Source of the DNA: Monocercomonoides exilis PA203
Lineage: Eukaryota > Protista > Preaxostyla
Reading direction: 5' to 3'
NCBI GenBank assembly: GCA_001643675.2
Contig: LSRY02000032.1
Coordinates: 620,001-684,000 of the forward strand
DNA length: 64,000 nucleotides
In this document: positions 1-64,000 of the stretch, piece after piece
How positions within the stretch are numbered: position 1 is the first letter of the stretch
How the letters are laid out: the number at the start of each line of letters is the position of its first letter
Program-made: the position numbers and the translations under genes
Notes under the pieces: generated by a model
The model's database searches: none
Told to the model about the DNA's origin: nothing
What the model saw: the letters and a program-made list of their open reading frames with translations, nothing else

Positions 1-6
1 TCCTCC

Positions 7-41
<35 letters not shown>

Positions 42-1974
42 TTCTTCCTCTTCTTCCTCTTCTTCCTCTTCCCCATCTTCTTCCTCATCTTCTACCTCAT
101 CATCTCACAATGCAGATGATGACCTCAACGAATCAGACGAAGAATGGAAGTCCAAATGTGCCCAGCCTCCCTCTGATGAGCTCTGCCCCACTGTTGCCTC
201 GTCCTCATTCTCTTCCTCTGCGTCTGACCTGTCGAACTGCTACACACACACAGCTATGCACATTGCTTGCAATGACATCCACTTCATTCAGTATGCAGAA
301 TGCGTGGCGGCGCTGCTGGTGCGCTCGTCAGCAGCATGGAAGAAGCTGAAGAAAAAGAGCAGAAGAAATGGAACAGACAAGGAAGAAGCGAGGCATGGCA
401 GAGATGATAAAGGTGGTGATAATGATGATGATAATGACAATGCTGCTGCCAAGATGAGGCAGGTGTACAGCAGACATCTGCTGTTAACTTTTCCAATGGA
501 TGATTCAAATAGCACAAATGTGAGATCATTAAATGACACACTGCACAATCTTCAACAGTTGAGCTGCTTGCCAGACGCATATTTCCCTTCAAAGAGAACT
601 GGTTTGATGGCTTCTGATGCAAGCGAGACTGCTTCGAAGTCTGCATCTTCTTCTGCCTCAGCCTCAGCCTCAGCCTCAGCGTCTTCTTCTTCTTCTTCTT
701 CTTCATCATCATCTTCTTCTGCTTCATCTGCTTCATCCTCTTCTTCGTCTTCATCCTCATGTCGTGCTGCACCAATGCCCAGTTACTCAATCAGCAAGCC
801 AGCAGAAGTCATTGCCAAATCTGTTAACACAACAAAATGGCATGCGATTAACACAACAACAGTCGAAACGTCACCTTTGCCCATGTCCTATCGCATAGCC
901 CTGGCTGAGGTGTGCTATCAATTCGGCATCTGTTGCTCTGCTCCTGTGCTTCCCTTTGAGACACCAGAAACAGCAAGGAAAATGAAGATGTCAGCTGCTC
1001 CTCTGCCGGAAAAGCAGATGGAAGAAGAAGAAGAAGAAGAAGACGATGATTCTCATGTTTCCTCGTCTGCTGTATCGTCTTTGCATAATTCTGGAAAACG
1101 CAAAAATAAAAATAAAACGAAAAATACAAAGAACTCATCATCTTCTTCTACATCCTCATCCTCATCCTCCTTCTTTTCTCTCAACCGCCTGTCTCAAACT
1201 TCTGTCCCCTCGTGCCGCACCCCAGCGCTGACTAACCTGGCAGATCCTGTTGTTCCTGCAGGCAGTCCGCACATTCCGCGCCTTCTGCTGTCTTCGATGT
1301 GGCATCCAGAGCTCTTTCCGTCTGACGTGCCGTTCAGCCAGCTGATGTTTGACCCGAAAAAGGCAGTTGTTCTGTCGGTTTTGAAGATGGTTTATTCAAC
1401 AAGTGAAAAGGCGGGGAAAGAAAAGAGTGAAAAACAGAGGGGGAATGAAGGAGAAAATAAAAATGAGAGGAAAAAGAAGCAAAAGAAAGCCAAATCAGAT
1501 GGCGAGAGGAATTCAAAAGAATTTGACGAGAAGAGAAAGAATGATGACGATACATCTGTTGATTCTGAAAGAGAACAGGGCAATTTCATCACCAACCAGC
1601 AAGTGTGTGAGTTTCTGCTTCCATTCTGCAGAATGTTCAAGATGAGGCGCATCAGAACAAGAAAAGAATTGGCTGAGCTGCAGACCATCCGAGAAATGGA
1701 GCAGAAGAGAAATGGAGTGTTTGAGCAGATTCATTCTTCATCATCTTCAATGTTAACATCATCATCTTCTTCTTCAATGTCATCTTCATCTTCATCATCA
1801 TCTTCATCGTCTTCTTCTTTTTCTCCCTCTTCTGATATTCTGACCGAAGATATTCCATTGTCTTCTCGTTTCTTGATCTGCTTTGCCACACGAAGACATG
1901 CCCTCCTCTTCAACACATGCCACGATGCTACACAGACCCATGTTGCACTCATTTTCCCACAGTGCCACGAATAA
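1..1974 (+). CDS. 3' part of a Ser-rich low-complexity protein of unknown function (5'-truncated by window edge)
   Basis: Frame 1 is open from base 1 (tcc/tct Ser run) to TAA at 1972-1974. Poly-Ser/Glu tracts are interleaved with globular-looking blocks; no family confidently recognised. Confidence 0.75.
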
Positions 1975-3108
1975 GGGAATTGTCATTGTTAAAAATTTCG
2001 CTTTTTTTTAAGTGGAGATATTGTATTTAATCGACTTAATTCTTGAGGAAGTTGATTTGAACAATGATGATTATGTTTTTTTTAACCTCTCTCAATTTTT
2101 TTGGTTTATTCATATTTAAGTTTATGATTGCTTGCTTCTTTTTTTGTCCTTTTGCATCGTAGATCTTCATATGTTTATGTTGTTATGAAGTTATATACCT
2201 TCTGTTGACATATATCACTTGTTTTGCAACTCTTGCCAAGTTTTATGTTTTTTTTCCCTCTTTTTTTTCAAGCTCATGAAAATAATATGCTCTTGCGATA
2301 TCATTAAACTACAATTTATTTACTCGTTTCTTTTTCTGAAAAGGTTGATTGCTTCAAAATGAAGATATAATTACCTTTCTAATAAAATACAGAATTGATA
2401 TTCAAAAGAATTGATAAGGGAGATAGAGCGATGAGAATAACTATCTCATGAAAATTGTTCTGGAAAACAATCAGATAATTTTCGCTCAATTGTTCTTTTA
2501 CACCTTTTCATGTTTCTTTCTTAATAAATTGGCATAATGATACTTAATGGTATTCACTGAAATCGAAAAAAAACAACATGGTATGTTGACAAATATTATA
2601 TCATTGTTTTTTATGCTAATGATTTTGTGCGGAAATGTTTTCTCATGAAATCGAATTAATTAGAAAATTCTTTATTTCAAATTATTAATGGGATATGATC
2701 AAATAATAATTGTTGGTGAAAAATACATAAAACCGAGATCCGGTTGTGCAAAAAATGAAAAAAATTTTTTTAATGATTGAGATGTTTATTAAGGAGATGT
2801 AGATGGTGAAAATAGCTTCGGAATGCATTCTTTAGTTGAAATTCGAATTATGAAAAAATAGAAATGATTAATTTTTTATTTTTTGTCAAATACACATTTC
2901 CGCAAACTTTTAACATGCAGCACATGCTTGAAACAACATATATAATCAGAATATAGTGTTATTAGTGAAATTTGCAAAATACTATATTGTACTATTATGC
3001 CACAAACGCCAACATTTGTATTCATTTTTTAATTGATTCAATTATGAATTATAATTTTTAAATTTCATTAGATCACGTACCTTCATTTATTTTTGAAAAT
3101 CATTAATC

Positions 3109-3742
3109 ATGGCATTTTTATTTACTGACACTTCAATTAACACAGAATACTATGATCGAAAAAGCAAATACACTTTTGAAGAGCAAAAAGCTTTGCTTGA
3201 AAAAAGTTCAACTGTGTACGTTGGAAATCTTTCATTTTACACATCTGAAGCTCAAATCATGGAACTTTTCTCAAAAGCAGGCGAAGTTAAGCGCATAATT
3301 ATGGGGTTGGACAGTATTAAAAAAACTCCTTGTGGATTTTGTTTTGTTGAGTATGATTGTATATTTCACCTTTTTTGAAATTATGAAAAATTTCTTTTGT
3401 TAAAGATATTACGAGCGTCAGTCAGCAATTAATGCTGTTCGATACATATCAGGGACATGTTTAGATAAACGACCTATTCGTGTGGATTTGGATGTTGGTT
3501 TTACAAAAGACAGGCAATATGGAAGAGGTAAAAGTGGAAGACAGGTTCGAGACGATCAAAGAAATGATTTTGATCCAGAAAGAGGAGGCGAAGGAAGATC
3601 CATGGCTATGAATTATAGATCCTCCTCTTCACAATATCCTCGACATTCTTGGAATGATAGAAAAAGAAGATATAATGACTATGATGGATCAAATTCCAGA
3701 GGAAGATATAATAGACATTATAGAGAAGATTCTGACAGGTGA
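3109..3742 (+). CDS. NCBP2: Nuclear cap-binding protein subunit 2 (CBP20), 2 exons
   Basis: Exons 3109-3350 and 3406-3742 (GT-AG intron 3351-3405). Spliced protein has [47 protein letters not shown] and [22 protein letters not shown], which are CBP20 signatures. Confidence 0.97.
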
Positions 3743-4181
3743 TAGAATGTTAATATCTTGTTGTTATTTTAAATTCCATTGAATATTGTTAAAATTACAT
3801 ATCGATGGAAAATATTTTTAAAATTATTTATTCTTTTTAAAGAAAGAAAAGAAATTATCGTATTTTAAGTTTAAAAGTAATTTTCAATTTTTTCCGTCGA
3901 TTAAACATAGAAAAAGAATCATTTTTTAAATAAAATTGCATGTATATTATTTTTTAAAAGAACATCGAATGTTTCAAAATGTTAATTCATTAATAATTCC
4001 AGTTCAATTTTGAAAAAAAAATATATAACATATAATTTTGTCATTTATGAAAAAACACATGAAATTTGAAACTTTAAAAAAGTGGTCATTTGAGAGATTA
4101 ATTGATTATTCAAAACTCAAATATTTTATAATGGCATAATTATTTTGTTTTCTTTTTCAACGTAGAAAATAAAGGAAAAGG

Positions 4182-7100
4182 ATGGATAAAAATAAGCAGT
4201 ATAAATAAGTTTTTAATGATTAGTTGATTTGAAAATTTCTTTTACAGAAGCAATTTGTTTTCAGAAAATGAAACAAATAGTGAATTTCCTTTTGTTGAAA
4301 GCGAAGATAATGAAGATCATTCAAAAAATGTTAAAATTCCAATTTCAAATTCTTCATTTACGCAATGCCAAAAGACTAATATCACTCAAGATGCGACAAA
4401 CGCTCAAAATGAAATTGATTTTTTAATTTCTTCAACAGAGCACCCTCCAGCTCTTCCGTTAGTTGTTTCTAAATCTTCTAAACAAGAGGAAACAAATGCA
4501 ATTGATGAAATTTCTTTACCATGCGATCAGAATTCTCAGTTATTATCCAAAAACTGTGATAAGTTCATTCAACCACTTTTCCCACTTTCGAAAGAGAATA
4601 ATTTTGAAGATCATACAAACCAACAGAGAAACATTCAAACGTCTGAGCTATCTAAAGAAAGAAAGAGAGAATCTGAACATTCTGAAATTGAAGAACAACT
4701 TGATCCTTTTTTCAATGATTTTCGAGACAGAAAAGCTTCATTTCTTTCAGATGACGAAAATGGAAGAGATGACAAATTTCAAGAACTTTATTTAAGTCAA
4801 TCAGAAAGTTATGATACAATTGGATGCAAATCAGAAGTTAAGTCTCCTATATTAAATTCAAAAGAAAATCAAAAAGATGAAAAAGGGTTGTTGAAGGAAG
4901 CAACAGAAGAACGTAATCGTTTATTGTTGGAATTAGTTCAACAAAAAAACATTATTCAACGATTGAACGCGATTGTCGAACAAAAGGTGTGAATTCTTTC
5001 TCCAATGAATCAATTGCGTTGCGTGATTTATATGAGAAGCTGGAATTAATTACTAAAATAATCATTCTAATTTTGGAATGTTCGTGAGAGTAAAAATATT
5101 AAATTCTTATTATACATGATTTTTTCCTAACACAATCTTTTTGATTTCACATTTTTTTTTTCACATTTTTTATCAGGAAAAAGAGATTGTAACTGTGAAA
5201 AGCGAAATGGCTGTTTTGAAAGAGAAAACAGCAGATGCAGAAAGGAAAGGTGCTGAGACGGATATTAAACAGATGAAAGAATTGCGGATTTTTGAAGAAG
5301 AAAAAGAAAGAGACACAAAATTAGAATTAAATAAAAGAAGAGAAGAAGATGTGAGAAATAGAACGGAAGAAGAGGCTGCAAGAGAAGATGTGATTGACAG
5401 ACAAGAGTCAAAAAGAAAAGAAGAAAATAGAGAAAGCGATGAGAAGATAATTGATGAACGATCTGTTGAAGACAATTTGATTGAAGTTAGAAATAAAGAA
5501 ATTGTTGGTGACAACAACAAAAAGGATGATGAAGAGACAAAGTTGAGCGTTGAGAATAGTGAAGAAGATGTTTCAAAAGAAAAAGAAAAAGGAGAAAAAT
5601 TTGTTGCGTTGTCCGTTGGACAATCAGAAGAATGTTCTGCTCAGAATGAAAAAATGCAGGCACAGACAGAATGTGTCAATGAGAAGCAAATCGAAGTGTC
5701 TTCGACAACTCAGGAAAAGGAAGAGAGCTTGTTAATCAATCAAACTGCAAGCAATTCAGATGGCGTCCAGTCTGAAACGCAAAGTGGAAAAATTGAAAAT
5801 GCTATCATTCAAAACGAAGTGATTAAAAGAACAGAAGAAAGAAAAGATTCTGTTTATAACGATGATGATAGTTCAGAAAAAGCACATACAGTTAGTTCAC
5901 CAAACGGAAAAGGCAAATGCCGAAGCGAAAATCCAAAAAATTCCATTCTTTTTAAACAGAATAAACCGAACAAGAACTTAGAAGCAGACATTGAAAGCAA
6001 TGCCCAGTCGAGTTCTGGTGATGCATTCAGCCAAATGTGGAAGCAGCTGATTCACATTCGCACATCACCAAAGAAGACAGATACAACAATAAAAGGTTCT
6101 GAAACTTCAGATTGCTCATCGAGTTCTGGCTCTGGAGATGATATCGGATTAGATTTGAGCCATGAAATAAGGAAAACAGAGAAAAATGCATGTGATAAAA
6201 GAGAGACGAAAGGTGACTCTCCAATAAAAGCAAGTGCATTCTCTGCAAAAAGAACAGAAATAAAGTTGGAAATAGAAATTCCAAATAAAATAGAAGATGA
6301 TCAAGAAGCAGAAAAATACGAAAAAGATTCTCCAAGAAATGTGAGCAAAGCAGATAAAAATGTTGCAAATACCAATTTTGTCCAGCAACCAACAAGCGTC
6401 TCAAACAAGATGATTGACAGCCAAGAAACGTTTGACGAAAAGTTGCGAAAGCTGCTTTTTAAAACATTTCTGGAAGAGGAGCATCTGAGAAATGAATCTG
6501 CTTTTAACAGTTATAACATCCGCTCTCCTTCTCCCACTAAGCTATTTGATATGAAGGAAATACAGCAAATAACACTGGAGCATTCATCCAATGAGATACA
6601 AGATTCTTCTTCTCCTTCCTTTTCACTTTCATCTAAAGATGAGCCAATTCAACCTTCTTCTTCCGATAAGTCTGTCGAATCTGTTGAAGAAACATTACAA
6701 CCTCTTGAAAAGAGCCAGAAGAGAAATTCAAAGAAGCAAAAAGAAAATTTACAAAAAACCAACTCAAGACCTCTTTCTACCAGAAGAATTATGGTGAAAT
6801 CGAATGAAAAGTTTAGTAAATCCACTATTCAAAGTCAAAAAAACGGGAAAACTCTTGACTTGTCCAAAAGTTTAAAGCATCCATCGTCATCAACATCATC
6901 ATCATCTTCTTCTGCTGCTGCTTCTGCTTCTTCTTCAACAACAACAACAGCAGCAGCAGCAGCAACAACAACTTCTTCTTCTTCTAAAACTTCTTCTTCG
7001 ACTTCTTCTTTGAACGAAACATCCAAAAAAGGAACAATTTCCAACGTTAAAAATGAATTTAATAAAACAACATCAACAGAGAAAAAAGCTTTTGAGAAGA

Positions 7101-7969
7101 AGATTTCTTCGGTTAAGCAAAAAGCAGAACTTTCATCAACATCTTCAACAAAACAATTAAAACCTAATAAATTATTATCAAGTAAGGAAGCTCCAGCAAA
7201 GACTTGCATTGATCATTCTGAAAGTGCAAAGACTGTGCAAGATTCCTCTGATCACAAGAAAGAAAGTTGCCTTTTGTTGGATGAAAAGCCATCTGAGCCT
7301 ATTCAAGATTATCCAATTGCTGATTCTTCTGAGTTTATAAGTCACAAGCCATCTCAGCATATTACATTGAAATCATCACCAGACAAGTTAACATCAGCTA
7401 AAGATGAGTCCAGTTTGGGATTGCAGTCAACTCAAACCAGCGCCCTTCCTGTTTTTTCTGTGAGAGCGCTTCTCAACTCGAAGAATCCGAAGCTCTTAGA
7501 AAGTGTCATTTCATCGCCTGTTTTGATTCAAAAGTTGGAGTCTTCTCTTCCTTCGGAGCAGCTGAAAAACCCACAACCGAGTCTTCGTCTGCATTCTCCT
7601 CCGTCACATTCAACAAATCCACATTTAACACTTACCAAATCGCAAGTTAACACAGTTTCCCGAACTCCTTTGCGATCACCTCGCAGGCAAGCTTCAAATG
7701 CCCCTGCTCCGCATTACCTTACTCCAACAGCATCCTCAACCAGATCAACAGTATTTGCTTCTGCCATATCTTTATCAACAGCTGCTGGACCACTTACAGC
7801 AACATCGTCTACTCAACTGTCTCCGTCTCTTGTTCCGCGTTCTTCCAGCTTTCGCGCCTCTGCGCCTCCTCCTCTTCCTGTGGATCCAATTTCATCTTTC
7901 TCGCCATCTCAGCCTCATCTCCGAAGGATAATGAAAACTTCCTACTCTTCTAACTCGACTTTTCGATGA
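4182..7969 (+). CDS. Large charged/Ser-rich, probably disordered protein with a short coiled coil, 3 exons
   Basis: ATG at 4182; GT-AG introns 4199-4247 and 4987-5176 join ORFs 4255-4992 and 5141-7969 in frame. No recognisable domain. Confidence 0.75.
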
Positions 7970-8829
7970 TCTTTTAATTAGACGGTAAGCGTGTGAAAAA
8001 AGTTAAAGACTGGTGGCTTTCGGAAATTATGTTCAGGAATTGAATTCTACAGAAAATGTATTTGTATCCGAATTCAAAGAAGTTTCAAAATGATAATAAA
8101 TGCATTCATACTGCTATTTTCACGGAAAATCATTTACTACAGTGAATTATCGGCAGACGCATTCTAGTAAAAGAAATAGAAATGCAATTTCTGTTTCTTT
8201 GAATTGCTAAGACATCTGACTTCAAAATATAAAAAAGACATTGCAACCTGAACGTGGTGTAATTTATTCTTCTTCGCTATAATAGTTTGCGTATTAATTA
8301 TTAATTAATTATTTTGTAGCAGATGAAGAGTTTCCAATCGAATATTTTCTTTCAATAGAGATGTAATTGTATGCGATATTTCTTCAATTTGCGCGTGAAG
8401 GTTAAATATGTCTGCTTTATAAAGACAACTTTGTTCAAGCTAAAATTTTTTTGGTAAAATAAAGTGCTGATTTCATATTTAAAATAGTGAGAAATAGTTT
8501 TAATTTTGAAATTAGTTTTGTCTTTGAGCGTTATTTCTTTCATTTAACAGAGTGGGCCTCTTTATGTGCAATAATGTTAATTGACGCTTCTTGAGCGCCT
8601 GCAAATAACATCGTAGTATTTTTGTTAAAAATAATTATTTTATTTTTTATCTTTTCTCCATTTTTTTTTGAACCAATAAATAGAAATTGAAAAAGCTGCT
8701 TCAACATAGGAATTAACAGTATTTATCAACTTGTAGGATAAAAACCATCAACAAATGGAAGAAAAGAGAACTTTACTCCAAAAAATTATTAAAAGGAAAA
8801 AAAAAAAAAAGAAGGTTGAAGAACTTCAA

Positions 8830-10072
8830 CTAATTCATATAATGCTTCTCGTCCAAGTCAGAAAGATCATCTTCGTTGCAAAAGTCGTCATCGTCATTCA
8901 TACTGCTGCCAAAGCCTGCCATGCGAGCTTGGCGGTGGCGGCCCTTCAGCCCCATTCTCTCCATCGTTTCTAAGTCAATTGAGCCCCTTACCTCTTTCCT
9001 TTCCTTTTCGAACAGATCAAAGCGGTTCATCTTGCCTTCAAACTCTTCAAGAAGCGGCAGAAGTCGTGTGAGCGATATAATTGTCGCAGCCTCAGTAAAT
9101 TCTTTCAAAAAGGCATTTGAAAACGTTGAGGAAGCAGCTTGAGCTAATGTTGACGATTCATCCGCAACAGATGATGAAGAGGATGACGACGATTGCTTTG
9201 CCATAGCAGGTACTGGAAGATTCAAGGCATGTGGAGTGGATGAAACAACTGCATCTATTTGTCGAAGGATTTGATATGTGCATTGCTGCGTCTCGATTGA
9301 AGGCTTTGTTGAAGAACTTGCTAAAGATAAGAGTAATTCAAAAAATATTTTATTGTTTTCCATGTAACAAAAAATTTCAACCAAACCTATTTTTTTGTGA
9401 GAATTTTTTGATGCCCCCAAAAGAAATTGTTTTATTGCTACAACTCTTTCTCTAAGGAGAGATAAAACATTTTGAAGAGATGATAAATGATGAGTAAATA
9501 ATGATTCTGCGCTTTGATCAGATCCTGGGAGAATTTTATCCATAGTATCAACAGCAACACGTTCTGGCTCGAGCGCTTCTGATTTATAAGTAATTCTATG
9601 AAAATTATCATCCTACGCAAAAAATAATTTCAAAAATAAAATGAATTTTTTTATTATTCCAAGAATCTTTGCAAACCGTAAACTCGTACAATGAAAATTG
9701 CTTTTCTTCTTCAACTTGCTGAGGATCAAATGTTAGGCAAAGCAATTGACATTCGGTCACTGCAACAAACTTGTGTTGAAGATCAATCATGGGCTTTGAT
9801 GGAGTACCTCCGATAAGATACCATCCAAGAAGAGCATACGTTGGATAGCATGTTTGTATTTGCTCTGCTCTGTCATGAAGGAATTGTGAATTTACTTCAT
9901 TCTTTTCTACAACTGCTTCAAAACTTGTAAAAATTTCAACGCGTTGTCCAATTTGTGTTCCCAACAAACAACCAGCAATGATCTGGCTTGAAGGATCTTT
10001 CTGGTTAAGATTTACTCTTGTAAAATGATCAGAAACATTCAAAAAAACAAGCGGATGAATCACAACGTCCAT
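8830..10072 (-). CDS. COPS6: COP9 signalosome subunit 6 (non-catalytic MPN domain)
   Basis: MDVVIHPLVFLNVSDHFTR..GCLLGTQIGQRVEIFTSFE..LLGWY. Intron 9676-9613 joins to SEALEPERVAVD..HLSSLQNVLSLLRERV. A probable second, in-frame 66-nt intron lies near 9390-9325. Confidence 0.88.
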
Positions 10073-10706
10073 CTTCGATTTAAACAAAGATATAATGGGT
10101 TCAAAGAGTTTAGAGAGTTGTTTTTTCTAATATTTATTCTTTGTTGATTAATTTTGTTGGATATAAGCAAAGTTATTTTCACATCACGTTTATGTCAACT
10201 TCTATTGTTTTTATATTCAGATTCTTGGCTTTGTGAAAAGAAAAAAGTGAATTGAAACTTGTGGTGAAAAAAAAAATTTAAAAAAATTAATCAAATATGA
10301 AGAAATTGATCTTGTTTCTATATTTTTTTGAATAAGACAATTTGATTGACAACCTTTGAAAAATTGAACAATGTCAATTTTTTTCTCCTCTTTTACAGGA
10401 ATAAAAAAATCAACAAATAGACCATGAAGAAATTGTTGTTTCAGATTGAATTTTTTTTTTTTAAGAAAATATTGAAAAATTTTTTTATTTTTCTTGACAA
10501 TTAAAATGCTTGAAGCATTGCAAATTGAAAAAAAAAAATAAACACAATTGAATTACGTAAATTATTTTGATAACAACAAACATAAATAAATGAAATTTTT
10601 CAAAAATGAAAGAGCAAGAATTGGAATCATTTAAAATCCAAACTTACTAGATATAAAAACAGTATTGAAATGGTGGATATGAAATGTTATTTTAATTTTT
10701 CTTTAT

Positions 10707-11444
10707 TCAACAATCGTAACTTGCTGAACAAAACCAAAATTGATCACCTTCAACGTCAAGTGTCCGATTAAAACAAGACGATGAATAACATGAAGAACGG
10801 ATCAATGCAGAAACAGGAAAAACAAGTTCGGAAGTATCATTTCCCTGGTTGAAAATAATTAATTTGAATTTTAAATTCCCAGAAAAAGTGCATACCGCAG
10901 TGAAAACCGTTAAATCTGGAAATGCTCTTGATATTTCGTCGATGGCACTTTCGCTGAATGCATATTTTGATTTATCTCCAACTTATCAAAACAAAAATTT
11001 AATGACTAAAATTATGCTTTGATGCATACAATGAGCAAGAATCAAGCAATATCTCAAAGTCATATGCAAAGAAGGCAAATGTTCGAGAGATTCAATTAAC
11101 ATTTCGTAACTTCTTTTATTTGTTACATCAAGAAAGAAAATGATAAAATCACAATCAATTACAAGTGATTTTGCTAATGTTTCCGATGATAGACTTCAAA
11201 ATTATAATAAATTAAAAAACAAATAAAAGATTATCGAATAAATGCAAAATAATCATCCAAACACAATTGAGTAATGCTCAGGAAATTGCTGAATAAGTGC
11301 TTGTGCAAGCAGCTTTTTTCCACAACCTGGAGATCCTATTAACTAAATTTATTTTATAAATCAATATATTCTGAAAGTGCCTTCCTTATAAAATTGTAAT
11401 AAAAGAAATACAATCAGTCGTTGTGGCCGGAGCAAACGTGACAT
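10707..11444 (-). CDS. CENPM: CENP-M-like small GTPase-fold protein (166 aa, 5 exons; not in ORF track)
   Basis: Exons 11444-11412, 11342-11263, 11193-11030, 10981-10896 and 10844-10707 are all GT-AG and total 501 nt in frame. Product: MSRLLRPQRLILIGSPGCGKKLLAQALIQQF..LAKSLVIDCDFIIFFLDVTNKRSYEMLIESLEHL..YCLILAHFGDKSKY..FPVSALIRSS..DC*. It is colinear with remembered human CENP-M blocks (MSVLRP, LAKSL, IDLIVFVVNLHSKYS, ESLRHV, VSAL..LLRSS). Confidence 0.75.
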
Positions 11445-11505
11445 AATTCAAATAATTTGATATGGGAATAATCAGTTCATTTTTATTTTGAATCTTTCAA
11501 TTCAC

Positions 11506-12868
11506 ATGGCTTCATTGACCGAAAGATGGATGACAGGAGATGACGTAAAGCCAACTCCTTTAGAAAAACATGATAGGGAAATATTATGTTTGGACGTTAA
11601 CGGAAATGAGCTTGTAACTGGAAGTTGTGATCATGCACTTCACCTTTATGATATCAAAGCTCAACGTCTAAAAAGGAGATTATACACAAAGCAATATGGG
11701 CATCATGAATGGTTAATATTTTGAAAAATTTTTGTCATTAACTTTTTGAGATATTCAGGGTTTCTTGTTGTTCATATTCTTGCGACGGGAGAGTTGTTTC
11801 AGGTGGAATGGATTCAGTAATTTGCGTTTGGGACAAGTCATCTCCTAGATGCGCTTATTTGACTGAACACGAGTATGAATAAATATTTCTTTTCTTTATT
11901 TTACTTCAAAGAATTAATATAGAGCATCTATTTCTGCAATTGCAACAGATAAAAGCTCTCCTGGAGCTATATCTGCATCATATGATAAGACACTTAAGGT
12001 TTGTTTCAGATTCAATTCCTTTCATTTTTTTTTTCAAAAACAATCTACAATTATATTTTTGGTGATTTCATCAAGATTTGGGATTTAAATACTTGTTCAT
12101 GTATAAGAACATTAACTGGTCACACTGGCCCAGTTAATGATGTTATATGGAGAAGATCTTTATGCTTAAGCACTGGACGTGATGGTCTTCTTATTGCATG
12201 GGTATTTTGCTATATATTTTTTTGATGTATCTTTTTCATTTTTTCTTTCATTTTTAATTAATTAACTTCAATTAAATTTATCGGTTTATTTTGTTGCAAT
12301 ATAGGATGTTAATACTGGAGACCGAGCTGTGACAGTGCGGCATACATCTCATATGTCTGCAATGCATCTTTTTGATGATGATTTAGGATGTGTGGCAATT
12401 GGTACACAAGACGGAACTGTAATGATATATGACTTGAGAGATTTCCGTCGTCCGATTATGTCTGGCATCCTTCATCCACACAGCGTTGCAGCAGCATTGA
12501 CTGCAATTGAAAATAGAACATCTTCTTACTTGGTTAGTGCAGGATCTGATAAAAAAGTGTTAATTCTCGATTCCAAAATGGGCTGGAAGAGGAGAGCAGA
12601 ATTAACAGGACATGCAGCACCTGTTCAATGCTTATGCCCTGTAGTCATTCCTTCGTTGCATCATTCTACTGAACTTATCTGCAGTGGAGGAGCAAATGGA
12701 TGGGTTGTCGTTCACGACGCGGGCTCTGCAGACGGAGAAACAAATGCTTTGTATGCAACAGGAGCTTGCAGAGGTGGAGTTAGATGTTTAAAAACGACTG
12801 ATGATAAATCAGTGTTGTGTGTTGCTGGAGATGATCAGGAGCCAGTTGTCATGGATTTTGGAAGATGA
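11506..12868 (+). CDS. WD40-repeat protein, 5 exons
   Basis: ATG at 11506; four GT-AG introns (first 11712-11758) link WD repeats LVTGSCDHALHLYD, VVSGGMDSVICVWD, ISASYDKTLKIWD, LTGHTGPV and LVSAGSDKKVLILD. Confidence 0.9.
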
Positions 12869-13137
12869 AAATTATATTCAAAAAGGAAGTTGCCCACATC
12901 TTCAAGAGAAATAATTGGATTTATTTATAGATTTTATTTTATAAAAACAACATTGAATGAAATTTTTGTTAAAAATTTTTGATCTTAATATTGGGTTTAT
13001 GGTTATTCATAAACTGTCTGTTAAATTTCTTGGTTTTGCAGCACTTCACTTGCTATGTACGTTTATCCTTGCAAATAATTTATTATTTATTAATTTCATA
13101 CAATGTTTTTTATAGATTATTTCTTTTTCTAAGAGAA

Positions 13138-16100
13138 ATGTCATCAAAAGCAATTGGAAAATCGAATACTCAAGGAGGTAAAAAAGGTTTACAGCAAAAT
13201 CAACAACAAAATTCTCAAAAAAATGGTGAGGGAAGCAAATTAAAACTTTCAGTTGCTCCAGAGCAATGCCCTCAAATGTTTCCTCCAATTTGGAATTTTG
13301 AATCAATTTTTCAAGAAAAGTGGGAAGGAAACGCTCCTCAAGGACTTTTTGAAGATCCATCGGGAATTCCACAACTTCCTCCATCAATATCAAACAGCTT
13401 AAAAGTGGAATGGCTCCGTCCATCAGAACTATTTATGTTTCATACACAAATAGTTGAAGACTCTTCAAAGCAAGAACAATACGCAGCACAATCATCGCAA
13501 TCATCTCACGCTTCAAGCTCTTCAAAGGATAAAAAAGATTCATCAGCGAAACATGCTTCTGAAGCTCCTTCTCAAACAAAATCGTTCACAATTAAAGATT
13601 GGCAACTGGGATCAGGGGAAACGCAAATCGATGGATTTGAAAGAAGAAGAAAGTTTAATATTGAAGATGTGGTTGCTGTGTCTATTCTTCCATCAACACT
13701 TCAAAATCAACAGCAATCACAATTATCTCAGATTCCAACCACTCCATCAACTACAGCTGTTAAGGGTAAAGCAGCAACTTCTCAGCAAGCGCAACAAGCG
13801 CAGCAATCACAAACAACGTTATCAGGCCTCTTGAATTTAGCTCCTTTTAGCCAATCTTCCTCAGACCAGCCATCTCCCGTCACCATTCACTTCACTTCAT
13901 CCCAGCAAGCCACTCAAGAAGGTTGTGTTCTCGAGCCTTGGAAGAATGTTTTGACTTTGATGGCAACAATTTCTCAGCGATCGGAGTCGATGCAATTTTC
14001 ACTCGAGGAAATCATGAAGAAAAAATCAGTTCAGAGCGAAAGTGAGACTTCACCCTCTTCGAAACCTTCAGTGCAAGTTGCAGGAGGCAAAAGCGAAGAA
14101 AAAGCGAAAGGCAAAGCGGGCAACGCAGCAGCGCAAGCAGCTCAGCAGCAGTCGACAGAGCAGCCAGCGAAGGAGAAGCTTGGGATCCGCAGCATTCGCG
14201 AGAAGGAGAAAGTGCCAGACTATTTGTGGTCTTCCATTTACCCACAGAACGAAGACGGAGAGCCGCAGACGACTGCTTCAGGGAAATACGCTGTGAAGCT
14301 CTTTATTGGCGGTGAATGGCGCTGTGTGATTGTGGATGACCGGCTTCCAGTTGTAGCGAGGCCGCTGAAGACAGACGAAGCAGGACAAAACGCTGATGCA
14401 AAGAATCAAATCAGCAGTTCTGATCCATCTGCTTTGCCCTCTGCATTTGGCGGTGATGATCGCCTGACCTCGGCACAGGCAGGTGATTCTGCTGAGAAGA
14501 AGCCGAAGTCTGCCCTTTCGTCTGGTAAAGGGAATCTCCAAGCACAATTCGGCAGCAGCACACCGCGCCAGCCATCTGAGGCGCCTTCTTCTCCATCCAC
14601 CGGAGACAAAGCAGTCACTCTTCTGCTTCCAGTCTGCCTGAACAAACAGTCCAACCGTGTCGAGCTGTGGCCGGCGCTGCTCATCAAAGCGCTGTGCAAA
14701 CTGGCCAGTGGGTCTGAAGAGTCTCTCGTGATGGGCGGTGATTCATCGGTCGTCTCGTGGCTTTGCGGTGTCATTCCACACACAGTCGTTCCAATGCAGA
14801 CGAAAATACCTGCTCCAATTTCTTTCGATCCATCTGTTGCGCTGAATGGTGCAATGTCTCTTCCGCCTTCTCCTTCACAACAACAGGGAAATAACAGTCT
14901 GGGCTCATCTTCCACAACTGCTTGCACTTCTTCTTTTCCTTCGTCTTCGTCAAGTTCTGATGATGCAAATTCCTCACAATCTTCAACAGCTCTTTCTCCC
15001 TGCGACAAAGCAAAGCAGCGTCTTCTGTCTGAACTGAGCAAAACGCCCGAACAGACCGAAAGCGAATGGTGGCAGTTTCTCTCGTCGCTCTTGCTGGGCG
15101 AAGACCCGGCGCTGCCATTGTTTGGTGTGAAGGCGTCGGCAGGAGATTCTCTGTCGTCTGCACCCATTCTGTTCAACTCGTATCTCCACAACTCTCCAAA
15201 ACAGGCAGCTCACATCACACGCCAGATGGTCAGCTCCTGCAGCTCTCCTTCGCCTCAGCCAACATCTTCAGTTGCAAACACATCGGTCGCACCGTCCTGC
15301 TCATCCACACCGATTCCGCAGCACTTTGCGACCCCGATGAAGCCAATCCAGACAACAATCTCAACCCCATTTGCCAATGAGTTCGCCACACCTGCCCATT
15401 CTACAGACCTTCCCCGCACAGCCTCAGTCTCCACTCCTTCAGCGCTGCTGTCGATGGGGCAGCAGAAGCCACTGAACACTGTTGTCTTTGTGAAGAGGCG
15501 CAAGCCAGCAGTGGATGTGAATGAGCCAGGGTATCAGCAGGAGTACGGAGTGTGGAGAGAGGAAGCATTTGAGCCAGTCACATCTCTCCGTCTGCCCGAC
15601 TCTATCACTCAGAACAGCAACAAGGATGCAGATCCATCCAGCGCAAGTGCTTCGACTTCGGCTTCAGCTTCTTCGACTGGAAATGGCATCTCTTCTGCGT
15701 CGAACTCAGCTTCAAGCTCACCTCGCGATGCTTCTCTTTCATCTGCTTCTGCTTCATCCTCATCCTCATCCTCTTCCTCTTCCTCTTCTCAATCTCTTTC
15801 ATCAGCTCAGTCGTCTCAACCAGGCTCCTCTACGAGTCCAACGCCATTCGGTTCCATCGCTTCCTCCTCCTCTTCGTCAGCACTTCCCAAAAACGCTCCC
15901 TTTTCAGCTGCCAATCTTCTGACGGCAAAGACACTCACCACATCTCTTTCACCCGAATATAGCCATTCTGCGCCACCTCTCCTTTTCGCTCGCATCGGCA
16001 GCGATCTCAACCTCCAGCGGGAGGCAGTTATGTTTGGCCTGTCCCCCACCCACCTGCACGCCATCACTGGATCAGCGGTGGTGGAAGGAGAGCAGCTGGT

Positions 16101-19100
16101 GCGGCTGTACTCTCCGTTCTCCAAGTGGCTCGGCCCATTCGGATTCAACGACCGCAGCCACTGGAGCTCAAAAGTGGAAGATCAGCTGGGGGAGGTATTC
16201 TTTGAGAGGAAGTATCCGTCTTCTGTGCCGACACCAGAGCAGATAGAGGAAGAGGTGGAGAGGATATTTGGGAGTGTGGGAGCAGACGGGAAGAGAAGAG
16301 GAGGGGCTGGGGCAGAGGCGGAGGAAGAGAGGGTTGAGCGGACGCTGCGGGAGGAGATAGAGAAGAGAGAGGCAGAGGTGCAGAGGAGGATTGAAGAGGC
16401 AGAGGAAATAGAGAGGAGGAAGAGAGAGGAGGAAGAGATGTATGGATACGATGAGGAAATGGAAGAAGAAGAGGAGGAGGAAGGAGAGAATTCGAATGAG
16501 GAAGAGAAGAAACCAGAAAGCACCAAGGAAGAAGAGACGCAAGAGCAGATCGAAGAGAAGAAAAAACTGCAGAGCATTTCCTCGTTTGAGTTCCGAGGTG
16601 TGTTTGATCGGTTGGACGTGGTGCAGCGGCAGACTGTGAAGAAGCTGATCCAAAAACTGCAAGGGATTGTGATACCGCCACGTTCAAAGATGCCACAGTA
16701 CGACTTCGATGATGATGAAGACGGGGAAGGGTTTGACCGATTGGATGAGGACTTTGAGGAAGAAGCAGGGCAGCCGAGTGGAAGAGAGAGCGAGCGGAGA
16801 CTGCTGCGGGAGATGGACGAAGAGGTCGATGGAGAGCTGTCTTCAGACAGTTCCAGGCGATTCAATGAAAGCGAAGAAGAGGACGAGTATCCACCGCCTG
16901 TGATCCCCAAATGTGCACTTGATCCCATTGTGTTTGAAGACCCCAGCGATAAGCACACCTTCTGGATGCCATGGAAGATGTTCATACGCTTTTTCAGAGA
17001 GTGGGATCTCTTCCATCTTCAGCCGACGCTCTCTTCAATGTCGTCGCAGACTGAAAACATGAAGCAATTAAGTGCTTCTTCATCATCCTCATCCTCATCA
17101 TCGTTATCTTCCTCCTCTTCCTCGTCTTCATTATCTTCCTCTGACACATCAGCTGCTTCTTCTTCACAGTCTTCTTTGCAGGCAGCCATCACACATCCCA
17201 CATCTCTCGTGTCTCTGTTCTCCTCTGAGCTTCCATTCATCCCGTCGACTGCAGACGCAGCAGCCATTGCAAAGAAGAGCATTTCTTCAGCTCCTTCTCC
17301 TCTTCTGCCGGGTTCTGCTTCAACAGAAGATGGACAGCAGGAACAAGGAAGAGTGATCACGTTTGTGAAGACTACAACTCCTGTTCAGAACGAATATGAG
17401 AGTTCGAACGCAGAGAAAGAGAAGGAGAAGGAGAAAGAAGGAGAGAAAACAAAGGAGCCAAGCAAAGGCACAAAGGGAAAAGCAGGCGAAAGAAAGTCCC
17501 AAGCAGACAAAGGCAACACACAGAACGAACCATCCAACATGTCTTCTTCATCATCATCCACATCCTTAGGACTTCTTTCCTCTTCCCAGCAAGCCACACA
17601 AAAGATCCCTTATCCCTCGCCACTGCCTGCTGCCATCGAATCCTACCCGCCCGACGAGCAGGCCAAAGTCGTGCGCTATCTGCGCCGCACTGCCGCCACC
17701 AACTTCCACCCGCTCACCCGCATGCAGATACTCACCTATGGCGAGTGGTTCAACCCAGCCATGGCTCCTCTTGCTCCACCAAGTGTGTCTGCCTCTGCTG
17801 ACTCGTCTGCATTTGCCTCGTCTGCTGTTGGCAGCAACCCTGGCTGGTGTTCTGGCTCAGGCGCTGCCATCGCCACGGGGCTGATGACTGCTGAGAACTC
17901 GAAGCCTGCTGCAGCAGAAGCCAATACGAAGGGCAAAGCAGCAGATGCCCAGGCACAGCAGCAAGACTCATCTGTTTTTTCGCCTCGCACAAATCCCTGT
18001 GAAGCTATCCAACTTGCAGTGCAATCGTCGTCTGCTAAGACACGATATGTGCTTATTACACTCGAAGCAGTCGGTGCTGCAGGTCCGATGCCGTTCCAGT
18101 CGCCACTTCCTGTGCATCCATCACGACTAGAAGAGAATGAGACAGAGTTGGGGAATGCAGATGAAAGCAATGTGAGGCCAACACCACTGGGATCGCCTTC
18201 AGGAATGGCAAGTACGAATGCAAATGCAAACGCAAACACAAATCAGAATGCGAATAGACTCCCCAGCAGAACAGACGGTGCAACTGGGAAGAAAGCAGCA
18301 GCCTCGTCTTCACAAGCAAGCTCATCGGCATCAGCGTCATCATCATCATCATCATCATCATCTTCTTCTTCTTCAGGATCGAATGACGAAGCAGGATCAG
18401 CTCCTCTTTCTTTGCCATCAGCACTTTCTGTCTCTCTGTCTCAAAAGACCACTCTGACTGTGCTTCATGTGCCGTCCTGGGAAGACCCGCCATCGTCCTA
18501 TCAGCCTGTTCTGTGTCTGTCAACAACGAGAATAAACTCAGCATGGCTGGTGATTCCACCATCGCCTGTGAATACATGCAGCACAGCTTCTGCCAATGGT
18601 TCAGCTGGATCTCAGCAGTCACCGTCTCAGGCAGCAGGATTTGCAGCACAATCTCCATCATCTTCTTCTTATTCTGCTTGCCAGCCATTAAACATACCAA
18701 CTCCTTCTTCTTCTTCTTCAATCTCCTCTTCCTCTTCCTCATCATCTTCTTCTTCAACTGTACCACCAAACGCAAAGCCAATCTTCAATCTGTATGAACT
18801 GCATGTTGATGCGCCGCGTGGTTATCGCATCAGTGTCAGCTGTTCACCTGACATCAACGTCACTCTCACACCCGCTGCCCACTTCATCCCCGCCCTCAAC
18901 CCACAAAGTGCATCTAACTCTGCAATGCACAGCCGAATATCCTCTTTGCTTGATTCTCCATCTCCTTCTGCCTCAACTGCCCCATCTCCTCTGTCAAACG
19001 TCCCTCAGCCACTGCAGAGTGACATGGCAGCTGCACAGCAGACAAACGGACAGCCTTCCTCAAGCTATGCCTCACGAAGATGCTCTTCTCTTTCGAAGTT

Positions 19101-22100
19101 TTCATCAACAGCAGATGGAAGCGACAGCTCATATTCACAAAGTCAACAGCAGCAGTCACAGTCGCAGAACTCATCTCCTGTCTCACTGCCACAAGTGTTT
19201 GTTGCTCAGTTTGAGAGAGAAAGCATTCCACTTAACGATTCTTCTTCCTCTTCCTCTTCTGCTTCTGAACAAGCAAGCAGCATATCTCCTTCCACGTGCA
19301 CTCAAAGATACCACGGCCAGCTGCGGAATAAAAGCGCACTACAATCGATGTTACCTCCACCTCCCCCACCTGTTCCCTTGTCGAAGTACCCGTTGGTCTG
19401 CCTGTCTGCCTCGCCTGTTCTGTTTGAGCGTGTATTTGGAGTGGACTCATATTCCGCAATTATTCCATTCAAAGCACTTTCTCTTGAAGACGAGGCAGCT
19501 GCAATGAAGGCCCAAATAGACACGCACCCTCTTTCACAGTCACTGGCTGCTTTGGGCATCACAGACAGCCCTGATGGACTCACTCCTTCTGTTGCTGCAC
19601 TCTCTCCATTGGTATCTTCACTGCTTTTGAAAGGCCAACTTCCGCCAGTTATATCAAAGCAGCTGCTTCGTGCGATGGTTTTGTTCCCTCCTCCGCCTCT
19701 TCCTTCTTCCGATGAGTGTCCTCTTGGCTCAATTGACCAGTCCGCATCAACACCCTCTGCAAATGGTGCTTCTCAGACAGCTCTGCAGAGCAAAGGCAAA
19801 ACCTTTGCGAACTGCCCACTTTCTTCTCTCCCATCTGGTTCTCTGCGGGGCGTGTTCCATCTGCTGTGCCCTTCAATCCCTGTTCTCCACAACTGGCTGA
19901 GCATGTCAATTATGACTCCAGGATTAGCCTCTGTCCGCCCGATCATGCCTCATTTGATTGTTGGAGTTAGCGATGCACAGCAAGCACAGTCCGCCTCATC
20001 ATCATCATCATCATCATCATCTGCTTCTTCTGCTTCTTCTTCAGCATCATCGCTACCAACAAGCTCTAATAATTCAGATACAGCTCCTCCTCTCTACAAC
20101 CCAACAGTCACTTCAGCTGGCGCAATGGTTGGCTCAATGTCTAATCTATCACTGCGCACATCTCAACAAGGGCACAGCAGCTCTTTCTTCGGTAACGAGT
20201 CAGCGTCTGTTGTTTCATTGAAGATGAAGAGGCCTTCCTTTGCTGTGCCATCTTCTGTTGTTCCGACGTCGACTCTGCCATTCCCGCTTTTCCCGTCGAA
20301 GGACTGGTGCGTTATCAACAACACACTCGGAAATCGCTCTTCTCTGATTCAGCTGAAAGGATCAGAGTTTCCAATTGTGAGTGTTGCTCTCAACATCCCA
20401 ACAGCACTTTTCCCGTTGGTCTCTGCAATATCAAAAAGTGAGGCAATGATCAGCTCACTCTCTAATCCGTATGACATCGTGCAGGGCTATGGAAAGCAAT
20501 TATCACAGCAGCAGCTCATTCCATCCTTCTTCCCGGATGCCCATCCATTCGATGCGGCAGGAGTCATTCCAGAAGGAAACCTCATCATGCGGTTGTTTGT
20601 GAAGGCACCACCGCCACCGCCTCCACTTCCTCCGATAAACACTGGAAGAACACCCAGATTCCCCGCAGGGATTGTTGGAGGTGCAGCAAAGCCAAAGGAA
20701 GGAGCACTCACTGCTGCCCCTGCTGCTGGGGCAGCAAATGTACCTGCACCACTGTCAGCCACAAAGATGGTGAGTTCGCTCTATGGAATGAAAGGAGGCA
20801 AAAGCTCTGTCTACAGAGGAGGTCTTCAGGATCCTTCTGAGGCACAGATGAATGAAGTGTATCCACCAGATATCATCCCTAGTCTGGTTGAGGTGATGTC
20901 TCTTCCTTGCTGCGAAGACTACACACCTCAGGCGACAATATCTGATACACCAATACAAATGGCAACTGCACCTGCTCAGCAGAATCCAGCTGCAACAGGC
21001 ACAAAAGGAGCAGCAAAGGAAGAGAAAGGGAAAGATGCACAACAACAGCAACAGCAGCAGCAATCGCAGAGCGAAGATAATGCTCGTTTCAAGCTGATTC
21101 CGCAGTTTTCGCAGTCTGGCTGCTTTATTTCTCGTTCTGGTACACTTCCATTCAATGTGACTGATGAGTTCGAAAGAAAACCAGTCGAAGACGATCCAAT
21201 GGCATCTCAATCAGCATCAGCTGCTTCTCCTTCTGCTGCTGCCACTTCTTCTTCTTCTTCTTCTTCTGGATCTTTTTCAACATCTGTGTCACCTCAACAG
21301 TCAGATGTTGATGTATCTCGTGATGGAGCAGACATCTTGTTCCGCTTTGCCATTCAGGGTGTTGCACAGACACAGCCAGCTTCATCTGCATCATCATCTT
21401 CAGATGAATCAAGTGCAGCAACGCCAACTTTCCCACAGAACATTTCATTAATGGCAATGGAGCTAAGAACACTCTGCCCAGATCTGGAGCTTGCGCTGAC
21501 GATTTATGTGAAGGAGCCCCAGATGAAATCAAAGGAAGCCAAACACATGCTGAAGCAGATGAAGTCTACAGGTTTGATCACAATTGTTGATGACCCCGCC
21601 CACGTCGCTTCCTTATCCCCCGCGTTTGTTTCTCCTGTTCCATCTCCCAGTCCTTCCTCCTCTTTAATTTCTTCCTCTCAAACATCAAACAGCGCCTCTC
21701 GTTCTGTCACTATTCCACTGCACACATTCCACCCACGTGTCAGCGGAGGCATTGGGCTGCTTGGGCGCCACGAGCCACAGCCGCTTCCAGGTTATATTCC
21801 TGTCTACTCTTCAATTGATCTCGGGTCAGTGCGCATTCCTGCCTTGCTCCTCCGCACCAAGCTCGAAATGCCGCAATCACAACAGAGCGAAGAAGAGGCA
21901 GCTCGAAAGCTGACTGAGGAAGCTGGTGCACAGCAGCAGAATTCAACGGCCACTGGAGCAACAACTGGCTCAAAGGGAACATCAAAGAAAGGCGCATCAA
22001 AGGAGGAAAAAGGATCAAAAGCAGGGCAAAAGGAGCAATCAAAGAAAGACAGCTCAGATAAAAACGACGAAAATGCCAACGAAAATGAACTTCGTGGAGA

Positions 22101-23961
22101 TGTCAATGATCTTTCCAGACTGATCTATCTGATTGAAGGAAGGATTCTATCGCCAATTCCTGCACCATACATTGATCACATTCTCAGCATCAGGAAAACA
22201 ACAATGGAAAGACTGAGAGAAAGAGAGTTGGAAAGCAAAGCCAACAGTGGAGAAGAAGAAAAAGAACAACAGAAAGAAGCACCAAAGGATAAATCCAAAA
22301 CGCCAAAGGACAAAGCAAAGCCAGGCTCAGCTGGAACAAGCGTGAGAGGAGGAACCAGCTCAGCCAGCACATCCAACTTGATTGGCAGTGTAGCCAATCC
22401 AGCGTCTCTTCTGACTCCTCTTTCGCTGCCGTGGAGGATGGACATTGTGTCTTCGCAGCCGATTGTCGCTGCCGATGTATCTATTTGGGCAGATGCACTG
22501 CAGAAGGCGAAGACCCGCTGGGCACAAGTGTCGTCTAATGGATGGTCGAGCGCGCTTCTTGCCTTCCACGAGAACGAAAGGACAGACGCCGATCTCAATG
22601 CACTTCTTCAAAGGAAGATCGAGCAGATGGAGCAGATTGCTGCGGAGGCGGAGAGAGAGAAGAAAGAGAAGGAAGCAGCAGCAGCAGAAGCTTCAGGCAA
22701 AAAAGAAACGAAAGGAGGAAAGGCATCTGAAAAAGCTGGAGCTTCTGGGAAAGAAAAGAGCGGAAAGGACAAAGGAAATGCAAGCGAGCAAGCTGAAAAG
22801 GAAGAAACGAGTCAAGTTAAAGACTATGCATTTGGTCCACTTCTTCTGCCAGAAGACGAAGCGCCTCGAATGAACAGGGCACACGCAGCAAGAGAAATGT
22901 TCCTGCAATCATTGTCATCGATGCATTCACGCTTCACAAAGGACGATGTGGAAGAAGACTACACACAATTCACTTCTTCCCTGCTGTCAACAGGAGCTGA
23001 GATGAAGCCTACTTACCAGAAGCTGCTGTCGAGGCTGCCTCTGCTCGAAGCAATGGCAGACCAGAAAGACCAAGCAAACAGCACAGGTGCAACTGGAAAG
23101 AATGCAGGGAAGGGAGAGAAAGGCGATGCAAAGTCAGGAAAAGCAGCAGGTGCTTCCACAAAAGGAGGAGACAAATCGGGAGCTGGATCTTCAGATTCAA
23201 GCGGTTTATCGACAGAAAATGCAGATGTTGCATTCGAAGAGGTTCGCAAGAGTTTGATTCAGCTTCCTCTTCCTCCACCTCCTGTTGTGATCAGGAGATA
23301 TCGCAAAGAGATATCCACAGAAGAAACAGTTATTGAAAATGGGATGGACTACCTTCAACAAGAGTTTTCATCCAAACTGCAGAAAGCAAGAGTTCTTGCA
23401 GAAGAATCCCAAGCCGCACAAGCAGAGCAACCAGCTCCTCTTCCACTTCCCGCAAGTCCTCTCAATACAAAAGGAAAAGCTTCCTCACAATCGTCTTCTT
23501 CTTCTTCTTCTTCTTCTTCTTCAGCAGGAAATGGCACCCAGCGGACTGTTTCGTCTCTTGCTGATTCGCCTTCTGAATCAGCCTCACAGAATGCGTTTAA
23601 GAGCATTGACGAAGCTATTGCATTTGTGGGAGACAAAGGAAGAATTCCTCTTCCATCATTCACAGAAGAAGAAGCACAGCTGTTCAGTGGACCACTACTT
23701 CCAGTGCTGCAGACACCTCTTTTCAGAGAAGAGAACGAGACTTCGACAACATCAGTTTTGGAGGGAATGAAGGCAAAGCACATCCGCACGATGAAAAGGA
23801 TCAGCGCAGAGGAAGAGGAAAGAGTTGCACAGATGAGGCCGCTGAGAGAGGCGACATTTAAACAGTTTGCGAAGGAAAGAACAGCACAGTGGCAGAAGAT
23901 TCTTCAGGCGCGAAAGGAAGAAGAAGCAAAGCAGTCTACAGAAGAGGCTGCAGCCTCATGA
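13138..23961 (+). CDS. ADGB: Androglobin-like giant protein (about 3607 aa, no introns) with a catalytically degenerate calpain (CysPc) domain
   Basis: N-terminal FPPIWN..EKWE..FEDPSG.PQLPPS..WLRP, SGKYAVKLFIGGEWRCVIVDDRLP and LLLP..ELWPALLIKALCKLA resemble androglobin. Calpain IIb-like blocks THLHAIT..LVRLYSPF..W.GPF and FWMPWKMFIRFF follow. C-terminal WRMDIVS..ALQKAKTRW..RAHAAREMFL resembles the ADGB C-terminal block. First ATG is 13138. Confidence 0.75.
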   Translation: MSSKAIGKSNTQGGKKGLQQNQQQNSQKNGEGSKLKLSVAPEQCPQMFPPIWNFESIFQEKWEGNAPQGLFEDPSGIPQLPPSISNSLKVEWLRPSELFMFHTQIVEDSSKQEQYAAQSSQSSHASSSSKDKKDSSAKHASEAPSQTKSFTIKDWQLGSGETQIDGFERRRKFNIEDVVAVSILPSTLQNQQQSQLSQIPTTPSTTAVKGKAATSQQAQQAQQSQTTLSGLLNLAPFSQSSSDQPSPVTIHFTSSQQATQEGCVLEPWKNVLTLMATISQRSESMQFSLEEIMKKKSVQSESETSPSSKPSVQVAGGKSEEKAKGKAGNAAAQAAQQQSTEQPAKEKLGIRSIREKEKVPDYLWSSIYPQNEDGEPQTTASGKYAVKLFIGGEWRCVIVDDRLPVVARPLKTDEAGQNADAKNQISSSDPSALPSAFGGDDRLTSAQAGDSAEKKPKSALSSGKGNLQAQFGSSTPRQPSEAPSSPSTGDKAVTLLLPVCLNKQSNRVELWPALLIKALCKLASGSEESLVMGGDSSVVSWLCGVIPHTVVPMQTKIPAPISFDPSVALNGAMSLPPSPSQQQGNNSLGSSSTTACTSSFPSSSSSSDDANSSQSSTALSPCDKAKQRLLSELSKTPEQTESEWWQFLSSLLLGEDPALPLFGVKASAGDSLSSAPILFNSYLHNSPKQAAHITRQMVSSCSSPSPQPTSSVANTSVAPSCSSTPIPQHFATPMKPIQTTISTPFANEFATPAHSTDLPRTASVSTPSALLSMGQQKPLNTVVFVKRRKPAVDVNEPGYQQEYGVWREEAFEPVTSLRLPDSITQNSNKDADPSSASASTSASASSTGNGISSASNSASSSPRDASLSSASASSSSSSSSSSSSQSLSSAQSSQPGSSTSPTPFGSIASSSSSSALPKNAPFSAANLLTAKTLTTSLSPEYSHSAPPLLFARIGSDLNLQREAVMFGLSPTHLHAITGSAVVEGEQLVRLYSPFSKWLGPFGFNDRSHWSSKVEDQLGEVFFERKYPSSVPTPEQIEEEVERIFGSVGADGKRRGGAGAEAEEERVERTLREEIEKREAEVQRRIEEAEEIERRKREEEEMYGYDEEMEEEEEEEGENSNEEEKKPESTKEEETQEQIEEKKKLQSISSFEFRGVFDRLDVVQRQTVKKLIQKLQGIVIPPRSKMPQYDFDDDEDGEGFDRLDEDFEEEAGQPSGRESERRLLREMDEEVDGELSSDSSRRFNESEEEDEYPPPVIPKCALDPIVFEDPSDKHTFWMPWKMFIRFFREWDLFHLQPTLSSMSSQTENMKQLSASSSSSSSSSLSSSSSSSSLSSSDTSAASSSQSSLQAAITHPTSLVSLFSSELPFIPSTADAAAIAKKSISSAPSPLLPGSASTEDGQQEQGRVITFVKTTTPVQNEYESSNAEKEKEKEKEGEKTKEPSKGTKGKAGERKSQADKGNTQNEPSNMSSSSSSTSLGLLSSSQQATQKIPYPSPLPAAIESYPPDEQAKVVRYLRRTAATNFHPLTRMQILTYGEWFNPAMAPLAPPSVSASADSSAFASSAVGSNPGWCSGSGAAIATGLMTAENSKPAAAEANTKGKAADAQAQQQDSSVFSPRTNPCEAIQLAVQSSSAKTRYVLITLEAVGAAGPMPFQSPLPVHPSRLEENETELGNADESNVRPTPLGSPSGMASTNANANANTNQNANRLPSRTDGATGKKAAASSSQASSSASASSSSSSSSSSSSSGSNDEAGSAPLSLPSALSVSLSQKTTLTVLHVPSWEDPPSSYQPVLCLSTTRINSAWLVIPPSPVNTCSTASANGSAGSQQSPSQAAGFAAQSPSSSSYSACQPLNIPTPSSSSSISSSSSSSSSSSTVPPNAKPIFNLYELHVDAPRGYRISVSCSPDINVTLTPAAHFIPALNPQSASNSAMHSRISSLLDSPSPSASTAPSPLSNVPQPLQSDMAAAQQTNGQPSSSYASRRCSSLSKFSSTADGSDSSYSQSQQQQSQSQNSSPVSLPQVFVAQFERESIPLNDSSSSSSSASEQASSISPSTCTQRYHGQLRNKSALQSMLPPPPPPVPLSKYPLVCLSASPVLFERVFGVDSYSAIIPFKALSLEDEAAAMKAQIDTHPLSQSLAALGITDSPDGLTPSVAALSPLVSSLLLKGQLPPVISKQLLRAMVLFPPPPLPSSDECPLGSIDQSASTPSANGASQTALQSKGKTFANCPLSSLPSGSLRGVFHLLCPSIPVLHNWLSMSIMTPGLASVRPIMPHLIVGVSDAQQAQSASSSSSSSSSASSASSSASSLPTSSNNSDTAPPLYNPTVTSAGAMVGSMSNLSLRTSQQGHSSSFFGNESASVVSLKMKRPSFAVPSSVVPTSTLPFPLFPSKDWCVINNTLGNRSSLIQLKGSEFPIVSVALNIPTALFPLVSAISKSEAMISSLSNPYDIVQGYGKQLSQQQLIPSFFPDAHPFDAAGVIPEGNLIMRLFVKAPPPPPPLPPINTGRTPRFPAGIVGGAAKPKEGALTAAPAAGAANVPAPLSATKMVSSLYGMKGGKSSVYRGGLQDPSEAQMNEVYPPDIIPSLVEVMSLPCCEDYTPQATISDTPIQMATAPAQQNPAATGTKGAAKEEKGKDAQQQQQQQQSQSEDNARFKLIPQFSQSGCFISRSGTLPFNVTDEFERKPVEDDPMASQSASAASPSAAATSSSSSSSGSFSTSVSPQQSDVDVSRDGADILFRFAIQGVAQTQPASSASSSSDESSAATPTFPQNISLMAMELRTLCPDLELALTIYVKEPQMKSKEAKHMLKQMKSTGLITIVDDPAHVASLSPAFVSPVPSPSPSSSLISSSQTSNSASRSVTIPLHTFHPRVSGGIGLLGRHEPQPLPGYIPVYSSIDLGSVRIPALLLRTKLEMPQSQQSEEEAARKLTEEAGAQQQNSTATGATTGSKGTSKKGASKEEKGSKAGQKEQSKKDSSDKNDENANENELRGDVNDLSRLIYLIEGRILSPIPAPYIDHILSIRKTTMERLRERELESKANSGEEEKEQQKEAPKDKSKTPKDKAKPGSAGTSVRGGTSSASTSNLIGSVANPASLLTPLSLPWRMDIVSSQPIVAADVSIWADALQKAKTRWAQVSSNGWSSALLAFHENERTDADLNALLQRKIEQMEQIAAEAEREKKEKEAAAAEASGKKETKGGKASEKAGASGKEKSGKDKGNASEQAEKEETSQVKDYAFGPLLLPEDEAPRMNRAHAAREMFLQSLSSMHSRFTKDDVEEDYTQFTSSLLSTGAEMKPTYQKLLSRLPLLEAMADQKDQANSTGATGKNAGKGEKGDAKSGKAAGASTKGGDKSGAGSSDSSGLSTENADVAFEEVRKSLIQLPLPPPPVVIRRYRKEISTEETVIENGMDYLQQEFSSKLQKARVLAEESQAAQAEQPAPLPLPASPLNTKGKASSQSSSSSSSSSSSAGNGTQRTVSSLADSPSESASQNAFKSIDEAIAFVGDKGRIPLPSFTEEEAQLFSGPLLPVLQTPLFREENETSTTSVLEGMKAKHIRTMKRISAEEEERVAQMRPLREATFKQFAKERTAQWQKILQARKEEEAKQSTEEAAAS

Positions 23962-24443
23962 AGTTTCACGTCACATAAAATCTTGTCTTTTATTCAAATC
24001 GTCTAATTTTTCTTTTTCTTTAAACACCACGTCATTTAGTTTCTAAATCTGTCAATTTTCTGTCTCATTCAAATTTATTGATAATCTAATGATTTTGCAG
24101 GTTTATTTTCAAAATATTGTGCTATTGAAAGTTGCAAAAGTTTTTAAATAAAGTGTATTATGTACAATATTTTTATTTTTTAATATTTGTGCTGTTTTTG
24201 AAATGTTTTAGAATGGAGAAACATGAACATTCATTTTTGACATGTTTTCGAGAATGAAGATATTGAAGCTATATATATATAATAAAATGCAACACCTTTG
24301 CAATTTGACTTTCGTAGCATTCTTTAATGAAAGTCCGAGAGAGTTTTTTTATTTCATATTCGAAGTTTTTGAATAATTGTCTAAGGGATATGATCAAATA
24401 TTATTTGTTGAATTCTCTTGCAAATAATTGTTTAAATTAAATT

Positions 24444-26298
24444 ATGAGCGCGAAGACAAATAATGATCCAGATTATTTACCCGTAACTTTTGCTTCAAAG
24501 CCGGAAACATGCCCTCCGCTCGTTGTTCGCCTTCCAAAAGGAATCGAAGATACTGTGTCCGATCCTTTTGTTTTTGAAGCAAAAGAACAAGTTGTTGGCA
24601 AAAACACATGCAGACAAATAGAAGGAAGCTCTCAATTTATTCGATTGCGCGGAGACAACTTTCATCTTGATCCTCTTCATCCAAATCCAGCAAAGTTTGC
24701 TTTGTTTTACATTTATGTTTTATTTTATGAAACTACTATCTAGATATGGAGTTATAAAATATAATAAGAAGGAAGAAAAGTTAACATATTATCCTCTTCC
24801 TCACATTTATGAAATGAGTCATGCTGTTGTATCTGAGCACAGACGAATCACAAAGAAAGAAGATATGGCAGGACCTATTGAAACGCGAATAACTGATACT
24901 TCTTCTTCTGAAGTTCGCTTTCAAATTGATAGAGCACTTACTTCAGCTTTTGGTAGTAAACAGAGAAAAACTGGAAGAAATCGTCAAGATACGTATTCTT
25001 TGCAGCAAAAATCAAAAGATTCAACAGCCACAACTTCTTCAATCACAGAGCTCATATCGTCTGTTGTACCTGCAGCTCCAACAGAGCAGCTTCTTGATAG
25101 ATTTGGCCGTCCACTAATCATTTCGTCAAATGCTCCAAAAGCAAATATGCAAGCAACAACTCCTTCGGAAGCTTATCCTCTTGATGAATGTATGGGCCTA
25201 ATTTATTTCATGTGTTTACGACTTATATATCTTTTCAAATTTTTTTCATTTGCATATTTCAAAATAATAATTGTTTAAATTATAATTCTTCTGATTGAAA
25301 TAATCACACAGTAATACCGCCATATTTGACAGCTGCATTGCCAATTCGTCATCTCATTAATTTAGCGAAGCATGCCAATCCTGCAGAAATCGAGGAACGA
25401 CGTGTTTCTGGAGACTACTCGTCTTTTTTGCTCAATAGATTGACTCTTGTGAATAAAGACAAAAATAATGGTGACAAATCTCATATCGAAAACGAAAAAG
25501 AGAAGAAAAAGCAAAAAGACGAAGATGAAGAAGAGGAAGATGGAGATAGCGAAAGCAATGAAAGCAGCACAGATAATAGCGAAGAATCGAAAGAGTCAAA
25601 AGCCAAAAAAGCATCAAAGGATGATAAATCAGATGATTCAAATGAAGATTCTGACGAAGACGACTCTGATGACGAAAGCAAAGACAAAAAGAAAGGCCCA
25701 ACGCTGAGCTCAGCTGCACTGCGCCAATTGACTTGGGTCAAGCCATACAACACATCAACCTTGTGTCGCATTCTGTTGATGATGAATTACGGTTGGAGAT
25801 TACTGTCACTTGCCGGCAAAAAGAACATTGGCCAGCAAGAAGATGTGATGCGTGTGCTGAAAACAAAAGACGAAGCTCTGACAAACTTCTTTTTGGAAAA
25901 ATTCACTGAAAATGTTATTGTTGATATTGGATTCACCAGGTTTGTAGTATATTATACGGTTTTTTGTTTATAAAGAAAATTTTTAATTATTATTTTTAAT
26001 TCAATTTATAATCACTTGAAAATCAATCCTCCACTTATGTATTGCATTTTCGTTCAGGCAACAAATCACACACGATTGCTTAACGAAGCTTCAGTTGTGG
26101 ATAGTTTGCCTTTCGTTGCATGCTGACTCATTCATCACATGTGTTCGTGATATTGCTGTTGATCTTCATCTGACTTTGGACAATGTCATCTCGCTTTATC
26201 GCACAATCGGAGCCACTCCAAGAGGAAGAGACGAAGACGGATTTCCTGTCATGTCTTTGGACCTTCCGTTGCGGTTCCCCAGCAAACGCAGAAAATAA
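24444..26298 (+). CDS. POLR1E: RNA polymerase I subunit A49 (RPA49/PAF53), 4 exons
   Basis: LTSAFGSKQRK, ANMQATTPSEAYPLDELIP and C-terminal KLQLWIVCLSLHADSF..IAVDLHL..LYRTIGA..LDLPLRFPSKRRK match A49 family motifs. Three GT-AG introns keep the frame. Confidence 0.85.
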
Positions 26299-26848
26299 AA
26301 CAGAAATATTTATTCTGCTTATACTTGTTGAATGGTCATTGCAAAATGCTCTTGTGTTGCAGAATAATAATGCTTTTGTTGCCAAAAATATATCTTCCAT
26401 TTCACACAAATCTACATTTCAATCTCTTATTTAAGAAACATATTCTTTTGCTGATTAAAAACGAAGATGAAGATTTTTTTTACAAAAAGAAACATTTTTA
26501 ATCATGTTTCTTTGGAAAGGAAAAAAAAATTAGAAGCGTTATTTGAATAGTCTTCATTTTAAAAAAAAGCAAGCAAGAAAATGTATAAATCTTTATTACG
26601 CTTATTTTTATCAACTGTATCATTAGGAGTTGAATAAAAAGCTATTGCAACTTCATTCAAATAGACTTTTTGCATAACAAACACATCTTAGAATCCTGAA
26701 TAATGGATAAATAACTGTTTGACGTCAAATTCCTCATATTCGTTAGTTGCCAACAACTGGTAAATAACTGTGTCAGAGGTCTAGCCAATATTATAGAAAA
26801 TTCATTTTGATTAGAGAATACTTTTGACTGATAATTTTTCATTTATCT

Positions 26849-28035
26849 TCAATCTTCTTTCTCATTGAAGCGAAATTCAAAGTCATCATCAATATCATAA
26901 TCATCTTCTTCTTCACTTTCATCGTGCGCTTCTTCTTCATTTGTACCTTCAACAACACATTTATCAACAGCTTCCATCAATTCCAAAAACAGCCCAACAC
27001 AGAAATCATCAATTGTTATCATTTGGCGAATATCTGACGAAGAAGCTGCCGTGCTGGAAGATGCTGAAATAGAACTATCCACTTTTGATTTTTTTGTGCT
27101 ATTCTGAAGGAAAGAATGTGTTCTCCTGTAATTTGATAAAAATATTCCACAAATCAAACAGATAAAATGAAAGTATTAACAAATGTCAAACCCAGTAAAT
27201 GAAAAAATCACTTTGTTTGCCACTGTTTCTGGGATTAAATTTCCATCACAACCCTCACACTTTTTCGCTTCATTTATTGCTTCGTCAACAACATCTAGTG
27301 AAAAAGCAAGCATTTGTTTCAAAAAACATATAAATATTATTTGTTTTGAAAAGTGCATTTTTCCAAACCAAAAAATGAAAGGGTTTGTACAACTCCAGCA
27401 ACAAATTCTTGAAAAGATATCGGTACAGGCATTAAATCAGAGCGTTTTACCCACTGAGATGTAAATGTCGTTGAGAAACTCAAGAGTTGCGGTTTTTGAT
27501 CTTCAAAAAGCTTTTGAATCAAAGCAGAGAACGTTTTTCCGGTAAGCTCTAAATTTTATATGAAAAAACTTTCTTTAATAAACACTTTTAAAAAATTGTG
27601 CGTACTGTTTGGTCCTCCTAACTTCAAAAAAAATCAATTAAATCGCAAGGAAAAAAATTGCAAACCGTAGAATATGCAGAAGTCACATTTTCCATAAATG
27701 TTTCCGATTGCATAGGTGCAATTAAAATAAAGCGAGCTGCTCGTATTAAAGCAGACGTTCCTTGTTGTACTCGGGAAAAATAATCTATCAAAAAACAAAC
27801 ATTTTTGAAATTTTTTAACAAAAAAATGAAGCATGCCCGAGAAAAACTTGTATTTTGATGATGGATTGATTTCCAAAAATAATGACAACGAATCTTTTAA
27901 ATAACTTCCAATCCCAAAATACTCAAAATAGTCTTTCGATGACAGTTGATGAAGAATTTCTTCTGAAGGAGCTAAAAATTCTGTTGGCTGCTGTGCGTTT
28001 TGTTTCGTTTTCTTTCCTTCTGGCTTTTTGAGCAT
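26849..28035 (-). CDS. TPGS1: Tubulin polyglutamylase complex subunit 1-like (TPGS1/CSTPP1 family), multi-exon
   Basis: DYFEYFGIGSYLKDSLSLFLE..FFSDYFSRVQQGTSALIRAARFI..FMENVTSAYSTLGG..LTGKTFSALIQKL..ISFQEFVAGV is colinear with remembered TPGS1/C11orf49 blocks. The model needs a GC-AG intron (27836-27785) and a 16-nt exon (27621-27606). Confidence 0.65.
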
Positions 28036-28561
28036 CGATTAAAATATTAAAACAAAAATAAACAACAATTATCTTTTATCATAAATTATTATGGCTGCAT
28101 TTTGTGAGAAAGCTGCAATAAATAACAATTTCTCTTTCTTAAAACAGTTTTTGCTCATGATTATCAAACAATCAAATCCTTTTTAATTTCCTTTTTTGTT
28201 AAACAAAATCAGTAAATATCTTCAATTTTTATTTAAAGATTCAAAAATTTCTTTAAAATAGATTAATCAAAGTCTTCCATATTTGCAAATGTTGTTTTGA
28301 ACTGGTTTATAGAGATATACGAAAAAATAAGGTACCGGACTCTTGTTGATCTCATCTTGAACAATCAATGATTGTTTGTCAAAGTCATGAACAGAAGAAT
28401 TTTTAGTCTCTGAAATTCCTCTAATAAATGCGTTTTTAATGCACTTCACTCATGCAAAATTATGAATCATAATGCAATTCAACTTAAAAGTATTTAAATG
28501 TATCTCGATAAAAACAATTATATAATAAACAATTGAAGTGAAATAGAAAATGCAATAAGAA

Positions 28562-29480
28562 TTATTGTTGCAATGGCTGAGGAGGAATGTCTTTGCTTTG
28601 AGCTTGCTCAGATTTATTAGTGTCTTGGCTTACCGCTGTCTTTTTGATTTGTTCGGTTTTTTCACTTGGATTTTCTTCCTCTTCTTCTTCCTCTTCCTCC
28701 TCCTCCTCCTCTTCTTCTTCTTCTTCTTCCTCTTCCTCTTCCTCCTCCACTTTTTGCATTGCCTTCCTCCTTTCGATTTCTTTTCTTTCTCTCTCTCTTC
28801 TTTCTCTCTCCCTCTCCCTCTCCCTTTCTCTTTCTCTTCTCGCTCTTTCTCTTTCTTTTTCCTTTGGCTCAAAAGAAATACCTTCCTTTTGTCTGCGCTG
28901 CTCGTTGCGTTCTGCTTCTCTTGACAGATCATCCAGACAACCCCATTGAACATACTCAATCAGCAGCGAGGGATCAACCTGAATGAGCATTGGTTTTGTT
29001 TTTGAAAAAATAGAAAGATAAACAAAGTGATATAAATAAGAATGGGAAGTTTTTTTCAAAAATGAAGGAAGATATCATTAAAACATTTTTATTATTATTA
29101 TTATTATTAGCAAAGCAAAGACAAACCTTCCAACAAATAATATCTCCGTCTGCCGAAGCTGAGACACACCCAGTGTGCATCGGCAGAAGCGCCTTTATCG
29201 AGCCAGAATGCAGACTGGATGAATGAAGCATAATCATCTGCTTTTTCTCCTCGCTCTCAGCACCTTCATTTTCCTTTGTATCTTTCTGTTTCCCTTTCGC
29301 TGGTTTCTTTTTGCTGTTTTTATCTGCTGCTTTATCGTCTCTTTCTGCGTTTGTGCTGCTTCCACTTGTCGATGGCGCCACTTCTTGTTTCGTGTTGGCA
29401 ATTTCCCAAAAGCGTACAGCAGCATTGTCTGAGCCTGTGACTAAATAATCTCTGTGATAATATTTAAAAATAAAAAAATA

Positions 29481-29519
<39 letters not shown>

Positions 29520-32500
29520 AATTTGAAAAAAAAAAAGGCAAAATAGAGGAAGCAAATGGAACATGAAGAAAGAAAGAAAGAGTAAATAAATAAATGAATA
29601 ATAAAAAAGAAAGAAAGAAAAGAAAGAAAGAAAGAAAAGAAAGAAAGAAAAGAAAGAAAAGAAAAAAAAGAAAGAAAAGAAAGAAAAGAAAGAAAAGAAA
29701 GAAAAGAAAGAAAGAAAAGAAAGAAAGAAAAGAAAGAAAGAAAAGAAAGAAAGAAAAGAAAGAAAGAAAAGAAAGAAAGAAAAAAAAGAAAGAAAAGAAA
29801 GAAAAGAAAGAAAAGAAAGAAAAGAAAGAAAAGAAAGAAAAGAAAGAAAAGAAAGAAAAGAAAGAAAGAAAAGAAAAGAAAGAAAAGAAAAAAAAGAAAT
29901 AAAAGAAAGAAAAAAAAGAAAGAAAAGAAAGAAAGAAAAGAAAGAAAAGAAAGAAAAGAAAGAAAAGAAAGAAAGAAAAGAAAGAAAGAAAAGAAAGAAA
30001 AGAAAGAAAAGAAAGAAAAGAAAGAAAAGAAAGAAAAGAAAGAAAAGAAAAAAAAGAAAGAAAAGAAAGAAAGAAAGAAAAGAAAGAAAAGAAAGAAAGA
30101 AAGAAAAGAAAGAAAAGAAAGAAAAGAAAGAAAAGAAAGAAAAGAAAGAAAGAAAGAAAAGAAAGAAAAGAAAGAAAAGAAAGAAAGAAAGAAAAGAAAG
30201 AAAAGAAAGAAAAGAAAGAAAAGAAAGAAAAGAAAGAAAGAAAGAAAAGAAAGAAAAGAAAGAAAAGAAAGAAAAGAAAAAAAAGAAAGAAAAGAAAGAA
30301 AGAAAGAAAAGAAAGAAAAGAAAGAAAGAAAGAAAAGAAAGAAAAGAAAGAAAAGAAAGAAAAGAAAAGAAAAGAAAAAGAAAAGAAAGAAAAAAAAGAA
30401 AAGAAAGAAAAAGAAAGAAAAGAAAGAAAAGAAAGAAAAGAAAGAAAAGAAAGAAAGAAAAGAAAGAAAGAAAAGAAAGAAAAGAAAAGAAAGAAAGAAA
30501 AGAAAGAAAAAAAAGAAAAAGAAAGAAAAGAAAGAAAAGAAAGAAAAGAAAGAAAAGAAAGAAAAGAAAGAAAGAAAGAAAGAAAAGAAAGAAAGAAAAG
30601 AAAGAAAAGAAAGAAAAGAAAGAAAAGAAAGAAAAGAAAGAAAAGAAAGAAAAGAAAAGAAAGAAAGAAAAGAAAGAAAAAAAAGAAATAGAAAGAAAAG
30701 AAAGAAAAGAAAGAAAAGAAAGAAAAGAAAGAAAAGAAAGAAAGAAAAGAAAGAAAGAAAAGAAAGAAAAGAAAAGAAAGAAAGAAAAGAAAGAAAAAAA
30801 GAAAAAGAAAGAAAAGAAAGAAAAGAAAGAAAAGAAAGAAAAGAAAGAAAGAAAGAAAAGAAAGAAAAGAAAGAAAAGAAAGAAAAGAAAGAAAAGAAAG
30901 AAAGAAAGAAAAGAAAGAAAAGAAAGAAAAGAAAGAAAGAAAGAAAAGAAAGAAAAGAAAGAAAAGAAAGAAAAGAAAGAAAAGAAAGAAAAGAAAGAAA
31001 AGAAAGAAAAGAAAGAAAAGAAAGAAAAGAAAGAAAAGAAAGAAAGAAAGAAAAGAAAGAAAAGAAAGAAAAGAAAGAAAGAAAGAAAAGAAAGAAAAGA
31101 AAGAAAAGAAAGAAAAGAAAGAAAAGAAAGAAAAGAAAGAAAAGAAAGAAAAGAAAGAAAGAAAGAAAGAAAAGAAAGAAAGAAAAGAAAGAAAAGAAAG
31201 AAAAGAAAGAAAAGAAAGAAAAGAAAGAAAAGAAAGAAAAGAAAGAAAGAAAAGAAAAGAAAGAAAAGAAAGAAAAGAAAGAAAGAAAGAAAAGAAAGAA
31301 AAGAAAGAAAGAAAGAAAAGAAAGAAAAGAAAGAAAAGAAAGAAAAGAAAGAAAAGAAAAGAAAGAAAGAAAAGAAAGAAAAAAAAGAAAAAGAAAGAAA
31401 GAAAAGAAAGAAAGAAAAGAAAGAAAAGAAAAGAAAGAAAAAAAAGAAAAAGAAAGAAAAGAAAAGAAAGAAAGAAAAGAAAGAAAAGAAAGAAAAGAAA
31501 GAAAAGAAAGAAAAAAAAGAAAAAGAAAGAAAAGAAAGAAAAGAAAGAAAAGAAAGAAAAGAAAGAAAAGAAAGAAAGAAAAGAAAGAAAAGAAAAGAAA
31601 GAAAAAAAAGAAAAAGAAAGAAAAGAAAGAAAAGAAAGAAAAGAAAGAAAAGAAAGAAAAGAAAGAAAAGAAAGAAAGAAAAGAAAGAAAAGAAAAGAAA
31701 GAAAGAAAAGAAAGAAAAGAAAAGAAAGAAAGAAAAGAAAGAAAAAAAAGAAAAAGAAAGAAAAGAAAGAAAAGAAAGAAAGAAAAGAAAGAAAAGAAAA
31801 GAAAGAAAGAAAAGAAAGAAAAGAAAAGAAAGAAAGAAAAGAAAGAAAAAAAAGAAAAAGAAAGAAAAGAAAGAAAAGAAAGAAAAGAAAGAAAAGAAAG
31901 AAAAGAAAGAAAAGAAAGAAAGAAAAGAAAGAAAAGAAAAGAAAGAAAGAAAAGAAAGAAAAAAAAGAAAAAGAAAGAAAAAGTGAATTGATTCATATTA
32001 ACTATTGGCACATACCCATTGCACAGAACAGTCATCGCTGTAATATGCTCCATCATCAACCTGTCTCTCTCTTCATTCATTTGTCTGCTTTGTTCCCTCT
32101 CTGCTCTTTCATCGCCCCTCTTTTGCGAATCTTTCTTCGATACGTCTTTTGCCCTTTCAGCTTCTCTGGCGCTTGCTCCAGTGCTCCCTGGGTAGTCCAT
32201 CAGCATCACTGATGCCTTTCCTGTGTGAGAGTTAATAACTTGAAACCCACTCCCCATCGATGTGATAAAGCGATCCTGTAAAGTTGGTATAAATGCGTTG
32301 TATAAATAATATCAGAAACAAATAAATTGGAATAAAAAATTCAATGAAAAGTTATCATTTTTCAGATATCATCAATAAAAATAAATAAATCTTTGGAGAT
32401 TAAAAAAAGCAAGCAAGCCTTGTCAATTGGATGAATGCATCGAATGGCCCACTCTTCGCTCGGCCTTCGCTGAGCCATTCTCAGTTTTTCTTTATCTTTT

Positions 32501-34036
32501 GACGACGCTTCAGCACCAGATGCAGAATAATAAGAGGATGAAGGCGATGATGCAATAGAAGATGGATGTGAAGGAGACTGTTGTTGTGCAGCATATGCAG
32601 GAAGTGAGCTAGTCGAAGAATAAGACAGTGAAGAAGCCTGCCCTGCCCCTTGATGGGCAGACCCCGCAGTCTGAGAAGTGGAAGAGGAAGGATACAGTGA
32701 AGGAGAATAAATTGAAGGCGGAGGTGCAACTTGGAAGAGCGGCTGTAGTGTGTCATTGCTCCACACACAGACTATGCCATCCAAAGAGCCCGAAGCAAAC
32801 TGAGTTGCTGAGAAGATTGCAAAATATGTCAGATGTTATCAAATAAACGGTAACAATGAAGAACAATCACAAGTTGTAATTTGGAATGTAAATTCATATA
32901 AATTATTATAATTATTATTAATATTATTTTGAATAGATAGAAATTTTGAGTTCGTGAGAAATCAATAAAGCCATTGGGCACACGTGACACCATGCACAAA
33001 GAAATAATCCAGCTGCGATGTGTTGTTGGTATCCTTTGCAGTGACGCAGCTGATACGGGGACATTGCTTTCTGATTGATCTTTCGTCTTTGCATCTGATG
33101 ATGGATGTTCTGTGTTAGTTGTCTGAATAGAATCTTTCTGAGCATTACCTCTGCTTTCAGAAAGTGACATGTCATAAATAACTATTTGTCATAAAACAAA
33201 AAAGTATGTTAAATTTAACTAAATCTTTTTCTTTCGCATACAAAGATCGGTTGATTCTGAAACAGTTACGACTATTCTATCACGAGTTATTGGTAAAAGT
33301 GTAAAAATATCTGAAAATTAAAATAAGCGAACAATGAATTGCATTTCCATAAGACCTTAAATTCACACTATCTTTGCTCTCTCGATCAACCTTTTTCAGA
33401 ACTGTTCCCTCTTTATTCCATAGATTTATATATCTTCCTTGAGAAACACTCACATACAAATCAGGATTGTTGTAAAGTGCACACTAAAAATGAATGAAAA
33501 GAAAATAACCTCATATTAAGCATTTCAATTACAAGCAAACTATAGCTTTTACTGGGCCATCGTGTTCGGAAATTGTGTTCACATATTGACCGTCAACTGT
33601 TCTCCATATCTGTTAAACGGGAAATTTTGAAATAACTGGAAGCAAATTTGCTATGATGCAAACCTTTACAGTTTTGTCAATACTTCCTGATGCAAAATAA
33701 TCATCATCCATTAGAAAAAGACATGTTATTGGAGCTGTATGCCCTTCGAGAATATATAAAGTTTGAGCTGCTTCAAAGCTATGAATCATGATTCTGTTAT
33801 CATCTCCAGCAGAAGCAAATCTGTACGAATACAAATTTTATTTCATAAATTTTATTACAAAATAAAAAATGAGCAATTTGAAAAAACAAAGAAAAAATCG
33901 CTATTAACCGATCTCCATCGATGAACTCAAGACAGCGAATTATATTTGTATGCTCTTTTATAAATTGAGCATGTGTGAAAGGAAAGAAATTTGATACACG
34001 AACCTGGGTCTCTTTTTTTGAAGGTTGAGGACCCAT
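28562..34036 (-). CDS. WDR41: WD-repeat protein 41-like, multi-exon
   Basis: PFTHAQFIKEHTNIIRCLEFIDGDRFASAGDD..LEGHTAPITCL matches the WDR41 N-terminus (PYTELLVLKAHHDIVRFLVQLDDYRFASAGDD..LNGHTQKIT). Further WD blocks follow (FASGSIDKTVKIW, LVTGSDNAAVRFWE, HSGSIKAL), then an E/R-rich tail. Confidence 0.75.
29610..31983. repeat. About 2.4-kb polypurine satellite of GAAA/GAAAA units (dominant 9-mer GAAAGAAAA) inside a WDR41 intron
   Basis: The + strand is almost exclusively A and G, with only isolated T near 29900 and 30689. It lies within intron 32015-29452 (minus strand). Confidence 0.97.
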
Positions 34037-34399
34037 GTTTAAGTATGGGTTATAAAAATGCTGTTCAATAACAAAATGCAATATAAAGTTCCGCCAGCGT
34101 GATTAAATTATGTTAATTGGTGAATTAAGTAGTTTCCAAGACAAAAAATTGAAAATTCTTTTTATTTTCATGCAATTGTTTTCAAAATAAAAATCGAAAC
34201 TGCAAAAGGAATGCTTATGATCGAGTGATAGATAGAACAATTTCAAAAAAAATTATGAAATGGGGTTCGTTGAAATGGATGCTAGCAGCCAGATAAAAAG
34301 ATGTGAAATGCTATTTTTTGATTAAAAAGAATAATTAGGATACGTTTTCACAAGAAAGTGTTTCTTCTTTGAAGAAGAAGCTTAAACTTGTAATAGCAA

Positions 34400-35781
34400 C
34401 TATTCTGGGGTTTCAATAATTTTAGCGAATTCTTCTTCAGTAAATTGAAACAGCCTTGAAGACTCGAGAAGCATCTATTCAGAATAATATGGAAAATATG
34501 AAAAAAATAAGGAAATGTCAAAATCAATTTGTAAATGCTTGAAATTTTAAAAAAACTCAAATCGATAAAACAATTATTATAATACTCAATTCGCATACAA
34601 AATCATAAATAAAATCACCTTCAAATGAAACATACCTTTTGCCTTTTTAATGCATCAATCAGCTTTGCCTGCTTTTTATATCCTGTTATCAGTTCTGTTT
34701 TCTGCCTTTGGAAGTTTCTGAGTTCAGTCACAAAACGTTCTTCTTGTGCTTTTGCACTCGCAGAAATTGCTTTTATTTGCTGCTGTGATTCTCTAAGCTG
34801 ACTTCGAAGTGTTTCGATCTCGCTTGTTGCTTTATTCATTCGAGACTCCGCAGAAGAAGTTGCAGTCGATTTTGATCTGATTTCAGCTGTCAGTGCTTCG
34901 TTTTCCTTTTTCAGTTGAGAAGCCTCTGCTTCCTTTGTCTGAACTGCTGCTTCGAGCTTTTCTATCTGTCGCTTCAATTTATCATTTTGTTGTTCCATCT
35001 GCTTTAAGGTTCGCGTCTGGCGAGCATTTTCTTCGCTTGTTGTTTTAATTTGCTGCTTTGTTGTTTCGCTGGATTCCAAACTTAATGCAAGCTCTTGTTG
35101 GAGTTGTGCAATTTGTTCTTCTAATGTTTGAATTCTGGCTCTTTGAAGTCTGATTGTAACTTCTGGAGCGACAACTCCTGCCACTCCGCTATCTTGTGCA
35201 TCTCCCTCATCTTTTTGCTTATGTTGTCCCTTTGCACCAGAAGATCCTGGTGGAGTTCGTGAAGGAGGCCTGCTATTTTCACTCTTCAGTGGAGCTTCCC
35301 GAGAATCTTCGCCATCATCATCAAAATTACTCCACCGTTTTTTCCAATGTTCACGCTTCGGTTGAACAACTTCATTGTCTGTAACATGAATAATTTCAAC
35401 TTTTATTGTCGTTATAAGCAAGTAAATAATAATTATTTTATTAAACCTGAGTCATGACGAGGTGAATCAATTTTTGAAGATGATAATTCATCTGGAATTT
35501 CTCCTCTAAATGAATGAGATAAAATATGCTTAATATCGGGCTCTTCCTCTTCTGAATCTTGCTCTTCTTCTATCATTTGAGGCTTTTTGCTTTGAGTTTT
35601 GGGGCGCCTGAAAGAATATTTTTTGTTTTCAAAAAATTGAATATGAGTTCTGAAACAATTCAAACGTCTTCGAAACTTTCGGAGGACTAGATATCACTTC
35701 TTCTGCAAGCCTCTCAGCATCTTTTCTTCGTCGTTCAATCTCTTCATTTTCTCTAAGTAACCTTTCAAGATTATCAGCCAT
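34400..35781 (-). CDS. TEX9: Testis-expressed protein 9 (centrosomal coiled-coil protein), 4 exons
   Basis: EVTIRLQRARIQTLEEQ..ESRMNKATSEIE..QKTELITGYKKQAKLIDALKRQK joins a last exon MLLESSRLFQFTEEEFAKII (TAG 34402-34400). This matches the TEX9 C-terminus [31 protein letters not shown]. Confidence 0.88.
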
Positions 35782-36057
35782 TTTTTATTAAGGTTTTTTT
35801 CCTATCACAATATGTTTTATAATCTGTTAAGTGCATTCATAAAATAGTCATTTTTTTATATTTTTTAATTTAACTCTTTCTTGAAGAAAAATATTTAATA
35901 TGGCACTCGAAAATTATTCAATTAGCTTTTTGTTTAACTGGTATTCAATTTTATGATTTAATAGCGCTATTTCATATATCTTTTAATGATGTATACTAAT
36001 AAATCGATTTGTTTCAAAACTTTTTAACTTTAGCTTTTGAATAAGAATTGACATACA

Positions 36058-38397
36058 ATGACAACTGCACCTTTAATGGTAACTGTTTCCGGTGTGAGGG
36101 GAATTGCTCACAAATCCCTTACAGTTGAGCTTGTTGAGACATTTGTTGGAACATTTGCAGCTTATTTGGTTTGAAATATTTTTCTGGTTTCGTATTGATA
36201 TTTCATTGAAATTTAACAGCAACGAAGAGATCCTTCAAAAAAACTAAGAATTGTTCTTGGAAGGGATTCTCGTATTAGTGGACCAGAATTTGAAAAAGTT
36301 GTTGTTGACCTTTTAACTTCTTTACATTGCGATGTTTACAATCTTGGAATCTGTCCAACTCCAACGGTATGAAGGACATTTTATTTTGATTGCATTATTT
36401 CATTCTTTTATGAAAGGTTCAATTCATGGTAATAAAACTTGGATTCGAAGGAGGACTTATCATTACCAGCAGTCATAATCCAACTGAATGGAATGGATTG
36501 AAATTTGTTGATTCAGATGGATTGTTCTTGTCACCACCGCGCTGTGAAGAAATGTATGCGTTGTCACGAACTCATACGAAGGAAACACCAGTTTTCACAA
36601 GAGATACCGATGCATCAAAGTTTGGAAAAGTTACACCGGTTTGCTGAAACGCTTCTCTTACTATTTAAGAATATTTTATCAAAATCTTTAACAGTATCCT
36701 CAAGCAATGCACGATCATATTTCCGCTGTTCTTTCTCTTAAATATATTTCTGTCGAAATGATTCGGGTTTGCAATGAAATATTATTATTCTTTTAAGTTA
36801 GTGTGCAATATATTTTCAAGTCGGCAAAAATTCGTGTGTGCATCGATACAATCAACGGTGGAGGATCTGTCTATGTTCCAGAACTTCTTCGGGAAATGGG
36901 CGTTGAAATCGTTGGATCATTAAACACTGGTATGAATAAACTTATTTTGCTTAGTATTTAAATTTTTTTCAAAAAATGACTGTAATTTTTTTATGCTTTT
37001 CATCAAATTCTGCTTGTTAAATATGCCATTATCTTCAATATGTGTTCTCCATTCCTTTTTTTTTTTTAATGAAATCATTTACAAACGACAAAAGAGCCAA
37101 CTGGAAGATTTGCACACGAGCCAGAGCCAATTCCTCAGAATCTGAAATCCCTGTGTGAATTGGTTGCTAAAACAGAATGTGATCTGGGTTTGTTAAGCAA
37201 TATTCAATTTTCATTTGAATTAATTCATTTCTCTTTCTCTCTCTTTTTTTTATTTCATTGATAAATGATTGCCTTCAGGTATTGCTGTTGATCCAGATGC
37301 AGATCGTCTTGTGCTCGTGAATGAGAAAGGAGAGCCACTTGGTTTGAATCTTTTTTTGTCACTCGTTAAAAATTAAACAAAATGATTCCAAATTTATTTT
37401 ATGATGACAAATGAATGAATTTTTATATATGACAATTCTTTTTTGAAATAAAAATGGAATTTCAGGAGAGGAGTATACCCTTGCACTGTGCACAGAAATG
37501 ATGCTCAGCATCGGCGGAAAGAAGGGAATTGTCTGCAAAAACCGCTCAACAACAAGAGCAATTGATGGTTCGTGTAAAAATAATATACTTTTTTCTTCTT
37601 GGAAAATTTTTGAGTTTATAAACTTGTCATTCTTATTTAATGTTCAACTCATTTTGCTCAAGTTTTTTATTTCTATTATTTGTTATTTTCTTCTTTTTAC
37701 TTCTTTTTTTATTGTTTTGGTTTCATATTTTCATCTTTCTTCTTTCTTTTATTTTTTTTTTCTCTCTCTTCAATAACAATCTCACCCTCAATCAACCCCA
37801 AAGACATCGCCCACAAATACGGCTGTGAGTGCGAGGCGTCTCCAGTGGGAGAGGCAAATGTGGCAGCGCTGATGCTGAAGACGCAGGCAGTCTTTGGCGG
37901 CGAAGGCAACGGCGGGGTGATGCTTCCTGATGTGCACATTGGACGAGACTCGCTTGTCGGCCTGGGGCTGGTGATGCAGCTGCTTGCCCATTTCAAGCTG
38001 AGCAAAGCGGCAGAGGATCAGAAGGCACACACAGCTATCAGCGATCTGAAGGCTACCCTGCCGCAGTATGAGATTGTGAAGGACAAGATCCCGCTCTCTG
38101 CGTCTGTGACGGCAGAGCATGTTGATGAAATACTTGCGAAGATTAAAACTGAATGGGATTCGAAGTTTGCTTTGATAATTATGACATATTTTATTGGATA
38201 TTTTTTTTTGACGTATTACTATTCTTTTTAGAGCAAAGACTTCAACTATTGATGGATTATTTATTGAGACTCCATCTTGGTGGGTTCATCTCAGAAAAAG
38301 TAACACTGAAAAAATTGTCCGAGTGATCGGAGAAGCTCACACTCATGAAGAGGCAAAAATGCAATGCGAAATGTTTCATCATTATTTTGACGAATAA
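36058..38397 (+). CDS. Alpha-D-phosphohexomutase (phosphoglucosamine/phosphomannomutase), bacterial type, 10 exons
   Basis: Motifs VSGVRG, GRDSR, PTPTV, ITSSHNP..WNGLK (phospho-Ser loop), DPDADR (metal loop), GGEGNGG..HIGRDSLVG and WVHLRKSNTE. Nine GT-AG introns join in frame; TAA at 38395-38397. Confidence 0.95.
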
Positions 38398-38586
38398 ATG
38401 CGTGGTATTTATGCAGATTTCGTTTTGAATCAAAATTTTGATTATGGAAAAATGTATTTTAACCATAGTAATATTTATTATTCTTATTTTGGCATAGTGA
38501 AACTTTAAAAAATATTGATCGAATAGGAGAGAATTGTTTAACATTTTTGAAATATTCTTTATTTTTTGTTTTTTCATAAATATTTA

Positions 38587-39768
38587 ATGAAGACCCCTCC
38601 TGGAATCTTTACACCAAAGGAATCATGTGTTGAATTTGACTCAGACAGTTTGGAATTTGAGTCACCAATTTACAGTAAGCCTTATTCAGACCCCGTTTGT
38701 TCTTTGCTCATAACCCCACCAGGACTACAAGGTGGAGTCCGTGTTTCTACTCCTTCTTCTACATTAGTCTCAACACCAGGGAGTGTTTTGCACATTGAAA
38801 GTCCTGCTTCATCTCTTGGAAGATCCCCTCTTCCTTTTTTGATTACAAAAAGGAAGTTCGAAGATGAAGAAGAAGAAGAAATCTTTGAAGAGGAAAGCGA
38901 AGATGATGATCCTGCATTTGACAGGAAGCCCATTACCGATGAGGTTATTTATGAGGCTTCAAATGTCATTGCAACGATAGCAACGACGGCTAATACAGTT
39001 ATTGATCCATCGTTAAATCATTTATTCTTTGCTGACTCTCCTTCGACCCATTCTCTGGAAGATGACATTAGAGATAATGCCCATTTAAAAGTTGAGGACA
39101 CAATATGGAAAACCTATGCGGAGCTTTCAGCAGATCCGAAAAAACTACTTAAAAATCCACTTATCGTTGCTGCGAAAGACCTTTTGTTTATGCTGCAAAA
39201 GCAATTTTTTATAAGCTACACAGAAGTTGTTCAAGGCATTGTTCTGTTTTCGCGTGTATGTTTATCGATTAAAAAGAATGCAACTCGCGAAAACAGTGGC
39301 AAACGTAATTTTGCAATTGGACTTTTGAAAGATGGAAGCAAAACACGTGAAGGAATACGTCGTTTGAAAAATCCAAGTTGTAGTCCTTCCGTTGGAAGCG
39401 ACCAATCTAGCACTTTGCCAGAGCTTATACGTCGAGAAGTTGTTGACTGGCGGCTTGTTCTTATTGTATGCTGCATGCTGGCTCACAAAGGAAATGCGGA
39501 TGAAAGCCTTTACACTAGATGGTTTGGAGATGTTTTCGGTGTTAGCATCAAGGAAATGAAGAAAGTTGAGTTGATGGTTCTGGATGCTGTTGAATGGATG
39601 ACAATCGTGCATGGAGATGAATACTCTGAAATGGACAATACGATCAAAAGCGAAAAGGCAAACATTTTATCTCTTCCTTCTCCTCAAAATCCAAGTACAG
39701 AATATTTGGCAACTTCACGTAATGATATCTCCACTTCGGCTCCTCTTTCTGTTGTTCTTTCAACTTGA
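38587..39768 (+). CDS. PHO80/cyclin P-U family cyclin (single cyclin box), intronless
   Basis: WRLVLIVCCMLAHKGNADESLYTRWFGDVFGVSIKEMKKVELMVLDAVEW is the PHO80/CycU-type box. First ATG is 38587. Confidence 0.8.
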   Translation: MKTPPGIFTPKESCVEFDSDSLEFESPIYSKPYSDPVCSLLITPPGLQGGVRVSTPSSTLVSTPGSVLHIESPASSLGRSPLPFLITKRKFEDEEEEEIFEEESEDDDPAFDRKPITDEVIYEASNVIATIATTANTVIDPSLNHLFFADSPSTHSLEDDIRDNAHLKVEDTIWKTYAELSADPKKLLKNPLIVAAKDLLFMLQKQFFISYTEVVQGIVLFSRVCLSIKKNATRENSGKRNFAIGLLKDGSKTREGIRRLKNPSCSPSVGSDQSSTLPELIRREVVDWRLVLIVCCMLAHKGNADESLYTRWFGDVFGVSIKEMKKVELMVLDAVEWMTIVHGDEYSEMDNTIKSEKANILSLPSPQNPSTEYLATSRNDISTSAPLSVVLST

Positions 39769-40388
39769 AATTTTGTTTGATGTTTTAACTTGTTCTTGTG
39801 GAAGAATAAAACATCTTGTATCGAATTATGATGCGTTATATGTAAGCTGTTTGCTTATTATGCTGTTCTTTTTGGAATAGTTAATTTTTAATAATTACGT
39901 TAATCATTCGCTTTCATATTATTTCAAGAAATTGATCATTTTTGAATTTCTTGTATTTTTCTTTAATTATTGTGATGTTTATAAACATTTATTTTCAATT
40001 TTTTGTATGTTATTTGAGAGCCAATTCATCAATGCGTATTTTTATTTTTATTTTTTTTATTTAAAGGCACAAGATGGTTCTGGTCGATTTGAACTGTTAA
40101 ATATCAAGAATCATCCATTTTTATTGTAATATTATTTTTTGTTGATGAAAAAATGCTTCATAACTCAAAACATAAGTGGAGATTCAAAGAAAAATGAAGT
40201 GACTTTAAGATAAACTAAATTGTGGATTATACAAACTACCAATTATCAGTTTGAAAATCTAATGAGTTGATATAAAGTTCAGAGCATGTCAATCCAATTC
40301 AATTAGGTTGATATTTAGTAGAGCAACAAGAGAGAGTGCGTATCAGTGCGTGAGGAGTTTGAGTGAGAGCAACAGAAAGATATTTATT

Positions 40389-43300
40389 TTACAAAGCGCT
40401 TCCTCCCAGTTTCGTTCCCTCAGGGTCTGCCGACTCCTGAAGGGCAAGATCCTCCGGCGTGGTTCCAGCAGCCAGCATTGATAAGGTTCGCCCTGTCAGC
40501 AGCTTCCGCGTCCTCTCCACGCCTTCGTGTCTGCACAGCTTCTGCGGCGAGAACGTGGCTGGCCGCAGCGCAAGCGAGTCTCGTGTCTCTGCACGCGACA
40601 TGAGCATCAGGATTCGCGATGGTACTTGCCCTGACAGAATCTCCTGTGCTTCGGCTGCTTCTCGCTTCTCTTGCAGCTTTGAAATACGGATGGACAATTC
40701 GGATGGTGGGGTGGCTGGGGTGGTTGAAGAAAGAAATTGAAATAGAGTTAGAAAAGATGAAGGATGGATAAATAAGTAGGTTCAAAAGAAAAAGTTTCGG
40801 ACACAAAATAAGAAAAAGTGAAATTTCAAATAAATTTACATCATAATAAATGACAAATTCGAAATATTGAGCACACGTTTTTGATGTCTCACTGACAGTC
40901 CCCATCTTCCTTTCTTTGCCATCTTCTGCACTTCCTGCACTCTTCTCTGTCTTTCCATCTCTCTTCTCTTCAGCCTCTCGTCTCTTGCTCTTCTTTCCTC
41001 CTCCTTCTTCAGCTTCTCCTGCTCTGCTTTGCTCAAAGGCACCTGCTGTGCAGAAGCTGATTGCCTTCTTTGTGCCATTGCTGCGGCTGCTGCTGCTTCT
41101 TCTGTCTCCTCAAACGAATGCCCATACGTCTGCTGCGTTTGCCCCATCTCGTCCATTCCGCTGTTGTATCCTTGCCCTTCCTCTGCATTCGCTGCCTCTT
41201 CCTCTGCGCTAATCTCCTTTTCTCTTTCATTTACCTGCTGTTCTTGTTCTTCTTGCTGCTCCTGTTGTTGCTGCTGCTGCTGATGTGGGTCATAATACTC
41301 TTCTTGGTTGTCTGCAGGTTTCTGTTCTCCTTCCCAGTTTTCATTTTCGTTTCCTTCTTCCATCTGCACTTCTTCTTCTCCTCTCACAGCATCACCCTGA
41401 ACATTCCCTTCTTCTCCATTCATCATCGCACCTTTCTCATTCCTCAGCTCCTCCTCTGCCACTTCTCCTTCTCCTTCTCCTTCTTCCCTGTCTTCCTCAA
41501 AGTGTAGTGCAGCCGGTGCTGTCATTGCTGAAGGCTTCCTCTGCCCATCAGCTGTCATCCTCTGCTCCTCCTCTTTCTTCTTCTGTGCCGACGACAGAAT
41601 CACCTTCAGTGCAGCAGGGGACATCACACGCTGTGCCCTGTCTTCGTTCAGCCACCCCAAAAGAGACTGCTCTGACGTCATTGCCATCCGCTGCTTCTCT
41701 TTCGGCGCTCCCGACGCCTCAAACTCGAAGGCATCGCCGTATCCATACGCCTCCCCATACATCCCATCCACAGCTGCCATCCCGTTCATTTCTGCATCCT
41801 GCCCTTCCTTTCTCAGCCTCTCTCTCTCCCTCTCTTCTTCTTCCCTCTCTTTCTCCTGCTCCTTTTCGAACTTCTCCTCCTCTTTCGCATATTCTGCAAG
41901 AATGGCACGTGCCAATGCTGTTGCAGGTGAAGGCGGATGTTGGAATCCCCCATCCTCTTTCAGATACGACAGAAGCTTGCTCTTCTTCCCCTTTTTCGTC
42001 TGCAGCATCGAACTTCCAGTAGAATTTGCTGACATTCCAGTTGCACCACCAGCAAGCGACGAGCGGTCAGTGGCTCCTCCGTTGATTGAAGTTGAAAGGC
42101 GGCCTGTGCCAGAGCGAGTGCCGCTTGCTGTCTGCATCATTCCGTCTCTGCCTTGTTTCTGTGTGACCTCCTTCAGTGTTGTCAAGAGGATGTTCTCTTC
42201 TTCAGGGACAGCATCTGTACCCTTCCTCGCATCGCGGTCTTCGCCAGATGCTGTCTGAATGGTTGTTGAGGTTGACGCAGAAGCAGAAGTAGCCCCCAGA
42301 ATGTCAACTGTTCCTCTTCTGCTTTTTGTAGTTTCGCCTGCTCCTCCATTCCCAGCAGCACCTTGTCCATTGCCTCCTTCCTTCTTATTCGTCTTCGAGT
42401 AAATTGACCCAGTCAGCACGCCCACCGACCGCAGGATCGCTGAGTGTATCCCAATCGTCTTCTCCTTCATCCGCCTCGCCTCTCGCGGCGACTGTGGCTC
42501 TTCCCACATCGCCTCTGCATCGTCTGCCGGCGGTTCGTTCTGCTGTCCGCTGAAGGAGTTCGAGTGGCTGAGTGGGGAGACGCCGTATGTGGGTGGATTT
42601 GGCATCTCGGCGCTGGTGGTGGACATACGCAGACGAGAGGCAGGAGACCCAAGCCCAGCTTGAGTGCCTGTCGACGGGGAGATGGAAGAGACTGCCCAGT
42701 TGTGGCTGGAAGACATGGGGGAGATCGAATTAGAAGGAGAAGTGGAAGGCAATTGTGTGCCGAGTGGGGCTCCAGCGGGAGAGCGCGATGTCTGGTCGCG
42801 GGGGAAGCCAGAAGCAGAATTGCTTTCGTTGGGCGACTCGTCTGTGTGGGGCACGATGATTGGCTGGGGCACTTGTGAAAGCTGTGACGCTGAATAGGCA
42901 TATGAGGAAGCAAATGAAGAAGTTGAAGAGTTGTTTGAAGAAGTGTCTGGCACAAATGTTGCTTCCACAGAAGGAACAGGAGTTTGATACTGCCAGTTTG
43001 AGTGTTCTTCTGCGGGTGTTGCTGGATACGATGCCTGCTCTGCTGCAAGTGCTGTGGTTGTATCTGACTCATTCAATGAAGATGGCATCTGGGAAGCAGA
43101 AGCAACAGAAGCAGAAGAATCGGAAGTTGACAGAGAAGTTGAGGAAGAGGTCGAAGAAGAAGAAGAAGAAGGAAGAGCAGAAGAAGGGGCTGTGTAATCT
43201 TCGTTGGAGGAGTTCGAAGTTCTGCTGGCTTCCTCATCCACCTCGTCTATCACATCCTCCACAGTCAGATGCCTCCGAAGCGATCCAGTTTGATAGCCAG

Positions 43301-45370
43301 ATGATGAAGAAGTCGAAGAAGAAGCTATGACATTCCGCTTGAACTGTTCCATGTCAGGCGATGTCTGCGACTCTGGTGAGGAAGGCTCCGAAGCAGGAGA
43401 AGTTGAATCTAAAGCAGAATCTGAGGCTGAGGCTGAGGCTGATCCTGTGGATGAGGATGAGGCAGAAGCAGAAGCAGATGCAGAAGAAGACACAGGTGTC
43501 TGATTCTGCCCCTGTGAGCGCTGAGTGGAAGAGGAGAGGGGATAAGACTCGAATGAAGAGTGTTCAGTGATTGGCTGCTGTGGTGTTGACAAGGGAGCAG
43601 AGAGAGGATTCTGGTTGGGAGAGGAAGGGCGCACGGGAGTGTGGGTTCCGCTGTGCAAAGGAGATGACTTGGATTTATAAGGAGAAGGCGTTGCGTTGGA
43701 TGAGGAGGAGGAAGAGGAAGTGGAAGTGGAAGTGGAAGAAGATGATGATGATGCTGTTTGTGGAGTATTCTGCTTGTTTTTCAGAGAAGATGCAGCAATT
43801 GCAGCCTTTGTCTTTCTGTGCTGTTCTTTCCTTTCCTGTCTCGAGGGATATTTCAGCAGATTGCGCTGTCCATTCAGAAGAATATCGAATTGCTGAATGG
43901 AAGGCGGAAGAGGTGGAGGAGGTGTTGAATATGAAGGAGGAGATGACGCAAAAGAGGAGGAAGAGGAAGGAGTCGAGGAAGAATACGGCGAAGTGATCAG
44001 CGACGACGATGAAGGCATCGAAGCCAAAGGAGAAGAAGATGAAGAGGATGACAGATAGCGTCTTTGCTGAGTGGGTGTTAGTGACTCTTCGATGATCCCG
44101 TCTTCGTCTGGCTCTGATGTGTGCATCCCTCTTGTCCCTTCTGCATCCATCTTCGCATACTTCTGCTGCTTCTCGGCTTCCTTCACACGCTGTGCCTCTT
44201 CAGCCCCAAAAAATGCGAAGTAGATGGGAACTGCCTGTTCTTGTTCTGTCTGCTGCTGTTGAGGTGTGTAAGAGGCATTTGCACCGCCTTGTCTGATCAG
44301 CTGCGATCTTCCTCGGAACCTTCGGCGAGAAGGTGTTGGACGCTCCTCTAAGGGGGGAAATATGTTGAGTTTTTGTATTTCAACAGAAGAATTTACAAAA
44401 AAATGATGAAATTTTCAAATGGAATTATGTTCACATAAGTTTTAAAAAAAAAACAGTACAAATTTTATGAATAAAATTTGATTGGTTCAATATAAAAAAT
44501 GTCAAACCTTGACGTTTCTTTGATTTGCTTGGGGTATTTGGGACTTCCAAGCTACTTCTTGCAAGGGCAATTGGCGAGCGCGTCGAAGATTGTGTTGTTG
44601 TTTCATTTGAAGTGTAGGCTGATCGATGAGAACTATCGTACGGAAGATATGATGGCGTTGAACCTCGTCGCAGTGACTTTTCCAGTTTTTCTGTTCTTTC
44701 TTCTTCAATTGGAGTGAGAGACGGATTCTCTGGTTGGAGGACCGCGACGCAGAAAGGATCACTTCTCCATGTTTCTGTTTCGTCAAGTAATGATGAAGAA
44801 ACTTGAGTTGAAGATTTAACAGTTTCTGTGGATGATGCTAAGAGAGACGATGTTCTCAGTGGTGATTTAAATGTTTGAGATTTTGAAAGTGCCTTTTGTG
44901 GTGTGTTAGGACCACTAAACGGATGAACTGATTTGTGATTAGTTTTATCTAAAATTAAAGGAATTGTCATCAAATCACTTGAAAGCTGAGAAGGTGGATT
45001 TCGAATATGTTCTTTATCATCAAGCAGCTCTTCGTAACTTCTAATATAAACTTGGGGAGAAGAATTCTCTTGTTCTTAAAAGATAAAAAAGATTATTTCA
45101 AATTTTCAAATTTAAATAAATTTTCAAGAATATCAACCTTGTGGAATTTCTTCAATCGGTCTTATATTCTCTTGGTATTCAATGTAATTCGCTGGATCTG
45201 GGATCTAAATATAAATAACGAAGAATTAATTGATAAATAATAATTATATAAATCTTCTGAATTTGAACCTGTTTAATTTTTTCTTCCAATTCAAGGAGTT
45301 TAGCCGCAATTTCTTCACGATCTTGTCTTTGTTTTTCTATTCTTTGAAGATATTGTTCCTCTTCTGACAT
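40389..45370 (-). CDS. Large Ser/Glu-rich low-complexity protein of unknown function, about 5 exons
   Basis: ATG at 45370 (MSEEEQYLQRIE). GT-AG joins link the ORFs at 45179-45373, 44431-44973, 40836-44186 (open upstream to about 44347) and 40389-40697. The last junction is less certain. Confidence 0.7.
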
Positions 45371-46639
45371 CAAAAAACTGATTTATAATCTTAGAAAGTT
45401 GGTTTTTCAAAAGCAAGGAAATTATTAATAATTTCAAAATAAAATAGGCGTAAAGATTGTCTTTATTCCAGATGCTTTCAAATATACGCAAACAAACTGC
45501 TTTCAACTGAATAATTAAACCAATAGTGATCAGAAATCCGAATAGTAAGATTATTGATCAAAGACACTTTTTTCATTGATGAAAAAAAAGTCAAAAAATC
45601 AAAATTTTTTGGGTAATAATAAAATTTTGTTGAGAATTTGCAACCAAAGCACTTTCTTTTTCCATGAAAGGAGAATATTTTAAATATTTTATTTTTCTTG
45701 TGAAATAAATATTGATAAACATCAATGCAGAACTGAAAGAAAATTAAATCAATTGTATTATTATTTTTCTATGACGTTATACTGACAGAATTATAAATAC
45801 TAGGATGTTTCGGAAATGGAAAAAAAAATGGTCAAAACAACATTTTAATATATAAAGAAATTTGTGTACACAAAACCAAAGACAATACATACGTTGAAAC
45901 TATAACAGAATGTCTGAAATGTGTGTTTGTGGAATGTTTCATAAGAATTATAAATGAACTTCAAATCGGAATGTGAAAAAGAATTTCATAAAAAAAAAAT
46001 ACTTTGAACAATAGAGCAGGCATACTGGTTGCATTTTCCTTTTGATGCAACAATTAAAGTATGGCAGCACAGAAAGAAAAGACAAGATAGAAAAGAAGAA
46101 TATAACATCAAAGGAACGAAGTAAAACCAAATGTCTTGTAAACAAAATCTGTTGGAAAACAGCAGAATCTGACGGCATTGGCGATAACAAATCAAAAAAA
46201 AGCCCAAGAAAGAGTCTCGTAAGAAATGAAGTGAAGACGACCAAAGAAAAGAAAAGAAAAATGATTAAGCTCATTTTAAAAAGAAGAAAATTAAAAAAAA
46301 AAAAAGACCAGAAATTTTCAGTTGCCTTTGTTATATGGTGTGTATTTCTTCAGAAATGCTTTCCTTTGCGCCTCCACTTCCATTTCTTGCGAGAATAACT
46401 AACACTTCTCTCTCTCGTTTCTTGCTTTGTATTTCTCGTTCAAGCAGAACAAGGAATCACCAAAATTATTATCGCCAATAAAATTGTCATTGTTATTATT
46501 ATTAGTATTATTATTATTGTTTTAATTATTGAAAAATAAGATTTGCATGACCCGTTCTTCAACGTCATCCCATGTTTGTCTCTTCAAAACAAAATCTGAA
46601 ATTCTTTCACGAAATATAAATTTCCCTTTTTATTTATCT

Positions 46640-46765
46640 CTCTCTTTCTCTTTCTCTTTCTCTTTCTCTTTCTCTTTCTCTTTCTCTTTCTCTTTCTCTT
46701 TCTCTTTCTCTCTCTCAATCCAAGCAACTCTAACTCTAATCTTAATCTTAATCTTAATCTTAATC
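46640..46765. repeat. Adjacent hexamer microsatellites (TTTCTC)n and (TAATCT)n
   Basis: Directly visible tandem units downstream of the gene that ends at 46945. Confidence 0.9.
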
Positions 46766-46944
46766 CAAACTCTAACCCTATCCTTCCTTCTCCTCTCCAC
46801 CTCTTCCTCTTCCTCTTCCTCCTCTTCTCTCCACACTTCATTCACGCAAGCCGGAATACTCTCCATTCCGTCTTCTGCTGCTCAAGCAGCGAGTTCGTCT
46901 CCACACTGCTGTGGAGACATGAAGATCAGCACTATGCTGTTCTA

Positions 46945-47296
46945 CTAATTGCTCATATTCATATTCATATTCACATTTGCATTCGAATTGGCACTTGTAT
47001 TTGTGTCAGTATTTGTATTAGTGTTCATATTTGAGTAAGTGCTTGTGTTAGCATCCTTTGATGCACCTGCAGCCATCGTGGAAGGGTCAGCAGAGGAAGG
47101 AAGGGGAGAATACGAGGAAGACAGCAGGATGTATGGCGATGCAGTCTGCTGAGCAGGGGAGAAGCCGACAAGACGGAACATCGGCTGCATTGAGGTCTGT
47201 AGGGCAGACATTGAGTATGGAGAGAGGGTTGTCTGGGAGGAGGGGGAGAGGGCAGTGCCTAATGCAGAAGAGGAAGAAGAGGAGGAAGAAGAAGAG

Positions 47297-47329
<33 letters not shown>

Positions 47330-50300
47330 ATGACTGAAGAGGAAGGAGACAATGAAGAAGCTGCAGAGACAGATGATGGCGCTGGGGAGGAAGCGAACGG
47401 AGGCTGTGAGTAATATGGCAAGCTCGGCACAAATGCAGCAGATGCTGAAGAAGAAGAAGGAGACTGGGAATAAACAGACGCTGGTGAGTTCAGTGGAAGA
47501 TATCCGACTGTTGCAGATGCAGGTGAGCACAGCTGAATCGACGTGGGTGTGCTGCTGGCTGAGTTTGCTGTCTGTGTCTGTGTTGGTGTTTGTGCAAATC
47601 CTTGTGATTGTCCTTGTGATTGTGTTAGTGTTTGTCCTTGTGACTGCATCTGCAGCTGAGTCTGCATCTGTGCCTGCAATTGCATCTGTGCCAGCGACTG
47701 TGCCTGTGCCTGTGCCTGCACTTGTGTCTGCAATGGCGATTGAATCAAGAACTGAATAGGATTCGGAGAGGAAGACGTTGAAGAAGGAGACACATTCGAA
47801 AGTCCCGGTGCTCCTGACGACTCAGAAGAGTGCGATACAACAGACGGAGAAACTTCGGCCATGTTTTGCGCTTCCTGATTAGTCACCGGAGAATTATCAG
47901 CTGACAATGCAGACTGGTCAGAAGGGATGAATGAAGGGGTGATGCTGCTCAGCTGCTTCTGTGCTGCCTCCACCTCACTTCCATTTGACTGTGAGGGAGA
48001 AGAGACAGCTGACGATAATGACGATGATGATGCAGTTGTTGTATCAGGTGTCGAGAGTGAGGAGAAGCCGAGTGTGGCTGATACAATCTCCTCACTCCCA
48101 ACAGAAGAGGCAGGGTCTGTCTGCAGGGCACTCGCAATGGGCAGAGAAAAAGCAGCAGACGAGGCAGCAGCAGAGGGGAGCACAGTCACTGCGAAGGGAG
48201 AGGGTGAGGGGAGGTTATAGGGCTTGGAGTCAGTTATGGATGAAGGAGAAGAGGAAGAAGAGGAGAGGGAAGATGAAGAGGGAGAGGAAGAAGAAGAGGA
48301 AGAAAACTGGACTAATGGAGGAATGATGATGGGCATGCCACGAGCATCAATCCCTGGCTGTGGTAGAAACTTTGACACATTCAATGAAGAAGCAGCAGAT
48401 GAAGATGAAGATGGAGGAGGCGGGGGAGGAGGCGGGGGAGGGGGTGGAGGAGGAGGAGGAGGAGGGTGTCCATATGGAATATGGATAGAGTTATATTGCT
48501 GTTGCTGTTGTTGCTGCAATTGTTGCAGTTGTTGTTGTTGTTGTTGTTGAGGCATCTGAGCAGACTGTGCATAGAATGGGTATGACTGAGGCAGAGCATT
48601 GCTCACATCTTGTGGCTTGTTGTGGAACGAGACGAACTGTGGCTGCTGGAAATACATCTGCTGCTGTTGCTGTGGTTGTTGTGGTTGTAATTGTGGTTGC
48701 ATTTGAGACTGGATTTGATTCCGTGGCTGAGGCAAAGGCAGCATCTGCTGTGTGTTTCCCATTTGATACATTCCTCTTGGCTGTTGTTGCTGCTGTTGTT
48801 GTTGTGAGTATTCCATCTGCGCTGCTTTCTGCTGCATTGCCATAAGAGCCATCTGAGGTTGTTGCTGTTGTTGAATCTGTTGTTGTATTTGTTGTTTGTT
48901 CTGATACATCCTCTGAGCATCTTCTGACACATTACTCACCAATCCATCATATCCAGCTGTCTTTGCATGTGCTGCATTCATCATCTGATGAGGAGGCAGA
49001 GGCGTCTGCTGCCCCATTGCAACATGAGCTGCTTGTTCTGAGTGCATTTGAAGGGGAAAAGATTGAGATTGAGACTGAGACTGGGAAAGTGTGTTGAATG
49101 GAGGATATTGTGGCTGCTGGGGAAGAGAAGGAGCAGGAAGCAGGCTGCGCGCAGTGGTTGTGCTAAAATGAGGAGGGGGTGGAAGATATTGAGGGTGGGC
49201 AAAGGGAAGGGGCTGGGCAGTTGAAGATGATAATAGGGAAGAAGAAGAGGAAGAAGAAGAAGTTGATGATGATGAGGCATTGTTCATTGAGGGTTGTTTC
49301 TGAGAGTTCAATGAAGAACCTGTGGAAGTAGATGAAGATGAAGAAGAAGAGGAGGAAGAGGAAGAAGAATATGTTGATCCAGATGCAGATGAAGATGGCT
49401 GAGCAAAGTGTTTTGCTGAAGGCGCATAGCGGAAAGAAGAAGGTGTGCGCATCTGATCTCTTCCAGAAGAAGCCGAACCAAAAGAAGAGGAGGAAGAAGA
49501 AGAAGAAGAAGAATTAGGAATCATTCCATTTCGTGGATTCCACAAGAAACCTGAAGAGTTGAGCTTTGCATCTTCTGGATGAGAGTTCGAAGAAGAATAA
49601 GAAGAAAAAGAAGAATTTGAAGAGGAGGAAGAAGAAGAAGAAGAAGAAGCAGGACGAGAGCGGAAGTTGCTGTCTCTGATGCGCTCTGGATACGAAGAAA
49701 AGGGGCGTGTTTGTGTTGGTCCAAATGAGGATGATACAGAAGAAGAAGAAGAGGAAGAAGAGGAGGAAGAGGAGGAAGAGGAGGAGGAAGAAGAAGATGA
49801 TGATGATGAAGGAGGAGGACGATGCTGCATTTTCGGGCTCTGCTGCTCCAAAGAGCGTAGCTTGTAAGACATAAGAACACCTTTGAAATAGAAAGGGTTG
49901 GGAACTGAATTCAAGATCTCGAGTGCTGCCTGAGGGAAACAGATGAAATTGGAATAACAGAAAGAAATCATTCAATCAGATGGAATGGTGGAGGGGGAAA
50001 AAAGCAAAGATGAAATGACAATAATATTGTAAAAGAAGAAAAATGATACAAAAATACATAAAAATTCCTTCATTAAAATTGATTTTTAAAAATAATTTTT
50101 TTTTCTCATTCTTCATCCAATCCACACTTTCTGTCCCTTTGGGGTGAGTGAGTATTCGACAGAGCCACAGAAAAGCTCTCCGCGAAAGACAATCGGAACC
50201 AAGTCGACACGAGGCACGAGATATTTGAAGTGGACGACAGGAGAATGGGGGTGCTGGTGGACAGGCATCAGCCCAGCAGCAGAGGAGGTGTGGATGTACG

Positions 50301-51717
50301 GGCCAGAGGAGTAGGAGGAGAAGGAGGAAGAAGAGGAAGAGGACGAGGATGACTTAGAAGAAGAAGAGGAGGAAGAAGAGGAAGAAGAAGAAGAAGACTG
50401 AGGAAGACCAAACAGACCGGGTGATGCTTCCTCAATCATCTTCACAAACCGCTCTCTTCTCTTCAGAAAGAGCGTCGTGTCAAACTTCGCTGACTCCAGC
50501 GGGCTTAAATTCGGTGGCTTTTCAACAAACAGGCTGGCTTTATCGCTCGAGGAATACGCAAATATCTTGTCGTCTTCGCCTTCAGCCCCTTTTTCTTCTC
50601 CTTTTTCATCGGCACTTTCTTTCGCGCTTGAGTTGCTTTCCTCATTCGACCTGGTGCCTTCCTTGTTGTGTTTTGCACCTCCTTTCTTCTTATCTGTCGT
50701 TTTTTCTGACTCACCCTCTGTTGCCCTCTTCTTGTTGGTCGCCAATTTTTCCTTCAGCATTTTCTCCGCCATGGCTTCTTTTACAACTTTTCCATCTCCA
50801 TCATCCGCAAGATAAACAAACAATTCCTGCAATAGACGCTCGTTGGTAACAGTCGAAAATTCGAGCAATCTCGTTGAGTCAAAGGAAAGAAGGATGGTGT
50901 TGGTAAATGAATTTATGTGTAACGGCTTAAATTGAAAATCATTGCTTCGAAGTTTCCTAAAAAGAACATTGCGCCCATCTTCTTTTCTTGCTAAATCTGT
51001 CTGTAAGTATGCAACTCTTTCATCAGGATAATACTCTACTCCATATATATGGTCCAATTTCCTTTCATATAAAAAATTGATGAAACATTCTATTGTCGCA
51101 AAAAATTGAAAACAATGAAAAATACATTAATTCTGTTTCGGTTGTATATTCGTTGAGATTAATTGCTTTCCAATATTCCTTTCGCTTTTCTTGACTGAAA
51201 AAAACTGCGTCTGTTATTATATAACGGTAATAAATGGAGAATAATTTGTTTATGGATCAAAAATGAAAACTTCACACTTTCCAATTTCATAACCGGAGAT
51301 ACAAACTTCAAAAATGCACTATAAATATCATATAATAATTAATTTAAATCCATACCAGAACTCTTTGCTCAAGAACCCTTTGAGCTTCTTCACGAGATGA
51401 AAATTCAATAAATCCCGTCGTGTGTTGAACAGATTCGTTTTCTCTTTCAAGTACATTCATAGATACAATCGGAACTTGCTTTGAAAGTTCTTCTTTTAAT
51501 TCTTGTGCATTTATTCTTCGCAAAATTGCAAAGTGCAAAATTGCTTTAACAAGAATAAATAAATTAATAAAAGTTGATTGATTTTTAATGATAAAGACAG
51601 CACAAACATGTCAAAGGCATCAAATGCTTTATAACCCTTAAAGCCATTGATGCAGGCTAGTTTTTTAAATTTTATACTTGCAAGAAAATAGAATCCAAAA
51701 ACTACATATGCACCCAT
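46945..51717 (-). CDS. Putative RNA-binding protein: N-terminal RRM-like region plus about 1000-aa S/Q/P-rich prion-like tail, about 6 exons
   Basis: Spliced model from ATG 51717 gives MGAYPASM..INAQELKEELSKQVPIVSM..TGFIEFSSREEAQRVL (RNP1-like). It continues through ORF 50113-51057 into ORF 46945-49971. Confidence 0.6.
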
Positions 51718-51830
51718 TGTAAATTTTTGATTGAGTTAAAAAATTTCCGAAATGATAAAAACAAATTTATTCTCCTCATCAGAAATGCATTTGAAACGGT
51801 TTTGCATTGTTTGAATTCATAAATTTATTG

Positions 51831-51862
<32 letters not shown>

Positions 51863-52151
51863 GAAAATGAATTGATAAGAATTATTCTAAAAAATAAGCA
51901 ATAATAAAATTATAAAAATTCAGTCATAAGAACAACATATGGCTGATCTTTTTTGAAATCACACTTTTGTCCGAGTTATGATCGAAAATTTTTTCTCAAT
52001 GGGATTTGTGTCAAAATTTGTTTCTGCAATAACAACATAATGAACGACATGCATTTACAATTTTGGTACATTTTTTCAAAATTCTATTGAAATTAAAATT
52101 TTGATCAATACTGAACGAAAGCTTAATTTCAAAAAGGATCAACCATATATA

Positions 52152-52558
52152 TAGTTGGTGTTAATAATGGTGGATACTTTCAATAATGGTGGACAGTCGC
52201 ATTATTTTTACAACTATTGATAGTTGCTTTTTGACAATTAACCCAATTATTCCCTCATTGAATATGAACTTATGAAACATACAGAAATGAAACAGTTTAC
52301 TCTGCAGAATTTTGAAAAAAAACATTTTTTCTTTTCGGAGAAACTGAGAGAATCTTGTTTCTTCGAGTTTCTCCGAAAATAGAAAATTTCTATTTCTTTA
52401 TTCTTGGGAGCAAGTTGTTTCATTTTTGTATGACTTATATGTTTGTATTCAATGAGGGAATAATTTGGTTAATTGTCAAAAAGCAACTATCAATAGTTGT
52501 TGAAATAATGCGACTGTCCACCATTATTGAAAGTGTCCACCATTATTAACACTAACTA
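52152..52558. mobile_element. 407-bp fold-back MITE with TA target-site duplication (Tc1/mariner-like)
   Basis: The left end TAGTTGGTGTTAATAATGGTGGATACTTTCAATAATGGTGGACAGTCGC... is the reverse complement of the right end over more than 110 bp with few mismatches. Looser pairing continues to the centre (about 52350). TA flanks both sides (52150-52151 and 52559-52560). Confidence 0.85.
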
Positions 52559-52574
52559 TAAACGAATTTTTATT

Positions 52575-53085
52575 TGTGTTTCTCTTTTTGAAAAGTCCAA
52601 AATGTTTGTTTTTCAGGTTCATTGAAAAAATGCTTTTTTTCATTAATGCAAACAAAAAATTGTCATTTTTGAACTGGGTGATTATTTTTGAAATCATATC
52701 ATTTCATTCAAATTTTTCGATCAGAAAATATTCCATGAATATTAACAAAAGAATAGTGAAAAGAGAAAATACTAATTAAAGATATCTTCATCATTATAAC
52801 AGTTTTTGCATTTGTATTTGAAGTGATTTTGATGAAATTTGTCATTATAATACAAAATCTCTATTCAATAATAGCAACCTTTGAAAATTCAGTATTCCGA
52901 AAAAAGTTATGATTTCAAAAATAATCACCCAACTGAAAGCAAATCATTGAATATTGTTTATTTTTCATTGTCTCAATTTGAAACAGAGGAAGAGTTCATG
53001 AATCTATTGCAAAATTCGTGAAAAAATATGAAATTTGAATGAACCTGAATTTTTTAAATTTGCGACTTATCAAAAAAATTACACA
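52575..53085. repeat. Second, degenerate nested inverted-repeat element
   Basis: Exact 24-bp inverted repeat at 52675-52698 / 52908-52931. Outer inverted pair TTCAGGTTCATT (52612-52623) / AATGAACCTGAA (53038-53049), with weaker pairing beyond. Confidence 0.6.
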
Positions 53086-53765
53086 TTTCTGATTATGTTA
53101 AAAAAAATCTTTTCAAAAATTTTTTGATATTTACACGAGATTTCAATTGAACATTTTTTTTAATGGTGTTAATTTCAAATAACAATAATTGTTCTTAATA
53201 TTTCAGATAGCTGAAACATCTCTTGTTTTATTTTAAAGAACAATTAAAAAATAGGCAAGAATTTTCTAGTTTTTGTTGATACGATAAGCATATTAAAAAT
53301 AAAAAACACTCAGTAGTGAAAAATCTGGAAGCAATTTTATTCAACATTCATTTCATGATAAAGTCATAATGTTTTTGTTCTTTGACTCAAATTACACACA
53401 CTCTTTTCAAAATAAATAAATAAATAAATAAATAAATAAATAGGTGATTTTTATTTTGAAATCAAAATTTTTGTTCCAAAATATAAAGTTTAAAATTCAT
53501 GTTTTGAACTTTTTTGATGAACATAACAAAGGGATAACTCCAATTGAAAACAATTCAATCTGTCTTTTGCGTCAAGCGTTTTCTTTTATTCAATTTGATA
53601 AACAATTAATTTTTGAAAAAAAAATTATCACGTAAATGACAATGGATTCTCATTATTATTAACACCCCGAAAATAGTTATGATTTCAAAAATAATCAACC
53701 AAATTTGAAAATAAAATAAATAAAAATAAAACAGAAAAATCAAAAAAATGAAACAAATCTCTTAT

Positions 53766-53798
<33 letters not shown>

Positions 53799-54015
53799 CA
53801 TTCCAAAACGTTTTTTGTTATTTACTCAATTTAGAAATAAAAAACGAAACACATCTTGCTAATTTAATTATTTATATAGTGTTTTTAACATTTATTTCCA
53901 TCTATTTTAAAGAAATATTCGAAAATGTTCGTTTGTTATCCCATTACTATTTATTTTTTTAATAAAAATTTTGAATATTTTAATTTGATATTGCTAAATA
54001 TCTTTGTATTGCTAA

Positions 54016-57000
54016 ATGATAAATGCAGATAAACGACAGAAGTTTTGTGCATCAGCTTATCAGAGGAAAGGTTTAGTTGATGATGAAGTTGATGCAGAAT
54101 TCAGAGATATTGCACAATTACTCGGAAATGAACCTCTTTTTCCTGTAACAACCTCAAAGAAAAAAGAAAACGATGACGTTTCATCAACACATCTTTCGCT
54201 TGAAGAAGAAACGGACAAATTACTTTCTGGAGTCCGATTTACTTCTGAAAGAGCCGGGAGAGCAATTGATTTAATTGAAACATCTGGCCTTGCTCGTCAA
54301 ATTCCAACAAAAAAAGTTCATCTTCCATATAGTCTTAAGTTCAATGATGGAGAGCCTACTACGTCATCAGGTTTTTTTTGTGATTCTTCATCCGAAGCTG
54401 GAGAGCAATCAAATCAGCAACACTTGGAATCTGCACGAGCTCATGCACGTGCAAGATTTGTTTCACAGATGCAAGAAAAAAATATTGAGCAAGTTAAAAT
54501 TTGTGCTCAGGTTTGCGCCATTAAGCAGTTTTTATATAATTGATTTTGCATTGAAAAGCAAACCATCAACGAACTAGAAAAGAATTATATAATTCAATTG
54601 GATAATCTTCGTGAAGATAATTTGAAGCTTGAGGCAAGAACATCTGTTTGGAAAATTATTATTTTTTTTTAAAAAATTTTCAATTTTTTACATAATTACT
54701 TCTTTTACAGCATGCGGAAAAGGCTCACAAAGAATTGCAACAAGAGCTTGACGATTCCCACCGAATAATTGATCTGCTTAATTCAAAAATCCGTGTTTTG
54801 ACAGAACATCAAGTGGAGCTTGAGCAAAAATTGGAGCAGTATCGAACAATGGAGCCAATTCTATCTGCAATGACGTCAAAATTCGCTTTCACAACACCCG
54901 AACAAGCTGTTGAGAAGATGGAAAGATTGGAAGCAAGAGAAGTCGAGTTATTTGTCCAGTTAACAGAATCACAACAACGAGTGAATGAAGTCGAAAGAAA
55001 GGTTTTATACTTCAGTTTTTCTTATTCTTAACCATTCAAAACATTTATTTCTATTTCATTTAATTCAAATTCCTCCTCATGCTCCATCCCCTCCCCTTCT
55101 ATTTCTTTTTTCTTCATTTTATTTTATTTTATTTCTTTTTTCTTCTCTTCTCTTCTCTTCTTTTTTCTTCTTTCCTTTTCTTCTCTTCCTTTCTCACATC
55201 CCACCAGCTCCAAGAAGTCCAGCAGCAGATGCGCGACGAAGCCACCTCCCGCCGCTCCGACCTCCTCTTGTCTGTCCAGAAGACACAGCGCGATCTTGAA
55301 GAAGCGCGCAAAAATGCCCATTCGGCTGAGGCTGCCCTGCAGAAAGTGACGCAGAGCCAGCAGTGCTGGAGCCACGTCGCCCTCTCCCTCCGCCTGCTCT
55401 ACGAGGCGGTCTCTGGACGGAAGCTTGCTGAGTTCTATGAGAAGAGCGGGGGGAAAGGAGGAGGGAAAGAGAAGGAGAAGGAGAGGGAGAGGGAGAATGA
55501 TGATTCATTAGACACATCGCAGTCTTCTGACATTTTATCACCCTCTTCATCCTCCTCTTCCTCTTCCTCTTCTGCCTCTTCTTCTCTCCTCGACCCCACC
55601 CTCATGGCACCAGATCCAGATGACCTGGAGATGCTTGTGCGTGCGCTGACGATGTATGTGAGCGGGCGCAACGAGACAGAAGCCGGCAAAAGAGTGCGAG
55701 AATTCACAGGGATCGCAAACACGATCTGGCTGAAGCACTTTGCAGACATCCCAGAGCTGAAGTTTGCGCCGAAAAAGGTGTTTGTGAAGCTGTCTGCGAT
55801 GGTGGATGTGCTGAAGGCTACGATTGCAGAGCTGCAGCAGCGGGACAACCGGATGAGGTTTGAGGTGTCGGAGATGAAGAAGGAGAAGAACAAGATGAGT
55901 GTGGAGAACAGAGCTCTGAAGAACCGCATCACAGACGCAGAGCAGGCGCAGCGGGAGGCGATCGAGCGGAGGCTGAAAGTGGTGGCGGACAGACAGAAGG
56001 AGATGCAGAATTCGAAGAGAAGCTCTGAAAAGACAGCACGAAGACAGGCAGAAGGAGATGGAATGAACTGTCTATCTGCCACTGCCTCTGCTTCTTCTTC
56101 TTCTTCTTCTTCTTTTGGTTCTGGCTCTGCTTCTGCTTCTGCTTCTTCTGCCACAACTTCCCGCTCGTTTGGGTCGCTTCGGCCGCACACTTCACACGAG
56201 CTGGGAAGAACAGGCAAGCGCCCCTCATCTTCAGCCTCTGGCACGACAAGTGGCGGGTTTGGTGCAACATCTTCTTCATTTGCATCATCATCATCATCTT
56301 CTTCTTATTTTGCTGCTTCTTTTGCTGTGAAAGACAGTCTGTCTGAGACGTTTTCGCCTGCAGCCACGAAAAGAAGGCAAGGGGCGTATTCAGCACATTC
56401 AGGAAGGCCGTCTGGGTTGAGCTCGACTTACTCTTCTTCCTCAGGATGTGACATAAACAGAGAGCTCAGCAAAATGAAGGAGAAGCAGATGAACGGCGAG
56501 CCCTTTGCAGAAAACGCATCTTCTTCCTTTTTCATCACACAAAACAGCGCAGCGGTCGAAGCATCGCCTGGCCTGTCTCTTTTCCGCTCTCCTGCTTCTT
56601 CTTCTTCTTCTTCTTCCTCTTCCTCTTCTCCTCAATCCACCACCACTTCCCGCCCTCGCTCCTCCAACTCCTTCGTGTCCCACCATTCTCTGAAGACACC
56701 CGACAGCGCAGACAGCACAGCACGCTCTGTTCCCTTCTCCATTCCTCCTCCTCCCCGTGCGCTTGTCTCTGCCCCTGTGACGACGTCTCATCTTTTGTCT
56801 TCGAAGATGTCTTCATTGGACATCGCCACACAACATGCAGCTGAGGGCGAGCAGATACACAAGAGACAGATTATGGTGCAGGACTCCATAGACGCGAGGA
56901 TTAAAGAGAGGGAGAAGCTGATGTCGGTGCTGCACGCACCCATTTCACAGACGATGGCTTCTTCTTCTTCTTCCTCTTCTTCCACTTCATCTTCATCATC

Positions 57001-57175
57001 ATCTTCTTCAACTACTTCACCTCACCAGACACAAGAATACGCTGCTGCAAGCCGATCTATTCAAACACCAACCTCTCAAAGTCGCCAGTTACCTTTCTAT
57101 CTTCGGGGCAATCAGAGCTTCCAAGAATCGAAAGAACAGATAACTAAACTTTTGGAAAAAAGCAAAATATCTTGA
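54016..57175 (+). CDS. Coiled-coil protein with Ser-rich tail, 4 exons (weak resemblance to CCDC42/CFAP73-type coiled coils)
   Basis: Three GT-AG introns join 54016-54510, a short middle exon (QTINELEKNY..), the 54711-55001 exon and the final exon ending at TGA 57175. Heptad-rich LEQKLEQYRTMEPILSAM..EKMERLE. Confidence 0.7.
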
Positions 57176-57384
57176 ATCATAAAAAGTTGTTTTTTGTCTT
57201 TTCTCAATAATTTCTGCTTTTTGTTAATATTGTTAGGCCTCTTGTACTTCGCCTATTATGTTATTATATTTATATTTCTTTCCTTATTGTTATTTTATCG
57301 AGAAAGTATTTTTTAAATACTTTTTGTTGATCTTTATCAACATGCTGTTATGGATGTTGATCAAGACAAGAGAAAGAATCATCA

Positions 57385-57740
57385 ATGATCATTCCAATTA
57401 GATGCTTTACATGTGGAAAAGTTGTTGGAAATAAATGGGAAACATACCTTGAATATCTTGCACAGGGAATGTCAGAAAGGTATATTTTGAGAATTTTTTT
57501 TTCAATCCAACTTAATTCGTAATAAAAATTTCATTTCTAATTTGTTATTTCGTTCAAAAGCGATGCCCTGGACAAGCTTGAATTGCACAGATATTGCTGC
57601 CGTATTATGCTTTTAACGCATGTTGATCTTATCGATAAGCTACTGAGCTACACTCGTTTGTGGATTTATTTATTGCTTATTTATGCAATAACTAATTTTT
57701 TCCCAATTTTCTAGCTTCTGAAAAACCTTCAGAACAATAA
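57385..57740 (+). CDS. POLR2L: RNA polymerases I/II/III shared subunit RPB10 (3 exons; not in ORF track)
   Basis: Exons 57385-57479, 57561-57655 and 57715-57740 give [55 protein letters not shown].. Confidence 0.97.
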
Positions 57741-58334
57741 TCATACCTTCAAGAAACTAATTTTTAACCAAAAATTCACATGTTTCATTTCAAAGCTTCT
57801 TTTAATTTTCATTTCATTAAACAGGTAATATTTGTAATTTAATAAGGTATTTCTTTTGATAAAGTGAACTTTAGTTTTTGTAACAGCTCTTTTGCCATTT
57901 TAAAGGAAAACTTTGAAATGTTTTTTTGAAAAATCTAAAATTGTTTCATTTTTATTGTTTGATTGTTCTTGGAACGAAAAAGAGTCGTTATTTTTTTATT
58001 TTTTCAGTGCTCAAAGCATCTCTTCAACTTTTTTCATAAGTCTCCACTGATAAAATTCAGGCTATAAAGAAAATTAGCATCCAATCTCAAAATGAACTGA
58101 ATTTTTGAAATTCTGTTGTTCACCAATGAACGAGAAAAATTTCAAAGAACCATGAGGAATTTCAAAGATGAGATGAAAGCTCAGAGTGATGCATCAACAT
58201 TTTTGAATGTTAAAAGTCTTCCACGAAATCAAAATGAAAAAAAGATCAAAAAATTATGATCAAAATGCGATATTGGCCTTTTCAGTGAAAAAGGGATCGT
58301 GATGCATCAATTCTTATAAATCTGATTTATTAAT

Positions 58335-61300
58335 TTAATTTAATTTCATTTTTGTTGGTAAATTATCAATCTCAAAAAAAAGTGGGACAGCTTTAAAAAA
58401 AAGTATCAAAATCTTAGGTGATTTTCGTATTAAAACATTAACCAAAATTTGAATAATTGCCAAGATAAACAACACAAATTGTAAAGAGAATAAACTATTA
58501 AACACGCATTGAAAGAAAGATTTGAAAATTATCTTCACTCAAAAAAGGTTTGAAAAACAATTGACAAAAAATTATAAAAATCTGTTTTTCTCTTTCCATT
58601 TAAACATTTGTTGATGTTTAAAAACAAAAAACGAACAAGAATTGAAAAAAAGAAAAGAAAAAGAAAAAGAAAAAGCTATCTATTTATAAACCATTCCATT
58701 ATCGGAAGAAAAACAATTATAAACGCAACAACCAACGTTTTCTTGATTCTGTCGCCAACCTTTCTTCTTTTTCTGTCAATTTTCCGCTGCCTTTCAACTT
58801 CTTCTTCCAGTTTTTTCTGATATTCCTCGTTTTTGCGAATTTGTTTCTCTCTCTTCTCTGCCTCTCTTGCGTTTTCTCTATCGTCCAAATCACTCAGCTT
58901 CTGGAAAATTGCTTTTATTGCTTCGTTTTGCTGCTCCACAACCGCCAGCAAATCGCCAAGCTGACTCTGCAATGCCTCAGTTCTTTCATTAATGTCAGCT
59001 AATTCATTATGCACTGCATTGTTATTACTGTTAATCAGTTTTATTTGGTTGGAATAAGAAGAAAGCAAGTTCTGTGTGGTTTCTGTGAGAGAGATGACGA
59101 TGTGGGACATGTTCTTCTGGGCAGTGCGAAGGGACTTCACTCGCTTGTTGAGAAGGGAAAAAACAGAAGATGTTGATTTAGGTGAAGCAGAAGAGGAAGA
59201 AGACATTTGCGAAACCGAAGACACGTTTGCATTTTGTGATTGAGCAGCACCAAAATTTGCTCCTTGTGAATCTCCGAACGATATTTGTGTCTGAGTCTGT
59301 TGGAAAGGTGCTGAAGTGCCTGTGTGTTGCCAGTCCACATCGAAGCCAGAGACTTCATCGAGTGACTTCAGCACAGAATCTAAGTTGTGTGTGAGGATGG
59401 ACTGGGAAAGGAGAAACGCCTGCTGCTGGGTGAGTGGGCGCGGGATGTGCTCGAAGGGGGCTGAGACTGAAGAGGTGCTTGTGCTATTGGATGTGTTGGA
59501 TGTGTTGGAGAGAGGAGGAGGAGGAGGAGGAGAAGGAGGAGGAGAAGGAGAAGGAGGAGTAGGAGAAAGAGGTGAATGTGATGTGATGTTGGATTCGGGG
59601 AAAGAGTTGGGAAAAGATTCAGGAGAAGGAGATCGAACAAATGTTGATGTGGTATTCAATGTTAAAGAAGAGTTATTGGATATGCTTGTCAAAGAGGAAG
59701 CTGATGTGTTTGGTTGAATAAGCGATGGATTAGGTTCATTTACTGTCTGCATGACATTGACTGTTTTGTTGGATTGATCTAAAATGGGTGAAGTATTGTT
59801 ATTCTCGTTGGTTGGAGTCAAAGACGATGAAGAAAGAGAGCTTGCTACATATTTATCGTTGGAATCAGTGAAATCAATTGTTGAAGAGGAGGAGGAGGAG
59901 GAAGAAGAAGTTGGAGAATCTGCAGGAAGCCGTGATGATTGGATTTCCAGAGAAGATTGTTGTGTGTGAATTGAATAATCTTGTTTAGAAGATTGATTAT
60001 CATTTATTTTTTTGGTGGGGTTCTGGTTTGATTCAGGTGAATCTTTGAAAAGGGGTTTTTGATTTGTGTTAGTCTCGTTGAAAGATGATTGAGGTGTTTG
60101 CATAGATGAAGGAGGTGAAGGAGGTGAAGGAGGTGAAGTGGATGAAGAATTATCTGTGAAAGCAGAATTTGTGTCAGGTAATGGAGATGGCGAAGAAGAA
60201 GAAGAAGAAGCAGAGGAGGAAGATGAGGAAGGAGAACCAACAGAAGAAGAAGGCGAGCTGTCAAAATTGATTTTTACAGATGGATTTATTTCTGGATTGA
60301 ATTTCTCGTCCTTTTGAGGTGTCAATAGAAAAGTTGCATCATTTCTGCTAATTTCACCGTTCTGGTTAGATGCAGCAGCATTCAATGAAAAAGCTTCTGT
60401 TGATGATTTTTCACTAATATCCAAATTATTCTCAATTTGAACAGATTCATTTTTAGGTGCATCGAATGCTTGACTTGCTGAAGAATCTTTGGATGCGTCA
60501 TTAACCTGCTGATTTATCAGTGTGGCTGCTGGTGAATCCATAGATGGTGATGGCGAATCATTCGAAGATGACTTGTCTGGCATTAATTTGTTTTCAGTTA
60601 TTTCTTCTTTTGATTTTTCGCATTCTGTATTGTTAGCGTTGTTAGACGATAAGCCATCAACTGCTGAATTGTCAGATTGAACAAGAACTCTTCTTGATCC
60701 TTCTTCACTTTCTATTTGAACATGCTGATCAACACTTTGTGATTGAATGTGAGGTTCTTCAGTTTGCAGCATTTTTTCTGGCATTGAGCGTTTGTTCGTT
60801 TCGCTCTTGTTTTCATCAGAGATGTTATTAAATGGAGATGCAACATCATTTAAATTATTAGCAGAATTATCGTTTGAGGCAGAAGGCATTACAGAAGGTG
60901 CTGAAGATTCTGCTGTTGATGATGAATTTAAAGGCGAAGAATTCGAAGATGACAAGAAATCATTTTTGGCTGCATTCAAATTGTTGTTAGTATTTGAGCT
61001 ATTTGATTCAACAGACTGGGAAATACTTAATTTTTCAGTAATAATTGTCTTTGAAATATCATCGTCTTTTTTTTCTGCAGATGATGTTGGTGTGTTTACA
61101 GCCGTTTTTTCATTCTTTCCAGGAAATTCACTTTTCGATGGATCAACAGCACTACCAGTTGAAGCATCACTTTCTGCTGATAAATGATTCGAGTCCATTG
61201 GTGAATTTGTGTTTGTATGTTCTTTTTGAAGCATTATTTGAGCTTCATCAACATCACCTTTATTTCCGTCTTGTGTCTCTTTATGTTCTGGTTCTTTCAT

Positions 61301-63046
61301 TGAATCACCCTCATTCTTTGCAAAGATGTTGCCTTTTGAATCTAGTGTTGATGAAGCATTCAAAGAAGAATTTTCATTTTGATTATTAACAATTTCAGTC
61401 GCTCCATTTGCATCAACTTTATTATTCTGAGCAATTTGTCTGGCTGTTTCGTTTTCTTCGTTTTCTTCTTTAGGCAAAGTACCTTCAGATTGTGCAATAT
61501 TAGTAAAGTCAGGATTTTCCCCATTGACTTCATGCTCTGATGCATTCTGCTGCAATGCTTCGTTTGAAGCAACGTCGTTCTGTGTATTTTTCTCTGCCTC
61601 GTTCGTTTTGACTTCACTTTCAGTTGATAAATCATCTTTCAATTTATTTTCATTAACAGCATTGTTTGTAGAGCTTTGCTGCAAGTTGCTAGACGCCTTA
61701 TCACAAAACAGCTTTTCTGCTTCCCTTTCATTTTGCGTATTTGTTTCATTGAATAAAGAAATATTTGACTCTTCTGATTGAGTTCCTTCAGTGCTGGCAT
61801 CTTGATGGACTTCAGAAACATCACTCTCAGGTTTCTGGGCATTGCTTGCCTGAACATTCATTTCAGTCTCCGTCAATTTGCTTTCGTCACTTTTCGTAAA
61901 TTGCAATATTTCTTGTTCTTGTGCTTTGTCGTCTGAGATGCTCGACAAAGTTATGTTTCTTGCAAATTCTATTTCGTCTTCTGTTTGTTCGCTGGCTTCT
62001 CTTTCCTTTTGGTGAATGATTTGTTCTTCAAGTTCTCTTTCTTTCTTTCTTTTCTCTTGCTCTTTTTCACTCACCATCAATTCATCATTATTGTCAAACG
62101 TTTTATCAGACGATAAAATTTCCATTTCGCTACTCGAACTGTGGAGCTGTGCATTGATATATTGCTTATCATCGTCAAGACACACACCATCCTCCCTGAA
62201 TTCTTGCGTTCCATAAGAGTTAGAATTACTGTTAGTGGGTTCTGTTTCTTGTTCTGTCTGAGAATTGGATTTTATATTGAAAATTATATCGTTCTTTTCG
62301 ATTGCCGTCTGAAAATGTTTTGAATTTTCTCTTTCATCTTTTTCTTCTTCTTCTTCTTCCAAAATTGTTTCATCCTTAAAGACATCAAGTTGAGATTTCC
62401 CAAAGATCTTGACCGATGTGATGGCTGCATATTTATGCTCTCCATATAAAGATAGCACATCAATTCGTACTATTGTTGCCCATTTTGGCTCTTGAATATT
62501 AATTACCTGTGGAGATCTTGTATATTTCAGTGAAGAATTTATTAATTCGATCCAATTTTGTGTTGGATAATCTTTGGCACCAAAAATTCGAATTTGTGAC
62601 GGAATTGTTGCAAAATACTCGCAACATTCGATTATTATTGTGTCAATCAGAACTTCGTCACTGAAAAGAAACGACGGCTTATTTTTATTCAAATTTAAAT
62701 AACTTTGCAGCAAACCTCAACTCAATAACGACAAAAAAAGGTTGATTCCCACGTGAAAGAAGATATTTATCTTTATCTTCTTTTAATATTGAAGCTGCAT
62801 GCTGAACATTTTTAGATGAATCCAATATTCTTCCGCCTGTCGCCGAAGAAGCATAATCAAAATGAGTCTTAAGCTTTTGAGCAATTTTTCCAGATTGCTT
62901 CAAGTTTGTTTCGTTTTGTTGCGGAGCTGGAAAAAAGTTATTGAAATTTTCAAATAGAAAAGCGACATACATTTTCGGATTTCTCTGATTACAAAAAATC
63001 CAAAAATAAAGAATGAAAATAAAAGCAATGATGATTTCTTTTTCAT
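58335..63046 (-). CDS. Mid-SUN-domain membrane protein (SLP1/SUCO type); 3' end uncertain
   Basis: ATG 63046 starts a hydrophobic N-terminus. SUN domain FDYASSATGGRIL..ASILKEDKDKYLL..FVVIELSDEVLIDTIII..EYFA..RIFG..YPTQNW..YGEHKYAAITSVKIFGK. A long disordered linker, a coiled coil (SVFSLLNKRVKSL) and C-terminal hydrophobic segments follow. Confidence 0.85.
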
Positions 63047-63518
63047 TCACGATTTTTCATCATTAAATGATAATCAAAATAATATAACGGGAAAGTGAAA
63101 TGATGAACAAAACAAAATTTTCAAATTGATAAATAGTTAAAATTTTAGAGAAACGAAAAGTTAATAAAAGTCAAACAAAATTATTAATTTGATGATGGAA
63201 AATCATAAAAATATCTTCTTTTTTATAAAAAATGAAACAAAACGTTTAATTATTTAACGATAATTGATTCGTTATATTGATACTTTACTAATTAATAATC
63301 TTAAAATAAACGTTCTTGATAAATTTGATAATATTGCTTTTTCTTAAATTGAAATACAGCAAAATTTTGTGAATAATTAAGAAATAATTTTAGAAATCAC
63401 AAAAAATTGAAAAGTTATTAATATTCATAAATATAGAACAACGAAAGTTTTTCATTTAAACTCTTATAAATTACTCGATATTCACACTCAAAAATTAAAA
63501 GTTCTCATTCGTGTAAAC

Positions 63519-64000
63519 TCAACTTTGTTTCGTTTCTTCCTTTTCCAAATTCCTAAAACAATAATCAGTGTGAAAATAAAATTTCATGATAAAATAAATA
63601 AACCGCAAGTACACACTCTTTTCTGGTGCTGTCTTCCATCGGGGTTATTTTCGGTAGAAGTGTTTTTTGTAAATATTCTTCTTTTTCTTTGCATTTTTCT
63701 TGCAGTGCGCTGACTTTTGCAATCTGAGTGTCAACGAAATTGATTTTTGTTTGAGCATCTTTTCCTAGATATTTCATCACATATCTGTCATTATTGATGT
63801 AAAAAAATAGTTCGAACATAAAAGCTTTCAATTTATGAAAATATGCACACTCCTCGATAACAGGTTTTTCTGATCCGAAAAGTTTATGAACAACTACGAG
63901 GGCAATTCTCCCAGGTCTTATTAAAAAACACAAATCAGTAAATAATATTATCTTTAGCATTGGCTGAATTGTTTGTAAAAATTGTTCTTCTGACAACAGG
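63519..64000 (-). CDS. 3' end of a probable cyclin H-like protein (5'-truncated by window edge)
   Basis: ILFTDLCFLIRPGRIALV resembles the second cyclin-fold motif of cyclin H (LTDAYLLYTPSQIAL). Two short introns are predicted; stop at 63521-63519. Confidence 0.4.

Follow-up and report, generated by a model that had tools for sequence, protein, structure and literature searches.

Human CENP-M belongs to the CENP-HIKM complex and is a pseudo-GTPase (Basilico et al. 2014; Pesenti et al. 2022), whose role is considered constitutive (PMC9235857). The human protein has a small-GTPase fold from which the alpha1-beta2 loop, strand beta2 and switch I are missing; its switch II is divergent, and an invariant leucine (Leu52) stands where Ras has Gln61. 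Binding of human CENP-M to CENP-I requires residues L94 and L163, and the closest structural relative of CENP-M is Rab1A (Basilico et al. 2014, PMC4080450). The same work already reported P-loops in distant CENP-M proteins. Van Hooff et al. 2017 (Dataset EV1, PMC5579357) give 21 CenpM orthologue sequences, with which we made comparisons by eye only.

Monocercomonoides exilis is an amitochondriate oxymonad of the Metamonada (PMC8767320). In an earlier survey, 15 out of 70 kinetochore proteins were detected in M. exilis (Karnkowska et al. 2019). The inventory of Salas-Leiva et al. 2021 (Supplementary Data 4, PMC8516963) records CenpI, CenpK, CenpL, CenpN and CenpS for M. exilis and leaves CenpM, CenpH, CenpC and CenpA blank. 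For the other metamonads none of CenpI, K, L, M and N is recorded, and the inventory holds no metamonad CenpM at all (PMC8516963). CenpM and CenpI have correlated phylogenetic profiles (r = 0.76).

Here we describe a minus-strand gene from a stretch of 64,000 nucleotides of M. exilis DNA, referred to as the window. Judged from its sequence, the encoded protein is quite likely the CENP-M orthologue of M. exilis. The positions of the gene and of its parts can be seen in Table 1. The five exons between 11444 and 10707 join into a frame of 501 nt that opens with ATG, has no internal stop, ends with TGA and encodes 166 aa. Without splicing, the three minus-strand frames of the same interval contain 9, 18 and 15 stops, respectively, and no long ORF. 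Each of the four introns is of the GT..AG kind, with a GC content of 0.17-0.25 compared to 0.36 for the exons. At the local composition, 166 codons would stay open by chance with a p of about 2e-6, and an in-frame TGA lies two codons 5' of the ATG. The gene is present in a single copy in the genome, for which we searched the Nanopore assembly of M. exilis PA203 (82,301,135 bases in 101 contigs; Treitli et al. 2021, PMC8767320).

Table 1. Features of the CENP-M-like gene. Positions are those of the window.
Feature	Position	Strand	Description
Head-to-head spacer	11445-11505		very short (~60 bp), shared with the plus-strand WD40 gene
Exon 1	11412-11444	-	33 nt, MSRLLRPQRLI; start codon 11444-11442
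Intron 1	11343-11411	-	69 nt, GTATTT..TTTAG, phase 0
Exon 2	11263-11342	-	80 nt; strand beta1, P-loop relic, helix alpha1
G1-like motif GSPGCGKK	11313-11336	-	residues 14-21; Lys instead of Mg-binding Ser/Thr
Intron 2	11194-11262	-	69 nt, GTTTGG..TGAAG, phase 2
Exon 3	11030-11193	-	164 nt, 54 aa; LAKSL, then beta4-alpha3-beta5 core
LAKSL	11163-11177	-	residues 44-48; replaces G3 DxxGQ; placed by eye
Intron 3	10982-11029	-	48 nt, GTATGC..ATAAG, phase 1
Exon 4	10896-10981	-	86 nt; end of HFGD site, helix alpha4, strand beta6
Intron 4	10845-10895	-	51 nt, GTATGC..ACCAG, phase 0
Exon 5	10707-10844	-	135 nt + TGA; C-terminal helices, tail

The RNA evidence was taken from four metatranscriptome runs of one study, which contain about half of the sampled words of window positions 9000-13000. 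Contigs of these runs were placed on positions 10400-11800. One of them, X3 (222 nt), covers 10750-10843, 10895-10981 and 11030-11070, so that exon 5 is covered down to 10750. Exons 3, 4 and 5 are joined in this contig, with introns 4 and 3 precisely removed; both introns have CT..AC ends on the plus strand. None of the contigs placed on 10400-11800 covers exons 1 and 2 or introns 1 and 2. The four junctions predicted by a previous reading of this DNA from its letters alone (the sequence-only reading) are hence spliced as predicted at introns 3 and 4 and uncovered at introns 1 and 2, for which all of the support comes from conserved positions and phases in the homologue described below.

The spacer upstream of the gene leads into a WD40-repeat gene on the plus strand (window 11445-11800), the later exons of which encode the WD40 repeats. 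RNA contigs of this gene start at 11486-11495, and all four RNA runs show splicing of its 47-nt intron (11711-11757). Directly downstream of the CENP-M-like gene, on the same strand, lies a JAB/MPN-domain gene (8830-10087, minus; Pfam JAB, E 4e-12), which probably encodes a subunit of the proteasome-lid or COP9 type. Farther along the window, positions 29569-31981 are occupied by a 2.4-kb pure polypurine microsatellite, (AAAAGAAAG)n, with about 267 copies, a match of 90%, and values near 1 for GC skew as well as for AT skew.

A phmmer search of the whole library with exon 3 gave one match only, P0001 (E 1e-3, 43% identity), which sits on a metagenome contig of 1,032 bp (JGI metagenome 3300042620, contig Ga0466728_305746, positions 1-1032). 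We refer to this homologue as L013. Its gene, read by hand and checked by script, has four GT..AG introns of 33-39 nt at the same positions and in the same phases, and a stop-free product of 163 aa. The exons of L013 measure 30, 80, 164, 86 and 132 nt, compared to 33, 80, 164, 86 and 138 nt in M. exilis. The two proteins are about 29% identical overall, with 39% identity in exon 3 and 5 of 10 residues identical in exon 1. Each exon is more alike between the two than shuffled controls are, with z values from 3.9 to 9.2 (exon 1, 3.9; exon 2, 6.2; exon 4, 6.3; exon 5, 5.0). The shared gene structure together with the similarity of the proteins shows that conservation as a coding gene extends to the whole model, the two introns uncovered by RNA included. 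The CENP-M-like gene is real, and the splice sites, the RNA at introns 3 and 4 and the conserved homologue confirm the four-intron, stop-free model of 166 aa that the sequence-only reading had proposed. As for the contig itself, L013 is eukaryotic, with 24% GC and very short introns (GTTT..TTTAG), and it may come from an oxymonad other than M. exilis or from some related anaerobic flagellate. Neither a profile search with exon 3 nor two metagenome scans added further homologues.

In order to place the protein in a family, we scored Pfam profiles on each exon separately, with matches kept at E <= 10; the gathering cut-off of the CENP-M profile (PF11111) is 25 bits. The sole Pfam match of exon 3 was CENP-M, with 17.1 bits and E 0.0035 over profile positions 65-102, which is below the cut-off. 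Exon 3 of L013 behaved in the same way, with CENP-M as its sole match (16.1 bits, E 0.0073, positions 66-104, again below the cut-off), and the matches of the two homologues are colinear on the profile. The Ras, Roc and Arf profiles matched no exon of either homologue at E <= 10. A contrast of CENP-M with Ras, Rab and Roc profiles had been suggested as a check; scored exon by exon, exon 3 matches CENP-M only, at a sub-threshold score. The proposal of a CENP-M-like protein derived from small GTPases is supported in that CENP-M is the one family that exon 3 matches, with no exon reaching the cut-off.

Exon 2 gave a different set of weak matches, to the Walker A regions of Mg_chelatase, AAA, AAA_5, ADK and Guanylate_kin (E 0.006-0.25, none reaching the cut-off of its family). 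Taken at face value, these would point to a small P-loop enzyme, an ATPase or kinase similar to AAA proteins or adenylate kinase. We regard such an identity as extremely improbable: the matched region is a generic Walker A of just about 20 residues, the match of exon 3 is to CENP-M and to no member of this group, and 166 aa are too short for an AAA+ module. L013, moreover, does not have the Walker A glycines, yet the remaining protein is conserved.

Sequence searches of the PDB with exon 3, with exon 3 of L013 and with two-row profiles of exons 3 and 5 did not recover CENP-M. The matches obtained there were at chance level (E 0.3-1) and fell on a methyltransferase, CheB, HA-33 and an antibody chain. 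A feature search of the ESM Atlas with exon 3 returned generic Ras/Arf fragments only, with scores below 0.9, and nothing usable once those families were skipped.

Searched in six frames with PF11111, the genome gave a second weak match, at C11:1055117-1055305. We rejected it as a second CENP-M, as it belongs to a genuine Rab-like GTPase with GDHFVGKT, TKTD and SAL, and the exon scores higher with Ras (30.4 bits) than with CENP-M (19.2 bits). The Rab-like gene (G000:C11:1053617-1056805; L001, about 1150-1800, plus strand) is multi-exon and encodes an acidic/lysine-rich tail. The score of 19.2 bits for a Rab-like exon indicates that the CENP-M profile partly reads a general G-domain signal. Furthermore, hhalign aligned the DFIIFFLDVTNKRSYEML block of exon 3 with the beta4-alpha3 block of the Rab-like protein (IDIILFLFDFSKKSSFDSL) over 20 columns with E 0.0014, a match that fits a descent from small GTPases.

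These results bear on the explanation that the protein is a lineage-specific, highly divergent small-GTPase-like protein with no link to the kinetochore, the likeness to CENP-M being that of a shared G-domain core. The CENP-M match of 17.1 bits is sub-threshold, the Rab-like protein receives 19.2 bits from the same profile and is joined to exon 3 by hhalign, and the Atlas neighbours are Ras/Arf fragments, all of which would be in line with such a protein. We nevertheless consider this explanation unlikely. No exon of either homologue is matched by the Ras, Roc or Arf profiles, the traits of CENP-M are present (the invariant Leu of LAKSL, the spacing of a missing switch I, a GK followed by a basic residue, and [K/R]xC), and the partners of CENP-M, with the exception of CENP-H, are known in a genome whose CenpM slot is otherwise empty. 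By its invisibility to the Ras, Roc and Arf profiles the CENP-M-like gene is also set apart from the Rab-like gene. The segment formed by strand beta1, the P-loop and helix alpha1, and likewise the beta4-alpha3 block, resemble Rab proteins. Unlike Rab, the protein has, judged by its sequence, no switch I, no DxxG, no NKxD, no Mg-binding Ser/Thr and no Pfam Ras match.

The reading as CENP-M is best followed along the human protein, which has 180 aa compared to 166 aa in M. exilis. Both begin with MSxL(R/K)P, both have a short link from alpha1 to beta3, both have a D-hhhhF-h-h-(D/N) strand followed by ESLxH, and both have neither DxxG nor NKxD. The LAKSL of M. exilis is identical to that of human CENP-M, and its Leu48, kept in L013, was taken by eye as the equivalent of human Leu52 and Ras Gln61. 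Lys20 and Leu48 are 28 residues apart, compared to 45 residues from K16 to Q61 in Ras, and this short spacing fits the deletion of switch I and beta2 that would be expected of a CENP-M. With LAKSL at G3 and HFGD at G4, DxxG and NKxD are lost; the Ser/Thr that binds Mg is missing (Lys21), and so is the switch I Thr at its expected position. A [K/R]xC motif can be read by eye in strand beta5, as RYC in M. exilis, KSC in L013 and KVC in human. The two proteins differ at the P-loop, where GxxGxGK is complete in M. exilis and two glycines are missing from human CENP-M. M. exilis also has a shorter loop behind LAKSL, by about 7 residues, and the overall identity, judged by eye, is low.

The motifs named by the sequence-only reading are in place: LIGSPGCGKK is encoded by exon 2, and HFGD is encoded across the junction of exons 3 and 4. 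The claimed absence of DxxG also holds, with none at the switch II position. The sole D-x-x-G of the protein is DVEG (residues 151-154), which sits near the C-terminus and was rejected as a G3 motif. Five blocks had been aligned by eye with CENP-M in that reading. MSxLRP, LAKSL, the D-strand and ESLxH have human counterparts. The fifth, VSAL..RSS, is probably not colinear with its human equivalent, as colinearity would require that helix alpha5 had lost about 16 residues. The segments after beta6 are equal in length in the two proteins (45 and 47 aa), and an ungapped reading places VSAL within helix alpha5. In L013 the V[S/T]PL motif of the family is found about 12 residues further downstream. 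The C-terminal third of the M. exilis protein aligns poorly, and its helix alpha5 appears to be shortened or divergent.

The CenpM orthologues from outside the vertebrates share with the M. exilis protein a GxxGxGK P-loop in which the next residue is K, R, H, S or T, with xLA after it, and DxxG is absent in all of them. By eye, the KYAF of exon 4 is common to M. exilis and both Mortierella CenpM sequences, AIDE(I/V) to M. exilis (AIDEI, likewise in exon 4) and Aurantiochytrium, and an N-terminal L(R/K)PQ to M. exilis and Mucor. In the M. exilis protein the N-terminal lead and the switch II loop are both shorter than in these orthologues, and its tail, rich in Cys and Ser, carries a G.Q.W motif that only L013 shares.

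The G1 site is of particular interest, as the sequence-only reading had taken the retained P-loop as the mark of a special intermediate between GTPase and pseudo-GTPase. In Dataset EV1 (PMC5579357) the site reads GSYGTGKK in Branchiostoma, GIKGIGKH in Nematostella, GTHGVGKS in Capsaspora, GHAGIGKR in Mortierella, GPALSGKR in Mucor, GDKGTGKT in Dictyostelium and GIDGIGKR in Aurantiochytrium. Among these sequences GSPGCGKK, with a basic residue in place of Ser/Thr, is the ordinary form of non-vertebrate CenpM. Outside vertebrates, published CENP-M proteins normally keep the P-loop (PMC4080450, PMC5579357), so the idea of an intermediate is not news and is left unsupported.

A related question is whether the protein, as a CENP-M, still binds nucleotide or phosphate through GSPGCGKK. 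The glycines and the lysine of GxxGxGK are intact, an Asp shared with L013 persists near the former NKxD site, and binding assays have been made only on human CENP-M, which lacks the glycines (PMC4080450); our literature search found no nucleotide-binding study of a P-loop-bearing CENP-M. On the other side, the nearest homologue, L013, has GLVPDAKR at the site, from which it follows that the P-loop glycines are free to change and the loop is unconstrained. CenpM orthologues that have likewise lost G2 to G4 widely carry this relic. This loss of glycines in L013, taken with the missing Mg2+-binding Ser/Thr, switch I Thr, DxxG and NKxD, makes nucleotide binding very unlikely in our view. If it did occur, CCAN assembly in the amitochondriate M. 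exilis would depend on a nucleotide or phosphate ligand, and M. exilis CENP-M would be a living example of the transition from GTPase to pseudo-GTPase.

As for the partners of CENP-M, a six-frame Pfam search of the M. exilis genome found CENP-I (G000:C32:630113-630460, 29.1 bits summed, above cut-off) and CENP-L (G000:C61:291138-292430, 32.3 bits, E 1e-6). The same search gave no match for CENP-K, CENP-N and the CENP-C cupin, and for CENP-H coiled-coil noise only. As CenpK and CenpN were missed here and are nevertheless published for this organism, the six-frame blanks reflect the low sensitivity of exon-wise searching and not absence. The search of the genome for other CCAN subunits, by which the first interpretation could be checked, has thus yielded CENP-I and CENP-L, with I, K, L and N in the published inventory (PMC8516963). 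That interpretation had assigned the gene to a protist lineage in which the CCAN is usually poorly detected, and the gene does belong to a protist that has CENP-I, K, L and N and for which no CENP-M was reported (PMC8516963). Most likely, the gene fills the empty CenpM slot of M. exilis and had escaped the published kinetochore inventories.

Membership of the CENP-M family is suggested by the sub-threshold profile match in two homologues, the motifs seen by eye and the presence of the partner genes. We infer this membership, and likewise the fold, the binding to CENP-I and the localisation to the kinetochore. The M. exilis protein would have arisen from a Rab/Ras-like G domain by the loss of switch I and beta2, DxxG and NKxD. 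It would most likely work without nucleotide cycling, and GSPGCGKK would be the usual P-loop relic of non-vertebrate proteins and not a working GTP site. The protein would probably act as a constitutive structural wedge of the inner kinetochore (CCAN), where, like human CENP-M, it would bind and stabilise CENP-I (MONOS_11357 in M. exilis) and touch CENP-L/N and CENP-K. The M. exilis gene leaves the known mechanism of CENP-M unchanged. For the organism, the addition of CENP-M would complete a mutually contacting set at the CENP-I / CENP-LN interface of the CCAN.
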